Notes under the pieces: model-generated
What the model was told of the DNA's origin: nothing
Databases searched by the model: none
Seen by the model: the letters and a program-made list of their open reading frames with translations, nothing else
Shown: piece by piece, positions 1 through 64,000 of the stretch
How positions within the stretch are numbered: position 1 is the stretch's first letter
Layout: each line of letters begins with the position of its first letter
Assembly: GCF_000315625.1 (NCBI RefSeq)
Contig: NW_005434666.1
Location: forward strand, 543,877 to 607,876
DNA from: Guillardia theta CCMP2712
Lineage: Eukaryota > Protista > Cryptophyta
Direction of reading: 5' to 3'
Length of the DNA: 64,000 nucleotides
Program-made: the position numbers and the translations under genes

Positions 1-820
1 CAGCAGCAGCTTCAGCAGCAGCACCAGGTGTATATGTCCCCACAACAGCAGCCTCAGCAGCAGCAGGAGGCTTATATGCCTCCACAACAACAGCAGGGTT
101 ATATGCAGCAGCAGCAGCAGCATCAGCCTCAGCAGCAACAGGCGTATATGCCCATGCCCCCACCACAGCAACAGGCGAATATGGTGCCCCAGCAGCAGCA
201 GGCGTACATGATGCCCCAGCAGCAGCAGCAGGCGTATATGATGCCCCAGCAGCAGCAGGAGGCGTATATGATGCCCCAGCAGCAGCAGGCGTATCTGCCT
301 CCACAGCAGCAGCAGCTTCAGCAGCAGCAGCTTCAGCAGCAGCAGCAGGCTTACATGCCCCAGCAGCAGCAGCTTCAGCAGCAGCAGCAGGCGTATATGC
401 CTCCACAGCTTCAGCAGCAGCAGCAGCAGCAGCAGCTTCAGCAGCAGCAGCAGCTTCAGCAGCAGCAGCAGCTTCAGCAGCAGCAGCAGCTTCAGCAGCA
501 GCAGCAGCTTCAGCAGCAGCAGCAGGCGTATATGCCTCCACAGCAGCTTCAGCAGCAGCAGCAGACCCAGCAGCGGCAAGTGTATATGCCCATGCACCCA
601 CCACAGCAACAAGCGTATATGATTCCCCAGCAGCAGCAGCAGGCGTACATGATGCCCCAGCAGCAGCTTCAGCCGCAGCAGGCGTATTTGCCTCCACAGC
701 AGCAGCAGCAGCAGGAGGCGTATATGATGCCCCAGCAGCAGCTTCAGCCGCAGCAGGCGTATTTGCCTCCACAGCAGCAGCAGCAGCAGGCGTATATGTC
801 CCAGCAGCGCCAGCAGCAGC
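1..820 (+). repeat. Coding CAG/polyQ repeat with interspersed GCGTATATG(ATG)CCC units
   Basis: Directly visible tandem CAG arrays. Confidence 0.95.
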
Positions 821-1819
821 TCCGCCCTCAAGAGCATGAAAGCATGGAGTCTCAGCGTGATACTGCCCCCAATAGACCAGAGGGCTTGTTTACAACGAGC
901 TCTAAGCTGCAAGTAACTTCGAATGCTCCAACAAAGCCGGGTCAAGGAGTGGCTGAACTCAAGCAGGTTGCTCACTCAGCGCAAGTGGCAATTCTAAAAC
1001 AACAGCCTGCAAAAATTTCGCAGGTACTCATCGATCGCTTTCATCTGTAGACTCTGCTTGTTCTCTGATTTGTCAAATCAGGGATTCGCAAAACAACAGC
1101 AACCACTTTCTGGTTCTGTCTCAAATAGTGCAAATACAGCGACTGCCCTGGCCCCATCCAACTCAGTCACTTCTACCGGCCCGATCAATGCAGCACCCTT
1201 GCTGCAGGAGGCCTCTGTGCAGAAGCCAGGTAACGGAGTTCGATCAGGTCGTGCAGGCTCAAGTAGTTGATGAGAGATACAGGGACTCTGCCAGTGAACA
1301 CCGCGCTTGCAGGACAGAACCCGATGCTCGTCGATGGACAGGCTGCAGATGTGGGAAGCTTGCAGCGGCAGGCAGCTAATGAGGTAGACGAGGAGTTTTG
1401 ATTGATTGCGCTCTGCCACGGTTTCCCTCCCCGTCCACTTTCCCCTGTCCCGTTTGTTTCCATTAATGGATGGGTTGTCTATTATCTGTCGCGTTGAACT
1501 GCTCACCTAATCATATTTGCAGGCGTCGAAGACGCTTCGCAAGTCGTTGGGCACTGCGACTCCCCAACAGATGTCGCTCAGGCAGCAGATGCAACAGCAG
1601 ATGCTCAAGGTAGTTTGCGTTCTACCCTTCCTGGTCCTCATGGCTGTTGTACAGAAAGAAGAATCTGACGCCCAGGGAATCAACGGAGGCGAGCTGAGCA
1701 TGGATGACCCCGTTGCACAGCTCGGGGTGGACCAGACTGGGTTGAATGTCGGTAACAGCCTGACGCATGTGAAGGCTGCGGCGAACCCGCAGCTGACTCG
1801 CATCGGGCTCTTTCAGTGA
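1..1819 (+). CDS. Glutamine-rich low-complexity protein (5' end outside window), multi-exon
   Basis: ORF 28..1050 is (CAG)n with repeated AYM(M/P)PQQQ units. GT-AG introns at about 1024-1081, 1230-1282, 1384-1522 and 1610-1653 join it in frame to the ...RIGLFQ* exon ending at 1819. Confidence 0.7.
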
Positions 1820-2026
1820 GCGTGTAAATATGGAGGCACATTGAATCTTTAAAGTTCCATTCGTGAAATCCACTCGAGCACAAGACTTGAGAACGAAGGC
1901 AGGCGCCAACGTCATCCCCGCACATGGCATACTTATTGAACAGGTCGTGGAAAATCTTTACAAGGCAGCACGACAAACATGTCGTGCTTCGACGGTTTGA
2001 GCATGTTGAATTCCGAGTCTTGATCT

Positions 2027-3238
2027 TTACTGAGGAGGAGCGCCCCGGCCAGGAGGCATGCCAGGAGGGGGTCCACCCATTCCTGGGGGAGGCGGCATGC
2101 CACGTCCCATCATGCCCGGAGGAGGAGGCATGCCGGGAGGAACACCCTGGTGCATGTCAGATCGCAGCCCGCCGCTCATATCGGTGAGTCACCGGGAAGC
2201 CAGGAGGAGGCATTCCACGCCCTGGGGGCATGCCGGGAGGAGGCATACCCGGAGGAGGAGGCATGCCGGGAGGGGGAGGACCTCCGCGGCCAGGAGGCAT
2301 TCCAGGAGGCATTCCAGGTGGCATACCGGGAGGCATACCGCCAGGAGGAGGAGGCATACCAGGGGGATACCCTCTTCCCATCTGTCATCACACCATCAGC
2401 ACACGCGGACATCCTCAAGCAGTACATCGACCACCTGGGGAGGAGCAGAAATTCCACGTCCCTGAAACCAACAAACAACAAAGAAACAAAGATGAAGTCA
2501 TCGTCACTCAGAAAGTAGCAGTAGAAGCACCTGAGGTGCCATCTGCATCATTCCAGGTCCACCAACTCCTCGTGCGGGTCCAGCCAGCCCTTGAAGGAAG
2601 GAAATTGTCAAACAAAGCAGGTGATCCCCTTCCGAATACCTGCAGGTGCCTGTCCAACAGGAGCCATTGGAAGACCTCGCCCACCAGGGGCTGCAACTCC
2701 TGGGCCCAGTCCGACCTAAACAAACATATGAGCAGAGGGGATACACGTGCTTGAATGATTACGCCAGCAGCTAATCTGTTCTTCTTGTCTTCCGAAGGAG
2801 GTTTGCTTTCTACAGTGAGGGAAACCACGCTCTCTCCTCGCAAGATTACGAGTCCCAAAGAACGTCTGCCACGTCACAGTTAGCATCTAATTCCAAGGCA
2901 ACAGATAGAAGGATTTGACGAATAAGTTTGGAAAGGATGTTTGAGACAGGAGAAATAGTCAATAGAAGGACTGCATATTACTTCTCTTCTCTCTCTTCTC
3001 CCTTGCCACCTTTCACGCTGAGCCTCCTGAATTCATCGCAATCTCCCAACACAATATTCATGTGCTTGTCAAAAGCCATGAACTTTCCAACAAGCTGTCT
3101 GCCATCTTCAATGGTAACTCGCATCCTGAAAAATTTAAATCAACCTACATGTTTTCTACACATAGAATGATGTGAGTAAAATCACCTGTAATTGACATAT
3201 TGCAGGATTTTTGAGCTCTTTGTCATACCCTGAGACAT
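2027..3238 (-). CDS. SNRPB: Small nuclear ribonucleoprotein SmB/B'
   Basis: Spliced: MSQGMTKSSKILQYVNYR|MRVTIEDGRQLVGKFMAFDKHMNIVLGDCDEFR (Sm1), LGLVILRGESVVSLTVE (Sm2), and a C-terminal PPPGM/GRG tail ending PPGRGAPPQ*. Confidence 0.95.
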
Positions 3239-4489
3239 CCTTCCCTATTTTCTTCTCTCCCACAAGGGAAATATGGCTCGCCGGCAAGTGTTGGTTCAAA
3301 ACTGTTCAAGTGACCTGGAGTACCAAAAAAAATTATCAATATCAAAGGCTCAATAGTCGTTTGTTTGGAAGGGGGTAATAATAAAGTTGACAGGCATCTG
3401 AATCAAACACAGGAGTTGAACTGAATACAATGAACATATTCGTAGTTAAGTGTTAGCATGAAGACTGTTGGAATTTGCTTTGAACCCACAGAGCATTTCT
3501 ATTGAAATAGTAGCTCTTCTGTAAATCTTCTGTCTGATTTGTTCTAGTAAATTCGATGTAGATGATAACCTCCATCTCACCACTGTCTACTGCCGAATTT
3601 CAAGCATGCTCCCTCTCCACACCCGACTGCGATTGTTATCTCCATGTCGAATTTTCGTCCGCCCTCGTGTGGCAAGGAAGGTTTCATTCTCTACAAGTGT
3701 GTAGATCCAAAGATACACAATGGCCCTCAACACTAGCGATTAATCCAACTGAATTATTCCACGAACCTTCTAAGCAACCCCTCGTGCATAGCAAACCAAG
3801 GCATCCTGGAGCAGGCTGTTTCAATAAGGCCGCCTCGTCCAATTTACCGCCCGCCTATGCCAATCACCCATGCATTCTGAAAACCTTTTCAACATAAACT
3901 ATCACCAAAATGATATTTCTCCTTCAATATTTTTCCTCAGCTCTCAAAAATCCTTTCCTCAAACATCCTTCACTGTAAATCGTTGAACTCCAAAAACGAG
4001 TCCCTGCATACCTTCTCTCCCGTCAAAATCTCATCCTACAATCCCAAGTGACGTACCATGAGCATCGTCACTCTATCCTTCAATACATCCTTCGTTCATC
4101 TTCACCCTGCAAGCCCTCCTTTGCTGCCCTTCGCTGCCCTTCCCCTTTCTCGCGCCATTTCCTCTGTCAGATCCGCTGTCGCCCGTTTTCCATCCGTAAC
4201 GGATCACGAGCGACGACCCCACCCCCACCCTACCCGTCTTTCTCTCGCACCTCAGCCTGATCCAACTTATTTCCTTGATCAAAGAACATTACCTATTTTT
4301 ATTAGAGGATTTAATAGAAAAATGGTCACCTTTGGAGCCTTCAATATCGATTCCTCTTCAAACAAGAACCCTACCTATTCCCAGCCAACACACCCCACAG
4401 AGACGGTACCTCCACTCCCTGCCAGGGTCTGTTTGGGCCACCCCATCCGATATCAGTTGCTGCAGGGGTGGTCAGAAGGGGTGGGGAGG

Positions 4490-4640
4490 TCCGGGATCGG
4501 ACCGGGCCCGGCGCCCGGCTGAGTGGCGGGCTCATGCCGGGCGGCCCGGCCGGGCCGCGTTCCGCCCGGGACTTCATGCGACTGCAGCTGAGCCCGGCCC
4601 GACTTGGAGAGGCTTGCGGCAGGCCGCAGTGCCGCCTTGC
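4490..4640. other. GC-rich CCGGGCCCGG palindrome island (intergenic)
   Basis: ccgggcccggcgcccggc and ccggccgggccg; the same sequence class recurs at other intergenic sites. Confidence 0.6.
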
Positions 4641-4918
4641 AACTTGCAACACTTAAGGGTTCAACGGTCTTGGTTTCAAGTGAAGGGATAGTCCGGCGTG
4701 TTAACTGACAGTGAAGCCTCAGGCTCGGCGCTAGGAGCCTTCCGACAGTGGCCGGGCACGGTTTGCATTCGGCGATCCATCAGCTTCTACGGCGTACATG
4801 TTACAAGAAGATGTTTGCATTAAGTCACCGAGTTCAGCGTTTCAAGTTTCGCTGGCGCCCGGCCGAGGCTGCGCCGCCGAGGCTATTTCAAAAAAGGAAC
4901 TTGAGTACACCAATCCGA

Positions 4919-6578
4919 TTAGAGACAGTCGATCCAGGAAAGATCAACGTTGAACCGGTTGGGCACCCGTGACACGAACTGAGTGAGAAAGATACGTGAG
5001 GACTGAAGCTCCCTCATCATCAGAGCAAAGCAGGAGGACCTTGAAAACTTTTCTTCCCCAGGGATGAGGATGGATCACACCAACATCAGGTGTCCAGACC
5101 TGGAAATCGCGGAGGAACCTGAGGCACAACCAGGCAAATCAGAGAGGGAGGGATAGGGAGGGATAGGGAGGGATAGGGAGGGGGGGAGAGGCGAAAGCAA
5201 GTGTTACTGCAATGCTCCGTCGTGATTGTCTCGGTTCGACACATTCTTCATCTTGGAGGACATGTCTGGAAAGCATCTCAGGTGCTTGCCTGCGGCTCGC
5301 ACAAGGAGCTTCACACACCCGCCCGCACAAAGCTGAAGTGATGCATCTCGATCTCCTCCCTCGAGAACTGATAAAACCTGCAAGCCCGCCGTCACAGGGC
5401 CCTCCCTCTTGCTGCCCCTCCCGCTCTTTCACCGCTGGCAGTTAGCCATCCTTCGCGTCGGATCAACGATACAAGGATAGGGATGGGCTAGCAGGAGAGG
5501 GGATCCGGGTTTGATCTTGTAGATCAGCGGCACCTGAACAAACATCACCAACCGAACCAACACGCCCGGACAAGAGCGCCGGCTTGCCTGATTATACTCG
5601 TCGAAGGGAAGCAGTTCATACGAAGGCTGGAGGTAAGTTGTGAGGAGATATGGATGCCAGAGAGGAGCGACGAGCACCTCTTTGAAGTAAAACCTCATCT
5701 TGCATGATGTGCCGTCCAAGTCATCTTCAAGGATTTTCTTCTTGGCGTACGCAAGCTCGTCTTCCTGCCGCTCTCCCTTGAGAACAGGGAACTCGCTCTC
5801 AACCTCGGGGAGCTGACCCGATAGAACTCATCCGTATCCATGGACATGAAATGCGTGCAGTCCTTCGCCGCGCACATCTGCCTCCCGAGCTCCTGCAGCG
5901 GAGGAGGATTAGCCATGGCAGCCCCGATGCACAGCCTTCACCCTCTTGGTGAGCTCGTTGAAGAACTGATTCGAGACCATGCTCGGCGGCCCGCCCTGAA
6001 AGCAGATCAATCGAACCACAAGACCATCTCAGCTGCTGCTCGCGCTACCAGCTCGTTGGAGACGGGAGAGCACAAAGCCTCTTTCTCGTCGTTGCTGAAA
6101 ACCTTGGCCTCGTATCTTCAAGGACGGCAGTGGAGCGAAAGAGGGCGCAATGGTCACGTCAAACTACATCAATCAGGAGAGTGGTTACACTTTTACCTGT
6201 ACAGCTCATCGACGTATCCATTGTCTACCAGGAACTGAAGTCGTTTCTCGAGATCAGGATGCGCTGAGTTGCCGAAGTTGGAGACCTTCTCACAACCTCA
6301 TGCTAAGAGACGGAGGAGGGACGCATCAGCCTTGTTACCGTCTGGTAGACGACGCAGATGTAGTCCACGTTGCTCTTGATGGATCTGATGCTGTCAAGAA
6401 GGAGCTCCTCGCCGTCGTAGACATTGTATGCAACCTGAGCGACACGATTGAGCGAAGCTAAAGGGCATGTTCGCTTTCTCACGCCGAGCTTCATGGTGCG
6501 TCCAGACGTGTCTGATGAGCTGCTTGAGTCGTCGTAGAGAGGCTTGCGACGAGAGGACTCCATGAAACCTTTCTTCAT
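4919..6578 (-). CDS. Putative GT-A fold glycosyltransferase of a prokaryote/virus-like family, multi-exon
   Basis: Spliced: MKLG|VAYNVYDGEELLLDSIRSIKSNVDYICVVYQT|VSNFG...CTHFMSMDTDEFY (DxD)...VPLIYKI...CIVDPTRR...MHHFSFVR...VPNRFNV. Start at 6578 or 6494. Confidence 0.7.
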
Positions 6579-6796
6579 TCTTCCCCTCCGCCCACTTTCC
6601 CTCCTCCGCTCCCTTCACCTTCAATGACTGAATGATGAATCTCCTTGCGATTTCCAATTCCTGTTCCTCCCCTACTTTCTGCACATTTTGTTGTGGAGAA
6701 GGGGTGGGTGGGTGGGTGACGCCCTCTACCAAGGAACTTGGCGGATAGCTACGAGCCTGGTGGGAGGACGCAAGGAGATGTTTACTGTAAGCTACT

Positions 6797-8464
6797 CTAT
6801 CTAGTGGCCAAGATATAAGGTCTGAGCTGCTCGATGGTGGGAGGATACCATTGTGACTCTCCTGTTTGCGAGTTCCACCTGCAGCCCCCCGTCACTGTAC
6901 TCGATTGTGATCCTGACTCCTACTCCTCCACCATGGCCGCCATCTCCCATCATCATGCGCATCATCACCAACATCACCACCTTCTCTTCCGCCATAACAA
7001 CTACCAATCTCATCCCCGCCAACACTTTCATCCTCCTCACTCACCAATACGGGTAACCATCTTCAGCAAAGTGTTGCTGCCATGGACCGTACGCTGAGTT
7101 GTTGATCTGACAAGTATCACCAGGGGGAGGAGGCAGCGGAGCGATTTACCTCTCGTTGATCCATCTGTGCATCAGTAGGAGCATGTGGGGATGCAGCTTG
7201 TGACGAGGGTGCCTGCATTGTCCCTTGCTGCGCTGCAGCCTGATCCCCCAGATGAAGTCACATCAGTAAAGAGCAAGAGCGGCAAGAGCAGAAGTCGCAA
7301 GGGTCGGACCTGTCTGTTCGGCTCGGATGCCTCGGAGTTGACGGATGTAGTGCCATTCTTCTTGAGCCAGGTCTGCTTTTCCTCATCGAAGTACCAATCG
7401 GTCGGCTTGTCCGCAGGCTTCTTCGAGGAAGCAAAGACTTTGGTGAGGCCCCCGATTCTGGACCACAGTCCTTCTACGCTTCGTGTGGCATTAACGAGAT
7501 TGTCCTCGAACCTCCTGGCAAGATTCGACAGGTTGAATGTTGAATTTCGAGTCGCTCCTGCGCTGTTCAGTGCAAGCTGGTTGTCCACCGGAAGATGCCA
7601 CGAGGTAGCTCGAGTGATCGTATTGTAGTAGTACTTGCGACCACTCACAGGATCGATCGTCTCCTTCCACGTGCCGCTGTTGGCACCTTGAGCGTAATGC
7701 GCTCCTTGTGTGGCTCCCTGCGGCACCTGCTGGGCTGCCGCCGGCTGCTGGGAGGTAAATGCAGCATGCTTCTGTTCCTCTCGCTGCTGCACCGGGGTTT
7801 GTACAAGAGAGGGCTGAGCGACGGGTTGAGCGGTGGGTGTCACGATTGAAACTTCATGCTGCGATGCGATGTGCTGGGGTGCTTGCGTTGGCGCTGGCTG
7901 ATTGGTGGAGTGCAGCAAACCATCCCTCTGCAGCCCTTCCTGGGAAGCTCCGGGATCATTCTTCGATTCCGCTGTACTGATAGCAGTTGCCTCTTGTGAT
8001 GGCACCGGTTGATTCCCGGGGATGGGTGCACTTGGGGCCTTTGCTTGCTCAGATGGCCCACTCTGTGTATTCATCGTTGCGTCCTGAGCCTTCACAGGTA
8101 CAGCAGTCTCCTCCCTGGATGCGGCTGTCTGTACGGGAGTTTCGCTGGAGGAATGCTGCGCAATTTCTAGCTGACCGTTGCTGCCCAGCTTTCCGTACAG
8201 CACTGCTCCTGGAGGCAGCACCCAGCTGGTCAGCCGGCTGTTCATCTCATAGAAGTACGTTCTTCCGCTTGAAGGATCCTGACAGGAAACCCAAAGTGCA
8301 TGCGCCTGTGCGGGCTGGCTCCCTCCTCGCAGGCGGATTGAAGTCATTACGTCGTGACGGTAACGCGCGGAGATGGCACGAAGGCATGGTTTCGTCGCAC
8401 CAAGGTTAGCTAGGATTGCAGTCAAGAAGATGATTGTAAGCTTGCGGTGGCATGAGGCATCCAT
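6797..8464 (-). CDS. Signal-peptide protein with RLRGG motif and three WW domains
   Basis: Hydrophobic N-terminus, then IRLRGG. WW1 WVSCQDPSSGRTYFYEMNSRLTSWVLP; WW2 WKETIDPVSGRKYYYNTITRATSWHLP; WW3 split by an intron, WQQHFAEDGYPYW|WNSQTGESQWYPP. Stop at 6797. Confidence 0.8.
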
Positions 8465-9560
8465 CTTCGTCAGTTAGTCACCAAGAGTCAAGGCTGAGTC
8501 ATTCACAACGCGGCTACTTGACCATGTTCGAAATCGAGCAATCTCCATCAACCAATTCCATTTCAACCTGCAAGGAAAGACGTCAAGGTCGTTTGTTTGT
8601 TGGAATAAAATCGACAGAGCAGTCTTAGCTCCAACTGTTCCAGTCTTAAGTTGAGCTTCACACATAACACTTAGCGATGAGACAAGTCCATTTCATATAG
8701 AACACTTAGCGATGAACTAAATTCATCTGAATTCCCAACAACGGAAGGTACCAAACCAAGTACTCGACATATCACTTCAGAACCACCAGTGGATGTGAAA
8801 GACGACAAAATTCACATAAGGAGACACATTGAAGATCCATCTTCTTTCAAGCTACACTTACGTGATCAGATGCATACATCATGGAATTCATTTCAGTGTT
8901 GGTGATGTCTCAAGAACATTGGAACGGGAGAGAGATTGCTGCAAGTTTCAGACAATTACAAGATGAGTTCAGCTCTATGACTACCGCGGCACTCGACAAG
9001 AAATCCACTTTTCTTTCTTTGTTCTTTTTTCTTTTTTTGGCTTTTTGGCATGAATGATGAAGTAAAACATCGCTGCGAGGATCCAATTCAAGGAGGGCAG
9101 GGAGACAGCAGCACAAGAACAAGGAATGAAGCAAGAGAGACGGGCAAGCGTTCAGTCTCGGTAGAGTGTTGATGTGGATGACGCCTCCATGACATTTCGA
9201 GAAGAGGGAAGGAGGAGAGAGAGGAGACAGAAGAGGAGGAGGAGGAGGAAACAGACTAGAACACTAGCAGCATCCCGCTGCCGCCACGCATCATGGATGG
9301 GAAAAGCAGCCTCCTTTGAGAGATGCTGTATTCCAATGCAAGTTGACGAGTAGAGTATTATGAATAGATTCTACGAATTGGCCAACTTTTCATCGCCCCA
9401 ATCGTGCTTTCTGGGGTCCTCGGAAACTCCCGGATACTTCTCCGGTTTAGCAGCAATGGATACTTTCCCGGATACTTGTGGTCTACCATCGTCGTGGTGT
9501 CGCAGTTTCCGGGATCGTGGGGGCATGGCGGGGGGGTTCGATGTCTGGAAAAGAGCAAGC

Positions 9561-11162
9561 ATGGAGGAGGGAGGGAAAGAGGGAGAAAAGAAACGGATGG
9601 GACGAGGAACTCTTCAGGATGTTGGAGGAGGCCTCACTCAAACCACCACTCTTTTATGCTTGCTCTGCCTTCTGGGTTCGATCCCATCAGCCTCTCCGTT
9701 CGCTCTTCCTCCTCCGTCCTCCTTATCTCCTCTTCATCGACCAGGGCTGTTCCTCCCTACATCCTCTCTCGCCAACCAGCATCCATGTCGTCGAGGATGG
9801 ACTTGCGCCCTTGAACGAGCTGATTCACGTGGCTCTACACCGGTCGGTGTGGGGAGGGGTAACCTCCGCCTTCTGGAGGGGGTTCCGTTTGCTCTTGGCA
9901 TGGCCAAGAGGAGAGTGTGGGTATGGACCCCAGACGGATACGAATCAGGCGATGAAAGTTTCCCCGTCGTGTATTGTCAGGACGGGCAAAACAAGATGGA
10001 CAGTGAGCAATGACGTCTACGTGCCGCTCTGACATCATTATAGAGAACACAAGCTGGCTGCAGGCAGACTGGCAGCTGGGAAGAGCTGCTTCCATTCTCC
10101 AGGTTCGCAGCACCACTGTGGCGTGAACTAATGGCGAGGACATAGGATGAAGGGGTGATTGTTCCAACAATCTTCGTGCTCATAGAGAACGCCGGGTGAG
10201 TGATCGCTTCTTGGTGACAGCTATCGTTGACGGGAAGGCTCAGTGGTTTGCGGTTCATTGAGTACGCTGACAGCATGCTTGGAAATGCTTATGTGAACTG
10301 GTAAGGTCAAGGCGGTGGTGCAGACATTGAGTCTGAAAGCCTTGGTTCAGGATGTGTGATACACTGAAACCATACGTGGATGATCGATTCAGAACCTCGA
10401 AGAGACCTGAATCCACCTTTGTAAGTGTAGTCATGCAAGATTGGCGCCAGCGCACTTACCGTACAACACAGGCGATGGGGAGCAGCATGGGGGCATCCAT
10501 CTCGTTTCTTGCAGCATACCAGCGACCAGTGAGATTATTTGCTTCAGGTTTCCTATATGACGACAAGTGCCAGGACGTTTTCGGAGGGGCATGTTGCATA
10601 TCTCCTGCCTTTCAGACAAACACGATTGCTTCAGTGTTGTTTGACTTTGAAGGGTTCGCTTCGAACAAGTAAGGGGATTTCATGACTTGCATTACCGTTG
10701 CGATGGGTTCATTGGTTTACCATGCAGGTACGAAAAGATGAAAATTTACATTGACAACGGTGGCTCCACGAAGGAGAAGGAGGTTTCCCTGTGATGTCCT
10801 CGAAACCAACTCACGGGCTAATCTCAAGGTTCCGTTCTTCGATCCAAGAGATGGGCTTCAACGAGCAGGTTACTGGTGGCTTGACACTCAGGTCTAGCTG
10901 GAGTGCCTGCCGTCGGACTTGAGCTTACCTGGTCTGCAGCTGCAACCGAGCATAGACGCCATGCTCTTTGCCTTGGAAAGCCGAGGGTTGACGAGAGCTT
11001 CCGGCCGACTCAAGTACATCAAATTTCCAGGTATGGCAGCAGGAGCTTGGGAAGGAGCTGCTCACTGAATCTCAAGGCGCTCGCCACAATGAAAACGCAT
11101 GGAGGAGGAGGGTTCGCGAGCCCTTGACATTTATTCTCTCACAGTCAGAGGGAATGAGATAA
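9561..11162 (+). CDS. Alpha/beta-hydrolase, putative esterase family (IroE/Fes-like), possibly plastid-targeted
   Basis: RRVWVWTPDGY...PVVYCQDGQN; LKPYVDDRFRT; nucleophile elbow GSSMG; catalytic His in HNENAW; hydrophobic leader ending SASP-FAL. Start uncertain. Confidence 0.85.
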
Positions 11163-11211
11163 ATTGATTCGATTGTCCTTTTAATCTATGGTGTTGCAAA
11201 TAGTCCTCACT

Positions 11212-13170
11212 TTATTGTTTTCATCCACATGCACGTTATGCAAAGTACTGCAACTTGTTTTCTGAGCTTGCAGCACTTGACGAAGTTGAGTACTATTTGA
11301 AATTGTGAATGAGAGGGTCAACGCTGATGTCAACTTCTCACCAACTTCTGACGAGTGGGCTCATTATCTGCCATCTTCGTCGAGTGCTCAGAATGCTGCG
11401 ATTCGATTCAATCTAGAAGAGGAATACAAACAACGGAAACCTGTTGTAGGTTCGAATTGGCTCGCAGGCTGCAATTAAAAGAAATTCGATCAGTGAAAGA
11501 TAGAACAGACCCTTCTACTATACTTGCTCAGCATCGAAGAATGGATTAAGTCAAAAGATGGGAGTATCTCCAATGCGGCCGCTGCCGCTGCCTGTTGCTC
11601 TTTCATCGCCTATGTGGCAATGTTGGATATTGAAGCACAAAACCCTGTTTATCTGAAGTACCTGCGCTATAGCTCTGTGACCAGATGTCAACCTTTGACC
11701 CAACTTTGCATCTCTCTCCTTGATAGACTGCAGTTCTGATCTGAGGACTTCAATCTGTGCAATCAGATTATTCGCAGTTGTATCAAGTGATGCTGAATCC
11801 TGCCTGTTTCACCAAAGCCTCGTTTTCTTCTGAATTCTTTGTCTTACTCTGTAGCTCTGCATTGAGAACTTGCATCTCATGCTGCGGAAAAAGCTTAGAA
11901 TCGATGGTCAGCAAAACCTTGCGACAACCTTCAACAAAGAGATTTGTCCTTTCAAAGATTCGTTTTCATGCACCAGCCTCGATTCCTCTTCCTGTATTGC
12001 CATCAGGATCAAACTCAGTGCTCCTCTTGGTACCTTGGAAAGGGATAGCTTTTCTTTAAGAAGATCAAAGTCAGACTTTACATCCTTCAATTGCTCTGCA
12101 AACTGTTCTTCGATCAGAGCATAGCAACATCAGTCAGAAGAAGAAAAAACCTTATCGCGAGCCAAGATAGCTTCTCTTGTTTTCTCCTTGGAAGCCAGGA
12201 GCATTTCCTCGAAACGCCTCAAATCCTCCATCCTTGCGCTCAACTCTTCTTCGAGGGGCCCGATTCCTGCACAAACAAGTTACGCTCTTGCTTTTAGAAT
12301 GCCTGCAACTCACTTGGATCTTCTTCGACTTGAACCGTCTGGGCATGAGCCTGCAGTCGGTCGGAATGCATGCGTAGCATCGCAACCTGAAAGATATAGT
12401 TGCCACACTCCAACCATTTCAGAGCACGGATGCATACCTGCGACTCTAATTCTTGAATTCTCGCGTTGCTGCTAATTTGTTTCTCCTTGAGATCAGAGCT
12501 GACGTGCATAATCTAGAGACATCGCAGTCATATCATGAATAGCCCACGTCAGGGAAAGAACCTCGATAAATTCAGGCGATCCTCTCATCAGTTCAACTTC
12601 GTAGACTTCGTTGGTGGATGGACGTCGCATCTGCAGTCTCACAAAACTGCAAAGTTTTCATCAAATTGAATTAGACTGAACTCTGAAAATCAATAAATTC
12701 ATCAAATTTCGCACCTTCCCTGTTTGCCTAAAATCTTATCACGGATCATGTGCAAATTTTGTCCCTCGACATTTCGAGGCCATTCACCGGCTTCAGCAAC
12801 CTGTTGTAACGTTCTCAGCATGTTTTGTATGAAACAACATAGTACTGTATGCCATACAGCTACTAATTGGTCTCCATGCTGAATCAGCCCGCATCTGTCG
12901 GCTGAAGAGCCATGAATGATGCTCTGCACGTATGCGAACGACGCCTTCGTGGATTGCTGCTCAAAGGAATCAGCAGAGCCTTGTGCAATGGACGCCGACC
13001 TGAAAGAAGATTCCAACCCCTGCCAGGTCCGGATTTCCTCTCAGGTCAGGTCGGATCTCCTCGTTGATCGACCGGAACCCGCCACTACGATAGCCCTCTT
13101 GGGAGATCCTTGCCAGGTCAAAGGGTGACCGAGTTTCTTGGCTCTGTCGCATGTTGCCTGCCCCCTTCAT
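11212..13170 (-). CDS. PDZ-domain plus long coiled-coil protein, multi-exon
   Basis: DLAGVGIFFQ...YVQSIIHGSSADRCGLIQHGDQLVAV...IRDKILG (PDZ), followed by heptad-rich exons. Ends approximate. Confidence 0.65.
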
Positions 13171-13509
13171 GGCCCAATGTCATGGTTGCAATTCAGGAAG
13201 GGGAGAAAAAAATTGAACATATTGTGTCGATCTAGATTCTGAGCTTGTGAAAAATGTAGAAACAGCATGTTTCATCATGACTGTGCACAAAAGAACAAGT
13301 TGAGATAATCCACCGTCTCGCAGCGTTAACAATGGATCAACTGGAAGGTATGCAGGGCAAGGTAACAAGCAATCTTTTACATGATCTCAACGCCTAGACA
13401 CGACAGTATCTAACATCATCACATAGCACATCTTTTATCATCTCCTCCTGTCTTACCGCAATGTTACTCCATCCTCCTTGCATCGTGTTGCTAGGCTGCC
13501 GAATCCCCA

Positions 13510-13760
13510 AATCCCAGTACCGTGCCCTGGGTACCCACCCCTCTAGAGTCTACCCTCTGACCGAAAAGGCGAATCGCAGGGTGACGACCTAGGGGTAGCC
13601 CTTATCTCAGTACCCCCTCTAATACCCTACTAGGCTACAGATGGTACTCTTTACTTGCGGAGGCTTTTCCGCCTCCGAGTACCCTACCCCTTCCTCCTAG
13701 ACTAACCCTACCTCGTTCGTCACTTGGCGAGACTACCGGCGTACGGGTAGGGGTGACTAT
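13510..13760. promoter_or_regulatory. TACCC/GGGTA-rich tract in divergent promoter (PDZ gene / histidine phosphatase)
   Basis: Dense gggtaccc, tacccc, taccctac and ggggta motifs between two head-to-head genes. Confidence 0.5.
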
Positions 13761-13874
13761 CATTTGCCGGGAGTCTCACTGATCAATATGATGTCGCGCG
13801 GACGATTTTTAAATTTACATTTCAGTGTTTTCAAAACGAAAGTGTAGCTCCCCTGTGGGAACAAGCAACGTGCC

Positions 13875-14822
13875 ATGCGTGTGCTTCGCTCCAGTCGCGC
13901 GGAGTTCCATGGCAAACAAGTCTACATCATCCGCCATGCCCAGGGGCAGCACAACGTGTCCTTTCAGTTCGACTTCGATCCTCCTCTCACAAAAGTCGGC
14001 AGACAGCAGGTCAGTCCCGCTGTGGTCGGTGCTCTCTGGTGTGACGCCGGAGACAGGTCAAGCAGCAGCATGAGATCTCAAAGACCCTTGGCGTCGAAGT
14101 TGTGATAGTTTCGCCGCTCAGGAGGACCCTGCAAACGGCTACGGGGCTCTTTCCAGGGCATACGAACATGGTCGCCTTCGAGGATATCAGAGAAACGGTT
14201 GCAAAAAAGTGCTCTTCCCAGCCACTCATATCTGAATTTCTCAGCTCACTGAATCATGCAACCTACGTCAACCCGTTGAAGATGCGATGAAAGAGTTTTC
14301 GCACGTTGATTTCCATCTCATCGAAATTGGTGATGATAAAGCTCTGGCACGGTACCGCTTATCAGAGCATCTGGTACTTTTTCACTTCTTCCAATCAGTT
14401 TTGAGGAACTCTCGGATGCGAAGGCTTTTAATCTCGACGTAGAATGCAAGTATGTAGCTCCTATTCCTCATCATGCTCTCTGTGTCACTCATTAATTGCT
14501 GTGCACATAGCGCACCAGAGACCATACGTGAGATTCACGAGCGATGTGAAAGCACCCTGAGGTTCATCGCAAGCAGGCCCGAGAAGAAGATTGCGATTGT
14601 GAGGGGAAAGCCTGAAGAGGAGTTCAAGAGATTGAACGTCAACTGCAGGTCAGCCATGCCGCTTTCCTAGCTGAGTTCATGGAGGTAAGACCGCTTCAAG
14701 CAGCAAGATTCATGTGTTTGGCCCATTTCGGTTGATTTTGATGCCAGGTCTGTCAAGCCAGGGAGCAAGTCAGCCGATATCTTGATAACTGTGAGATCCG
14801 TATGATCCAGTTTCGGGCATGA
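13875..14822 (+). CDS. Histidine phosphatase (phosphoglycerate mutase-like) family protein
   Basis: VYIIRHAQGQHNV (RHx motif), DPPLTKVGRQQ, IVSPLRRTLQTA, KIAI|VSHAAFL, NCEIR. Confidence 0.9.
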
Positions 14823-15505
14823 ATTTCTCAGCAACTTTGGAATCACGTTCAGCTGGCTGAGAGAAAAACGTTCCACTAGGTGAACTAATGACTCGGCTGG
14901 CATTAAGCCTGGGGGGAATGATTTTGTGCAATACATATATGACTTGTGTCCTGTCCTTTGGAAGCTGTTTGACATGATATTCGGATTCAAATGTCAGACT
15001 CGAACCGACCGGGTCAATGTTAGTTGCCGGATAATGATCATCCGAGTGCCATTCCATGAAACTTCTGCTGTACTTGTTGGCAAGTTGCAGGGTGTGCTAT
15101 ACTCTGCACCAAGGCGAGTAGTTAGTACAGTAAGTGGCTGTACTTGTCCGAACTGCGTCTCAGTCCGAGGCCGGGGCCAGCTCCCGGATCTCAAATGATG
15201 ATCGCCGGGATCAGTCACTACTGTAAGTCAGTGTTCCGGCGATCTCATCGGTCAACCCTTTGATAATATGGTCTACCATATCCGTGGCTACAATGTCGAA
15301 ACGGCTAGTAGCGGAGTAGCCGGAAGGTGTTTCCCGCCATGCGGAAGATGGCCAGACAAGAGCGTGCGGTGCAGGGGGGGGCGATGAAGATGGGACGGGA
15401 GAGTATGGCAGAGTGACGACAAGACTCTCTGCAAGATCCCTTCCTACTGCACGAGTAATTCAACAACGCTCTTTTCGAAATGAGAGAAAGCTGGAGAAGG
15501 TGAAT

Positions 15506-18500
15506 ATGTCGTCTCGCGATAGCTGGATCAAAGGAGGAAGCTGGTGGGATCTGCAGCAGAGGGAGATCAAAGAGGTCTGTTCACTTCTTTGCTCTTGTCT
15601 TGTTGTCCTCTCATGTAAGAGGTTATAGGCGCAGGCCGATAGGCCTCACAATGACGGTGGAGCCGAGATGGAGACCGTGCGGAGATCACTCCCGCCGTCG
15701 CGCGTCAGCAGGAGGAGCCATGCAAGGAAATCTGATTCTCTCGTGTCTATCTCCTCACGAAATCAGACGAACAGTGATATGAGAGATAAGGAAGATGAGG
15801 CCGCAGATCATCTGGCTGAGGACGGGAATCGCAAGCTCAATGTGGGGGAACATCAGCGCAAAACTTTGAACATGCTAAATGCAGCTTGGGTCAAGCTGAG
15901 GAGATACTTTGCTTCTCAAGCGCTTGATGCGGGAGTTTCTCTGGAAGATATGAGGTGAGTAGTGGAGGGAGGGAGGGAGAGAGTGACAAAGAGCTCAAAT
16001 TAAACAACACAGTTTCACGGTAGAGGAATTGATTTTTGCCGTCGATTGCCTGGCATTGTACGCTACACGGCAGCAAATCACAGAGCTCTTCAGAGCCATA
16101 GATGAAGATGAATGTGGTAAGATGGTTCTTGTCTTGAATCCAGCTTTTTGCGCATTCCAACGGGACAAAGCCAGGCTGATGCATCTGTCCAGGTGTGATC
16201 ACAATCGCAGAAGTCGAGACGTATATGCGATCGAAAGGGATGAAGGTTCCCACTGAAAGGTGAGAGTCTAGATGCGATAAGTCCAGAAAGCAGAGGATTC
16301 GTATGACAAGAGTAGAAGGAGAAATTGCAAAGCCTCAGGCTGAAATGTTTAGGATCCGATATTTCGTTGAGACTTCGTGACCATTGGAAGCAGGAACCAA
16401 AAATCATCGCGGCGAGAAACTGACAAGGCAAAGAAACTTTTTGCAGAAATATTCGATCACGTTCTAGAGTTGATGGTATGCTGGGATCTGGATGGCAGTA
16501 ATTCGATTTCCCTGAACGACGTGGGTCGAGGAATCCGATTTTTGAAACTCAAAGGGATTGACGCAGATAAGATAGTCCAGGAGGCTGCGTCGGAGTGCAA
16601 CTTGATTGATTCTGTTCTCTATGTCAAAGATTTTGTACGGCATTTCTCCTGGCATGCCGTAGAACCTCATCCTGTACTTCTCTCCAAGTACGAGAATATC
16701 AAATTGAACCGAGCAGTGGTAATGAGCAAACTTCGCGTCTGGCGTTCCAAGCAGAAGCCTGATACGGTTGATTCTGATCTGAGAACCATTTGTTCCAAGC
16801 TTCGCAGTAGATGGGGTACAATCTCTTCCATTTTTAATGCGATACAAGCGAGTGAGAAGAGAGGAAAACTGTCCATTGACCTTGAAAGAAACATTTCCTC
16901 CAAACATAAGGAACGGGGCAAGAATTCTCGATCGGACCCCAGCACTATGCCATATAACAATACACCTACTACTCGGTTCATCTCATTTGAAGAATGGAAG
17001 TCAGCAATAGAATCTTGCGGATTGCAACTGACTACAGGTCAACTCGAAAAGGCGTTCAACTTGGTTGACAAAAACGCAAATGGGAAAATAACACTTCACG
17101 ACCTTGAACAAGCCATGCGTGCAACTGGATCTTTATCGCAGGCAAGCATCAAGAGTGATCCTGGACTCCTCAAAAAGGGGTCAAAAACTAGAGCAATCTC
17201 CGAATCTGCTAAGCTTCGAAACATTTTCTCACAGATTTGGGACAATCCGGTAGAAGCTTTCTGTTTTTTTGCAATCGGAGGAAACCAGACTGTAACATTG
17301 AACGAAGTGAAACATGGCATTGGAAGGTTGTCTGCTTTTGACATCAATGTACATCAATTACTGCAAGAAATTGACCATGTTTGCATACATGGACAGATAG
17401 ATTTGAAATCGTTTGTCCGATATTTCGCATTCAAAGAACGAAGCACGACGTCTGCAAAAGAGGAAATGATTCTATATGAAAAAATTAAGATGCAGCATAT
17501 GCAAGAAATCTTGGAGAAAGTAGAACGCTGGAAGCGACTCCGGCGACTTCCATCAATCACGTTCGAATCCTTTCGAATGATGACTTCATCTTTGACGAAG
17601 AATTGGGATGCACTCAAAGAAAAGCTTCTTGAAGAGTCAGGTTTGTCTGAATTTGAAAAATTTGAAGAGACATCGTTTGACAAGGAAATATTGTTGAAGT
17701 GTGTCACTCAACTGTTGCCGTTGTATCTTAATGACTCTGTGGAAGAGATGCAAGTGCGAGATTTTTTAGACTTGATCGACAGCAAAAAGTCACAAAAGCT
17801 GAGTGGGGAAGAGTTGAGAAAATTGATTTTTCATCCCCTGTTTGTGGCTCCTTACAGTGCTTTGCATGACAAATCGAGACGATGGTCCGCTCACGATGAA
17901 TCTCCCAAATTTGCTTCAGAGAAACAACCCCACGAAGATGAAGCAGGGATTGAGGTCCAAGAAGCAGATCCTTCACTTGACGCTCTTTTTGCTAGGGCAG
18001 AGAAGCTTGTAAGAGGCTTTGATGATTGGGACCATATGGCAACTCCTGGAATTCCCGATGACGAGGCAAACGTTGGCCACAATACGGTAGAGGACGATCC
18101 TGTGTTTGAGAAACAACTTTGGCCGACTGGTCAAAAAGGGAAGAAGGCCCTCGATGCTGCTGTTGGACATACAGAAATGGACGCATCTTCTTTTGCCAAG
18201 GAATCATTTGTACGACAATATGCCTCAAAGGAGATGTTTGAGATGTACTGTGGAATATCCGAATCAGGTATATCTGCGACTTTGAACGGTCTTCAAAGAA
18301 ATACGATGTCTATGAAAGAATTTTTGCTTTTGTTGAAATCACAGGCATTGATGCCGAAAATTTTCTCAAAAGACGATGCTGTTTCTGTTTTTAGACTTGT
18401 GAAAGATCGAGACGTGGCAAGAGGTTCAACGAAGTCCAATGATTTGACGTTTGAGAAGTTCAAATTGTGCATGGAGGAGCTGGCAAAACTTAGAAGTTAT

Positions 18501-20571
18501 AAGCTTCAATCTTTCGAAGTGAGAGAAAAGCCAGAAATCGTTTCTAGCAAGGCTCACTTGGCTTTGCCCGATGCCGATGTGCTGGAGAAATTGTGCAATG
18601 ACGATGAAAAACAAACTGTACCTCCTGAAACTTCTCCTGGGATCAAATCTCAAAGATCGACCAAGTCAATTGTTGAGCCGGGAATGTATTCTCCAATCTC
18701 TCCCTCCGAAAAGAAGATCATGACGACCTTTGAGGAGAAGTTTTGCAAGCGGAAGATGTTCGAAGATGCCTGCCAGTCAGAGATGGCGGCTTCGAGGAGG
18801 AAGTCAGGAGATCCAGTCATGGATCACGGAGCCTTCATGGCCTTCATGGAACAGCAGGAGATCGTACCGAAGGTTGTATCAAGGTCTGAGGCCAACACTA
18901 TCTTCCGTGCTGTCATGCGCGGGAAGGCTGTGCATGAAGCTCACGAGATGAATTTTGAGGATTTCCGGGAGAGCATCCGGAGGATCGGAGCATGGCGAGG
19001 CTACAGGATGGAAGAGTTTGGAATCCATCTAGAGCATATGGAGAGGAGCAACAGAAATTCAGGGAGCGGCAAGAAAGATGACGTGGCAGCCCACACTGCG
19101 TCCTCTCTTTGTAAGGTTCAGCTCTTCGGCTCTCCGTCCTCGCAGCGAGATCGGAACCTGAAAGGAGTCGCGCAGAATGAGGTGGCTGGAAGGGCCTCGA
19201 GACAATCAGAGATGGGCAGCATATCGGAAGGAGGAGAGGTCGTTGAGGACCTGAGGGAGGAGCTGCTGATTGCGAGAGAAGCCGCAGCTCGTCTAGGCAG
19301 TCAGAACGAAGCTTTGATCAAGTTTTCAGATGATCGCGAGCAAGTCATCGCAAACCAGAGCCAGGTGAGGCGGGAGGAAGCAGGTGAACGATACCATGAC
19401 AGGTTGATGACGCGACGATTGGCAGGAAATCTTGTGGCTGAAGAACCGGTGCGGGGAGCTTGAGGAAGCTCTGAGAAGGGGAGGAGGCACGGTTGCTGCA
19501 GTGGAATCAAGCAGCTTGGCAGAAGCGCTGAGGATGAAGAATCGAGAAGTTGAGAACATTCGCGAGGAGATCTCGTCACTTCAGGAGGAGCTCGAGGCTC
19601 TGCGTGAACGCAGGGCAGGTGACGTGCTGGAGATCATGCAGGAGCGAGACGAAGCGATTGAGGAAGCTGCAGCATTACGGAAGATCAATCAGGTGCTGCT
19701 CTCGTTGTCACTCCTTTCACACGCTCACTCGACGCAGGAGCTGAGGAGGCAGCTCTCCGACCTCCACAACTCCCTGCACAGACAAAGGACGCCCACCGAA
19801 GGAGGGGAGAAGCTTCTGCTGCCAGAGGTTCTGTCTCCTGATGACTTGGTTCGTTGCGTCTCCCTTGCTTCCCTTGCTTCTTCCTGCTTCTACGATCGGA
19901 GGATACCTGCTGGCTCTTACTCGTTTTTCTCCCAGGATCTTGAAAGCATTCACACGCAGCTCTTCGATCGTCCGCCTCCAGACGCTGCGAGCAGCATGCT
20001 GCTCGTTGGCCTTGACGTTGAAGCTGCTGTAGGGCAAGTTGTGCAGGTCTCCTCCGACGCCTCCCTCGTCCTCCTCTACCTCCTTCACTCTTCCCTCGTC
20101 ACCCCTCCCACGGCCTCCTCTTGCTCCCTGTCTTTCTCGCTCCCTCCCTGCTCCCTCCGTCGCCTCTCGTCTCAGCCTCCACCCTTGACGTGGCATCAGA
20201 TGGTTCCTGGTTTCCAATCGCGAGGTATCGGAGTCATCAGTCGCATTTTCACGGATGACTGCGGCGTGCAAGTCCACTGGCAGAGGTAAAAGTTTCTTCC
20301 AGTTCACCACGGTTCACACTCCCTCCCCCGTTCCCTCCCTCCCCCTCCCCTCGTTCCTTCGCTTCACCCTTCTCCTCGATCCCTCCCTCTCCCTCCCCTC
20401 ATTCCCTCCCTCCCTTTCAGTCGACCTTGCACTTGTTCCTACCTTTTGCAGTTGTTTCTACCTCCAACATTCTACGACATTGCAACCCAATGTTGACCCG
20501 ATGGCAGCGGGGAAATCAGCGAGGAAAGCACGGGAAGGGACGACATTTTCTCTTTGTGCCTGTGGAATTGA
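15506..20571 (+). CDS. Large EF-hand protein with two p25-alpha/TPPP-like repeats, coiled coil and C-terminal MIB/HERC2-like module
   Basis: EF loops DEDECG, DLDGSNSISLND, DKNANGKITLHDLE; repeats MSMKEF...FSKDDAVSVF...LTFEKF and MDHGAF...SRSEANTIF...MNFEDF; last exons RGIGVISRIFTDDCGVQVHWQ|SGEISEESTGRDDIFSLCLWN*. ORF 16377..19463 is mostly one large internal exon. Confidence 0.7.
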
Positions 20572-20644
20572 AGGGATGTATTCATGTCACGTACTCGAGG
20601 GATTTCTCCTCCTCTCTCCTCCTCTCCTGTCCTTGTGTCCTCAA

Positions 20645-23600
20645 TCAATCGGAGAATTCGGTTCCGGTGATGCTTCCGATGAAGGCGTAAATGTCCGCAA
20701 CTTCCTCGATGACCTTGGCTGTCGGCTTGCCGGCGCCATGACTGAAAGAGGAGAGGGGGAGAGGGACGGAGAAAGCGCGGGGGAGAGGGGGACGAGAGAG
20801 GGAGGGAGAGTAGATGTCAGGCAGGCAATCCAAACAAGTCAGCAAGTGAATCTCAGTCAGCAGTGACATCTTGTCAGGGATCTTATCGGAAGCACCACCA
20901 GACAACACAGCTTGTCTGTCACATATTCGTCTTACCCTGATTTGGTCTCAATGCGGATGAGGAGAGGACGGGTCTGTTTGCTGTTCCCTTCGAAGGCGTA
21001 CTGTAGCTGTAGGGAGGAGACGAGGTGGAGGAGCAAGAGAAGCGAAGGGAAAGGAGAGGAGGAGACAGAGATGGGGAGGAGATGAGAGGGGAGGGGGAAA
21101 CAAGAGGAGAGCAGAGAGTAAGAGAAGCGGTGAGGCGAGAGAAAGAGAGAATGCAGCGCCACCTGAGCTGCGTACTTGAAGGAGTGAAGTGGGACCACTC
21201 GATCATCATGGTCGGCAGTTGTCACGAGAACGGCAGGGTACTGGACGTCTGCGAGAAGAAGGAAGCGAAATGAGGACAGGAGATATATGGCTCCACGAGG
21301 AGGAAAGGAGGGAGGAGGAGGAGGGAGGAGGAGGAGGGAGGAGGAGGGAGGAGGAGGAATTCCAATAGAGGAGATAGAAGCTCGTCACCGTCTCGTGGTT
21401 TGATGTTATGAAGCGGAGATATGGCGTACAAGGCCTGCACAGGATGAGAACGTAAGAGCGCAAGGAGGTGATAAGGAGGAAGAACAAGAGGAGGTAGGGA
21501 GGAAGAACAAGAGGAGGTAGGGAGGGAGAACAAGGGGAGGTAGGGAGGAAGAACAAGAGGAGGTAGGGAGGAAGAACAAGAGGAGAGGGACAGGAAGGGG
21601 GAAGAGGAGAGAAAGGAATGCGGGGGGTAAACGCGTGGGAAGCAAGGAACCTTGAATTCCTCTTCGCTGTTTTCGGAGCATCCGTAGTCAGAGCACCAGG
21701 CGTACCTTCATCCTTGACATTACGAAAAGAGAAGGAAGAGGAGAGGACAAGAGCAGGAGGAAGAGGAGAGGACAAGATCGCCAGGGGAGGAGGAGAGGAG
21801 AAGATCGGCAGGGGAGGAGGAGAACAGGGGAAAGAACAATCACCCAATGGTGAACTTGTGAAAGCGAAGCATGTCCATCACTCCAACCTGCAAGAGGCTT
21901 TTAGGTTGTTGTTGATGATGTTGATGTTGATGTCAGTGTCGTTTTGTTGTCGATGATGATGATGACGACGATGATGATGACGACGATGATAGAGGAGAAG
22001 GAAGTGGATGATGGGCTGAGGAGAAAGGAGCAAGTAACGTGGAGGTTGGGATGAGATGGGCGAGAAGGACCTGGGGGATGGCAGCAGCGAACAGATCTGG
22101 ACGCTGGTTGACGCAGGCGCCGACGAGGAGACCGCCGTTGCTTCCTCCATTGATGGCAATCTTGGCAGGGCAGGTGTACCCCTGCTGGATGAGGTACTCG
22201 GCTGCCGCCTGGTCCGAGCGAGTGGGGAGTGATTAGAAGAGAGGAGGGAGAGAAGGGAAGTGAGGGGAAGGAGATGGGGGGTGATGACGGATAAGAGAGG
22301 AAGGGAGAGGAAGGGAGAGGAAGGGAGAGGAGGGAGGGAGAGGGAGGAAGGGGGAAAGAGCAAGTTAGAGAAAGGGAGGGAGAGAGGGGGAGGAGACACG
22401 ATTGAAGAGGAGGAACAAGTGTGAAAGAAATCATCTCCATGCACCTGGAAGTCGTCGAAGCCTCGCTGCTTGTTCAGTTTTCCTGGTTTCCCGTTGTTGT
22501 TGCATCCTGCCTCATGCCAGTCCTCCCCGTACTCTCCGCTGCTCCCAGGTCAATGACAGGAGGCAGGAGAAGGATGAAAAGAGAGGGAAGGGGAGAAGGT
22601 TGGAAGGAGAAGGAGGGAAAGGAGGGAGGAGGGAGGAGGGAGGAGGGGAAATTCTCACCCTCCTCGAATGTTTGCAACGCAAAGAAGGGCGTTGAAATGA
22701 TTGATGAAGACGGTGCGGAAGGGGTTGAAGGAAGGAGTGATGCTGATGCTGAACCTACGATGCCATTTCCCATCAGTGCCAATGACCTTGAAACCCTCAC
22801 TTCTCCTCCCCTTCAACATCCCCCTCCTCTCCCTTCTCTTTCCTGCCCTCATCGTCCTCTCCATCTCTTACTCCCCTTTCCTCTCCTTCAATCTTGTCCT
22901 GCTCTTTCTCACCCTCCCCTCCGCTCACCCTCCGTAGCCATAAAGGAGCGTGCAGGTGTTCCCAGAATGCTCTTGGCCCTTCTTCCCGACTATGAACATG
23001 GGGATCTTGGTTCCATCCTTGCTTTCATAGAAGACCTGGGGAGGAAGAGACTGAGAAAGAAGACGAGGAGAAAGACGAGGAGAAAGAGGATGAGGAAGAA
23101 GAGGATAAAGTATCGGTGATGGTGGTGGTTGAGGCAGACGATGGAGGGACGGAAGGACACTGACTTGTTTGGTCTCAAAATCTTCAGGACGATGATTGGA
23201 AACGATGTCCTGCAAATGGCTGGTAAACATCGGAACAGGTGAAGGAAGAGGGGCTGACGAGTTCGATGTACCATTGAAGGAGGAAAGGGAAGGAGGGACA
23301 GAGAGCTGGGCCGGAGGCCTGAAGGGAGGGAGGTGGCGGAACGATGTTGGAAGCACAGAAGCGGTGGAGGAGGGAAGGAGTGGGAGGAGGGAGGGGGGGG
23401 ACAGGCACCTCGCGCAGCTTGTGAGATTGCATCGTCTCCAAGTCAAACCTACAAGGTGAAGAAGGCGGGATGAGAAGGATGACATGAGAAGTGAAGCTCG
23501 AGAACCATCCTCTCATCGACATTGTAATTGTCATCTCCACTCCACACATCACAGGATGATATTCAACATCGGGCGAGGCCGCTCTCTTCTCTCCCTCACC

Positions 23601-26518
23601 TGAATTTCACTCCAGGGTGCACAAACCCGACGAAACTGCCGTAGAGTGAGGATGATGAAGACGAAAGATGAAAACGAAGAAGAAGATGAAGAAGAAGATG
23701 ATGATGATGATGAGAAACGCAAGGGAGAAATGCAGTCAACAGGGCGGTGAAGCGGGAGCAAAGGGGGGGAGGAGATTGGCAAGATTGAGGAAGAGGAGGA
23801 GGAAGAAGACGATAACGAGGAGGAGTGCTGAGAGGGATTGCAAAGACGAACGGAAATACAAGAGAGGATTGGAAAGGTTCTACGCTCACCTGTAGAAGAA
23901 CTCCATGTGCTCTCTCTTTCCACTCAACGAGCCGACGGAACCGACGTCAGGAAGTTGAATCTGAGAAGAATCACAAGACAAGTCAGGGCGCCGGAGACGG
24001 AAGGCGAAGGAGAGAAGAAGGCCAGGACGGAGCAGGAGGGTGAGGAAAACATACGGAGAGATGAAGGAAGAGGAGGAGGAAGAGAAGCTACCTGCTGAAC
24101 AAGAGAGCCATCTGCAAGCTTGAAGAGACTGAGGGTCTCCTGGGCGTGATTCATGTAGCAAACCACGAGATACTTCTCTCCAACGCACTGCCAGCAGAAA
24201 GCACGTGAGTGAAGCGGGGAAAGGACAGGGAAGGGAGGAGATACAGACGAAGACGAAAAGGAGGAGGAGGAGGAGGAGGAGGAGGAGGAGGAGGAGGAGG
24301 AGGAGGAGGACGACGACGACGACGACGACGAAGAGGAGGACGAGGAGGAGCGACGTGACACACCAGCACGTCGTTGAGCACTTCCTCCTTGTGTTCAAGG
24401 ATGTCTGCCCACTTCTCCTCCTTTGCATCCTGGATGTCGATGCAGATGACTTTGTAGCGAGGCTGCAGATCCTGTTAGGCCGTCGAATCCCTCCTCCTCT
24501 CCTCCTCCTCTCCATCTCACCGCATCCTTGTTTGTTCTGAAGTAGAATTTGCTTTCTGTGTTCCAGTCAAGCTTCAGAGGAGACAACGAGGAAACAAGTT
24601 GAGGAAAATCGGAACAAGATACAAGGAGGGAATAGGAGGGAGGAAGGGATTGACAACCAGTGTTGGTGACATAGTCGTATCCAGCATCAAAGTTGTCAAT
24701 CAGCCTCATGAACTTGGAGTCGTCCCAAGTTCCCGACAAGATCTGATCCACCTGCGATTCCAAGTTCATCACTTTCAATTTTACGTCTGCAAGCAGGCAG
24801 AGGAGGTGAGCTGACCTGGCCGATGTACACTCGGTTCACCGGCGCAGTGCTTTCAGAGATGGAGATGATGAGGTATTTGCCTTGTGGAGGCAACAGGGAG
24901 TCAGACGCCAAAACAAACGGACCCTGCGCACACAGGCATGCTGGCAGTACCATCATCCGACATGGACGCTCTGACCCATCAACTCAGCCAAGACAAAGGA
25001 GTGTGTCTCGCACATACCTTGGGAGCCACTTGGGATTCTCCGAGGGCTTGAAGATCAGAACGTCTTCGGATTGTTTGGTCCCGAGCTAAGAGGGAAACGT
25101 TCACAGGTGGCAAGAGAGGAAGAAAGGGTTGGCCCGGCACCTTGTGGAAGTAGACGGACATCTCAACGTTGCTGTCTGTCTCGCTCCCTCGCTTCAGGTC
25201 GTTGCCTACCATCACCGAGGATTCAGATCCTCCAAGGCGCCTCCTTGCAGCCCGAGTATGGCAGGAGAAAGGAGAGGAGGGCAGGAGAGCAGGAGAGGAG
25301 GGCAGGAGAGCAGGAGAGCAACCTTCGACGTTGTCCTCGACAGATTGCAAGCTCTTTGGCTCAGGGTATCTATCGCAAGCATCTCCCTTACTCGATTGGC
25401 AGGAACTTGCCAACAGACCTCGAATAGAAGAAGCCGGAGTCATCCTTGACCCACGAGATTCCTTCCCCTCCGTCAGTGCCTGGCAACCCCTTGCAGCTTC
25501 CTCCTCACCAGAGAACTTCACCCATTCGATCTTGTCCTCAGTGTTTTGCTGCGCAACTGCTGTCAAGTCTCCCGATCGAGGCCTCGCGGAGCACCTTAGA
25601 GGTGATCTCCCGCACGAAGATCGTCTGCGGCAGCTCCCGTCATTCGGAGCAAACGGAAATCTGGTGCGATCAGCAACCTGCCAGTCGGAGCCACTGGCGG
25701 AAATTCCATGCGCCCAGTACCTTCCGGAGCTGCCAAGGACGAGGCGTGAGATCTCACGTACGCACATTCAGCACTTGCCAGCCACACTCACTCAGAGAAT
25801 GCATTGGCGCCGATGCTCTTGGTGCCGTCCGAGGAGAGCAGGTTGGGATCGAAGAACTCCTCAGCAGGCGAGTCGAGACCCGCCTGCATCATCAGCACGT
25901 ACTGGTTCTGCAGCCTAGATTGCCGTCAGAGCGCATTGCAGCGGAGCTCAGGGGCTCACCCATCATTCTTGTAGTAGTAGTAGCGGAGGTATTCCCCCTT
26001 GCCTCTCTTGAAGGTACTTCCTGTCTTTGCATAGTTGTACCTGAAAGCTGGTGAATGGTTGGTGTAGATGCGGGAGGGCTCGTGATTCTACTTCTCGGTT
26101 AGCTTCTTCTTCAAAACTTCTCTGTTGGGCAACGTGTTGAGGAACGCGTTCGTGCGCTGGGGGAGGAGCATCAAACCCTGCTGCGAACAGGGCAAGGCAG
26201 GAAAGCACGCACCTCGTTTTGAGCCTCGACCCACTTCACAGTTTCCTCACTGTCAGGATCTTCCAGCCACCTGTATGGATCCAGCACCTGCCACGATGTA
26301 AGAAGTTCGAGCCAAGGCTTCCTCCGTTCTTAAGCTATGTTCCTCCCCTCCCTTCTCTGTTCAACCCTCGTTCCCACCCTCATCTCTCCTCTCCCTCCTC
26401 TCCTCTCCCTCCTCTCCCTCCCGACCCTTCCACATTCTTCTCTCCCCCCCTCCCCCTCCTCTCTCCTCACCTCATGTCCTCCGGGGTAAACATCCTTCAC
26501 TTCCTCGCGTCGTGCCAT
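20645..26518 (-). CDS. PREP: Prolyl oligopeptidase (S9A), many introns
   Basis: [34 protein letters not shown], catalytic Ser in [11 protein letters not shown], Asp in [15 protein letters not shown], His in [10 protein letters not shown]. Confidence 0.95.
24260..24350 (+). repeat. (GAG)n/(GAC)n intronic microsatellite
   Basis: Visible trinucleotide arrays inside a PREP intron. Confidence 0.9.
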
Positions 26519-26639
26519 GACGCGTACGCTCTACTGGATCCCCACGAACTCCCCGCTCATGCCCGTCGTTACTATTCCGTTGCAAGACGTTTATTCTGTA
26601 ACGAACTCATTCTCACTAGTCCTTGACTCATCTGGAAAG

Positions 26640-26760
26640 TTGTAGTAGGGTGGGGTACAACGTCAAAGGGTAGAGACGCGGGGTACAATGGGGGTGTTCT
26701 GAGGGTTCACTTGATTCCTCACGTGGGGGTGGGGTCCCTCGAACGTAGGGTAGTCATATG
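26640..26760. promoter_or_regulatory. G-tract/GGGGTA-rich divergent promoter (PREP / collagen-like gene)
   Basis: gggtggggtacaa, gcggggtacaatgggggtg and gtgggggtgggg within a gap of about 280 bp between two ATGs. Confidence 0.5.
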
Positions 26761-26800
26761 GCACAGGAGGTGGGTTGTACGGAGACGCGGCTCTTCGTCA

Positions 26801-29174
26801 ATGGCGCCTGCCAAGATGAAGATGATGGCTGCCATGGCGGCGGCTGTCGCGCTGATGGGAGTGACAGCTGTCCTCATGATGATCAACACTGGCAGCAAGA
26901 CAGCACTGGCGTATAGAGAGGTAAGGAGCTCTTGGATCACTGGCAATGTCGCCAAGTTTCCGACAACCATTGACGGGTCACGTCGTTGATACCACTATGC
27001 AGAGATTCTATTTCCCAGAGCAAAAGACTGGATCTAGATCCATGAAGAAGAGAGTTGGTGAGTTCGGACGTGGGCAAAGTTCTTTTCTTCCTGACGATTG
27101 GTGTGAAGCTCTGTCCCGCGCCGTCAGCATGTTGCAATCTCACCACAGTCCGGTCCTCAAAGGCAAGGCTCGTCTGGAGATGCTTGGCTGCCCTTGCATG
27201 GACATCTCCAAAGTGTGGACAGAAGATTCCAGCTGGGGACAGTACAGTGAGTTCACTATGATCAGAAGGCCATGGGATTTGACCTGCTTTGCAGAGCCAG
27301 TTTGCTGCGACAAGAATGCGTAATGCTCTAGGATTGCCGCGATGCCTTGTTTGATGTCTAAACGCAGACCACCGGGCGCTTCGAACATGGTCGAAAAGTA
27401 TGCTCAAATGGCTTCTTCGAAGATAGATGTGGGGTTCTAAGATTTCTGTCGGCGTTCGATTTTGACATCTCTCTCTTGAAAGATGTTGGAGAAAGTGATT
27501 GCTGACGCTAAGAAGAAGCTAGACACGCGGCTCTCAGTGGTTGTCGACGCGGTATACGAGAGCATTGCGCATTATTGCGCATGATTATACTTCAGGCGAC
27601 ACTGAAGGGGAAGGGAAGGCCTGGAGTTACAGGGCCAGTTGGGAAGAAGGGCCCACAGGCACTCTAGTTCTGTTGCTTTGAGCCACCTAACGTACGTCAG
27701 GGATATGTGGGACCTCCTGGCAAGGAAGGGGAACGAGGATCCCCTGGTGTTGTTGGGCCAAAAGGTCCAAGAGGACATCCGGGTCAAATTGGCTACAGGG
27801 GAGAGACTGGTATTGAATCTTGGCGCCAGGGCTGTTTCGCTAACGAAGGTTTTTGTGTAAGGTGACATCGGACCCAAGGGATTGACGGGATACACTGGCG
27901 TCCCAGGCCCCCCTGGCTACGTCGGTGAGCAGGGCACACGTGGACCAACGTGAGTTGATTGATGTGAAATCGCTCATAAGTAATTTGAATGTCTTGGTGT
28001 TCAGTGGAGACGAGGGGTCACCCGGTGAACCCGGACCAAAGGGATTCCAGGGGAATGCTGGCGGGCTGGGACTTCAAGGCTATCCAGGACCGGTATTTTG
28101 CCGTATACCGCGTTTCTTAGTCATAATGGCGTTGGATGATGCAGATGGGTGAGGCTGGAGGGCGAGGGCAAGTCATGCCGATCAGTGGTTATGACGCCTG
28201 GACTGGATGCAGCCCTCTAAGAGGATACAAGGCTGAGTTCCTGGATCGACAAGACATCAGTTGTCTGAATAGATGGGGAACTTACTTTATCGAATCCTTC
28301 GTGCTGACAAGTCATGGATGTTCCGGTTCAGACATGCACTATCGATATACTTGTGCCTCGCCTGCACAGTTCAAGGATTGCTCACCACAAGGACAGACGT
28401 GTTGGTGTCCCGGCGGATTGGTCCGTTACGGTGTGGGGCACGATTGGACCAACACATTGGGTGTATCAAGCAGCATCTTTTGTAACGACAATATCTTCGG
28501 TGACCCTTCACCGGGCAGCGTCAAGAAATGTCAGTGTTCAAAGGATAATGATCTAGGAACCAATAGCTGCCAAACCTTGTACACGGGTTGTACACAACTC
28601 GATGGAAAGACTATTGGTTCGAATGAGAGGTGCTAAGCTCACGGAACTCACTCCTTTCTGCAGAAACACTTGAAAACCTGCAGTTTTCTTGCCCTTCAGG
28701 CCAACTGCTGTCTAATATGAAGTGCGAATCTTTTGTAAAGGGATTTGCTAGTTTCTAACCTGTGTGTCAGGATAACTCGGTATGGTTGTCCGAACAACTA
28801 TCATAGGCATGTCTACTGCAATGTTGTGGTAACAGACTGACGTTTCAGCAGATATCAGTACACCTGCTGTACACCAATTCGAGGAGCCGGCACTTGCAGA
28901 GAAGCCTTGACCGAGTGAGATTACAACTCGATGGAGAAGGTTACCAGTGTCTGAGTGTGAACCTTTCCAGTTGCCAAGATGCTTGGAATGCCAACAGTGA
29001 GAACCTGGACAGGCATCCCGTAAAGTGCAAAGAAGTGAGTCAAGTGATGATGACCCCTGCTTTGTTTGACTTCAAGTGTAGCTCGAGGCTCTCTCTCGCG
29101 TTGCGTTCACAAGCAGTGGCTGCGGTCTGTGGAATCAGAGGAGATACTCCTACACGTGCTGTCAAATCCTGTGA
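26801..29174 (+). CDS. Collagen-like type II membrane/secreted protein with Cys-rich C-terminal repeats
   Basis: N-terminal hydrophobic segment; about 40 uninterrupted Gly-X-Y triplets over 5 exons (27614-28174); LDRxxxxC...YxYTC(C)-type repeats and a VRYG...CNDNIFGDPSPGSVKKCQC module. Confidence 0.8.
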
Positions 29175-29265
29175 TCGAAGTTGAGACTTTCTTTTCGAGA
29201 CGCGTGTGTGGGATTAAAAAAGTGTACGGGCCTCGAATCATCGGAATCAAAGTCTGAGCGTGCGA

Positions 29266-30072
29266 TCACGGCAGCTGCAATCCTTTGGCTTGTAGTATCT
29301 CCTCCTTGATGTTCGTGCGCTGCTCCTGAGCAGCCCATCCAGGTCAGCGACCGCCTGTTACTCCCCTGTCGCAGACCTTGGCTACACGGAGGGTGTCATC
29401 CAGAGCGTTCTCGAAGTCTCTGATCGCGGCTGTGTTCTTCAGCTATCACAGATGTGTCAGGGACGGGCAAAGCTCAGAGCAGGAGGACCTGCTGCAACCT
29501 TCCCAGCGCTGTCTTGGGCTCCTTATATAACATCTGAAACCGCAGCGATCAGTGACCGTGCCAGGAAGTCTCTCGTCCGTACCTCCTTCACCTCGGTCTT
29601 CTTTGCCTCCAGCCCTGACTCCGATCCCATCACGTTGACTCGTTGCAAGGCATAGCATACCTTTGAGTTTGTCGTCCATCAGGTCAAACTTCTGATTCAC
29701 CGACGTGAGCTGGGACCGCAACGTAAACTCAAGGCGGACCAGTGACATACAGCACCAGCTTGTTCATTCCCTGACCGATGACATCCATCGAGCAGTTGAG
29801 AAACTTAAGCATGTCTCCATTCCCTTCAGAGTTTGATGGAGCGTTGCAAAGCCTCCCACCTGATAGTCCATGCTTCGTTATGGGCTTGGAAGCAACAAGG
29901 CTACTTCACCGTGCGGACGATCCCTGGAATTCTTCTGCTTGGCTTCTTGGTACACCCTTACGATCTCACTGCGCTCCAGGCAGCCTTCGTAAGAGACGCC
30001 CATCTTGTCCAGCTCGTCCTTAATCTCCTTGGTCGTCATGTCACCACAGGATTCTTCCGCAAGGTGCGACAT
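29266..30072 (-). CDS. Hypothetical protein with ARMET-C/SAP-like motif
   Basis: MTTKEIKDELDKMGVSYEGCLERSEIVRVY resembles the MANF C-terminal SAP-like motif; several short downstream exons. Confidence 0.5.
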
Positions 30073-30938
30073 CGCAGTTCGACCACTGGAGGCTACAGCA
30101 CAGTCACAAGACCCTCAACGGCGAGGGAGAGCAGAGGGGGGAAGGTTGTGCGGTGAAGCACTAAGATATCAGGGGCGAGGAAGGCGGATGGAGGGGATAT
30201 GCGTGATGATTCCAGGAAAGGATGCGAGGATGAGAGCGATGCTGGGAGACTGGGATGAAACAAGAATGTGAGACCCTTATGCTTCTCTGTCTGAGCTTTC
30301 ACATAGACTTCTGCTCTGTTTGTTTGTGGACCACTTCGAATTTCCCTCCCTCCTCCCTCCCCTTCCCTCCCTCCCCTTCCCTTCCCCCCGCTCCCCTTCC
30401 CTCCTCTCCTCTCCCTCCTCTCCCCTCCCTCGTTTCCCTCCTTCCCCTCGCTCCCCTCGCTCCCCTCCCCTCTCCTCTCCTCTCCTCTCTCCCCTCCTCC
30501 CTCGCTTGTTGCCATTAGCACCCACATCCCCTCCCACCCACCCGGACCCCTACCCCCAGGCCCACCTATGAGTAGCAGTATGAGTAGTCAATCTTTCGAA
30601 TGCGATAAAATGCAAATAACGGAGCAGTGGGGATGGAAGCAGGATAGAAGCAGGATGGAAGGGTTACTGGTTGGGTTGGGGAGAGGGGGAGGAGAGGGAC
30701 GATGACGAGGAGCTGGTAGCAAAGAAGTAGTTCAGTTCGATTGGCTGTATCTCAGCAGATGGGAGGAGAGAGGGACTCTCCCACCCAGATGAGCTATCAT
30801 GCCGCATTCTGCTTCTGGCAGGGACCTTCTCGCCTGCCTTGCACTGACAGTGTTTGTTCGCAGGCGACTTTCCCATGATAATGTCGAGTCAGAGCAAGCA
30901 GTCGCCGCGCGGGTCACCTTAGACACGTACTGTGTGTG

Positions 30939-32881
30939 ATGGGGGCCATCATCAGCCATGAGAGCCGGGGCGCCTCCTTCTCGGACCCTCACTTCACCCG
31001 CAACCACCCCATGGACAAGAGCCCCAAGTCAAAGTCCATGTCAGACCTCTCCCTGCTGCACAAGAGGAACCCGAAGGGTCCAGCCCGCGACTCCTTGGAG
31101 CTCGATGTGGAGGAGAGAGAGGGAGGTAGAGGGAAGGCGGTACACAGGGAGCTGGCGGAGCTGGAAGAGGTCACGTCGGCTCAGGTGCAGTCGTTGCGGA
31201 GGGAGTTCGAGGAGGTGTCTGCACCCAACGCCTTCATGAGCTTTGCGACCCTCAACAAGTTCCAGACCAGGATGATCCGAAGGAAGGGGGAGAGCTTCTA
31301 CCGCAAGCTCGCAGGCATCTCTCCCCTCCTCCGATCCCCCAAACCCTCGGAGAAGGACATCAGAGCCTTGGCAAGGAAGCTCTGCGTGCGAGGTAAGGGC
31401 CAGCTGCCGACGTTCTCCTCCCCCCAACTCTCCTCCTCATGTCTGCTGCTTCAGTGTTCAAGCATTATCGACTCTGGGACGAGGACGAGGACGAGCCAGG
31501 AGGAGATGCCGTTGTTACCTTCGAGCAGTACTTGGCTGTTGTGTACAAGATGAAGATCAAGGTAAGCGCGGCCATGGCAGCGAGACCTGGTTGCTCACTC
31601 CTCGCCCAGGAAGAGAAGCACCCCTCCTGCGCCAGTCAGAGCAAGAGCGGGTCCAAGAGCATCTTGAAAGCTGGCTGGAAGGAGGAGGCGAAGGGCGGGG
31701 AAGGCAAAGATGTGCAGCTAAGGAGGGCTGTCGAGTTTCAGGATCACCCTTCCGAGGAAGTCATGGACGAGGAGTGGAAGTTGAAGATGATGACGTCAAC
31801 GAGGCTACGTGATGAAGGTCAGCGTTGCGGAGTGGCGGGAAGATGGAAGTGAGGAGCGGAGAAGTGGCGGAGAGGGGAGCGAGGGGAGGGAAAAAGAGGA
31901 TAGAGGACAGACAAGAGGAGAGAAGGAGAAAGGAGAGGAGAAGTGAGGGTAGAGGACATGTGTTGAATGTGTTCAAACAGAGGAGGTGCAACTGCTCAAG
32001 TTTCGCGGTCTTCACGTCGACGACAATGCTGTGAGACATCTTGGCTGATGCCCATGGCTGGGAATCACACAGCCCGCAGGCTGCGAATCAGGATGAGCCG
32101 CCTGACCGGGTCTCTGGTAATAGAGAAAACACTTGTTGACAGGATGATGATGAAGAATGGGGAGAGGGAGAAGAGAAATGAGAAGGGAATGGGTTGAGAA
32201 AGATAGGGAAGATTGTGGATTTGATTCCTTGAAATTTGAGTAGCAGAGCAAGGGCACAGCGGGGACGAAGAAGAGGGGACGGGAAGGAGAGCGGAGGTGA
32301 AGGATTTGGATAGCAAAGCGGAGGAGGACCAAGGGGTTCACAGCAAACTGGTGAATGTGGTTCCTCATCGATCGATGAGTTTCAAGCGAATCGTAAGATC
32401 CTGCATTGCCAAATTCCTCCCTTACCCCTTATCGTTTGCAACCCTTCACTCCCTCCTCTCCGTTCTTCCGTCTACTCCCTCACCGCCCCTTCATCCCTCC
32501 TCTTCCTCTCCTCCCTATCTGCCTTCCCCTCCATCTCCTCCTCTTGCTTACAATTCCTTTCTTCCTTTCTTCCTCTCTTCCTCTCCCTCTCTCCGTGTAC
32601 TCTTCACGCAAAGTGCAGAAGGAGCAGTATGCTCAGCATCCATCGACCGGGGTCAACCTCGCTTACGTCAGCCATCTCCAAAACCACCTCGTCAAAGTCT
32701 CTCTGCTCCTCCATAAGCCGCCGGCCTGACGCGCGTGCAGGAGCTTGTCTTCGAGCTGTCGGAGGAGGAGGTTCACTGCAAGCTTGAGGTGATGAAGGAC
32801 ATCAAGATGTCCATCGAGCGGGAGCTCGAGCGGCAGCAAAACGAGTCCAAGGAGGGGAAGCAAACTTTACACATGAAATGA
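30939..32881 (+). CDS. Hypothetical protein, possible N-myristoylation site (MGAIIS), degenerate EF-hand-like segment
   Basis: ORF 30936..31553 plus spliced exons ending ...ERELERQQNESKEGKQTLHMK* at 32881. Confidence 0.5.
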
Positions 32882-32899
32882 ATACAAGGAGGCCTGACC

Positions 32900-35321
32900 T
32901 CAGCCCCTCCACGACATGGACATGGCATGAAAGTTCTTCAGCCCCGACGTGGCAGTGTTCTCCCTCCAGCTCTCGTCCGCGTTTCTCGCTTCCACCTCGT
33001 CCAACCTGCTTGTCAGGGACACCAGCGACATGGATTGGCTCCGATGCAGGCTGGGGGTCTTGTGGCTTGCCGCGTTCCTTGACAGCCCGAGCTCGAGGCA
33101 GAGCGAGTTACAGCGGTGGGTGTGAAAGAACTGCTTGACTCCGTCCAGCCCGAAGTTTCCCTTGCCGAAGATGTCCTCCTGCGACGGGTCGACGCTATGG
33201 ATCTGAGGGTCCGTCCAGTAGTTCCCCACACCCTGGATGTCGCAAATGAGGATCCTCTTGTCACTCGCGTCCCACGTGAAGTGGCTGAAGGCCTGGGGGA
33301 CGGCCTCCTCCGTCCCGATCTCTCCGTAGTTGTCGTTGTGCTTCACATACTCCCCCTCCAGCAGCGGCTCGATCGTCACGAGCTGGTTCTCGCGCTCGTG
33401 GAGCCTGAGGACCTCCATGGGAAGGAAGCAGATCTTGGACTTGACGCACTGATGGGTGTTGAACTCGTTGGCGTACTCTTGGGCTAGCGACTGGTTGAAG
33501 GAAAGAGTGTCAGAAGAAACTCGAAGAATTTCAAGAGGAACAAAGGGGGCGGAAGGAGGAAAGGAGGAGAAGGAGGAGAAGGAGGAATAGGAGGAGAAGG
33601 AGGAGGAGGAGGAGAAGGAGGGATCAAGGACCTGATTTATAACTTCTTGGAAGAACTGGTTGGGTGTTGCCTTCATCTTCCATGTCTTGGCCACCTTCAC
33701 ATCCTTGGTCATCACAACTCAAACGAGTCTTCTCCTGCTCACCTTCAGCACTGTGTTGGAGTTGTGAAAGACCTCGATCTTGAAACAGGCTCGGAAAGTT
33801 CCCTCCGCAAACGGCTTGTCCCCTATCCTAACATGTACAAAATACTTGTTCCACCTGTTGGCTTTGGCAGAGAAAGAGTAGCACGTGGCCGACTCGAAAT
33901 CATCGGAAGGAGGTAAATTGTGCTGCAAACTTGTCTTGTCTACCCTTGCCTTCCTCTTCTCCGCATATCCTTTCAGAAACCTGCGACAAGGCGAAGAAAC
34001 ATCAGGGAACGGGAGGGAGGGAAGCAAAACAAGAGGGACAGGAATCAAAAGAGGAAGGCGGGAGAGGGGCAGCAGGTGTCAAGGCATACTTTAGCACGTC
34101 CCGGTGCCTCTGTACATTGCTCTTGAGCATGGCCAAGAAGTCGTAGACGCTAAAAACCAGCACGCTGCAGTCCGAGGAGGCGTCGACATCGCAGACTCGC
34201 TGGACTTGGTCATGGTCCTTCAGCCGCGCGTTGCTGTCTTTCAGCAGGCACTTGACGGCTGCGATGAAGGAGATCTCCCCGAAGATGTCTCCGCTCTTGA
34301 GAACCTCCAAGACCTTGCCGTCCAGGTTTGCATTCGCAGTGCCCGCATCCAGAAAATACTGCAGAGAGGAGGGTGAGAGGGAGCGCAGGGAATGCAAGAG
34401 AGAGGACCATGCTCGTTCCCACCGTCCCCTTCTCAATCATCTTGTCTCCCTGCTTGTAACTCCTCTTCTTCATCTTCGACATGCAGAAGGTAAAGTCTTC
34501 CTCGGACAGCATCTGGAACAGCTCGAAGTCTCTCCACTGGATCTGGTGGACCTCGAGGATCGATGCTCTCCTCGGTTTCAGCCCTCCATTCTGCACGCTA
34601 GACTTCTTCGCTCGGATGAACCTCTCGTCCGCAAAGTCGCGGAGCACTCTGTTGGCCGCGTTCCAGGGAGGGAACCAAGACCGTCAGTCGAAGAATGGGA
34701 CAGGAAAGAGAAATTACCTGAGCACTTCTCTGTTCCCCGGCAGGTCACCCTTCAAGATCTCCAGGAAATCGTTCACGTGCAACTCCAGGCATCGACACTG
34801 CTTCTTGGCCCTCACGTCGCAGACCCGCTGCAGGTTTGGGAAATCCTTCAGGTTCGCCTTGGGGTTCTTGAGGAGGATCTTAAGCGCTGAGATGAAAGCG
34901 ATCTCCCCGAAGAAGTCTCCACTCCCAAGGACTTCAATCACTTTCTCTCCTATCACTGCACCCGCGACACCAACATCTAGAAAATACTGCAACAATGGTC
35001 ATATACCGGACGTCATGAAACAATGTGCAGGTATACCAAACGATCCCCCAGCGTTCCTCTCTTCAGGATTGTGGAGCCTGCTTCAAACATCTTGACCTTC
35101 ATCACGCTGATACACTTGTTGAGATTGACAGGCGAGAGAAGTTGAAACAGCATGAAATCTGTCCATGACGCTTCCAGTAAGACCGCTCCACACTCTGCGC
35201 TTGACTTCTCATTCTCGCTGTTCGTGATGGGAAACTCTGGCGCCCGCCAGATGCTGCCATCATCTTGGCTTTTCCTTCTGTTTCTCACGAACTTCTGCGG
35301 GGGAGGCGCCTTGCCCTCCAT
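32900..35321 (-). CDS. Alpha-kinase (eEF2K/MHCK family) with two N-terminal cyclic-nucleotide-binding domains
   Basis: CNB1 YFLDVG...GDFFGEIAF...QRVCDVRA; CNB2 YFLDAG...GDIFGEISF...QRVCDVDA; kinase PFAEGTFRACF, VAK, IEPLLEGEYVKHNDN, QAFSHFTW, ICDIQG, TDPQIH, GKGNFG, HRCNSLC. Confidence 0.9.
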
Positions 35322-35549
35322 GCTGACTGAAAACGGAATTTGTGAGAACGCAAGATGATTTTTGTGACACCTCCCTCCCTCTTGCCTCGCAACTTTCCTG
35401 CCCGTCCTCTCTGCTCCTAATCTAGTCCCTTCATCATCCTGTTCCTAACTTGCTCTCTTTCAGTTCCGCCCAGGTGGCTTCTCAAGAGATCGCAACCCAT
35501 CATGTCGGCGGCATTGGCATCCGAGCAGGCGGCAAGGAGGTAGACTGTC

Positions 35550-35880
35550 CAAAAGGGGGTAGTCACTGGGGTAGTCACAGATGTGGCGAATTCGGGGGGG
35601 AAGGGGGTAGTATTTCAGTGATAGCTAAAGGTTCAAAGTGGGGGTGGGTCAATACCCGGCCGGGTAGTGTGTGGGTAAGGTGGGGGGTCCTGGGTCCGGT
35701 AGTGGGGAATCATAGTAGTAATAAGCTTGCGACATATTAGTAGACCTTGATATCGCTCCTTTTCAGATTTAAAAGCGCAAATAGTCACATGTACCATGAC
35801 CGTCGCCGCTCGGAGGCGCCGGCGGCCCGGCGACCGGCGACCGGTCCGGCCGGAGTCACTCAGCCGGACGGTTACTGCAC
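35550..35880. promoter_or_regulatory. Divergent promoter with GGGGTAGTCAC repeat plus CCGG island
   Basis: gggggtagtcactggggtagtcac and ccggcggcccggcgaccggcgaccggtccggccgg. Confidence 0.5.
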
Positions 35881-36156
35881 GTGACAAATAACTACACTAA
35901 AGATAGCGGAGGGGAAGCGACAGTGAGAGCAAGGTGCGCGTTACGACAGCCAGGAAGGAGTTGAGCCAGGAAGGAGTTGAGCCTCGTTCAGAGCCATCGT
36001 TGACGGATCTCACTCATCTGCGTCTCTTGTTGACACCTCACGTGACTTCTCGTCTCGGCTGATTGAACTGATCTGCACCATTGGCCATCGCCCCTGGTGA
36101 TTGTGCGGAAGGGCAATCAGCAGAGAAGGTATTGCAAGGAAAGATCTGCAGGAAAA

Positions 36157-36717
36157 ATGAAAGGAAAGAAGAAGACTCAAGCCGTCTTTGCGAGTAACTC
36201 GAGTAGGAAGGCAGAATATGATGCCTTGAAGGAAGAAAACGAGAAGCTGAGGAGACTGCTTGAAGAAAGTAAGAATTCGTCGAAGAAGAGAAAGCGGGAC
36301 GACGAAGCGCCTCAGATGGAGATTGCTGAGCCAAAGACAAAGCAAAAGTCCAAAGTTGCAATCAAGAAAGGGGCTCAGGCGTCGGAGAGCAAGGGTGGGA
36401 AGAGCAGCACTATCAAGGCTGCTTCGGGCTCGAATGCGAACTTCATGAAGATGATCGAGGAGCAGGGGCTGCTTGAAGGCAACAAAGGGAGTCAAGATGC
36501 TCTGGAAAGGGACAAGAAGGAGGTGGAAGAGCTGATGGAGAAGCTGGGGCCCAGCTGGAAGGCGGAGCTGCAGGAGGACGGGCTGGCGGATTTCTTTGAG
36601 TCCCTGGACCATCTCGACGAGGACTCTGGCCTGGAGGATGAGCAGAAGGAGCCGCAGGCAAAGAAACCGAAAAGTGCGGCAAAAGGCACGGGGAAGAGCA
36701 AGGGGAAGAAGCATTGA
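36157..36717 (+). CDS. Small Lys/Glu-rich hypothetical protein, probably nuclear
   Basis: Single exon MKGKKK...KKRKR with a coiled coil and acidic patch; coding-like codon usage. Confidence 0.55.
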   Translation: MKGKKKTQAVFASNSSRKAEYDALKEENEKLRRLLEESKNSSKKRKRDDEAPQMEIAEPKTKQKSKVAIKKGAQASESKGGKSSTIKAASGSNANFMKMIEEQGLLEGNKGSQDALERDKKEVEELMEKLGPSWKAELQEDGLADFFESLDHLDEDSGLEDEQKEPQAKKPKSAAKGTGKSKGKKH

Positions 36718-37123
36718 GACCAGCGGTTTCTCGTTGCTGCAGGGACCCACCCTTGCCTCCTTTCTGCATCCTCCAGCCCGAGCGATGCTCCTGCCCCCAT
36801 GAGGTTTCTTAGAGGGGTAGAAGAGCTATGAGGCTGACAGTCACATTAAAACTCTAAAGCGCATCGCCCCGACTCGCTGACCTGACACCTGACCCTCCGC
36901 TCGTCATGCTTGCATGCGACCATCCCCTTCTCCCCCCCCTCTCAACACTTCTCAGAGTCCAGCTTCCTCCTCCGTCTCGAATCCTCTCTCCTTTCCTCCT
37001 CCCCCTCCTCCCGCCCTCTCCATGATCCTCACTCTCTCTCCTTCCTCTCTCCCCCAACTCCCCGGAGGGACTTTTTGCTGACCGCCCCCCTTCATGTCAT
37101 CCCCTCCCCCGCCTCGTCCCAAA

Positions 37124-40100
37124 ATGCACAGAGAGCGGGCGCATCTCCTACTGGCCTGCTTGTGTTGTGCGGTCGGGCATGTTCTCTGCAACGAGAGGGG
37201 AGGATCAGCAGGAGGAGGAGCAGGAGAGGAGGAGGAGGTATCACGACACATCGACTGCCGGGTCAGAGAGTTCACATGGAGGCTTGCTGCACTGCCATGG
37301 CTGGCAACCCTGACGGCCCTCGCGTATGAAGGAAGCTCTTGAGAGGGCGCTGCTTTCCTGCCCGAGCTGTTTTCGATGCTCTGAGGCTTCAGGACTGCGG
37401 GATGGCGAGAGGGATGTCAGAGGAGGAAGAAGACGCAACGCTTGCAAGGTGCAGGGCGAACAGGAGCAAGCGATCACGAGAGAAGGAAAGTCAGACGCAG
37501 GCTCGTCACTCCTTCAGGGTTCTTGTTGACCCCGCAGGTAGAGGAACAGGAGGGATCGAGATCGACATCGTCGTCTCCAACATCTTTGACGCTCTCGCCA
37601 TGTCGCGGGCGGTCGGCAGGTTTCCCAGCCATCGCATGCGGTTGACATGGATGAAGCGACAAGCAGAGGGCGGGAGAAGGCGATCATCTTGCGGGGAGGG
37701 ATGCATCGCCTGCACAAGACGCTCGAGCTCGGTCCTCAAGACTCCTTGACAACCTTCTTGAGCTTCCCCGGGGAAACAGCGACGATCAGGTTGGAGTGCG
37801 CGGGGCGTTGAGTAGGGATGATATGAGCATCAACAGCGGAGGAGTAGAGCTGAGGGTGAAGTGGAAGAGATGGCGATGCCATGGGCATGCGATGGAGGCA
37901 GCAAGGAAGGGAAGCCTCTCTTGCTGGAAGGTACTCCTAGCTCCTCTTGTTCCTCTTGCTCCTCTTGCTCCTCCTGCTCCTCTTGCCGAGTTCACGTACC
38001 CGTGACTGAGTCCATCAAGTCGCGTGTCGTCGATCAGTTCCCGGTGAAGGACTTTGAGTTCAATCAGCTCTTCATCAAGGAAAGAAGAGCTATCCGCTCG
38101 CGTCACCCCAATGCGGTCAGATTCTCGCCTCCTCCCCTCGCTCCATCCTTGCAGACTGTTCCTCCCAGTGTTTCCCACTGTCCTCACAATCTTTCCAGTC
38201 ACCTTGTTTTTGTCATCCACATGTCCCTCCTCCTATATCTCCTGCTCCTCGTATATCTCCTCCTGCTCCTCCTGCTCCTTTTGCTCCTTCTGCTCTTCCT
38301 GCTCTTGCTGCCCCTCCTGCTCCACCTCACTCATCCCTCCTCCATCTCCACCACCATCTCCTCCTCCTCCTCCACCTCCACCTGGTCTGCATCGAAGCTT
38401 TGACATCTTGCAGGACCCAGAGCGTCAAGGGCTACACACTTCTCTTTCCGGGTGAGAATCACTCGTGCCCGCATCAAGATGGTGACGAGACTGTCTGTCA
38501 GTTATCTTCCGTCCACGAGGAGCCAGTGGGGCCCTGAGATTGTTTCCTCCTCCGACGCTGTCGAAGTCATCACGAGTATGACACGCTAGCGCTGCTTGCA
38601 TGCCTGACCCGCACGCTCAGGAGGCATCAGGGTCGGCTCCCTCTTCCCCGACTACAGGTACCATGGAGAGGTTGCATCCATCGCAATCTCACTGGTGGGG
38701 AGCAGCATGGGATACGGCGGTCCTGCAGACGTTTTCTCGCCTCCTCGCTCCTATTGGGCTACCAAGAAACCTGCAGGAGGAGGAGGAGCAACGTTTGCGA
38801 GGGTTTCAGGGATCCGTTTCAACACTTCGACCTTTCCTTCCTGCTCGTGGGAGGAAAGTTTCGACCCGCAGCGCGATCCTCCGATCCTGCATGCCTTCCA
38901 CGCTGAGCACTGGGGAAACTGGCAATTCAGGCTCAACCAGAGCTCTCGACCTGAGCATGGCGAGCTGACATGGCACGAGGGAGGCTTCCAGGAGGCGCGC
39001 GGGAGTGCAGGAAACGGAGCATCGGAGTGGTACGTGGAGAACGTCTGGGAGCTGACGGACTCTCCTTTGGAATGGTACTGGGACAAGTCCGGAAGGACGC
39101 TCTTCTTCGTGCAGAACGGGACATCCGAGCCTCCTTCGGAGGGGATCGTGGCAGCCGGACTTGCGCAGGTGATCTCGGTGGTGGGAGCGCCGGGTCGCCC
39201 CGTCAAGTCAGTCAGGTTCCAAGGGATCCGCTTCGCACACACTTGCTCGACGTTCCTGCAGCCCTACGAGGCCCCCAACGGAGGAGACTGGTCCCTGCAT
39301 CCCCGGGGTATGCTCACGATCAGCCATGCTGAGCGTGTCGAGGTGCTGGACTGCCACTTCCTCCGAGCAGGAGGCAACGGGCTCGTCCTCCGTAACCTCA
39401 CCAGGAACGTGCGGATAACCGGCAACCACTTCTCGTGGACGGGAGACAGCGCGATCGTGCTGGCAGGGTTCGTGGAAGATTGTGAGGACCGGGAGGAGAC
39501 AGTCCCTCTCGACACCCTCATCTCGCACAACTTCGCGCATGAGCTCGGCATCTGGGGGAAGCAAACAGGGTTCGTCTACCAGGCGCTCGCCGCGCGGACC
39601 AAGATCACTCACAATGTGGCTTTCAACGGGCCTCGTGCTGGAATCTGCTTCACTGATGGTTACGGGGGTGGGCACGAGGTCAGACGAAACGTCCTTTTCA
39701 ACTTTGTACGCGAGACCAGCGACCATGGCTTGTTCAACAGGTCCCTCCTTCCTCACTCTGCCCTTCCTCTCCTACGCCTCTTCCCTTCCTTCCCTTCCCT
39801 TCCCTTCCCTTCCCTTCCCTTCCCTTCCCTTCCCTTCCCTTCCCTTCCCTTCCCTGCCCTTCCCTTCCCTGCCCTTTCTCTTTTCTTCTCTTCTCCCCTT
39901 CTTGCTCCTTCCTCTTCCCTTCTTTCTCGATTCTCTTCTCTCTCTCTCGTCTTCTCTCTCACTTGCATGTGTTCATTCTCTCCCCCGCTCTCCGTTCACC
40001 TCGTTCGCAGCTGGGACCGACAGCCCTACATCACGAGGATCAGGGATGGCAGGACCTGGTCCCCCATCCCCAAGACGTCTACCATCAGCAAGAATCTCTT

Positions 40101-40569
40101 CCTCAACGGCTACAGGAGCGTCTGGCCCATCGACCATGACGACGGCTCGGGATTCTACCATGATCACCGCAACGTTCTTGTCTACGGAGGCTTCAAGAGC
40201 TTCTTGGGGAGCAACAAGACGGTAGAAAACAACCTCTACCTCTTCCCCGACGCCTTCGCCCGACAGTTTGGCTCTATCTTCTGTGCTTCTGTCTGGCAGC
40301 CCGACCTGGGCCCCGAGGTCTGGCGAAGGAACACGTGCGTCAAGCTCTCCAACGAGAGTGCGCTTGGGGGGTGGTGCGGGGATGCCGGAGCTATCCTCTC
40401 CTACGGAAACAGATACTTCATGCCGCATGCTGTATGGAGGGCAGACTGTGGATCGTCCACGAAGAGTATGGAGGAGCTCCAGGCACGCGGGCTAGAACGA
40501 GGCTCCTCGGTCCTCAACTTCTCATCGGCCGATTTCGCGTTCAAGTTGGCTGAAATCATTCTTAGATAA
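37124..40569 (+). CDS. Secreted right-handed parallel beta-helix protein (GH141-like glycoside hydrolase)
   Basis: Signal peptide; HWGNWQF, GGFQEARG, WYVENVWELTDSPLEWYWD, FNGPRAGICFTDGYGGG, FNFVRETSDHG.FN|SWDRQPY, IDHDDGSG. Confidence 0.75.
39781..39872 (+). repeat. (CCCTT)n microsatellite in intron 39741-40010
   Basis: Visible pentamer array; splicing the intron restores the FNSWDRQPY motif. Confidence 0.85.
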
Positions 40570-40651
40570 CAGGAAATTCTCGTCATAAGCGATGTCAAAC
40601 AAGCAAGAGAAAACGCTCATGATGAGGAAGGTACAGCAAGAGGAAGCAGCT

Positions 40652-41357
<706 letters not shown>

Positions 41358-41492
41358 GGCCCTCTCCCCCCCTCTCCACATGCCTGATCCTCCTCGCGCA
41401 GCCCCTACCGCCCCCGATATTCCCCGACCATGTCGGACCTTTACAAGTCGACTAGTTTTTTTACTCAAAAATGGGGACGGGGAGACTCGTAA

Positions 41493-41548
41493 CGGATGAT
41501 AACGGATAAGATCGGAGCCTCGGATGATAACGGATAAGATCGGAGCCT
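41493..41548 (+). repeat. Perfect 28-bp tandem duplication CGGATGATAACGGATAAGATCGGAGCCT x2
   Basis: Directly visible, in the divergent promoter between DUF2256 and ParA-ParA. Confidence 0.95.
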
Positions 41549-41597
41549 CTTTCCTGCTCGGAATCCTGCACAGGAAGTGCGGGAGGGGGTGAAGAGG

Positions 41598-41800
41598 AGG
41601 AGGACAAGGAGGACAAGGAGGACAAGGAGGACAAGGAGGACAAGGAGGACAAGGAGGACAAGGAGGACAAGGAGGACAAGGAGGACAAGGAGGACAAGGA
41701 GGACAAGGAGGACTAGGAGGACAAGAGGGAGGACAAGGAGGACAAGGAGGACAAGCAGGACAAGCAGGACAAGGAGGACAAGAGGGAGGACAAGGAGGAC
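41598..41800 (+). repeat. (GGAGGACAA)n 9-mer array immediately 5' of the ParA-ParA ATG
   Basis: Directly visible. Confidence 0.95.
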
Positions 41801-41814
41801 GGACTGGAGGCCTA

Positions 41815-44751
41815 ATGGCTCAAGAAGAATCCTCTCTTCCAGAATCCCTCGAGTCCTTTGCCATGCCCATCAGGAGGAGCACGAGAGTCTCCAAGAAGAG
41901 GTTGATGAGCATGGTCAAGAAGGAGGCTGCGGGGAAAGAAGCTATAGTTATCGCTCCCTTCATGCACAAAGGAGGCGTGTACAAGTCGTCGACGACGATC
42001 AATGCGGCTGCTGCGCTGGCTAGGAGTGGGAAGAAGGTTGCAATCATCGACGCTGATGGCCAGTGCAACGTGACATCCTTCTTTTATCCTGCCCCGGATT
42101 CTTTCGAGTCGGAGATGAACATGCTGAATGAAGGAGACAAGAAGAAGGCACAAGACGAGCGAAAGAAATCATCAAGGAGGAAGAAGCACGCGGATGCCTC
42201 GACCGGAGTCATTCTGGGCCTATCAGACAGAAGCTGTACATTGCCCAGCATTGATTCGATTCATCCCTTGACTCCCTGTTGTTTCGAGTTGGATACTTGG
42301 TTGCAAATCTCAGAGGATGACGAATCGTCGACCTCGGAGAAGTTTGACACAATATATGATGCTCTTTACCCAGCATTTGATCAAACAACCATGACTTGCC
42401 CAAAACTTCTTCCCATCGAGGATTACGACAACAATCTCTTCCTCTTGCCTGGCAGCACGGAGATCCATAAACTTGAGGCCATGATATCAAGCCAAATGTT
42501 ACGTGAATACGGTCCGATGTTTCTTGCTTTCAGGCATTTGTACAATCTGATCGCCAAACGGTACGATCTTGATTTCATATTTGTAGATCTGGGGCCCAAT
42601 CATCACGAGCTGAATATGGGCATTGTTCTCAGTTGTGACTACATTCTCCCACCTATTCATGCTGATTTTTATTCTGCAAGCTCAGTTCACAGGATGCTAC
42701 ATGTCCTACTTCCTTTCTGGAATGATTGGAGGGAAAGATTTGTTGCTGAATGCGATAGGAAAGCTTTCGAAGTGCCCTCAAATGTACCTTTCGCCTTTCG
42801 TAGACTTCCACGGATACTTCCTTTCTTGGTTCAAGGATACAAAATACCACATTTCCAACGGAGGCAGGTGAACAAGCTCTTTTCAAACTTCATCGTGTCT
42901 ATCTCTCTGATAGTACAAGACCACGAAATTCCCGAAGTAGTCAAAAAGATGTTCGTGGAGGATACCAAGACCATGGTCGTGCCGTTCTGTCCTGCACTTC
43001 CAGTGGCAACGAGGGTGAGTCATGAGGTTGGAATGCCTCTGGTACACATCGACCACTTCAACCTCAGCAATTTTTACGGACCGAGCGACAAGAGGACGAA
43101 GTTGCAATTCGACAAGATCAGGCCGGAGGCAGCCCTGGCTGAGAAGCGTTACGGGAGCTTGAAGATAAACCCAAAGACAAGGAAGAATTTGAGTCGATAT
43201 TTGTCGAGCCTTCGGGGGATTGATGTTCCTGAGGAGAGTGCACAGGAGCCTCAGGCAGATGATGTGGATGAAGGTGATTGGATGGTAAACAACGAAGATG
43301 AGGAGGATCAGGAAGAGCCGGAGGACGCGTGGAGCACATTGCGAGACTCTTGTCTCAAGGTTGCAGAGTGTCCTTCCGAGATGCATGGCAAGGAGGGGAA
43401 ATGCACGTCGATCGCAGTCTTCAATTACAAAGGAGGAGTTGGAAAGACCTCAGTCGTCATCTCCCTGGCGGCTACGCTCGCCAAGTTGGGCAAGAGGGTT
43501 TGTATCATCGATGGAGATGGGCAGTGCAATGCCACCTCCTTCTTCCATCCCGATCTCTCGCAGTTCGAGACTGAATTTCCTCGAGAGAAGTTCGGAAGGA
43601 GCGCCAAGCTGTTGTCGGATGATGTGGGCCATGGCCTGAAGGCGCTCAACCCCAAAGTGTTTGATTTCAAGAATTGGCTGGATGCGAACAGTCTTGATTC
43701 CAACAGAGACATCCACGACGCCATGCGCCCGGTCCTGGAAGGTAAATTAGAAGACATACGGTGCCCACAGCTCTTGTCAGTTTGCTCCTCGATGGGAGCA
43801 GAAATCTACGGTGGGAGATTGATGATCCTTCCTGGGAGCTCCAAGCTTTCCAGCGTGAAATTAAGCGGCACGCAACCACAAAGAGACATTCGAAACTATG
43901 GTGTGCTGCGAAAGATCTTTGACATGATGGCGGAGAAGTACAAACTGGACTTCATCTTCGTTGATCTTGGGCCAAGTGTGGGAGAAATCAACAAGGCGTT
44001 CGTGATGTCCTGTGATTTCATCCTTCCTCCTGCACATCCTGACTTCTTCTCCGCAAGTTCTGTGAGAGGGCTTTTACGCAAGATTTTGCCGGACTGGCTT
44101 GAATGGAGAGGCGAGCACAGAGAGAAATGGAAAAAGATCGATCAGAAGGCTCTCAACTCCATGAAGGATTTTCAGTTCTATGACTTCTCTGAGATCCCAC
44201 GAATCTTGCCTTTCCTGGTGCATGGATATGAGTTGGACAGCAACACAGAGAACGAGATGGAGCTATCGCATGCCAACTTTCTCAAGTGCATCGAGTATCT
44301 CGTTGAAGACAAAGAAGTTCCGTCGGAAGTCAAGAACCTGTATGTACGGGATAAGGATGACCTCATGGTGGTACCTTTCTGCTGCGCGCTGCATTTCTTG
44401 CCGAGCATCAGCCACAAAACGGGAATCCCCTTTGTGCACCTCACCGGACATCCTCTTGTCGAGGAAAGCTTCAAACAAGCCAAGACAAGGAGAAGGAAGG
44501 AGAAGAACGCTCTGACAGAGGCCACGATGGTCTCGGAGAGGTTCGAGAACCTGGCGAAGTTTATCATAGCGGTCGCTAGCGGCGCGAGTGGCAATGCAGA
44601 AGAGTCAGAAAGTGGGCTGCGGGTGGATGCCAGGGAGACGAGGAGGAATGGAGGTGGAAGGGAAGGATCATCACGGAGACGTGCAACTCGCGACAAGCAT
44701 GAGGATCATCGAACAGAAGACGCGAGATCGAAGAGAAGCCGCAAGCGCTGA
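41815..44751 (+). CDS. Intronless tandem ParA/Soj-family (AAA_31-like) ATPase, two fused domains
   Basis: Deviant Walker A HKGGVYKSS and YKGGVGKTS; IIDADGQCN / IIDGDGQCN; Walker B DFIFVDLGP twice; SCD(Y/F)ILPP twice; acidic linker; basic termini. Confidence 0.9.
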   Translation: MAQEESSLPESLESFAMPIRRSTRVSKKRLMSMVKKEAAGKEAIVIAPFMHKGGVYKSSTTINAAAALARSGKKVAIIDADGQCNVTSFFYPAPDSFESEMNMLNEGDKKKAQDERKKSSRRKKHADASTGVILGLSDRSCTLPSIDSIHPLTPCCFELDTWLQISEDDESSTSEKFDTIYDALYPAFDQTTMTCPKLLPIEDYDNNLFLLPGSTEIHKLEAMISSQMLREYGPMFLAFRHLYNLIAKRYDLDFIFVDLGPNHHELNMGIVLSCDYILPPIHADFYSASSVHRMLHVLLPFWNDWRERFVAECDRKAFEVPSNVPFAFRRLPRILPFLVQGYKIPHFQRRQVNKLFSNFIVSISLIVQDHEIPEVVKKMFVEDTKTMVVPFCPALPVATRVSHEVGMPLVHIDHFNLSNFYGPSDKRTKLQFDKIRPEAALAEKRYGSLKINPKTRKNLSRYLSSLRGIDVPEESAQEPQADDVDEGDWMVNNEDEEDQEEPEDAWSTLRDSCLKVAECPSEMHGKEGKCTSIAVFNYKGGVGKTSVVISLAATLAKLGKRVCIIDGDGQCNATSFFHPDLSQFETEFPREKFGRSAKLLSDDVGHGLKALNPKVFDFKNWLDANSLDSNRDIHDAMRPVLEGKLEDIRCPQLLSVCSSMGAEIYGGRLMILPGSSKLSSVKLSGTQPQRDIRNYGVLRKIFDMMAEKYKLDFIFVDLGPSVGEINKAFVMSCDFILPPAHPDFFSASSVRGLLRKILPDWLEWRGEHREKWKKIDQKALNSMKDFQFYDFSEIPRILPFLVHGYELDSNTENEMELSHANFLKCIEYLVEDKEVPSEVKNLYVRDKDDLMVVPFCCALHFLPSISHKTGIPFVHLTGHPLVEESFKQAKTRRRKEKNALTEATMVSERFENLAKFIIAVASGASGNAEESESGLRVDARETRRNGGGREGSSRRRATRDKHEDHRTEDARSKRSRKR

Positions 44752-45217
44752 GACGTTGAATGCTCGGAAGTTGAGGCACCGAAAGCTGATCTGAAAAACA
44801 AAATGTAGGTTTAAGTTTAATGCTAAATAACTAGAATTTCCACTTTAAGAAGAGTGATACCAAATAAATCAACTGAACACCTTGAAACTCCGATCACCTA
44901 CTCCATCTCACACTGAAGTACTACTATGTCATAATCAGATATCCAGAGAGGGCAGAGTTCAGCTCAATACTCTCTTTATTGACTGAAAAAGAAGGACAAA
45001 CCGGAGCAAACAAAGGAGGGGGAGGATAATGCACTACTGGGATACGAGTTCCTTGCCTGTTTGTGTTTGTGGTCGTTACAGACCGTTGCGCGATCCTCCA
45101 TACAGAAGAGGAAGCGAAGCGGGGAGGCGAAGTGAAGGGCAAGGAGAGTGTTCAGAGGAGACGAGACCGTCGACAAGTAGCAGCAGAGGAGGGTCAAACG
45201 CCACCAACCTGGTGAGC

Positions 45218-46105
45218 ATGCGTGTTGTGCAGCTAAACGTGAAGCGCTTTTATGGAAAGGAGAACTCGTCGACCGTGTTTGCCATCGCGGCAGCGCTTGC
45301 AGCACTGGATCCACGTCCTAACTTCGTGTGCCTCAATGAGGTGGATGTTAAGCTTCAGCCTGGTGGACTTGAAAAGATTGCAAGCTCGCTGGGACCAAAG
45401 TTCACGATCGCTTTCTTTGGTCACGTCAGAGATCGCTATGGCAACGCGATAATATCGAATTTGCCGGTGCTGAGCACAAAAACCTTCCAGCATCACATTC
45501 GAGGAGGAAGTACAATCAAACTCGAACCAGGTACAAAGAAATTCAACGGCGAAATCGCCAAGGAAGGTGACGTGCATAGGATAGCAAGGGGAATGCTGGT
45601 GGTCGAAACTTCGTTACCGACATCAGCGCTTCAGGCAGGGCAAAACCAGGAGAACCTCGGGACATCACTCCGAATAGCATGCACGCATCTTGATCACATC
45701 AGCAGTGAGCAGCGAAAGGTTCAGATGGAGCACATATGCGAGCTGCTGCCCCCGAGGCCTGATTGCACCGACCTACTCGTTGGGGACTTCAATGCCCTGA
45801 TGCGGGAGGATTACACAGACGAGCACTGGGAGAATCTCAGGAGCCTGCATGCAAGTCGAGGATGGGGGGGACCTTATTCCGGAGACCTTGCCATTGTTCA
45901 GGAGCATGGCTTCGTTGATTGCCTTGAAAGCGCTAAACCTCTGTCTCCACTACACTTGACTGCGCACGTCGGGGATCCTGCATATCGCCTTGATTACTGC
46001 TTCCTCCGAGGACGCCACATGAGGCCTGTGGGGAGCTTTGTGGATCGAACGATCGACTTCAGCGATCACTATCCTGTGATCACAGACTTTGACCTTGTGC
46101 AATGA
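45218..46105 (+). CDS. Endonuclease/exonuclease/phosphatase (EEP, DNase I-like) family protein, intronless
   Basis: MRVVQLNV, CLNEVD, YGNAIIS, THLDH, GDFNA, RLDY, SDHYPV. Confidence 0.9.
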   Translation: MRVVQLNVKRFYGKENSSTVFAIAAALAALDPRPNFVCLNEVDVKLQPGGLEKIASSLGPKFTIAFFGHVRDRYGNAIISNLPVLSTKTFQHHIRGGSTIKLEPGTKKFNGEIAKEGDVHRIARGMLVVETSLPTSALQAGQNQENLGTSLRIACTHLDHISSEQRKVQMEHICELLPPRPDCTDLLVGDFNALMREDYTDEHWENLRSLHASRGWGGPYSGDLAIVQEHGFVDCLESAKPLSPLHLTAHVGDPAYRLDYCFLRGRHMRPVGSFVDRTIDFSDHYPVITDFDLVQ

Positions 46106-46869
46106 AATATTGAAACATTTGGTCGTGGTTTGACACACACTGGCGTCTTTGACATATGTACAGTAGATGCTAATGAATTTAGAAACCCATTATCATCCTT
46201 CGCTGAGTAAGGAAAGAGATATAGATTTTAGATACGAGTTTGCTGTTAGCAGATACAACGTGTACGAGACTTTCTCGCATTTACCATTTGCTCTGAGCCA
46301 TCAGCTGCAACTTCAATTGTTAGGAGGAAACGGGATCGACACACAGCGTGCTGTGTTTCTTGGGCATAGAGAGCGCTTGAATGAAGAAAATTGTAGACTT
46401 TTCAGCACATCACTTGCAGAAGAATGATGAACTGCTAGAAATTGCAATACAGTACCCAGTTTCATCTTCATCAGTCTACTTCGATGGAGTTGTGGCAGCA
46501 TTCGATAGTAAGATGCGATTCTTCCCTTTCCTTTGTTTGCCGGATTGCATGTGTGACTAAATAATTTCTGTGAGAAATCAGTGTAAAACTCTGGAATGAT
46601 TTTAACTCCTATCTTGCTCCAGAAAGGTCGTCGATCTATCTTCTTTTCGCATGAATCCTCCTCCTTGGGAATACACAATCGTGACCATCCTCATCCTCGA
46701 ACCATTCTCGCTCCCTGTCCTCTCTATCGTCCTCTCTATCGTCCTCTTTATCGTCCTCTTTATCGTTCTCGTCCATGCTTACGAATCCCCTTGCTAGGTC
46801 CTGCGTTCGAAAAAGATCTGATCTCTATCTAGCCAGCTAGTAGGTCTCCGTTCGGCCTCCGATTTATGA

Positions 46870-47110
46870 GAAAGGGTGGGGTAGAAATGGAGGGAAAGTT
46901 GGGGTAGGGTGAACTGAATACCTTTGGGCGAGTTGGGGTGTGTGTAGAGGTCATACGTATCAGTACTTGTAGGGTGGGTGGTGTTCAATCGTGTCAAGGT
47001 GCCTTGGAATCCAGGGGTTGTTTGAGCTCCATTAGGGGGTGGTCAAAATACCGGGGGGCGTAATGGGGGTGCAGTACACCGAAGAGGGCTCTCAACGGGT
47101 GGGGTAGTGC
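46870..47110. promoter_or_regulatory. G-tract/GGGGTA-rich region upstream of the VOC gene
   Basis: gggtggggtag, ggggtagggtg, gggggtgg and ggtggggtagt directly 5' of the ATG at 47121. Confidence 0.5.
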
Positions 47111-47120
47111 AACAGGCGCA

Positions 47121-48012
47121 ATGGAGAAGTTACGGCGGATGCTTCGGCCAGCAGGTTGTGAATCATGGAAGAGAAGGAGCGAATACTGAATGAAAGGAAA
47201 GATAGAGAGAGAAGAGAGGAAAGAGAGGAAAGAGGAGAGCGAGAGGAATAAAGATGCCATAGAGACGAGAGATATCGGGTTACAAAAGGTTCGCTCCGCT
47301 CCGAGTTTGTGCTGCCTCTCTCTCTGTTTCCTTTGCCACTTTCTTTCTCTGCCTGACGTTGCTGTTTAGTTGGTCACATTAGAACTTTCTCGGCATTAGG
47401 AGGGAGGCAGTCTTTCCCTCCTCTTCATCGCAGCATGTCAACTGGGAACAGACCATTTCGAGTGCTCGGAGTGCAGCAAATTGCTGTTGGCGCCGAAACG
47501 AAGGACGACATGACAAAAATCTGGCAGGTGATCATTATCGAGTCCATATCTTGCAACATCTTTTGACGCATTGGAAAGGGCATGTTTGGGTTGAAGAAAC
47601 ACGGAGATTTCAAGTCCGAGAAGGAAAACGTCAATGAAGATATTTTGAAGATCGGGAAGGGGGTTCTTGGCACCGTGGAGATCGATATCATGGCTCCTCT
47701 TGATATCAACAAGAGTCCCAAAGTGCATGTCCCGAACCTCAATCACATCGGGCTCTGGGTTGATGACATTGATTCCTGCTTCAACTACCTCAAGACGCAA
47801 GGAGTTCGATTTGCTGGAGGCATACGGGTTGGCGCTGCTGGACACAAAGTTTGCTTTATCCATCCCAAGGTACGATCTTCCTTCATAAAGGTTCTATCTG
47901 AACAATTCTGAAGGGGAACACGGAAAGTCCTATTGGGGGAGCCGGGGTTTTGATCGAGCTTGTACAGGCCCCTCCTGAAGTCATCAAGGCGTACGATGAT
48001 ATCAAAGAGTAG
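47121..48012 (+). CDS. VOC/glyoxalase-family protein, methylmalonyl-CoA epimerase-like, with mitochondrial-type presequence
   Basis: [48 protein letters not shown]|G...[10 protein letters not shown]; Arg-rich leader ending HRSMST. Confidence 0.8.
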
Positions 48013-48369
48013 CCTAGCTAGTAGCCAGGCAGCTGCCATAAGATATTTGTGTTGAATTCGGCACCTCTTCAATCAATGAATCTTCGAGGCCGAACTTGGT
48101 ATCCAATCAATCTGGTAATGGGCTGTCGCATCAGTATCATCATGGCTCAAGTTGATCATTCAATGCCAGCCTCGCGGCTGATTTTCACTGATTTGAATTG
48201 TCAGTGTGAAAGTTGACAACAGAAGACCGTGCTAACGGCAGGATGAGGGTTGGTTCTCGCTGTCTTTTCTCTTCTCGCCGTATGGCCTGTGCGACCGTCG
48301 GACAGTGTCAGGGTCAACTGATTTTTAACTTAACTTTGAGTAAAACAGCCCGTCACGACCTATGATTGT

Positions 48370-48880
48370 GGTTACCCGGGGCGTCGGCCCAGGCCCGTAG
48401 TGCCGGGCACGGCCCGGCCGAGCGGCGGCGGCCCCGAGCCGCGCCCGGGGGCTTAACTTCAGTGAGTGAAAGCCGCCACGGCTCAACGGAGGCGAAATCT
48501 GACCGTTCCAACCGTACCCGGGTTTGGAAGGCGCCGGTACCGTACCGTACTACGGTACGCCGGGTCCCGGCGGGGAACAGAACTTCGGAACTTGTGACGG
48601 AACCCGGAAATATCTACTTGAATTGAATCATACCGTACTACCGTACTTATTCCATTCTTCCGATTTACTATCCGATAATAAGTCACCGGGGTACTGTGCC
48701 GTGACTGCAGTGGGCCAGCCATGGTTGCTGCTGAGGGCCGTGACTGCCCAACGGCTAGCACCGTACGAGTTGTTGACATGCCAGTTTGAAGAGATTGGGT
48801 TAGGCCAGTTACAACAGGTCAGGTCGCAACCTTTCATAAAATGGGGGCGGGGGGGCCCGGCCCGCTGACCGGGGCCAAAA
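48370..48880. other. GC-rich CCGG / CCGTAC(GGTA) intergenic island
   Basis: cggcccggccgagcggcggcggcccc, ccggtaccgtaccgtactacggtacg and ggggcccggcccg. Confidence 0.6.
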
Positions 48881-50264
48881 TCATAGAAAGCTCGCCTCAG
48901 AGATTAGCAAGAGGACAGCAGTCTCTTCCTAGAACCTAGAGCAGGGCACACAGGATGTCAGCTCCTCCACGATGCAAGTCATGACTCGAACAAACCTCCT
49001 TTGAGCAGCTAAACCCAGCGAACCGCAGCGATCTGTCTGCCTTGTCACGGGACCACGGTCGGTCAGGTCACCATGCTTGTACGGGCCAGTCATCAGTTTC
49101 TCGAAATGATATGTTTTCATGCTATGACTGGATGGATCTGAAACCAAGCGATGTGGTTTCGGATTTTTGTGTTTGTAAAGCCCCCCCCCCTCCTGGCTTT
49201 TATGTATCCTTTCCACCCGCAACCCTCACACACTCATCCTCGTCTCACTCCCCCCTACCTCAACAGCGTTCCTACCCTTGATCAAACTCTCCATTTGCAT
49301 ACCATGTGCAGCCAAGACTTCCTTCCTTCAGTTTACCAAGAAGCTCGTGATAGCCATGACTCGTCATACGCAATCCACCACCAATGCTCCAAGCACAGAA
49401 GGCCCTCATCGAAGGCTTCGATCCCATCATGCTTTAGGCCTTCAATCGATAGGCATGGAAACTTTGCAACTAATGGTGGATATTCCAAGCTTCGGATCTT
49501 TGAGCGAACTGTAAATACTCCATCGATGACAAGAGATGGTAACATCGTTACAGAGGACGGGACTCGATGGCTGTCCTTCAAAGGAAAAGAAGTAAACTGT
49601 TAATTACGATAACGGAGATAGAAACAAACTTCTGTAATTAAATGGTGTACATGAAAAGATTCTCTTTCCCTCTAAAACTGCATAAACCTCAAGCTATGGT
49701 GCATTCATGCTGCTCTCCCCTTATCCCATTCTGACTGCCTGCCAGTGAATCAGAAAGTCTGTATCATTAATAAAAGAAGTATTCCATCTGAGGTCTGATT
49801 TTCAATGATGACCACAATCTTCAACAGTAATAAAGATCCACGATCTTCACTTTTATTTTCCAGATTGTGCTCAGCCAGATCAATTGATCGGCAAGGAGGC
49901 TTGGGACCCAGATTTTCTCCTCCTGCAAGACATCTGTCCTCTCTTCACTTGCTCGTTCAATCAATGGATACACAGTCATTCCCTCCCTCCCTCCCTCCCT
50001 CCCTCCCTCCCTCCCCCCTCCCCCTACTAATTGAGCTATCCTTTATACTCAAAAGTTGAAATGGAGCTACACTTTTTGTCGCTGAGGCGGGTCCGCATCA
50101 GCGCCATGAAGGGACGCGAATGGTAGGAGTAGCTGAGTAAGAGAAGCGAGAGGACGAGGCCGGGGGGAAGAAGAAAAGCAGCAGGAGCAGGAGCCCCACC
50201 ACCTACACGGGCATCACGAGCAGGAGCACAAGTCTGTTGTCGGCATCCAAGCTCTGCGGGGAGG

Positions 50265-52088
50265 ATGTGGCGATATTTGCTTCTCTGTTCGGCCGTGCTG
50301 ATACTGCTGGTAATGCTGTGTTTCCAAGTTCTCTAGATCTCCCCATGAGTTCTGATGCACTCCTTGCAAGATTGCGAGCAGCCTGCCAAAACATTCCAAT
50401 GTCATCATGGTGAGTGCTCTCCAATAATCGCTGCAAGGTTGTGGTGATGCGTTTGGATCGGGTAGATGAGCGAACGGGCTGTAGTGAGCGACATCGGAAA
50501 CATCCCTACCTTGCAGTTTCCTTCACGACGTGAGGATGCAAGAGGCATACAAGTATGTGACATGATTCACTATCGACCATGCGCTCATTGTTGAACTTGG
50601 AAGGACCGAGGGAGGTCGCTCAAACAGTCTTTGAGACAGCTCATAGACAACATTGGAAGGAGCAAAGTAGTGGAGAAGTCCTTGCGAAGTATGCTCTAAC
50701 AACCTCGACCATCATGTCGTTTGAACAGAACTGACTTGCTCCCTTTGCAAACCAGTTCCAGGACCACTTGCAAGCAAGAAGCACGGCAGGACCTCGAAAC
50801 TGGGTTACGAAGATCCATATCACCATGAACCGTACGACAAGAAGATGGAGCTGCAAGAGTGGTCCAAGATGGCTAAATCCTTCAGGCTCAGCCATCCTGG
50901 TCTTGACCCCAAGGTGCTCCATGTCTGCTCATGACCAGGAAGTGATACTCAACTTTCGCATGTTTAGCAAGAGCAAGCGGCTTTGGACACGCTGTGGCGG
51001 GACGTTCATCCATACTTCTATCACGCATATGGACCGAAGGTGCCTGCCTGCAATCTTTTGTGCCATGGTTGATCGGTGAACAGCGCAGAGCTGGCGAGAG
51101 TGAACAAGATGGAGATATGAATGAGGTAGAAGGTCTAGGGGAAGGCAGACAACACTGATGGGCCACTAGCAGGAGCAGGTGGATAATTACCATGATGCCA
51201 CCACGGGGAAATCTTCAGCTGGCAACGTTGCAAACGTCGGAGGATATTCTATGGAGAATGTAACTCTACTTTGCAACTTTCCCCTGGTGCTGCTATAGAG
51301 GCTCAAGCTTTGTATGTGCCCAGGTGCCTGCCACAGTCCTCGCTCCTCCTGACGATGGAGTACGCGATTTCAACGGTCAGACTGCAGTGATTGCTCGCCT
51401 GCCGAACTTGGGACACGTAGCAGCCGTTGGAGGGTCAGGGTCTCTGTCGTGATGATGCCTGCAGGGTCGAACGGCTCTCGATGAATTCCACAAGGAAGCG
51501 CGAGGATCTTTTGCTGTCCGCGTCTTCGGGGCTTCCGGCCAACCTGAGATTGAGGTGCGCCTGCTCCTCGCGTCCAGTTGCTGCACTGAGTCACTAGTAC
51601 GTGCCGACAGGTCACCAGACCTTGGAGCGGCATGGCTGGGCCGTTCCGGTGCACATACAGGGGATATCGTCACCTTAAACAGGACTTCTCGGGCACGGCT
51701 GTGGTATGCGCGTAGAGAGACAAGGAGGGTTTGAGTGAGGATTGTGTTAGGCGACGGGCTTCAAGCGCGTGTTTCTCTCGCAAGGAGGAAGAATTCTAAC
51801 GGGAATGACCATCTCACCATCCGGTTCCTTAATTTAATGTAGAAGAGGTTTGAGGGAGTTGACTCTTCAGCAGGCAATCCTGATGAGTTCGATGTGATGA
51901 CCTGCCGCGATAGCTTGACGGGGGAAGTTCAGTACTTTAAGCTTCATCCCGAGGTACTGCTTGACGCTCATACCTTTCCTGCTCACGTTGCTCTTGCAGC
52001 TTGTGCTCTCCAGGATGCGAGAAATGTATTGCAATGGCGATATACCGAGCGGGTCCATTGGAGGGTGCGGATTTTGATAGATTCTTAA
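50265..52088 (+). CDS. Hypothetical multi-exon protein with possible signal peptide
   Basis: MWRYLLLCSAVLILL, then GT-AG-bounded open segments (e.g. LGYEDPYHHEPYDKK..., QEQAALDTLWRDVHPY...) to ...VRILIDS*. No homology recognised. Confidence 0.35.
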
Positions 52089-52276
52089 GTTCAGTGAAGG
52101 AGCTATCAATACAGCAAGGAGCTTGGCACTTCTCATTCACAACAATTTCTTTACCCTTAACTCCATCCCCAGCAACCCAATCCCAGAGTTCAAAACCTCA
52201 AACCAGTCACTCATCCACTTTGTCGGTTTATTCCACTCATTCATTCAATATTGCACAAGTCGGGGTTCTGGAGTAT

Positions 52277-53761
52277 TTACATGGCCATCTCACCAAGAAT
52301 GTTCGGCACGTGCGGAGCGCGAGGCTCAGGCTCGAACATCCTGGCTGTCCTAGGACTCTGTGCAGGAGGAAAGAATCTGTCCTGCACAAGGTTGGGAGCG
52401 AATCCTGGCTCGTCATGGAGGCCCCACAGATCTCCTTTGTCACGCGGCTGCTTCTGCACAAGTCTCAGGTGAGGCCAAGGGATGTCATCGTCGATCTTAC
52501 CGGCAGCCCTCCCAACGACAGACTGTACATACCGCGATCGACATAGTCATGGTCGAACAAGGGGCCATCCAAGCTCTTGCGCAACAGCTCTTTGTGCAGG
52601 TGATCATCCCCTGAGCGCAAACCCGACGGCACCGGGTTCATGTCTGTCGCAGGATTGATCGAAGATTGAGCAGTGAGCATTGAAGATTTGAGTTGTTCGA
52701 GCTCTTTCGCCTGAGCTGCGCAGAGGCTTCGTAATGCGTTCAAGTCCTCGATGCCTTGCAAATCGGGAGAGGATTTGAAATTTTCTTTGTGCAGCTTTTG
52801 GACTTCGACAAGTAGTTTCTTCGCTCTTGAGTGAACTCCATAGTATGCACCCTCCATCTTACCGACAGCGATATAAATCTCATCCAAAGAAGCCTTAATT
52901 CCATCGGATTTCATGTCATTTGCATGCTTTACGTGACTGGCTTCTTCGTAATGGCGGAATCTCAGGTTGTTCATCACTGTTAAAGTATTGTCGATTAGAG
53001 CTATTGGGGTGGTGCCATCTTTGGCGGAATAGTTTGGCACTCCTTCTTTCAAGAGCATCAAATTTTCGAAGATTGTGCGGTACATCCTGACTTCGTCTGC
53101 GTCTGCTCGCATGATATCAACTTCTTGGAAATTTGCTGAAGATTGGCTCCGTACTCTTAGTTGAACCCAGCTTTTGAAATCAGAGTCAAACAGAAGAAAA
53201 CCTTCAGCACAAGCAAAACAATTACCTTCCAGGCTTGTCACATCCTTGCAACAATTTGGTAACATTATGCGGGGTTGCATCCTTTCCATCTACACTCAAT
53301 ATTTCATCGTTCACGCAGAGTCGCTTTGACGCAAATGCAGGGCCGCCTGGCACAATCCCACGGACAACAAGTCCGTTCAGATGCAAACCAAGAGATGTCC
53401 TTGGACTTGGCCTTGGATCTGACAAGACGTTTTCCTCGCTCGATATCTTTCGGATCCTCTCAGTTGCAAGTCTTGCCTCCGACGCGTACTTCGCCACGTC
53501 TGAAGGACCAAGGGTTCAGCAATGTTTTAACGACTTGCACGAGTCATACAGGTGTTCGACAAGCTCGAGGAGGACAGTGAGTCGTCCGATTCACTGCGGA
53601 AGCTTCCAGAGTGCACTGAAGATGTGCTCATCATCTCCCTATCAACGAGTTGTGCAATTAGATCGTGCTGAACAGCAAGAAACTTCAAAAATTACGACAT
53701 GCATTTACGCTCACCTTGTCATCTTTGACGGACTGTTAGGAGAACCGAAACTTTTAGACAT
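52277..53761 (-). CDS. PDZ-domain plus coiled-coil protein
   Basis: SLGLHLNGLVVRGIVPGGPAFASKRLCVNDEILSVDG...LLQGCDKPG|..VQLRVR. Confidence 0.75.
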
Positions 53762-54079
53762 CAACAGCCTTGAATCTTCAGTAACGATTAGATGAAACTT
53801 GAAGGTATGTAAACAGTCAACGGCAAAAAACAGTTATTGGCAACATTTCGTCTAACATGTTAAAATTTGAGAGTGTGTCACATGAGCTAGGGTGGTGGGT
53901 ATCCTTTGCATTTGCATTGGGTCGTCTCATGCGACCCTGCCGCATGTGACCTTTTAAACCAGGCTAACTTGTCCCACCGAGCTAAACCTCTGCTGGTATG
54001 ATGAGAGCTGCCATGATAAGCTCATCGCATGCACTTCATGATGTCAGGGCAGGTGGCGCATGCGAGGCATCGCTCTCCG

Positions 54080-54310
54080 ACCCCCGGCGGGCCCATGCCT
54101 CCGCTGAGACAGGCTCGCGGTGGGGCCATTGTATGGCTCCCGGGCCCGGCGGTCCGCCAGGTCAAGTTTTTTTGAGAGCTACCCCTGATGTGAACTGATA
54201 AATGAGTGGTGGGGGTCACTACCCCTACCCACCTCACTTGGTCAGATTCGGCTAAAGCCATTACCGTTATTTTGAGGTGCTCAAAGGGGGTAGTGGCATA
54301 GAAGAAGTGG
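54080..54310. promoter_or_regulatory. Divergent promoter with CCCGGGCCCGG island and TACCCCTACCC/GGGGTAG motifs
   Basis: Same motif classes as at the other head-to-head junctions. Confidence 0.45.
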
Positions 54311-54833
54311 GTGGGTCGTCCAGAAAGACGAAACCAAGGAAGATGGTAGACCATTTCATCAACTGGAATAAATTTCTTACTATGTGGTTGAAATTGCCAT
54401 GAAGTTGGCGACAAATAGTGACATCAATTTCATTAAATCATGAAAACTTCTAAAACTATTTCAAAACAAAATGAGGGAATTACAGAATCTTTGTTGAATA
54501 AAACCCTTTTCGGAAAAATGATCACTTCCGCGATGAAGAGCAGCGGAGGGTTTGGTAACTGAGATGGAGAGGTCGACGAAGATGAGCAGGGGGACAAGGA
54601 ATGGTGGGGGTAGAAATCCAACACGGTGCCGATAGGTTGTTACATGAAAGTGATAGGAGGGCAATGAGGTGGGAAAGTAGCACTTCAGCGATGGTTGAAG
54701 CAACACAAAACAAGGTTGACAACAAACAGGATTATTCTGAGATTTGGCATACTGAGGATTGCACAACATCTTGATAGCTTGTCCAGTATTGGAAGCATAG
54801 GCATCCATTGCAGCTTGTTAATCATGCGTTTAG

Positions 54834-55465
54834 ATGTCGGGGGCTCCAAAGTTGTCTACGACGCTGGCTATCTCAGCACGTCAAACGATGCAAAAGGAGT
54901 CTGTGTATCATAGTACACTGCTGCTGTTCAGGTACAGGGAACATGATCTTGAATCAGATGACACTCACACGTTGAATCATTTCAGGCATGTACAAAAGAG
55001 TATCCCAGAGCTTTTGAAATTGTATGGGATTGATGCAGATCCAAAGAAAGTGCGAGGAAACATCAAGGCAGAGTTCCGAAAGTTCGGAAAGGAGCCCTTG
55101 GAGAATGGTGTATCCAACATGCTCGTGAATAAAGGACAGGTGCAGTCAATCGAGGTTTGAGCTCTGTGGGGTCTGAAGGAGGGGTATGCAGATGGAGCTC
55201 GACGAGGCGAAGGCACAATGGAAGACCCGCACGCACATCCTCAAGTGCCGAATCACGATGACGAGTCTTGTTCTAACAAGATGACTTGCAGGTATGTCTA
55301 CGACATTGTGTCCGAGCCCCATCTTGCTCGTTCAAAGGTACAGGTTGCAACCCTGGTGCGCTGTTTTTGATGTGCTTTTTTCTCTCGATACAGCTGCAAA
55401 AGACTCCTCTCAGCGCTCGCTACAAGAATTTGGCACCAGAGGATTTGGAATTTCTCAACTCATAA
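54834..55465 (+). CDS. NDUFA6: Complex I subunit B14 (LYR family)
   Basis: LLLF|RHVQKSIPELLKLY...VRGNIKAEFRK...MLVNKG|..MELDEAKAQWKTRTHIL. Confidence 0.8.
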
Positions 55466-55650
55466 TCCTGATCGGTCCATTGGACGACTTATGTGTGATT
55501 CGAGATCGAAATGTGGCACGCAGTGATCACCCACTGAAGTCAGTTCTAGTTTGTTTATAATGAAGAGAAATCGAAATTTTGGAACATCGTTTGAACCTAA
55601 TGAAAATTTGTTGTTGTTATCAGATTAAAGAGAGGTCGACGCGAGCAATT

Positions 55651-56746
55651 TCATTGAACGGTTCGTAACACGTTGGTCAGAATGTGTCCATCAAACAAAT
55701 ATCCCGATGTTGCCCACTTGACAGGGATTATGGGTCCTGAAAGCTTCGAACCATCTTCCTTCTGATGATGCCGTGTCGTACACTGTACTAATTGGCCAAC
55801 TGGTTCGCCAAACACATCAAGTTCAGACTCTTGGAAGGGTCTTTCTCCGCCTGGTTGACTTCTGTTGTAGTGAGATTTGACCTCGAGTTTTCCGTCCAAA
55901 GCATCCAGCATTATGATCGGAGTCTTGGTACTTTGCATCCCTTCACAAACCGGACGAAGCCAGCCCTGCAAGTCAGATATTGGATAACGACCCAAATATG
56001 CATCTCGCTCAATCATTCGCTCGATCTTTGTCGTCATTTCATCACAGTAATTTTCTCCATCTATGCACAGGCCATGCAACGATATCAGAAAACGGCCGGC
56101 CTTCTGGATATTCGAGACCATGTTGTCCAAAACTCTCGACATGATTATGTCCCTACCAGATCCCCCTTCTTCTATCCCTCCTAGAACATCTCCACCGTGA
56201 TCTAGACCAACCACAATATCCCAAGGTTTGTTTGCGAACTGCATACTCAGTCTGTACAAATCATGTGCTAACTTCTCATGTTGTGCAGGATCTGATACAT
56301 TTAGACGGCATATGATTGGTGACATAACTTCACTTCCAAAAACTTTCTGGTGTGGTATAGTTTGCTCGTACAAGACTGTCCCCACCCACCTGGGCCTCGG
56401 GGCATCTGTGGTGCCGACGTTCTCATGCAAGTACTGCGGATGATGCTTTCTCTCTTGTGTGAACAACAGCTGATTGAGATCAGGAATAGGATAGGCGTCC
56501 TGCACTTTCTCTTCTCCTTTGACTCCTTTCACGGTGCCATATGTCACTGCAGCGGTCGGCTCAAGGGTTTGCAAGTATCGAGCTAAGGCATATGCGCCCT
56601 GCGCGTCCGCCCCTGCGAAAGAGCAAGTTATGGAGAGGAGAGGAGAGGAGATTTGAACCTCCTCCCAAGCCTAGCACAAGGATGTTGCAGTCCTTTGACA
56701 AGACATCGTCGAAACAACCGCTTCCTGGCTTCACGTTCCTTGCCAT
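55651..56746 (-). CDS. DUF1152-family protein
   Basis: Spliced ILVLGLGG|GADAQGAYALA; VGLDHGGDVL..IEEG...RD; HGLCIDGE; YLG. Confidence 0.7.
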
Positions 56747-56799
56747 CGTTCAACAGTCAACCTCACAGGCTACACCATGACATTCAGCTACCATACACG

Positions 56800-57125
56800 G
56801 CCTTCAGAACGGCCGGCGGGGCCCGGCGCGCCGGCCGCGCCGGCCGGGCCCGGGCCCGCAGCCTGGTAACAAGTCCTTTACGTACGGTACCAGTAACTTG
56901 ACCCGCCGGACTCCTCACCGGGCCGTCTGGCAACTTACTGACATCACTTACAACCTCTGCACGTTGATGAATGGCGGAACTTGTGACAACTTGACGCCCG
57001 GCCGCCCGGTCAGGGGAAAATACCCTACGCTGGCTGCATGTGTCTGTCCGATCAGCCATACCGTACAGGCTACTTTTTACTCAAACGTACTACTAGTACC
57101 GCCCCCCCCCGGCCGGGGCGGGCAC
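56800..57125. promoter_or_regulatory. Divergent promoter with CCGG palindrome island (DUF1152 / channel)
   Basis: ggccggcggggcccggcgcgccggccgcgccggccgggcccgggccc, tacgtacggtacc and ccccggccgggg. Confidence 0.5.
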
Positions 57126-57463
57126 GTTATCGGATAGTAACGATCCAAGAATAGCTCGCACAAACCGATGCTGTCGGGAAAAGGACGGAGGGAGAGACCA
57201 AGGCTGGCATAGCCTGCGGTTGGGACTTGCTCTCCAGGGCAGCCGCTCCTCATGTGAGACTCAGTGAAATTGAAGGTTGCCTCTTCTGTAATGACAGATG
57301 CTTCTCACTTGCATGACGACGAGTTTCTCTATTGCAGCTTACGTCAGCAACATGTTTCTTTCTAGATGCTCCAGATATCACTCGCACCGTCCTGATCATT
57401 TGTCGTGAAACTTTGAGATCCGCTCACTGATTCGTTGGAAGTCACCGGCCTCGTCTAGAGAAA

Positions 57464-60400
57464 ATGCCACGATCTTGGAGGGAAGAATGGATAGCAGGAC
57501 CGCACCATCCGGACAACAGGTCTCTCGTTGGAAGATTCTTCTTCTGGTTGATAAACTCAAGGTTTTGGGAAAATCTCTTCTTGATGTACATTTTCTTCAA
57601 CACAGTTATCAAGCTCAGTGATCTGAGAATACAGCCTCAGTCCTACACAGACTTTCTGCTATCCGTCTCACTCTGCTCGTGCATTGTCTTTAACTCCGAG
57701 TGGTTGGTGGGTCTGCTTACGGTTGGGTACGTGGAGTTTTTCTCCGACAACTGGTATCGTCTTGATACTGCCGTCAACATCATGAATTGGGGTTCATACC
57801 TGACGGAGATTCAAGTCTTTCCTTATGCTGTCGGACTTGCTTTTCCCAATATTGCATTTCTGCGCATGTTGAGATTTTTGAAGCCACTGGGTAGGATAAG
57901 AGTTCTATTGCCTTCCAAAGTGGTTGTACAGACTGTCAAATCCGCTATAACCAGTATGGCTCCAGTGCTTGCTCTTTTGGCGTTCGCTCTTCTCTTCTTT
58001 GGTGTGGTTGGAATCTATCTGTTCGGAAGTCTTGGGCAGCTTTACTACCGTTGTGGTAGAGCTTTGACGATCAAAGAAGCCTTTCACTTTTACAATCCTG
58101 AAAAATACAAATCAAGCCCATTGAATACCATCAACTTTAAAAATTGTTCTGTGAATATGCCATTATACCAGGAATATCTCAAAGCCGCCCAGGACAACAA
58201 TGCTGATCTTAGCAATTTTCCATGGACCACCATAGTAAATGGAGCTCCAATCTCCGACCTGAGTGTCGGGGGCCAGCAGTACACTTGCGCTGAGCTGACA
58301 CCATTGAAGCTGTGCACGTAATCCCCAGCCTTCTTGCTGCAATTCTTCTCTGATTCGCTTTCTGTCAGATGCCCTCAGTTGGACGCCTATAACTCACCAG
58401 TATGCGTTGACCTTACCGGCTCCTGCGGGACAGACTTGTGTTTCATGGGAGATGTCCCTCCCATAAGTGTTATGCTGGGATTTGACAACATGGCTGTAGC
58501 TGCGCTGGTGAGTACTTGATATGATGTGGGCGGGTAGAACCCTACTTACCGAGTTGATAGACGGTGATGGCTGTCTTCTACCAGAAGAAGTGGTCTCTTT
58601 TGATGGATGCGTGTACGCAAGCGACTGGATTGCCTGCGGTCATCTACTTCATGATCACTGTCTTCCTGGGCTCGTTCTGCTTGCTGAATTTGACAGTCGC
58701 CACGGTTGGACAGAATTATGCAAGAGTCAAGAAAGAAGCCGAAGCGAAGATGGCAAAGAAGGTATGTTTGTGTGAAACGAAATGTACACTGAAAATACAC
58801 ATCAGGAAGAGGAGGTTGCGAGAAAAGCAAAAATTCAGGCAGAGAGGGATGAGATGAAAAGAAAGCAGGGAAAAGGAAGCACGGACGACAACAACCAAGC
58901 TGGTGATCATGAAGTCATACTTCTCTTTGATCCTTTTACAATTCAGAAGTTGTGGCTTTTGGGGTTTGTTGGAATGCCCTTCATACACAGAATTTACTTG
59001 AAAACATATTCATTTGAAACTCCACCGTTCATACCAAAGAAAGAGATGGAAAAATGGAGATTTCCTTTTTGTCGATCATGGTTCTGGTTTGTAATACGTT
59101 GCATATCGTTGAATTATTTTTTGTTGGGATGGATTTCAGACCTTTTTCTTGTATCCCAATTGAACAAGGTGGCGTCTGAATGGGAGAACGAAAGGATCAA
59201 AGCAAAGAAGATTGCCTGCTATCAAAAGCTGAAATCTGAAATCGCCAGAGTTTCTGTGATGCAGGGCGCAAGCAACAATCTTGTCTTAGCAGGTCGATTT
59301 ATCATCTACCCTCAAAACAACCTCGAGCTTCTTCCGTGCTCTAAGACTAGGCAATACCTCGAAGGGAAACTGCTTCAGTTTCAAATCGAAAATGCAGACC
59401 TGCTGGATGAATTAGGAGAGGAGGATGAGGAGGATGACTTGAGCCAGGAAGATTCATCAGACTCTCAAGGTATCGACTCGAGCAATTCAAGTCATGAACC
59501 AGCTACTGAGGGAGCAAAGGGCAAAGCTGACGCAGGCACCTCCTTCTTTGCGCTATTGGCAGATTTTGTGGTGCTTCTCAATGCAGTTGGCTTGGCTGCG
59601 AGTGGCTTCAATTTGTCTATGAATCCGTTCTTGAGCGACATTGGATATTTTGCATTGTTTTTCTTCATTGCTGAAGCGGCAATCAAAGGTTACGCTTATG
59701 GAGGTTTGCAGTATTACCTTGTGGAATTATCGAATATATTTGACTTTTCTCTCGTGGTTATTCCCGTGATTGGGAAGATTACAACTTTTGTGACAGGAAA
59801 TATTTTGGGTCTGGGGTCAGATTACATCTTCCAGATGGTTGCTCTGGAATCTTTCAGGGCTTTTCGCATCGCTAAGTTAGTACGACACCTCACAGGCTTG
59901 CGTAGGCTTACTGCACAAGCTTTTGGAAGTCCAACGAATATGTTCTATACTATGCTGGTGACATTGATTTTCATAGCCTTCAGTTCACTGTTTGGACACG
60001 CATTGTTCAAGAGCTCAGTTGCCTTTGCCAAACGGAGAAATGATTACCAGTACTTTGCTGCTGCTATGCTAGCACTGTGTGAATTTTTGTTCGGAGAAAG
60101 CTATTTTCATAATCTTGAAATTGGATACAGCGACAGTAATGTAATTGGATTATTTTTCTTTGTAGCATATTACTATCTTGCAAATTTTATTGTTCTTCGC
60201 ATATTTATAGCCCTCATCATGGAAAATTTTGAATTTGATGAAGACGAAAAAATTGCGATGCAGATTCAATTGTTCCAACGAGATCAAGTGTTGAGAAACG
60301 ATCTGATAGACGGCAAAGCTAAGAGTTTTCCATTGGAAGAACAATGGGGCCGTCTGAGGAAACAAAATCTTGACCCAGACAAACTGAAGGAGTTTCAAGA

Positions 60401-63400
60401 CAGATGGAGCAAAGCTGTTGCAGAACGAGCCGCAGAGGAAGGAGTTGCAGGACGAGAAGAATCAAAGCCGCTGTGGGAAGTTGTCATTGAATCCGCCGAG
60501 AATCAGAACATCGCACATGGATATGATTCGCATGGAAAAGCTTCGTTCATACTAACTCTGATGTCCTTGTATACCGCACTGAGGATGTTTGTTTATGATC
60601 TCGTGGAAAACAGATGGTTCAATTTGCTTGTGGCGACAGCGATTGTGATGTCGGTCGTTGTGCTGCAAATCGATCCTCCAACCGCCCCCATATTCCCGGA
60701 CAGTGTTCGTCATCTAATTGACGTTGGCTTCTTTACATTCTTCACATTTGAAATCTTGATGCGAATGATGGCGTTTGGCTTGTTTCATCAAGCGCAACCC
60801 GTCAAAAAGACTCTTGAGTTCCCCCAGGGAAAGCCACCCTTCTTTTCAGTCACCGAAGAAGGTGGTTGGAATACCATGGACTTTATCTTCATATTGATTT
60901 TGGTGGTCGATGTTTTCTCCAACGCATCACTAGGTAATTTCAAAACCATTAGAATTATCAGGGTGATCCGACCATTGCAATCCAATGTTCCCATAGTGAA
61001 AAGCCTGCTTGCAGCATTGTTCTCCAGTCTGACCAAAATTTTTCATGTTCTAAATTTGCTTGGCATTCTTTCCAGTATTTTCGGAATTATTGGACTCTCT
61101 TTGTTTCAGGGTCGGATGAATTCCTGCAACGATGATGCTATCGCAAATTTTGAACAATGTATTGGGAACAACTATGGCGGATTACCAAAGGTCCCTTGCA
61201 ATTTCATGGATCCAAAGCATCCCAATGGAACTCTATGCTCCAACAAAGTAGGCTCGTTCTTGTATCAGCAGATTCTAGTTCCACGGGTATGGTCAACAAA
61301 TCCCGAAAACTTTGAAAATTTCGGGGATGCATGTATCACGCTCTTGCGATTAGTCGCTGCAGATACATTGAGGCCAATTTTTCATTCAATGATGGACATT
61401 CCGAGAAGAACTCAAATTGTTTGCAGCGACGGTAGTATCGGTGATAATGGATGCCCCAACGGAGAGCCGCCGTACATCGTCTCTGAACAGCCTAGCGAGA
61501 ATCCAGCGGGAAGTGCGAATGTTCTGTTTGCGATAACTTACATCTTCATCGCCAACGCTTTTGTCTCGCAATTGGTGATCGGTGTCATGATAGACAACAT
61601 CCGACGACAGACTGGTACTGCACTCTATACCGAGGATCAGCGCAAATGGTATGCGACGGGAGAGACGATGAAGAGGAACTTGTCGTTGAAATTGAGACCA
61701 GTGAAACCAGTCAACAAGTTCAGCATTTGCGGGAATTTTAATGTATATATGCCAGGAAGAGAACAGCTCTATGACATCTTGAACAGCGAGACCTACGACA
61801 ATCTGATGATGATTATCATTATTCTCAACACTCTCTGGATGGCTACAGAGCATTTCCCTTCTGATTCATTATACAGAGACATCAAGGTGTACCTGAGCAT
61901 CATCTTTACAATCATTTACACTGTTGAGCTCGTTGCCAAGATGTATTCCTTTGGTGTTATAACTTGGCTCAAGGAACCACCATCTGGACAGCATGTAAAG
62001 GGAAAATTGCGTGTATGGAGCCCGTACTTCAGAGACAACTGGAACTGTTTCGATTTTTGCATAGTCATGTTGAGCTTGCTGGATGCGAGTGGTTTGCTCA
62101 ATGGTCTGACGTTCCTGAGATTACTTCGAGTCTTGAGGTTGTTCCGACTCGTGCGGAGAGTGAAGACATTGCAGCTCATGGTTCAAACGCTGCTCGGGGC
62201 GATTCCATCCATCCTTAGTGCACTCTTCTTCCTCGGGATATGGATTTTCCTCTTTGCTTCTATTGGAATGGATCAAAGCATGTTTCCCAACGTGAAAATC
62301 GGTATCGTCATTGATAGCAGATGGAACTTCACATCGTTGTACAATTCGATGATGTTGCTATTCCGCATTGCTACGGGAGATTCGTGGTTTGACATCGTGT
62401 ATGATGGAGCTGTGTTACCGCCATACTGTACTGCCAACCCGGCGGCAGAGCATCCTATCCTGCTTGCAGGAGTGCCGGGAGATTGTGGGATCGGGTCAGG
62501 ATCTTACATCTACTTTCTCGGGTTCTGGCTGGGCTGCAACTTTGTGTTCGGACCATTGTTTGTCGCAACGCTGATCAACTACTTCTTCGAGGCGCAGGTG
62601 GACGTAGTTTCTCTCTTCAACAGAGACGATTGCGAGCTCTACGCGTCTGTGTGGTCTGAGTTTGACGAGAACGGCATCGGAAGGATCTCCATCGAGAACT
62701 TGAGGCCCTTCATAGAACGACTTGCCGAGGTCGGGCACCGCGTGGGTTTCAGGACGTCGGAGAGCCCAGAGAGGTTCAAGAGCATTTGGTCGCGGGTAAT
62801 GGCAGACCCTCTCAAGTTTCCAGAGCAAGGCCTCCTTGTAGCACAAGAAAAGGATAGAGAGAGACTTGGACTGAGCAAGATAGACCGAAACAACATCATC
62901 AAAGCATCGCTGAATACTCAGAGGGCCAAACAAATCCGTAAATACATCTATGAGAATACCTTTGTGCAAGAGAGGAACGAAGTTGGATTTCACTACCTTG
63001 CAAAAGTTCTTGTGATTCATCAAGAAAACATAAAAGCTCCACTGACGACATCTGACCTTATCAATCGGGGCGCTGCCTTTCAACAGTTCATGGGTTTGTT
63101 GAACTACCACGAGATCCCTGGTCGTGAAGGGAAGGAAAATCAGAGATGGCAAGCGCTGGAGATTCACAATCGGTTGCTTTCTCCGCTCGATGCCAAGAAG
63201 GAGAAGTCTGGTGCAAGGGCCATCGACGTCTCACAGCTGCCGAGGATTTTCATGGCGATCGCGTACGTGAAGCAAGAGCTTCGTCCGAGAAGAGTCGGCG
63301 ATGAGGAGGTGAACAGGCCGACGGGAACCAAGAGGGAGGCGCTTGTCAGGAAGATAGCCTCTCTGCAGGATAGCTTCGACGAGATCATCAGCTCCCTTGT

Positions 63401-64000
63401 AGACAACATCCTGTGGGGTGTGGAGGACGACGACGACGACGAGGAGGAGGAGGAGCACGACGAGGACGAAGGTCACAGTGTGAAGGGCATCATCGACTTG
63501 CACCTGGAGCAGATCATGGACGAGACCATCTCCTTGTACGCGCAGCAGACATGCACCAGGTTGTCAGACAGGATGAAGAAGAGCAGCATGCCAGAGAGGC
63601 CGCACACGCAGCGGTACACGAGCAACATGCTGGAATCGGGGAAGATGGAGCCGCGAGTCTCGACGGTTCCTCGAGGATGGTTGAACGCGAGGAGGACGAG
63701 GAATCTGAAACGAGTCACCATCAACGACTGGACGGCGGACGAGAAGAACAAGGAGGCTACCGTTACAGCTCTGCAACGATTCTCAGCGGTGGAGCATCAC
63801 CCAGGGCATCAACCTCTGAGCATGTCCAACTTCAGCTCAGAGCTCAGGAGCAGGCTGCAGAGGCTGAGCAAGAACGACGTATGGAAGTCCATGTACAAGG
63901 AAACTTTCAGCAGGCGGGGAGGTGCAGGGGCTGCTACCCCAGCGAGTACGTGGAAGGGCGTGTATGCCATGAGCTTGCAACACGTGCAGGAGAGAATGCA
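57464..64000 (+). CDS. Four-domain voltage-gated cation channel alpha subunit (Cav/Nav/NALCN superfamily), 3' end beyond window
   Basis: S4 segments FLRMLRFLKPLGR, ESFRAFRIAKLVR, FKTIRIIRVIRPL and FLRLLRVLRLFRLVRR; four pore loops; EF-hand WSEFDENGIGRI. An apparent ~5.2-kb exon from 58806 is missing from the ORF track, consistent with having no stop in the window. Confidence 0.92.

What the first reader, a model, noticed from the sequence alone, without database searches (positions are those of the whole stretch)
32900..35321. Alpha-kinase with two CNB domains: PKG-like architecture on an atypical kinase
Seen after splicing: CNB-CNB-alpha-kinase with all catalytic and Zn-binding motifs intact, plus RRKS before CNB1 and PRRASI before CNB2. 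Known: tandem CNB plus kinase is the PKG design, which uses a conventional ePK domain. Characterised alpha-kinases carry CaM-binding, WD40, vWA, Ig or TRPM partners. Inference: a convergently evolved cAMP/cGMP-regulated kinase, with the RRxS motifs as autoinhibitory or PKA sites.
Basis: partly seen in the sequence, partly recalled or inferred. Interest (0 to 1): 0.78.

Follow-up and report, generated by a model that had tools for sequence, protein, structure and literature searches.

The report
Alpha-kinase fused to two cNMP-binding domains
A cryptophyte alga really does make one transcript that joins two cyclic-nucleotide-binding domains to an atypical (alpha-type) protein kinase, a PKG-like layout built on an unrelated kinase fold, found so far only here and in one sister alga, and untested biochemically.

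Summary
Observation confirmed. Window 35321..32900 (minus strand) is a seven-exon gene of 651 codons with six GT-AG introns. A spliced 1776-nt contig in a public run removes all six introns and links both CNB domains to the kinase. A 649-aa transcript-derived protein of Hanusia phi (P0248, Pfam cNMP_binding + Alpha_kinase) is tiled by the seven exons without a gap at any junction, at 66-91% identity.

All alpha-kinase catalytic and zinc residues are present. Both CNB domains keep the FGE and Arg of the phosphate-binding cassette, but each carries a conserved 17-residue insert there. Cyclic-nucleotide control is therefore plausible but inferred.

RRKS is not conserved in Hanusia (RSKS); PRRAS is, and it sits on a predicted disordered linker.

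None of about 270 close alpha-kinase relatives listed shows a CNB domain, and three literature searches on the pairing found no description of it. In the same genome (Guillardia theta by its paralogues' names) the nearest CNB paralogues are fused to CDC14-like phosphatases.

Verdict: a new architecture made of known domains. Exons were never joined; whole-protein work used P0248.

The parts
32900..35321 (-). Whole coding region, start codon to stop codon, of the CNB-CNB-alpha-kinase gene (651 codons, 7 exons)
   Evidence: splice sites, phases; spliced contig 33087-35328; exons tile Hanusia P0248 1-648
35037..35321 (-). Exon 1 (residues 1-95): leader predicted disordered, RRKS at 35268-35279, N-terminal helices and first strands of CNB1
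   Evidence: (66% identical to P0248 1-95)
34718..34986 (-). Exon 2 (269 nt, residues 96-184 plus 2 nt): beta-barrel, phosphate-binding cassette and hinge of CNB1. FGE at 34894-34911, 17-residue insert at 34834-34884, Arg149 at 34825-34827
   Evidence: cNMP_binding 3e-7; alignment to the HCN1 CNBD shows the insert and the aligned Arg; 90% identical to Hanusia
34408..34648 (-). Exon 3 (residues 185-265): C-helix of CNB1, linker with PRRASI (RRAS at 34561-34572), N-terminal part of CNB2
   Evidence: 85%; residues 205-216 pLDDT below 50
34090..34358 (-). Exon 4 (269 nt, residues 266-354 plus 2 nt): barrel, phosphate-binding cassette and hinge of CNB2. FGE at 34266-34283, insert at 34206-34256, Arg319 at 34197-34199
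   Evidence: cNMP_binding 7e-6; G288, F291, G292, E293 and R319 nearly invariant among 48 CNB sequences; 91%
33743..33980 (-). Exon 5 (residues 355-434): C-helix of CNB2 running into the alpha-kinase N-lobe (PFAEGTFR at 33791-33814)
   Evidence: 82%; aligned with MHCK-A N-lobe
33632..33694 (-). Exon 6 (residues 435-455): VAK with the family-conserved catalytic Lys437 (33686-33688)
   Evidence: joint 33691/33740, cut +3; Hanusia reads ...VLKVAKTW...; Lys in 51 of 51 aligned relatives
32900..33490 (-). Exon 7 (residues 456-651 plus stop): alpha-kinase C-lobe. Glu496, His525, Asp539, Gln541, Asp549, GKGNFG loop (33149-33166), zinc motif HRCNSLC (33098-33118). Then a 60-residue Ser-rich tail (HRSQS at 33032-33046)
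   Evidence: Alpha_kinase 1.5e-40; (orthologue kinase domain pLDDT 91-98)
33491..33631 (-). Intron 6: 141 nt, in frame, without a stop, made of a CT/GA-rich simple repeat. ORF finders read through it
   Evidence: 271-aa ORF reads through; contig joins 33490 to 33632; absent from Hanusia protein
33695..33742 (-). Intron 5, 48 nt
33981..34089 (-). Intron 4, 109 nt, splits a Lys codon between CNB2 and the kinase part
34359..34407 (-). Intron 3, 49 nt, at the same place in CNB2 as intron 1 in CNB1
34649..34717 (-). Intron 2, 69 nt, same phase as intron 4
34987..35036 (-). Intron 1, 50 nt

Best explanation
Shown: this is one expressed nuclear gene of a cryptophyte alga (Guillardia theta by the names of its paralogues). 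It encodes a 651-residue protein made of a short leader predicted to be disordered, two tandem cyclic-nucleotide-binding (CNB) domains, and a C-terminal alpha-kinase domain with a complete active site and zinc site. A sister alga, Hanusia phi, has the orthologue.

Inferred: the tandem CNB module is a cis-acting regulatory unit, as in PKG or in PKA-R joined to C. Without ligand it would hold the kinase inactive. Binding of cAMP or cGMP at the conserved Gly-Glu...Arg cassette would move the hinge and C-helix. In CNB2 that helix runs into the kinase N-lobe after only about 12 residues, so the movement could release activity.

The two CNBs probably arose by duplication of an exon pair inside this gene. 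The conserved PRRAS site on the flexible inter-CNB linker is more likely an input from a basophilic kinase than a pseudosubstrate. Which nucleotide binds, and what the kinase phosphorylates, are unknown.
For: Single spliced mRNA: one contig of run X1 skips all six introns and spans 33087-35328, while the DNA runs hold the unspliced form. Orthologue: P0248, Hanusia phi, 649 aa, Pfam PF00027 (79 bits, 2 stretches) plus PF02816 (159 bits). The exons tile it 1-95, 96-184, 186-265, 266-354, 356-434, 435-455 and 456-648. The CNB barrel exons are the best conserved parts (90-91%), so the CNB domains, inserts included, appear to be under constraint.

CNB fold and key residues: an AF2 model of P0248:1-365 has both CNBs at pLDDT above 90, and its best PDB matches are Plasmodium PKG, Toxoplasma and yeast PKA-R, and human PKG I-beta CNB-A/B (E about 1e-17). 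FGE and the cassette Arg align with canonical CNBs.

Kinase: nearest solved relatives are MHCK-A (1e-34) and eEF2K (1e-33). Lys437, Glu496, His525, Asp539, Gln541, Asp549, His580, Cys582 and Cys586 are all kept.

Context: the genome holds at least 81 nucleotide-cyclase domain matches and 27 phosphodiesterase matches. The same CNB type is fused to other enzymes, CDC14-like phosphatases in four genes, as expected of a portable regulatory module.

Internal duplication: exons 2 and 4 are both 269 nt with the same phases and the same intron position. They are 54% identical to each other against at most 46% to any paralogue, and they group together in a tree, though weakly (79/90).
Against: No binding or activity data exist. 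Each phosphate-binding cassette has a 17-residue insert, modelled as an elongated helix plus a loop; I know of no ligand-binding precedent for this. The residue after the Arg is Val rather than Ala, Thr or Ser. CNB folds can bind other ligands or none: the fold search itself returned Trypanosoma PKA-R structures bound to nucleosides. Exon 4 alone scores just under Pfam's cut-off. No evidence was obtained for a CNB-kinase contact: complex prediction would not fold the pair, and the full-length model was poor in the CNB half. Expression looks low in the one raw RNA run (5 reads from about 6% of the run).
Confidence: 0.5

Rival explanations
1. The architecture is real, but the CNB domains are not cyclic-nucleotide receptors. 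The 17-residue insert in the phosphate-binding cassette would re-shape or fill the pocket, so the domains either bind a different small molecule or act as ligand-independent regulatory or dimerisation modules, as in KCNH channel CNB-homology domains or nucleoside-binding trypanosome PKA-R.
For: The insert is in both cassettes and in every paralogue of this CNB subfamily in the genome, at 12-25 residues. Its first half is a conserved amphipathic helix extension. The residue after the Arg is Val/Cys-Asp rather than Ala-Ala-Thr. The fold search returned nucleoside-binding PKA-R structures among the matches.
Against: Gly-Glu and the Arg that bind the ribose and the cyclic phosphate are kept in both domains, in the Hanusia orthologue and in all paralogues. 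By my own knowledge, domains known to have lost cNMP binding have usually lost that Arg; the Trypanosoma entry title lists a T318R restoring mutant. The N-terminal end of the cassette helix, which faces the phosphate, is unchanged in the model.
Confidence: 0.3
2. The kinase is controlled mainly by phosphorylation (PRRAS on the inter-CNB linker, RSxS in the C-tail) or by partner proteins. On this reading the CNB module serves mostly localisation or oligomerisation, with cyclic nucleotide having no direct effect on catalysis.
For: PRRAS(I/V) and HRS(Q/H)S are conserved between Guillardia and Hanusia and lie in segments predicted disordered. eEF2K, a known alpha-kinase, is controlled by PKA phosphorylation rather than by direct cAMP binding (review PMC2827801).
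Against: This does not explain why the CNB barrels and cassettes are the most conserved parts of the protein, nor why the same cassette precedes catalytic domains in other genes. Phosphorylation control and cNMP control are not mutually exclusive.
Confidence: 0.15
3. The fusion is an artefact: two neighbouring genes (a CNB protein and an alpha-kinase) were read together.
For: One public protein model on this scaffold is only a 97-aa piece of the kinase domain. A contig across two genes is not in itself proof of one transcript (tool caveat).
Against: Intron 4 splits a codon between the CNB2 and kinase parts, and it is spliced in the RNA contig. There is no in-frame stop or start between the parts. 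An independent transcript-derived protein of another species has the same continuous chain.
Confidence: 0.02

Closest known systems
cGMP-dependent protein kinase (PKG)
   Same: Regulatory tandem CNB domains sit N-terminal to a protein kinase domain on one chain. The tandem CNB model matches PKG CNB pairs structurally (Plasmodium PKG, human PKG I-beta CNB-A/B, E about 1e-17).
   Different: The catalytic domain is an alpha-kinase (nearest to MHCK-A and eEF2K), not an AGC-type kinase. No N-terminal coiled coil or conserved pseudosubstrate is evident. The phosphate-binding cassettes carry a 17-residue insert and have Val where cGMP-selective sites have Thr/Ser (own knowledge).
PKA regulatory subunit (RI/RII, Bcy1, apicomplexan PKA-R)
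   Same: Tandem CNB-A/B with a long B/C helix between them and a basic RRxS-type motif in a flexible segment before a CNB domain. These are among the best fold matches (5j3u, 3of1, 2qcs).
   Different: Here the module is covalently joined to its presumed target kinase, which has a different fold. RRAS lies between the two CNBs, not before CNB-A. There is no dimerisation/docking domain.
Dictyostelium MHCK-A and eEF2 kinase (alpha-kinases)
   Same: Same catalytic fold and residues: Lys, Glu, the Asp-x-Gln motif, the phospho-accepting Asp, the N/D loop and the His/His/Cys/Cys zinc site.
   Different: Those are regulated by coiled-coil/WD40 parts or by Ca-calmodulin, and by a phospho-Thr docking into a Pi-pocket (Lys684/Arg734/Thr736; PMC4876393). 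Here the partners are CNB domains, and Arg734/Thr736 are Glu/Val. The latter is also so in many close relatives, so it is not distinctive.
Tandem-CNB + CDC14-like phosphatase paralogues of the same genome
   Same: Same insert-bearing CNB subfamily placed N-terminal to a catalytic domain.
   Different: The effector is a DSPn+DSPc phosphatase (human CDC14B 1e-73). Their CNB-A and CNB-B form separate clades (95/91 and 95/95), apart from both CNBs of the kinase gene, so the two tandems seem to have arisen separately.

Membership tests
Alpha-kinase family (Pfam PF02816) | Profile match over the curated cut-off | tested here: met
   139.7 bits (cut-off 21.3) for the exon-7 ORF; 159 bits for orthologue P0248, positions 1-185 of 185
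Alpha-kinase family (Pfam PF02816) | Catalytic Lys, Glu, Asp-x-Gln, metal-binding/phospho-accepting Asp, and the Gly-rich N/D loop | tested here: met
   Lys437, Glu496, Asp539, Gln541, Asp549 and GKGNFG, aligned to MHCK-A Glu713, Asp756, Gln758 and Asp766, and invariant in 65 relatives. Which of Lys434 and Lys437 matches MHCK-A Lys645 differs between the pairwise and the family alignment
Alpha-kinase family (Pfam PF02816) | Zinc site His...His-x-Cys-x3-Cys in the C-lobe | tested here: met
   His525, His580, Cys582 and Cys586 match MHCK-A His742, His794, Cys796 and Cys800
Alpha-kinase family (Pfam PF02816) | Protein kinase activity | not testable with these tools
   Needs an enzyme assay
Cyclic nucleotide-binding domain (Pfam PF00027) | Profile match over the curated cut-off, two copies | tested here: met
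   P0248: 79.4 bits, 2 stretches. Window exon 2 alone 30.8 bits (cut-off 27.5); exon 4 alone 26.3 bits, which covers only part of the domain
Cyclic nucleotide-binding domain (Pfam PF00027) | Eight-stranded beta-barrel with flanking helices | tested here: met
   AF2 model with both domains at pLDDT above 90; PDB matches PKG and PKA-R at E about 1e-17
Cyclic nucleotide-binding domain (Pfam PF00027) | Phosphate-binding cassette residues Gly-Glu and Arg | tested here: met
   F121-G-E123...R149 and F291-G-E293...R319; the Arg aligns with the HCN1 cassette Arg and is nearly invariant in 48 CNB sequences
Cyclic nucleotide-binding domain (Pfam PF00027) | Cassette of canonical length (Glu to Arg about 9 residues) | tested here: not met
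   Glu to Arg is 26 residues in both domains: a 17-residue insert relative to HCN1. This is shared by the whole paralogous subfamily
Cyclic nucleotide-binding domain (Pfam PF00027) | Binds cAMP or cGMP | not testable with these tools
   Needs a binding assay
cGMP-dependent protein kinase (PKG) | Tandem CNB domains N-terminal to the kinase on one chain | tested here: met
cGMP-dependent protein kinase (PKG) | AGC-type conventional protein kinase catalytic domain | tested here: not met
   Only Alpha_kinase is found, with no Pkinase match. It is therefore not a PKG, only PKG-like in layout
cGMP-dependent protein kinase (PKG) | N-terminal dimerisation helix and autoinhibitory pseudosubstrate | tested here: inconclusive
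   Residues 1-45 are predicted disordered. RRKS is not conserved in Hanusia (RSKS)

The most novel reading that the evidence does not exclude
This is the first natural alpha-kinase gated directly by a cyclic nucleotide. It would be one arm of a cryptophyte-specific effector set in which one insert-bearing CNB cassette has been wired to opposing enzymes: an alpha-kinase here and four CDC14-like phosphatases elsewhere in the genome. cAMP or cGMP would then switch both phosphorylation and dephosphorylation without PKA or PKG.
Probability: 0.35. Interest if true: 0.75.

Novelty: new variant of a known kind. Interest (0 to 1): 0.6.

Why it matters
Direct cyclic-nucleotide control is known for conventional kinases (PKA, PKG), exchange factors (Epac) and channels, not for the structurally unrelated alpha-kinases. 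From the review read here and my own knowledge, the known inputs of alpha-kinases are Ca-calmodulin, WD40/coiled-coil, vWA or channel partners. A cNMP-gated alpha-kinase would be an independent re-invention of the PKG principle. It would give a simple system for asking how a CNB switch couples to a foreign catalytic fold, and it would extend the list of cNMP effectors in algae that are very rich in cyclases. A practical point: at least one public protein model at this locus is only a 97-aa fragment, so architecture surveys based on that model would miss the fusion.

Tried and rejected
(1) My first acceptor for intron 5 (a 39-nt intron, adding Asp-Val-Lys) was rejected: the RNA contig and the Hanusia protein both show the 48-nt intron.

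(2) An upstream ORF beginning MGC... at 35500 cannot be joined in frame to the ATG at 35321 through any GT..AG pair that I could find (by eye). Hanusia starts at the equivalent Met.

(3) An exhaustive HMMER search with exon 7 gave, besides a 97-aa fragment of the window's own protein, only relatives of at most 56% identity. None of the 150 carries a CNB like ours, and Pfam on the 73 with long flanks showed SHOCT, WD40, C2 and others but no cNMP_binding among the 25 commonest families.

(4) A profile search with those kinases listed 120 more architectures (PDZ, UBA/UQ_con, FHA, Sel1, WW, EF-hand), none with PF00027.

(5) A full-length search with P0248 found no further full-length relative. The ESM Atlas gave only a weak bacterial CNB cluster. 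A metagenome scan gave CNB-only contigs and no hit to the kinase half. All of these searches are word- or pattern-limited, so absence is not proven.

(7) The full-length AF2 model made with a mixed alignment modelled the CNB half badly (pLDDT 30-65). It is used only for the kinase domain.

(8) The idea that loss of the MHCK-A-type Pi-pocket marks this kinase as differently regulated was dropped as not distinctive. Arg734/Thr736 are Glu/Val here, but about 40% of close relatives also lack the Thr.

(9) A second CNB near a second alpha-kinase 12-15 kb upstream of the window (contig C8, 528.7 kb and 531.7 kb) proved to be separate genes, with an opposite-strand Exo_endo_phos gene between them.

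(10) The look-up of encoding contigs held no record for the 97-aa model, so I could not see how the rest of the locus is annotated publicly.

(11) Three literature searches on the pairing (alpha-kinase with cyclic nucleotide-binding, cNMP, or the Pfam names) found no description of this fusion. A looser search and a check of the one borderline paper added nothing. The searched library is open-access only.
Full report
**What is there**

The finding's coordinates are exact. On the minus strand an ATG at 35321 opens a reading frame interrupted six times, ending at a TGA at 32902-32900. I placed GT..AG introns by eye and checked the phases by arithmetic, exon by exon. Every search on the window's gene was made exon by exon, by reference. 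Whole-protein work was done on an orthologue that a search returned.

Pfam finds cNMP_binding in exon 2 (3e-7) and exon 4 (7e-6), and Alpha_kinase in the exon-7 ORF (1.5e-40).

**One transcript**

One contig of 1776 nt in public run X1 lies on 33087-35328 in seven pieces. It skips exactly 34987-35036, 34649-34717, 34359-34407, 33981-34089, 33695-33742 and 33491-33631, all CT..AC on the plus strand, that is GT..AG on the gene's strand. Contigs of runs X3 and X4 cover the same places unspliced, so they are DNA.

This corrected my intron 5 from 39 to 48 nt. It also showed that the 141-nt, in-frame, stop-free repeat that an ORF finder reads through is an intron. Intron 4 splits a codon between the second CNB domain and the kinase part, so the two halves are read from one mRNA. 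The final model is 651 codons.

A raw RNA run of the same species label gave only five reads from about 6% of the run, so expression there is low.

**Organism**

The assembly has 87.1 Mb in 669 contigs. Paralogous alpha-kinases returned by a protein search are named GUITHDRAFT, Guillardia theta CCMP2712.

**Orthologue**

I built a profile from the window's exons 1-4, each as a separate row, together with CNB paralogues of the same genome. It retrieved P0248, a 649-aa protein of Hanusia phi from EukProt, carrying PF00027 and PF02816. Pfam confirms it: cNMP_binding 79 bits in two stretches, Alpha_kinase 159 bits.

The seven window exons tile it as 1-95, 96-184, 186-265, 266-354, 356-434, 435-455 and 456-648. 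The two split codons fill residues 185 and 355, and there is no gap at any junction. Identity is 66% for exon 1, 90% and 91% for the two CNB barrel exons, 82-86% for exons 3, 5 and 6, and 76% for exon 7, whose tail diverges. An independent transcript-derived protein of a second species therefore supports the start codon, every splice junction and the architecture.

**The kinase half**

P0248 matches solved MHCK-A (1e-34), eEF2K (about 1e-33), ALPK1 and TRPM7 kinase domains. The numbering offset to MHCK-A is fixed by His742, Asp756, Gln758, Asp766, His794, Cys796 and Cys800. With it, the window protein has His525, Asp539, Gln541, Asp549, His580, Cys582 and Cys586, plus Glu496 and the GKGNFG loop. 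These columns are invariant or nearly so in 65 relatives.

The family alignment puts the catalytic Lys at Lys437 (VAK, the first codons of exon 6). The pairwise alignment prefers Lys434, so a Lys is present either way. The orthologue's kinase domain folds with pLDDT 91-98. I see no reason to doubt that it is an active alpha-kinase.

MHCK-A's phospho-Thr docking pocket (Lys684, Arg734, Thr736; PMC4876393) is not kept: the window has Glu and Val at the last two places. The same holds for many close relatives, so I draw nothing from it.

**The CNB half**

Alignment of exon 2 with the HCN1 CNB domain shows the canonical FGE, then 17 extra residues, then an Arg aligned with the cassette Arg. Exon 4 has the same layout.

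In an alignment of 48 CNB sequences, G288, F291, G292, E293 and R319 are nearly invariant.

An AF2 model of P0248:1-365 gives both domains pLDDT above 90. It has the usual N-terminal helices, barrel and hinge, and a long C-helix (177-205) between the domains. The cassette helix is lengthened to 13 residues (123-135) and followed by a loop. Residues 1-45 and 205-216 are predicted disordered.

Foldseek's best matches are Plasmodium PKG, Toxoplasma and yeast PKA-R, and the human PKG I-beta CNB-A/B pair (E about 1e-17). TM-scores are low because the relative position of the two domains differs.

So the fold and the ligand-contacting Gly-Glu/Arg are there, but the cassette is not canonical. After the Arg comes Val-Cys-Asp. 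By my own knowledge this gives no hint of cGMP selectivity, which is usually marked by Thr/Ser at that place.

**The insert is a family trait**

The window's CNBs have about 16 paralogous exons in the genome. All carry a 12-25-residue insert at the same place, with FGE and Arg kept. Their hosts are informative. Four genes have tandem CNB followed by a CDC14-like phosphatase (DSPn + DSPc; human CDC14B 1e-73), and one has CNB + MORN repeats. The cassette is therefore a portable N-terminal module placed in front of different enzymes.

In a small tree the two CNBs of the kinase gene group together, each with its Hanusia counterpart. They sit apart from the CDC14-type CNB-A and CNB-B clades. Support for the grouping is weak (79/90), and a long-branch sequence joins it.

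Exons 2 and 4 are both 269 nt, with the same phases and the same intron position, and are 54% identical. Together with the tree, this points to duplication of an exon pair within this gene before the two species split.

**The RRxS motifs**

RRKS (residues 15-18) reads RSKS in Hanusia. PRRASI (209-215) reads PRRASV and lies in the disordered inter-CNB linker. A third conserved basic-Ser motif, HRS(Q/H)S, is in the C-tail.

These are plausible sites for basophilic kinases. For comparison, eEF2K is controlled by PKA phosphorylation (PMC2827801). A pseudosubstrate role for an alpha-kinase is unlikely by what I know of alpha-kinase substrate preferences. Nothing was tested here.

**How common is the architecture?**

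An exhaustive HMMER search of 1.84 billion representatives with exon 7 gave 4132 alpha-kinase relatives. None of the best 150 has a CNB like ours. Pfam on the 73 with long flanks, and the precomputed Pfam of 120 more, list SHOCT, PDZ, UBA/UQ_con, C2, FHA, WD40, Sel1, WW and EF-hand partners, but no PF00027.

A full-length search with P0248 found only itself. A metagenome scan found only CNB relatives, and the ESM Atlas gave nothing useful. Three full-text searches on the pairing found no paper describing the fusion (a looser search and a check of one borderline paper added nothing). The main review of the family lists other partners.

These searches are limited by word indexes, list lengths and an open-access library, and I could not query InterPro architectures. 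'Only Guillardia and Hanusia' therefore means 'only those found'.

A public model on this scaffold is a 97-aa fragment of the kinase domain. I could not see whether other models cover the rest of the locus.

**Mechanism**

Shown: gene, transcript, architecture, intact kinase motifs, CNB fold with key residues, conservation, and a genome rich in cyclases (at least 81 domain matches) and phosphodiesterases (27 matches).

Inferred: the CNB module inhibits the kinase in cis, and cAMP or cGMP relieves this. CNB2's C-helix (about 347-371) runs into the first kinase strand (384) after about 12 residues. Ligand-driven hinge and lid movement would therefore be passed directly to the N-lobe.

I put about 0.5 on cNMP-regulated kinase activity and about 0.3 on the CNBs being pseudo-receptors or receptors for another ligand. 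I put about 0.15 on control mainly by phosphorylation or partners, and about 0.02 on a two-gene artefact.

**Verdict**

It is a new combination of known domains with a narrow known distribution.

Noticed in passing
Same genome, outside the window: L026/L030 (G000:C214:32919-36988), L027/L031 (G000:C6:885747-889833), L028 (G000:C46:112469-115735), L029 (G000:C46:254143-257403): Four genes with tandem insert-bearing CNB domains in front of a CDC14-like dual-specificity phosphatase (DSPn+DSPc; human CDC14B 1e-73). A possibly cNMP-regulated CDC14 would be unusual in its own right. Two metagenome proteins (P0249, P0250) share the architecture.
   Followed up: partly
L025 (G000:C99:218634-221879): An 878-aa open frame with one CNB domain of the same subfamily followed by MORN repeats.
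   Followed up: partly
Window 33491-33631 (minus strand): Intron 6 is 141 nt, in frame and without a stop, and consists of a GGAGGA/CT-rich simple repeat. Six-frame ORF finders therefore fuse exons 6 and 7 with 47 spurious Ser/Pro-rich residues. The reads tool also skipped 33554-33626 as repeat.
   Followed up: yes
Window 33080-33370 (protein P0001): A public protein model on this 1,194,225-nt scaffold is a 97-aa fragment of the kinase C-lobe. Annotation-based architecture surveys using that model would miss the fusion.
   Followed up: partly
Window 32735-32881 (plus strand): An ORF on the opposite strand ends at 32881, 19 nt from the kinase gene's stop at 32900. The two convergent genes would have abutting or overlapping 3' ends. 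No RNA coverage was seen there in the runs laid.
   Followed up: no
Whole genome G000: At least 31 Alpha_kinase matches (about 20 loci), 81 nucleotide-cyclase domain matches and 27 PDEase_I matches: a large alpha-kinase family and a rich cyclic-nucleotide toolkit.
   Followed up: partly
L033 (G000:C8:526500-534500), 12-15 kb before the window start: A single-CNB gene and an alpha-kinase gene lie on the same strand 2.7 kb apart, but they are separated by an opposite-strand Exo_endo_phos gene, so this is not a second fusion.
   Followed up: yes
Window 34239: One low-depth contig of run X4 lacks one base here (depth 4). The other runs agree with the window, so this is probably an assembly error.
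   Followed up: no
Window 35417-35500 (minus strand): A short upstream ORF starts MGCDLL... (a myristoylation/palmitoylation-like start), about 180 nt before the gene's ATG. I found no in-frame splice to the main ORF, and its status (uORF, 5' UTR or nothing) is unknown.
   Followed up: partly

What the first reader, a model, noticed from the sequence alone, without database searches (positions are those of the whole stretch)
41815..44751. Intronless fused ParA-ParA ATPase with NLS-like termini in a eukaryotic nuclear genome
Seen: a 978-aa single-exon ORF in an intron-dense locus, holding two full copies of a ParA/Soj-type domain (about 41940-43170 and 43400-44580). An acidic linker joins them, and both ends are basic (PIRRSTRVSKKR; RSKRSRKR*). 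Known: ParA/Soj proteins are prokaryotic SIMIBI ATPases that form an ATP-sandwich dimer and bind DNA. The usual eukaryotic relatives are MinD, Nbp35/Cfd1/Ind1 and Get3/ArsA, and the motifs here do not match them. Inference: a horizontally acquired ParA was duplicated into an intramolecular pseudo-dimer and retargeted to the nucleus, possibly as an undescribed DNA-handling, segregation or defence ATPase. No ParB is visible nearby.
Basis: partly seen in the sequence, partly recalled or inferred. Interest (0 to 1): 0.85.

Follow-up and report, generated by a model that had tools for sequence, protein, structure and literature searches.

The report
Fused double ParA ATPase, cryptophyte alga
A real, transcribed nuclear gene of a cryptophyte alga encodes two ParA-type ATPase domains fused in one chain; it belongs to an old algal and protist branch of a ParA family whose closest bacterial relatives work with a HEPN RNase in defence modules, and its own function is untested.

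Summary
Window 41815-44751 (+) is an uninterrupted 978-aa ORF with two complete ParA/Soj-fold domains. They are 37% identical to each other, joined by an acidic disordered linker and flanked by basic disordered tails. The window matches assembly GCA_000315625.1, which I take to be the Guillardia theta nuclear genome. The gene is transcribed at low level and unspliced, and Hanusia phi has a 70%-identical orthologue.

The fusion did not arise in Guillardia. At least 12 tandem orthologues exist, and their N- and C-halves form two sister clades (100/98 and 100/97), so there was one ancient duplication. Every N-half has the same altered Walker A (KGGVYK, upstream Asn lost). Every C-half is canonical.

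The tandem clade sits inside a family from green algae, a haptophyte, a thraustochytrid and a giant-virus-like contig. Its bacterial sister clade was followed by a HEPN_RiboL-PSP gene in 3 of 3 cases checked. MinD, Get3/ArsA, Nbp35 and chromosomal ParA membership all fail.

An October 2026 preprint already reports standalone eukaryotic ParA clades from defence-type bacterial ParAs, but not the tandem form. My best reading is a single-chain, asymmetric, ATP-gated switch, probably nuclear and possibly used in genome defence. That function is inferred.

The parts
41815..44751 (+). Whole single-exon coding sequence, 978 codons plus stop
   Evidence: ORF list. Same gene model in GCA_000315625.1. 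RNA contigs lie colinear with no joints inside it.
41815..41937 (+). N-terminal disordered basic tail (aa 1-41) holding the motif M-P-I-R-R-S-T-R-V-S-K-K-R
   Evidence: pLDDT below 50 for aa 1-40. Aligns with a conserved basic motif [KR]x[KR][KR]V..[IM].P in other tandem members. No hydrophobic signal peptide is visible in the sequence.
41938..43134 (+). N-terminal ParA-fold domain (aa 42-440) with variant Walker A
41968..41991 (+). Walker A of the N half, K-G-G-V-Y-K-S-S (Gly to Tyr; the Asn at position -2 is lost)
   Evidence: Coordinates. Tyr in 11 of 11 N halves, against G (88) or A (18) among the 119 other family domains with a readable motif. Asn at -2 in 0 of 11 N halves, against 105 of 119 others.
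42049..42069 (+). Sensor motif D-A-D-G-Q-C-N of the N half (DxD plus Gln)
   Evidence: The motif is defined in the preprint.
42571..42597 (+). Walker B of the N half, D-F-I-F-V-D-L-G-P
   Evidence: Strand E254-259 in the model.
43135..43398 (+). Acidic, mostly disordered linker (aa 441-528, net charge -12)
   Evidence: pLDDT below 50 for aa 469-507. Poorly conserved in alignment A1.
43399..44526 (+). C-terminal ParA-fold domain (aa 529-904) with canonical motifs
43429..43452 (+). Walker A of the C half, K-G-G-V-G-K-T-S, preceded by N-Y
43510..43530 (+). Sensor motif D-G-D-G-Q-C-N of the C half
43948..43974 (+). Walker B of the C half, D-F-I-F-V-D-L-G-P
   Evidence: Strand E713-717.
44527..44748 (+). 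C-terminal helix followed by a disordered basic tail (aa 905-978) ending K-R-S-R-K-R
   Evidence: Helix 899-924, then pLDDT below 50 for aa 925-978. Basic clusters at aa 954-961 and 970-978. A basic R-[RK]-S-[SA]-R-like tail is conserved in most tandem members.

Best explanation
This is a genuine, transcribed nuclear gene of a cryptophyte. It encodes a single-chain pseudo-dimer of two ParA-clade ATPase domains. It belongs to a eukaryote-centred family found in algae and protists, with one member on a giant-virus-like contig. The family carries the motifs of the ParABS-type, 'conflict' branch of ParA, and its closest bacterial clade is the ATPase of two-gene ParA plus HEPN RNase modules. One ancient internal duplication produced the fused form. 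Shown here: both halves keep the signature Lys, the Walker A Lys, the DxD-Q sensor and the Walker B Asp. The first site carries a fixed Gly-to-Tyr change and has lost an Asn. Inferred: ATP closes the two halves into an intramolecular sandwich with two non-equivalent nucleotide sites, a canonical catalytic C site and a slow or regulatory N site, as in other fused or heterodimeric P-loop pairs. The closed form then binds its matrix, most likely DNA or chromatin in the nucleus, through the C-terminal helices and basic tails. Inferred more weakly: the role is sensing or sequestering foreign or selfish DNA, not chromosome segregation.
Against: Nothing shows ATP binding or hydrolysis, DNA binding or localisation. 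The Tyr before the Walker A Lys could abolish nucleotide binding at site 1, which would make the protein a one-site enzyme. I could not inspect the model's coordinates, and no single-chain pseudo-dimer such as ArsA aligned across both halves, so the sandwich geometry is not demonstrated. No HEPN or other effector lies next to the gene or next to other eukaryote-type members. The gene shows no local expansion of the kind typical of immune genes. The NLS reading rests on patterns only. The mRNA 5' end was not mapped, and about 68 codons upstream are open in frame, so an upstream exon with a targeting signal is not excluded. The raw-read RNA run X16 gave almost no reads for any gene here, so expression level and transcript ends are unknown.
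Confidence: 0.5

Rival explanations
1. It is a housekeeping positioning or segregation ATPase. It would use chromatin or an organelle nucleoid as a matrix to space out a cargo, as ParA, McdA or PomZ do, perhaps serving the nucleomorph or the plastid.
For: The best structural matches are the DNA-matrix ParAs Soj, ParA2, pNOB8 ParA and McdA. The family occurs mainly in plastid-bearing eukaryotes. It is conserved and single-copy in the window.
Against: No signal or transit peptide for the complex plastid or nucleomorph is visible. No ParB-, McdB- or MinE-like partner lies nearby. The score against the ParA partition equivalog is 51.7 bits, against a cut-off of 180. The non-photosynthetic thraustochytrid Hondaea has a member. 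The nearest bacterial clade is HEPN-linked, not parS/ParB-linked.
Confidence: 0.17
2. It is a cytosolic ATP-driven chaperone or targeting factor built like ArsA or fused Get3: a two-lobed clamp for a protein or metal client, with no role on nucleic acid.
For: It has the same tandem architecture as ArsA and Chlamydomonas ARSA1. The P-loop region gives weak ArsA_ATPase Pfam hits.
Against: TIGR00345 (Get3) scores 23 bits against 135, and ArsA scores 26 against 650. Neither Get3 nor ArsA is among the top 50 structural matches. No Get3-type methionine-rich helical subdomain or ArsA metal-site cysteines were detected. The tails are highly basic.
Confidence: 0.08
3. It is a nucleotide-independent scaffold. 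One or both sites would be dead, and the protein would be kept for binding only.
For: The N-half Walker A is altered, Gly to Tyr with the Asn lost. A bromodomain-fused relative, P0268, has clearly degenerate P-loops.
Against: Both halves keep the signature Lys, the Walker A Lys and Ser/Thr, DxD-Q and the Walker B Asp across all orthologues. The C half is fully canonical. The two halves are equally conserved between Guillardia and Hanusia.
Confidence: 0.1
4. It is an artefact or a recent intruder: bacterial contamination, a chimeric contig, or a recent giant-virus or bacterial insertion specific to this strain.
For: It is intronless and bacterial-looking. One family member lies on a giant-virus-like 753-kb contig.
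Against: It lies in the middle of a 1.19-Mb scaffold among intron-containing eukaryotic genes, and the window has no gaps. Its GC3 of 0.59 resembles its neighbours. Runs from five studies hold it. There is an orthologue in another cryptophyte genus. Prokaryote genomes and IMG/VR gave only core-level matches at 21-30% identity.
Confidence: 0.02

Closest known systems
PDB 3pg5, DIP2308 of Corynebacterium diphtheriae (uncharacterised ParA-like protein, structural genomics)
   Different: It is single-domain, bacterial and 361 aa, and lacks the large insert after strand 2 and the basic tails. Its function is unknown, so it explains nothing about the role.
Bacterial ParA plus HEPN two-gene modules (ParA/Soj-HEPN dyads of PMC3710099; 'ParA-effector systems' of bioRxiv 10.64898/2026.10.19.760177)
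   Same: They form the sister clade of the eukaryote-type family (100/100). They share the Walker A and sensor features and are 345-357 aa long.
   Different: The bacterial ATPase is a separate single-domain protein with a HEPN_RiboL-PSP RNase gene directly downstream. No HEPN gene or domain was found in the Guillardia window or beside other eukaryote-type members.
Euk1/Euk2 eukaryotic standalone ParA clades (Li, Burroughs and Aravind, preprint, October 2026)
   Same: [quoted passage not shown] The taxa found here fit that description.
   Different: They are described as standalone, single ParA proteins. The text never mentions tandem or duplicated forms, cryptophytes or Guillardia.
ArsA and fused Get3 (Chlamydomonas ARSA1)
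   Same: Two homologous deviant-Walker-A domains in one chain joined by a linker, giving a pseudo-dimer with two non-equivalent nucleotide sites. This is the same design principle.
   Different: They belong to a different SIMIBI family. HMM scores are far below cut-offs, and they are absent from the top structural matches. The duplication is independent.
Soj / chromosomal ParA of ParABS systems, and McdA
   Different: Those are homodimers of about 250 aa that work with ParB or McdB. The ParA_partition model scores 51.7 bits against a cut-off of 180, and there is no partner gene.

Membership tests
ParA clade of SIMIBI NTPases | Deviant Walker A, KGGxGK[ST], with the extra signature lysine | tested here: met
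   The C half has K-G-G-V-G-K-T-S. The N half has K-G-G-V-Y-K-S-S, which keeps both lysines but replaces the Gly with Tyr.
ParA clade of SIMIBI NTPases | DxD sensor motif after strand 2, and a Walker B ending in Asp | tested here: met
   D-A-D-G-Q and D-G-D-G-Q, and D-F-I-F-V-D in both halves. Motif definitions are from the preprint.
ParA clade of SIMIBI NTPases | ParA/Soj three-dimensional fold | tested here: met
ParA clade of SIMIBI NTPases | ATP-dependent sandwich dimer, here expected within one chain | tested here: inconclusive
   pTM of 0.75 and 0.77 argues for a fixed arrangement of the halves.
PriB1 / ConB1 branch (preprint 10.64898/2026.10.19.760177) | Asn upstream of KGG, Gln two residues after DxD, and Val inside Walker A | tested here: met
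   The C half has all three. The N half keeps the Val and the Gln but lacks the Asn. Across the family, Asn is present in 105 of 119 non-N-half domains.
Euk1/Euk2 eukaryotic standalone ParA | Placement as sister of bacterial transposon and prophage ParA lineages; a standalone single domain | tested here: inconclusive
   The taxon range fits. The bacterial sister found here is HEPN-linked, not shown to be a transposon or prophage lineage. This protein is a tandem, not standalone.
Chromosomal/plasmid ParA of ParABS | Score above the NF041546 equivalog cut-off, and a ParB partner | tested here: not met
   38.4 and 51.7 bits against a cut-off of 180. No ParB domain among the genes within 10 kb either side.
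MinD | TIGR01968 score, and a C-terminal amphipathic membrane helix | tested here: not met
Get3 / ArsA | TIGR00345 or TIGR04291 score | tested here: not met
   At most 23.3 bits against 135, and at most 26.3 against 650, with matches confined to the P-loop. Absent from the top 50 structural matches.
Nbp35 / Cfd1 / Ind1 (Mrp/ApbC) | ApbC equivalog score, or a full-length PF10609 match | tested here: not met
   At most 24.2 bits against 348. PF10609 matches only about 37 residues around the P-loop.

The most novel reading that the evidence does not exclude
Algae and other protists carry a nuclear, single-chain ParA pseudo-dimer descended from bacterial ParA-HEPN abortive-infection modules. It would work as an ATP-gated sensor or sequestering clamp for foreign DNA such as giant viruses, virophages and transposons. 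The fixed Tyr-bearing first site would act as a built-in timer, and effector domains (a Ulp1 peptidase, a bromodomain reader) would be added in some lineages. That would be a previously unrecognised arm of eukaryotic innate genome defence.
Probability: 0.25. Interest if true: 0.8.

Novelty: new variant of a known kind. Interest (0 to 1): 0.55.

Why it matters
ParA ATPases are textbook bacterial machines, and until very recently were not counted among nuclear-encoded eukaryotic proteins apart from MinD, Get3 and Nbp35. This locus gives a concrete, expressed and conserved example in a genetically tractable model alga. It also adds something the recent survey did not report: an old covalent fusion with a fixed asymmetry between the two nucleotide sites. 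That makes two questions testable. First, what does a ParA do in a cell that segregates DNA with a spindle? Second, have bacterial ParA-effector defence modules left working descendants in eukaryotes? The pseudo-dimer is also a natural single-chain ParA. It would be useful for structural and mechanistic work, because the two sites can be mutated independently.

Tried and rejected
1. MinD, Get3/ArsA, Nbp35 and chromosomal ParA membership: rejected on HMM cut-offs and structural ranking.
2. Known anti-phage systems in PADLOC: only P-loop-level hits to PDC-M28B, 17-25 bits. Uninformative.
3. IMG/VR viral contigs: only phage ParA P-loop matches and one 26% core match. No support for a virus-borne family there. 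The giant-virus idea rests on the gene content of a single 753-kb contig and was not verified.
4. Prokaryote genome scan: 21-30% core matches only. The scan depended on one peptide pattern, so it misses 3pg5-like proteins.
5. ArsA-style test of the two-half geometry by fold search: no chain aligned across both halves.
6. A conserved effector neighbour: the downstream EEP-family gene is not found beside other family members, and no HEPN is present in eukaryote-type loci or in the window.
7. Raw-read RNA run X16: almost no reads on any gene of the stretch, so transcript ends, strand and level could not be read.
9. Literature: nothing on this protein or on tandem eukaryotic ParAs. The relevant papers were PMC3710099 and the October 2026 preprint.
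Full report
**The observation**

Window 41815-44751 (+) is one uninterrupted 978-codon ORF. A look-up by exact sequence finds it as the annotated single-exon gene at 585691-588627 of scaffold JH992972.1 (1,194,225 bp) in assembly GCA_000315625.1. To my knowledge that assembly is the Guillardia theta CCMP2712 nuclear genome. The closest relative is from the cryptophyte Hanusia phi, which fits.

Each half passes Pfam's AAA_31 and CbiA cut-offs on its own. The halves are 37% identical to each other, E 2e-73. HMM bounds are aa 42-440 and 529-904. The linker has net charge -12 and both tails are net basic, with basic clusters at aa 115-125, 887-899, 954-961 and 970-978. The window has no assembly gaps. 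The ORF's GC (0.50) and GC3 (0.59) are like its neighbours. The one correction is that several neighbouring genes are also single-exon.

**Is it expressed?**

Runs from five studies hold the stretch. In the single read-laying run, runs X1 and X2 proved to be RNA. They carry GT..AG joints in the neighbouring glyoxalase gene (47152/47368 and 47525/47577) and have no depth over the intergenic DNA at 46.2-47.0 kb.

X2 covers the ORF in colinear pieces (41937-42279, 42426-42649, 42931-43489, 44247-44800) at depth 1-6, like the next gene downstream, and no joints were reported inside the ORF. X10 is genomic DNA. The raw-read run X16 gave almost no reads on any gene here. So transcription and the absence of introns are supported, but transcript ends and expression level are not known. 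The Hanusia sequence comes from EukProt; I believe that entry derives from a transcriptome, which would also indicate expression.

**What family is it?**

NCBIfam scores are far below the cut-offs for every named family:
- ParA partition: 51.7 bits against 180.
- MinD: 27 against 213.
- ApbC/Nbp35 type: 24 against 348.
- Get3: 23 against 135.
- ArsA: 26 against 650.

An AlphaFold model built on 16 tandem homologues has mean pLDDT 72.5 and pTM 0.75. It contains two complete ParA folds, with disordered residues at 1-40, 469-507 and 925-978.

**The fusion is old and asymmetric**

Searches found at least 12 full tandem proteins of 887-1233 aa at 33-40% identity, plus many contig-truncated pieces of such proteins.

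In three trees the N halves form one clade and the C halves another, and the two are sisters. Support is SH-aLRT 98, 98 and 97. In the careful search it is UFboot/SH-aLRT 100/98 and 100/97, with 100/96 for the joint clade. The branching order is matching in both halves: Guillardia plus Hanusia, then P0004, then the rest. One duplication therefore predates the split of the cryptophyte genes from the metagenomic clade.

Every N half has Tyr in place of the Gly before the Walker A Lys (11 of 11), whereas the other family domains have G (88) or A (18). Every N half has also lost the Asn two residues before KGG (0 of 11, against 105 of 119 elsewhere). All other catalytic residues are kept in both halves. 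The two halves are about equally conserved between Guillardia and Hanusia, at 76-77% and 79%. The N half is therefore specialised rather than decaying.

A second fold, of the 35%-identical orthologue P0007, again gave a high pTM (0.77), although 20% of its residues are disordered. Some chains align across model residues 42-605, which places part of the C-half insert against the N half. Both points argue for a fixed intramolecular arrangement. I could not read the coordinates, and no single-chain pseudo-dimer aligned across both halves. The sandwich geometry therefore remains an inference.

**The wider family and its origin**

The tandem clade is nested in a single-domain family with a D-x-D-x-Q-C-N sensor motif. 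Named members come from Chlorella, Cymbomonas, Mesostigma (several paralogues with long N-terminal extensions), Prymnesium and the thraustochytrid Hondaea.

One member lies on a 753-kb contig. Its dense orphan genes, HNH/NUMOD endonucleases, ankyrin and cathepsin genes look like a giant virus, but this was not verified. Tandem members sit beside eukaryote-type genes such as RCC1 and a UCH deubiquitinase.

A family profile separates eukaryote-type members (278 bits or more) from the best bacterial proteins (157 bits or less). Scans of prokaryote genomes and of IMG/VR gave only core-level matches.

The nearest bacterial clade (100/100) consists of 345-357-aa proteins. All three members I examined have a HEPN_RiboL-PSP gene directly downstream, and those HEPN proteins keep an Rx4-6H motif. 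In one case the pair lies between sdhA and sdhB, and in another beside an AAA_15/DUF4276 pair. These look like mobile defence cassettes.

**What is already known**

Anantharaman et al. (PMC3710099) described ParA/Soj-HEPN gene dyads and proposed that the ATPase is the antitoxin.

A preprint by Li, Burroughs and Aravind (bioRxiv 10.64898/2026.10.19.760177, October 2026) surveys ParA in prokaryotic immunity. It defines ParA-effector systems whose effectors include HEPN RNases and Ulp1-like peptidases. [quoted passage not shown] Its diagnostic motifs for the ParABS-type branch and its conflict sub-branch (Asn-x-KGG, DxDxQ, Val in Walker A) are all present in the C half.

Its text does not mention tandem or duplicated forms, cryptophytes or Guillardia. 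So the existence of such eukaryotic ParAs is known, while the fused, asymmetric form is, as far as I can tell, new.

**Mechanism**

Shown here: two intact ParA folds in one chain, a canonical second site, a fixed variant first site, conserved basic tails and an acidic linker, and transcription.

Inferred from how ParA/MinD ATPases work (summarised): ATP closes the halves into a sandwich in which each signature Lys reaches the other half's nucleotide. The fusion makes dimerisation independent of concentration and lets the two sites diverge, as in ArsA.

The enlarged insert after strand 2 lies at the surface that binds partner proteins in ParA dimers. In most non-cryptophyte orthologues this insert carries a four-Cys module.

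A nuclear, DNA- or chromatin-directed role is suggested by the lack of a signal peptide, the conserved basic tails, and relatives fused to a bromodomain (P0268) and to a Ulp1 peptidase (P0013, the nearest relative of the cryptophyte C half). A defence role follows only from ancestry and from the preprint's proposal. No effector partner was found here.

**Verdict**

The acquisition and the fusion are ancient and shared across a family, and they did not happen within Guillardia. Nuclear targeting and any DNA-handling or defence role remain untested. I classify it as a new variant of a known kind, of moderate to good interest.

The scan's own notes list two more ParA/Soj-like genes elsewhere in this genome. 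I could not check them.

Noticed in passing
window 45029-46105 (+): An intronless gene of the endonuclease/exonuclease/phosphatase family (PF03372, 38.7 bits) lies 278 bp downstream on the same strand, which recalls the bacterial ParA-then-effector layout. The pairing is not seen beside other family members.
   Followed up: partly
window 41598-41800 and 40946-41169: Two long microsatellites: (AGGAGGACA) about 22 copies directly upstream of the ATG, in frame as a Gly-Gly-Gln repeat and open for about 68 codons, and (AGGAGC) about 37 copies further upstream.
   Followed up: partly
window 44973-45029: A purine-rich piece of about 55 nt just after the gene has depth above 100 in RNA and DNA runs alike, with loose ends on both sides. 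It is probably a short motif or low-complexity stretch shared with abundant transcripts.
   Followed up: no
window about 40652-40871 (-): A 54-aa product with the small DUF2256 domain is annotated about 940 bp upstream, in divergent orientation.
   Followed up: no
P0003, P0005-P0012 and P0140 (alignment A1 columns about 400-470); P0007 aa about 196-242: Most non-cryptophyte tandem orthologues carry a four-Cys insert (C-Q-x-C ... C-S-x-x-C) in the N-half insert after strand 2. It is modelled as a small hairpin plus helix and looks like a zinc ribbon. It is absent from Guillardia, Hanusia and P0004.
   Followed up: partly
P0268 (EukProt, 1378 aa) and P0013 (894 aa): Family members fused to eukaryotic chromatin or SUMO-type domains. 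P0268 has a bromodomain followed by two ParA-like domains with degenerate Walker A motifs. P0013 has a C-terminal Ulp1/C48 peptidase.
   Followed up: partly
L131 3372-5206; L124 6001-7718; L132 1000-2641: The bacterial ParA-like plus HEPN_RiboL-PSP two-gene cassettes look mobile. One sits between sdhA and sdhB, and another lies next to an AAA_15/AAA_21 ATPase plus DUF4276 pair.
   Followed up: partly
L005 (ENA contig of 752,887 bp): A single-domain family member lies among densely packed orphan genes with HNH/NUMOD endonucleases, ankyrin, cathepsin and FtsH-like genes, at 40% GC. This is giant-virus-like but was not verified.
   Followed up: no
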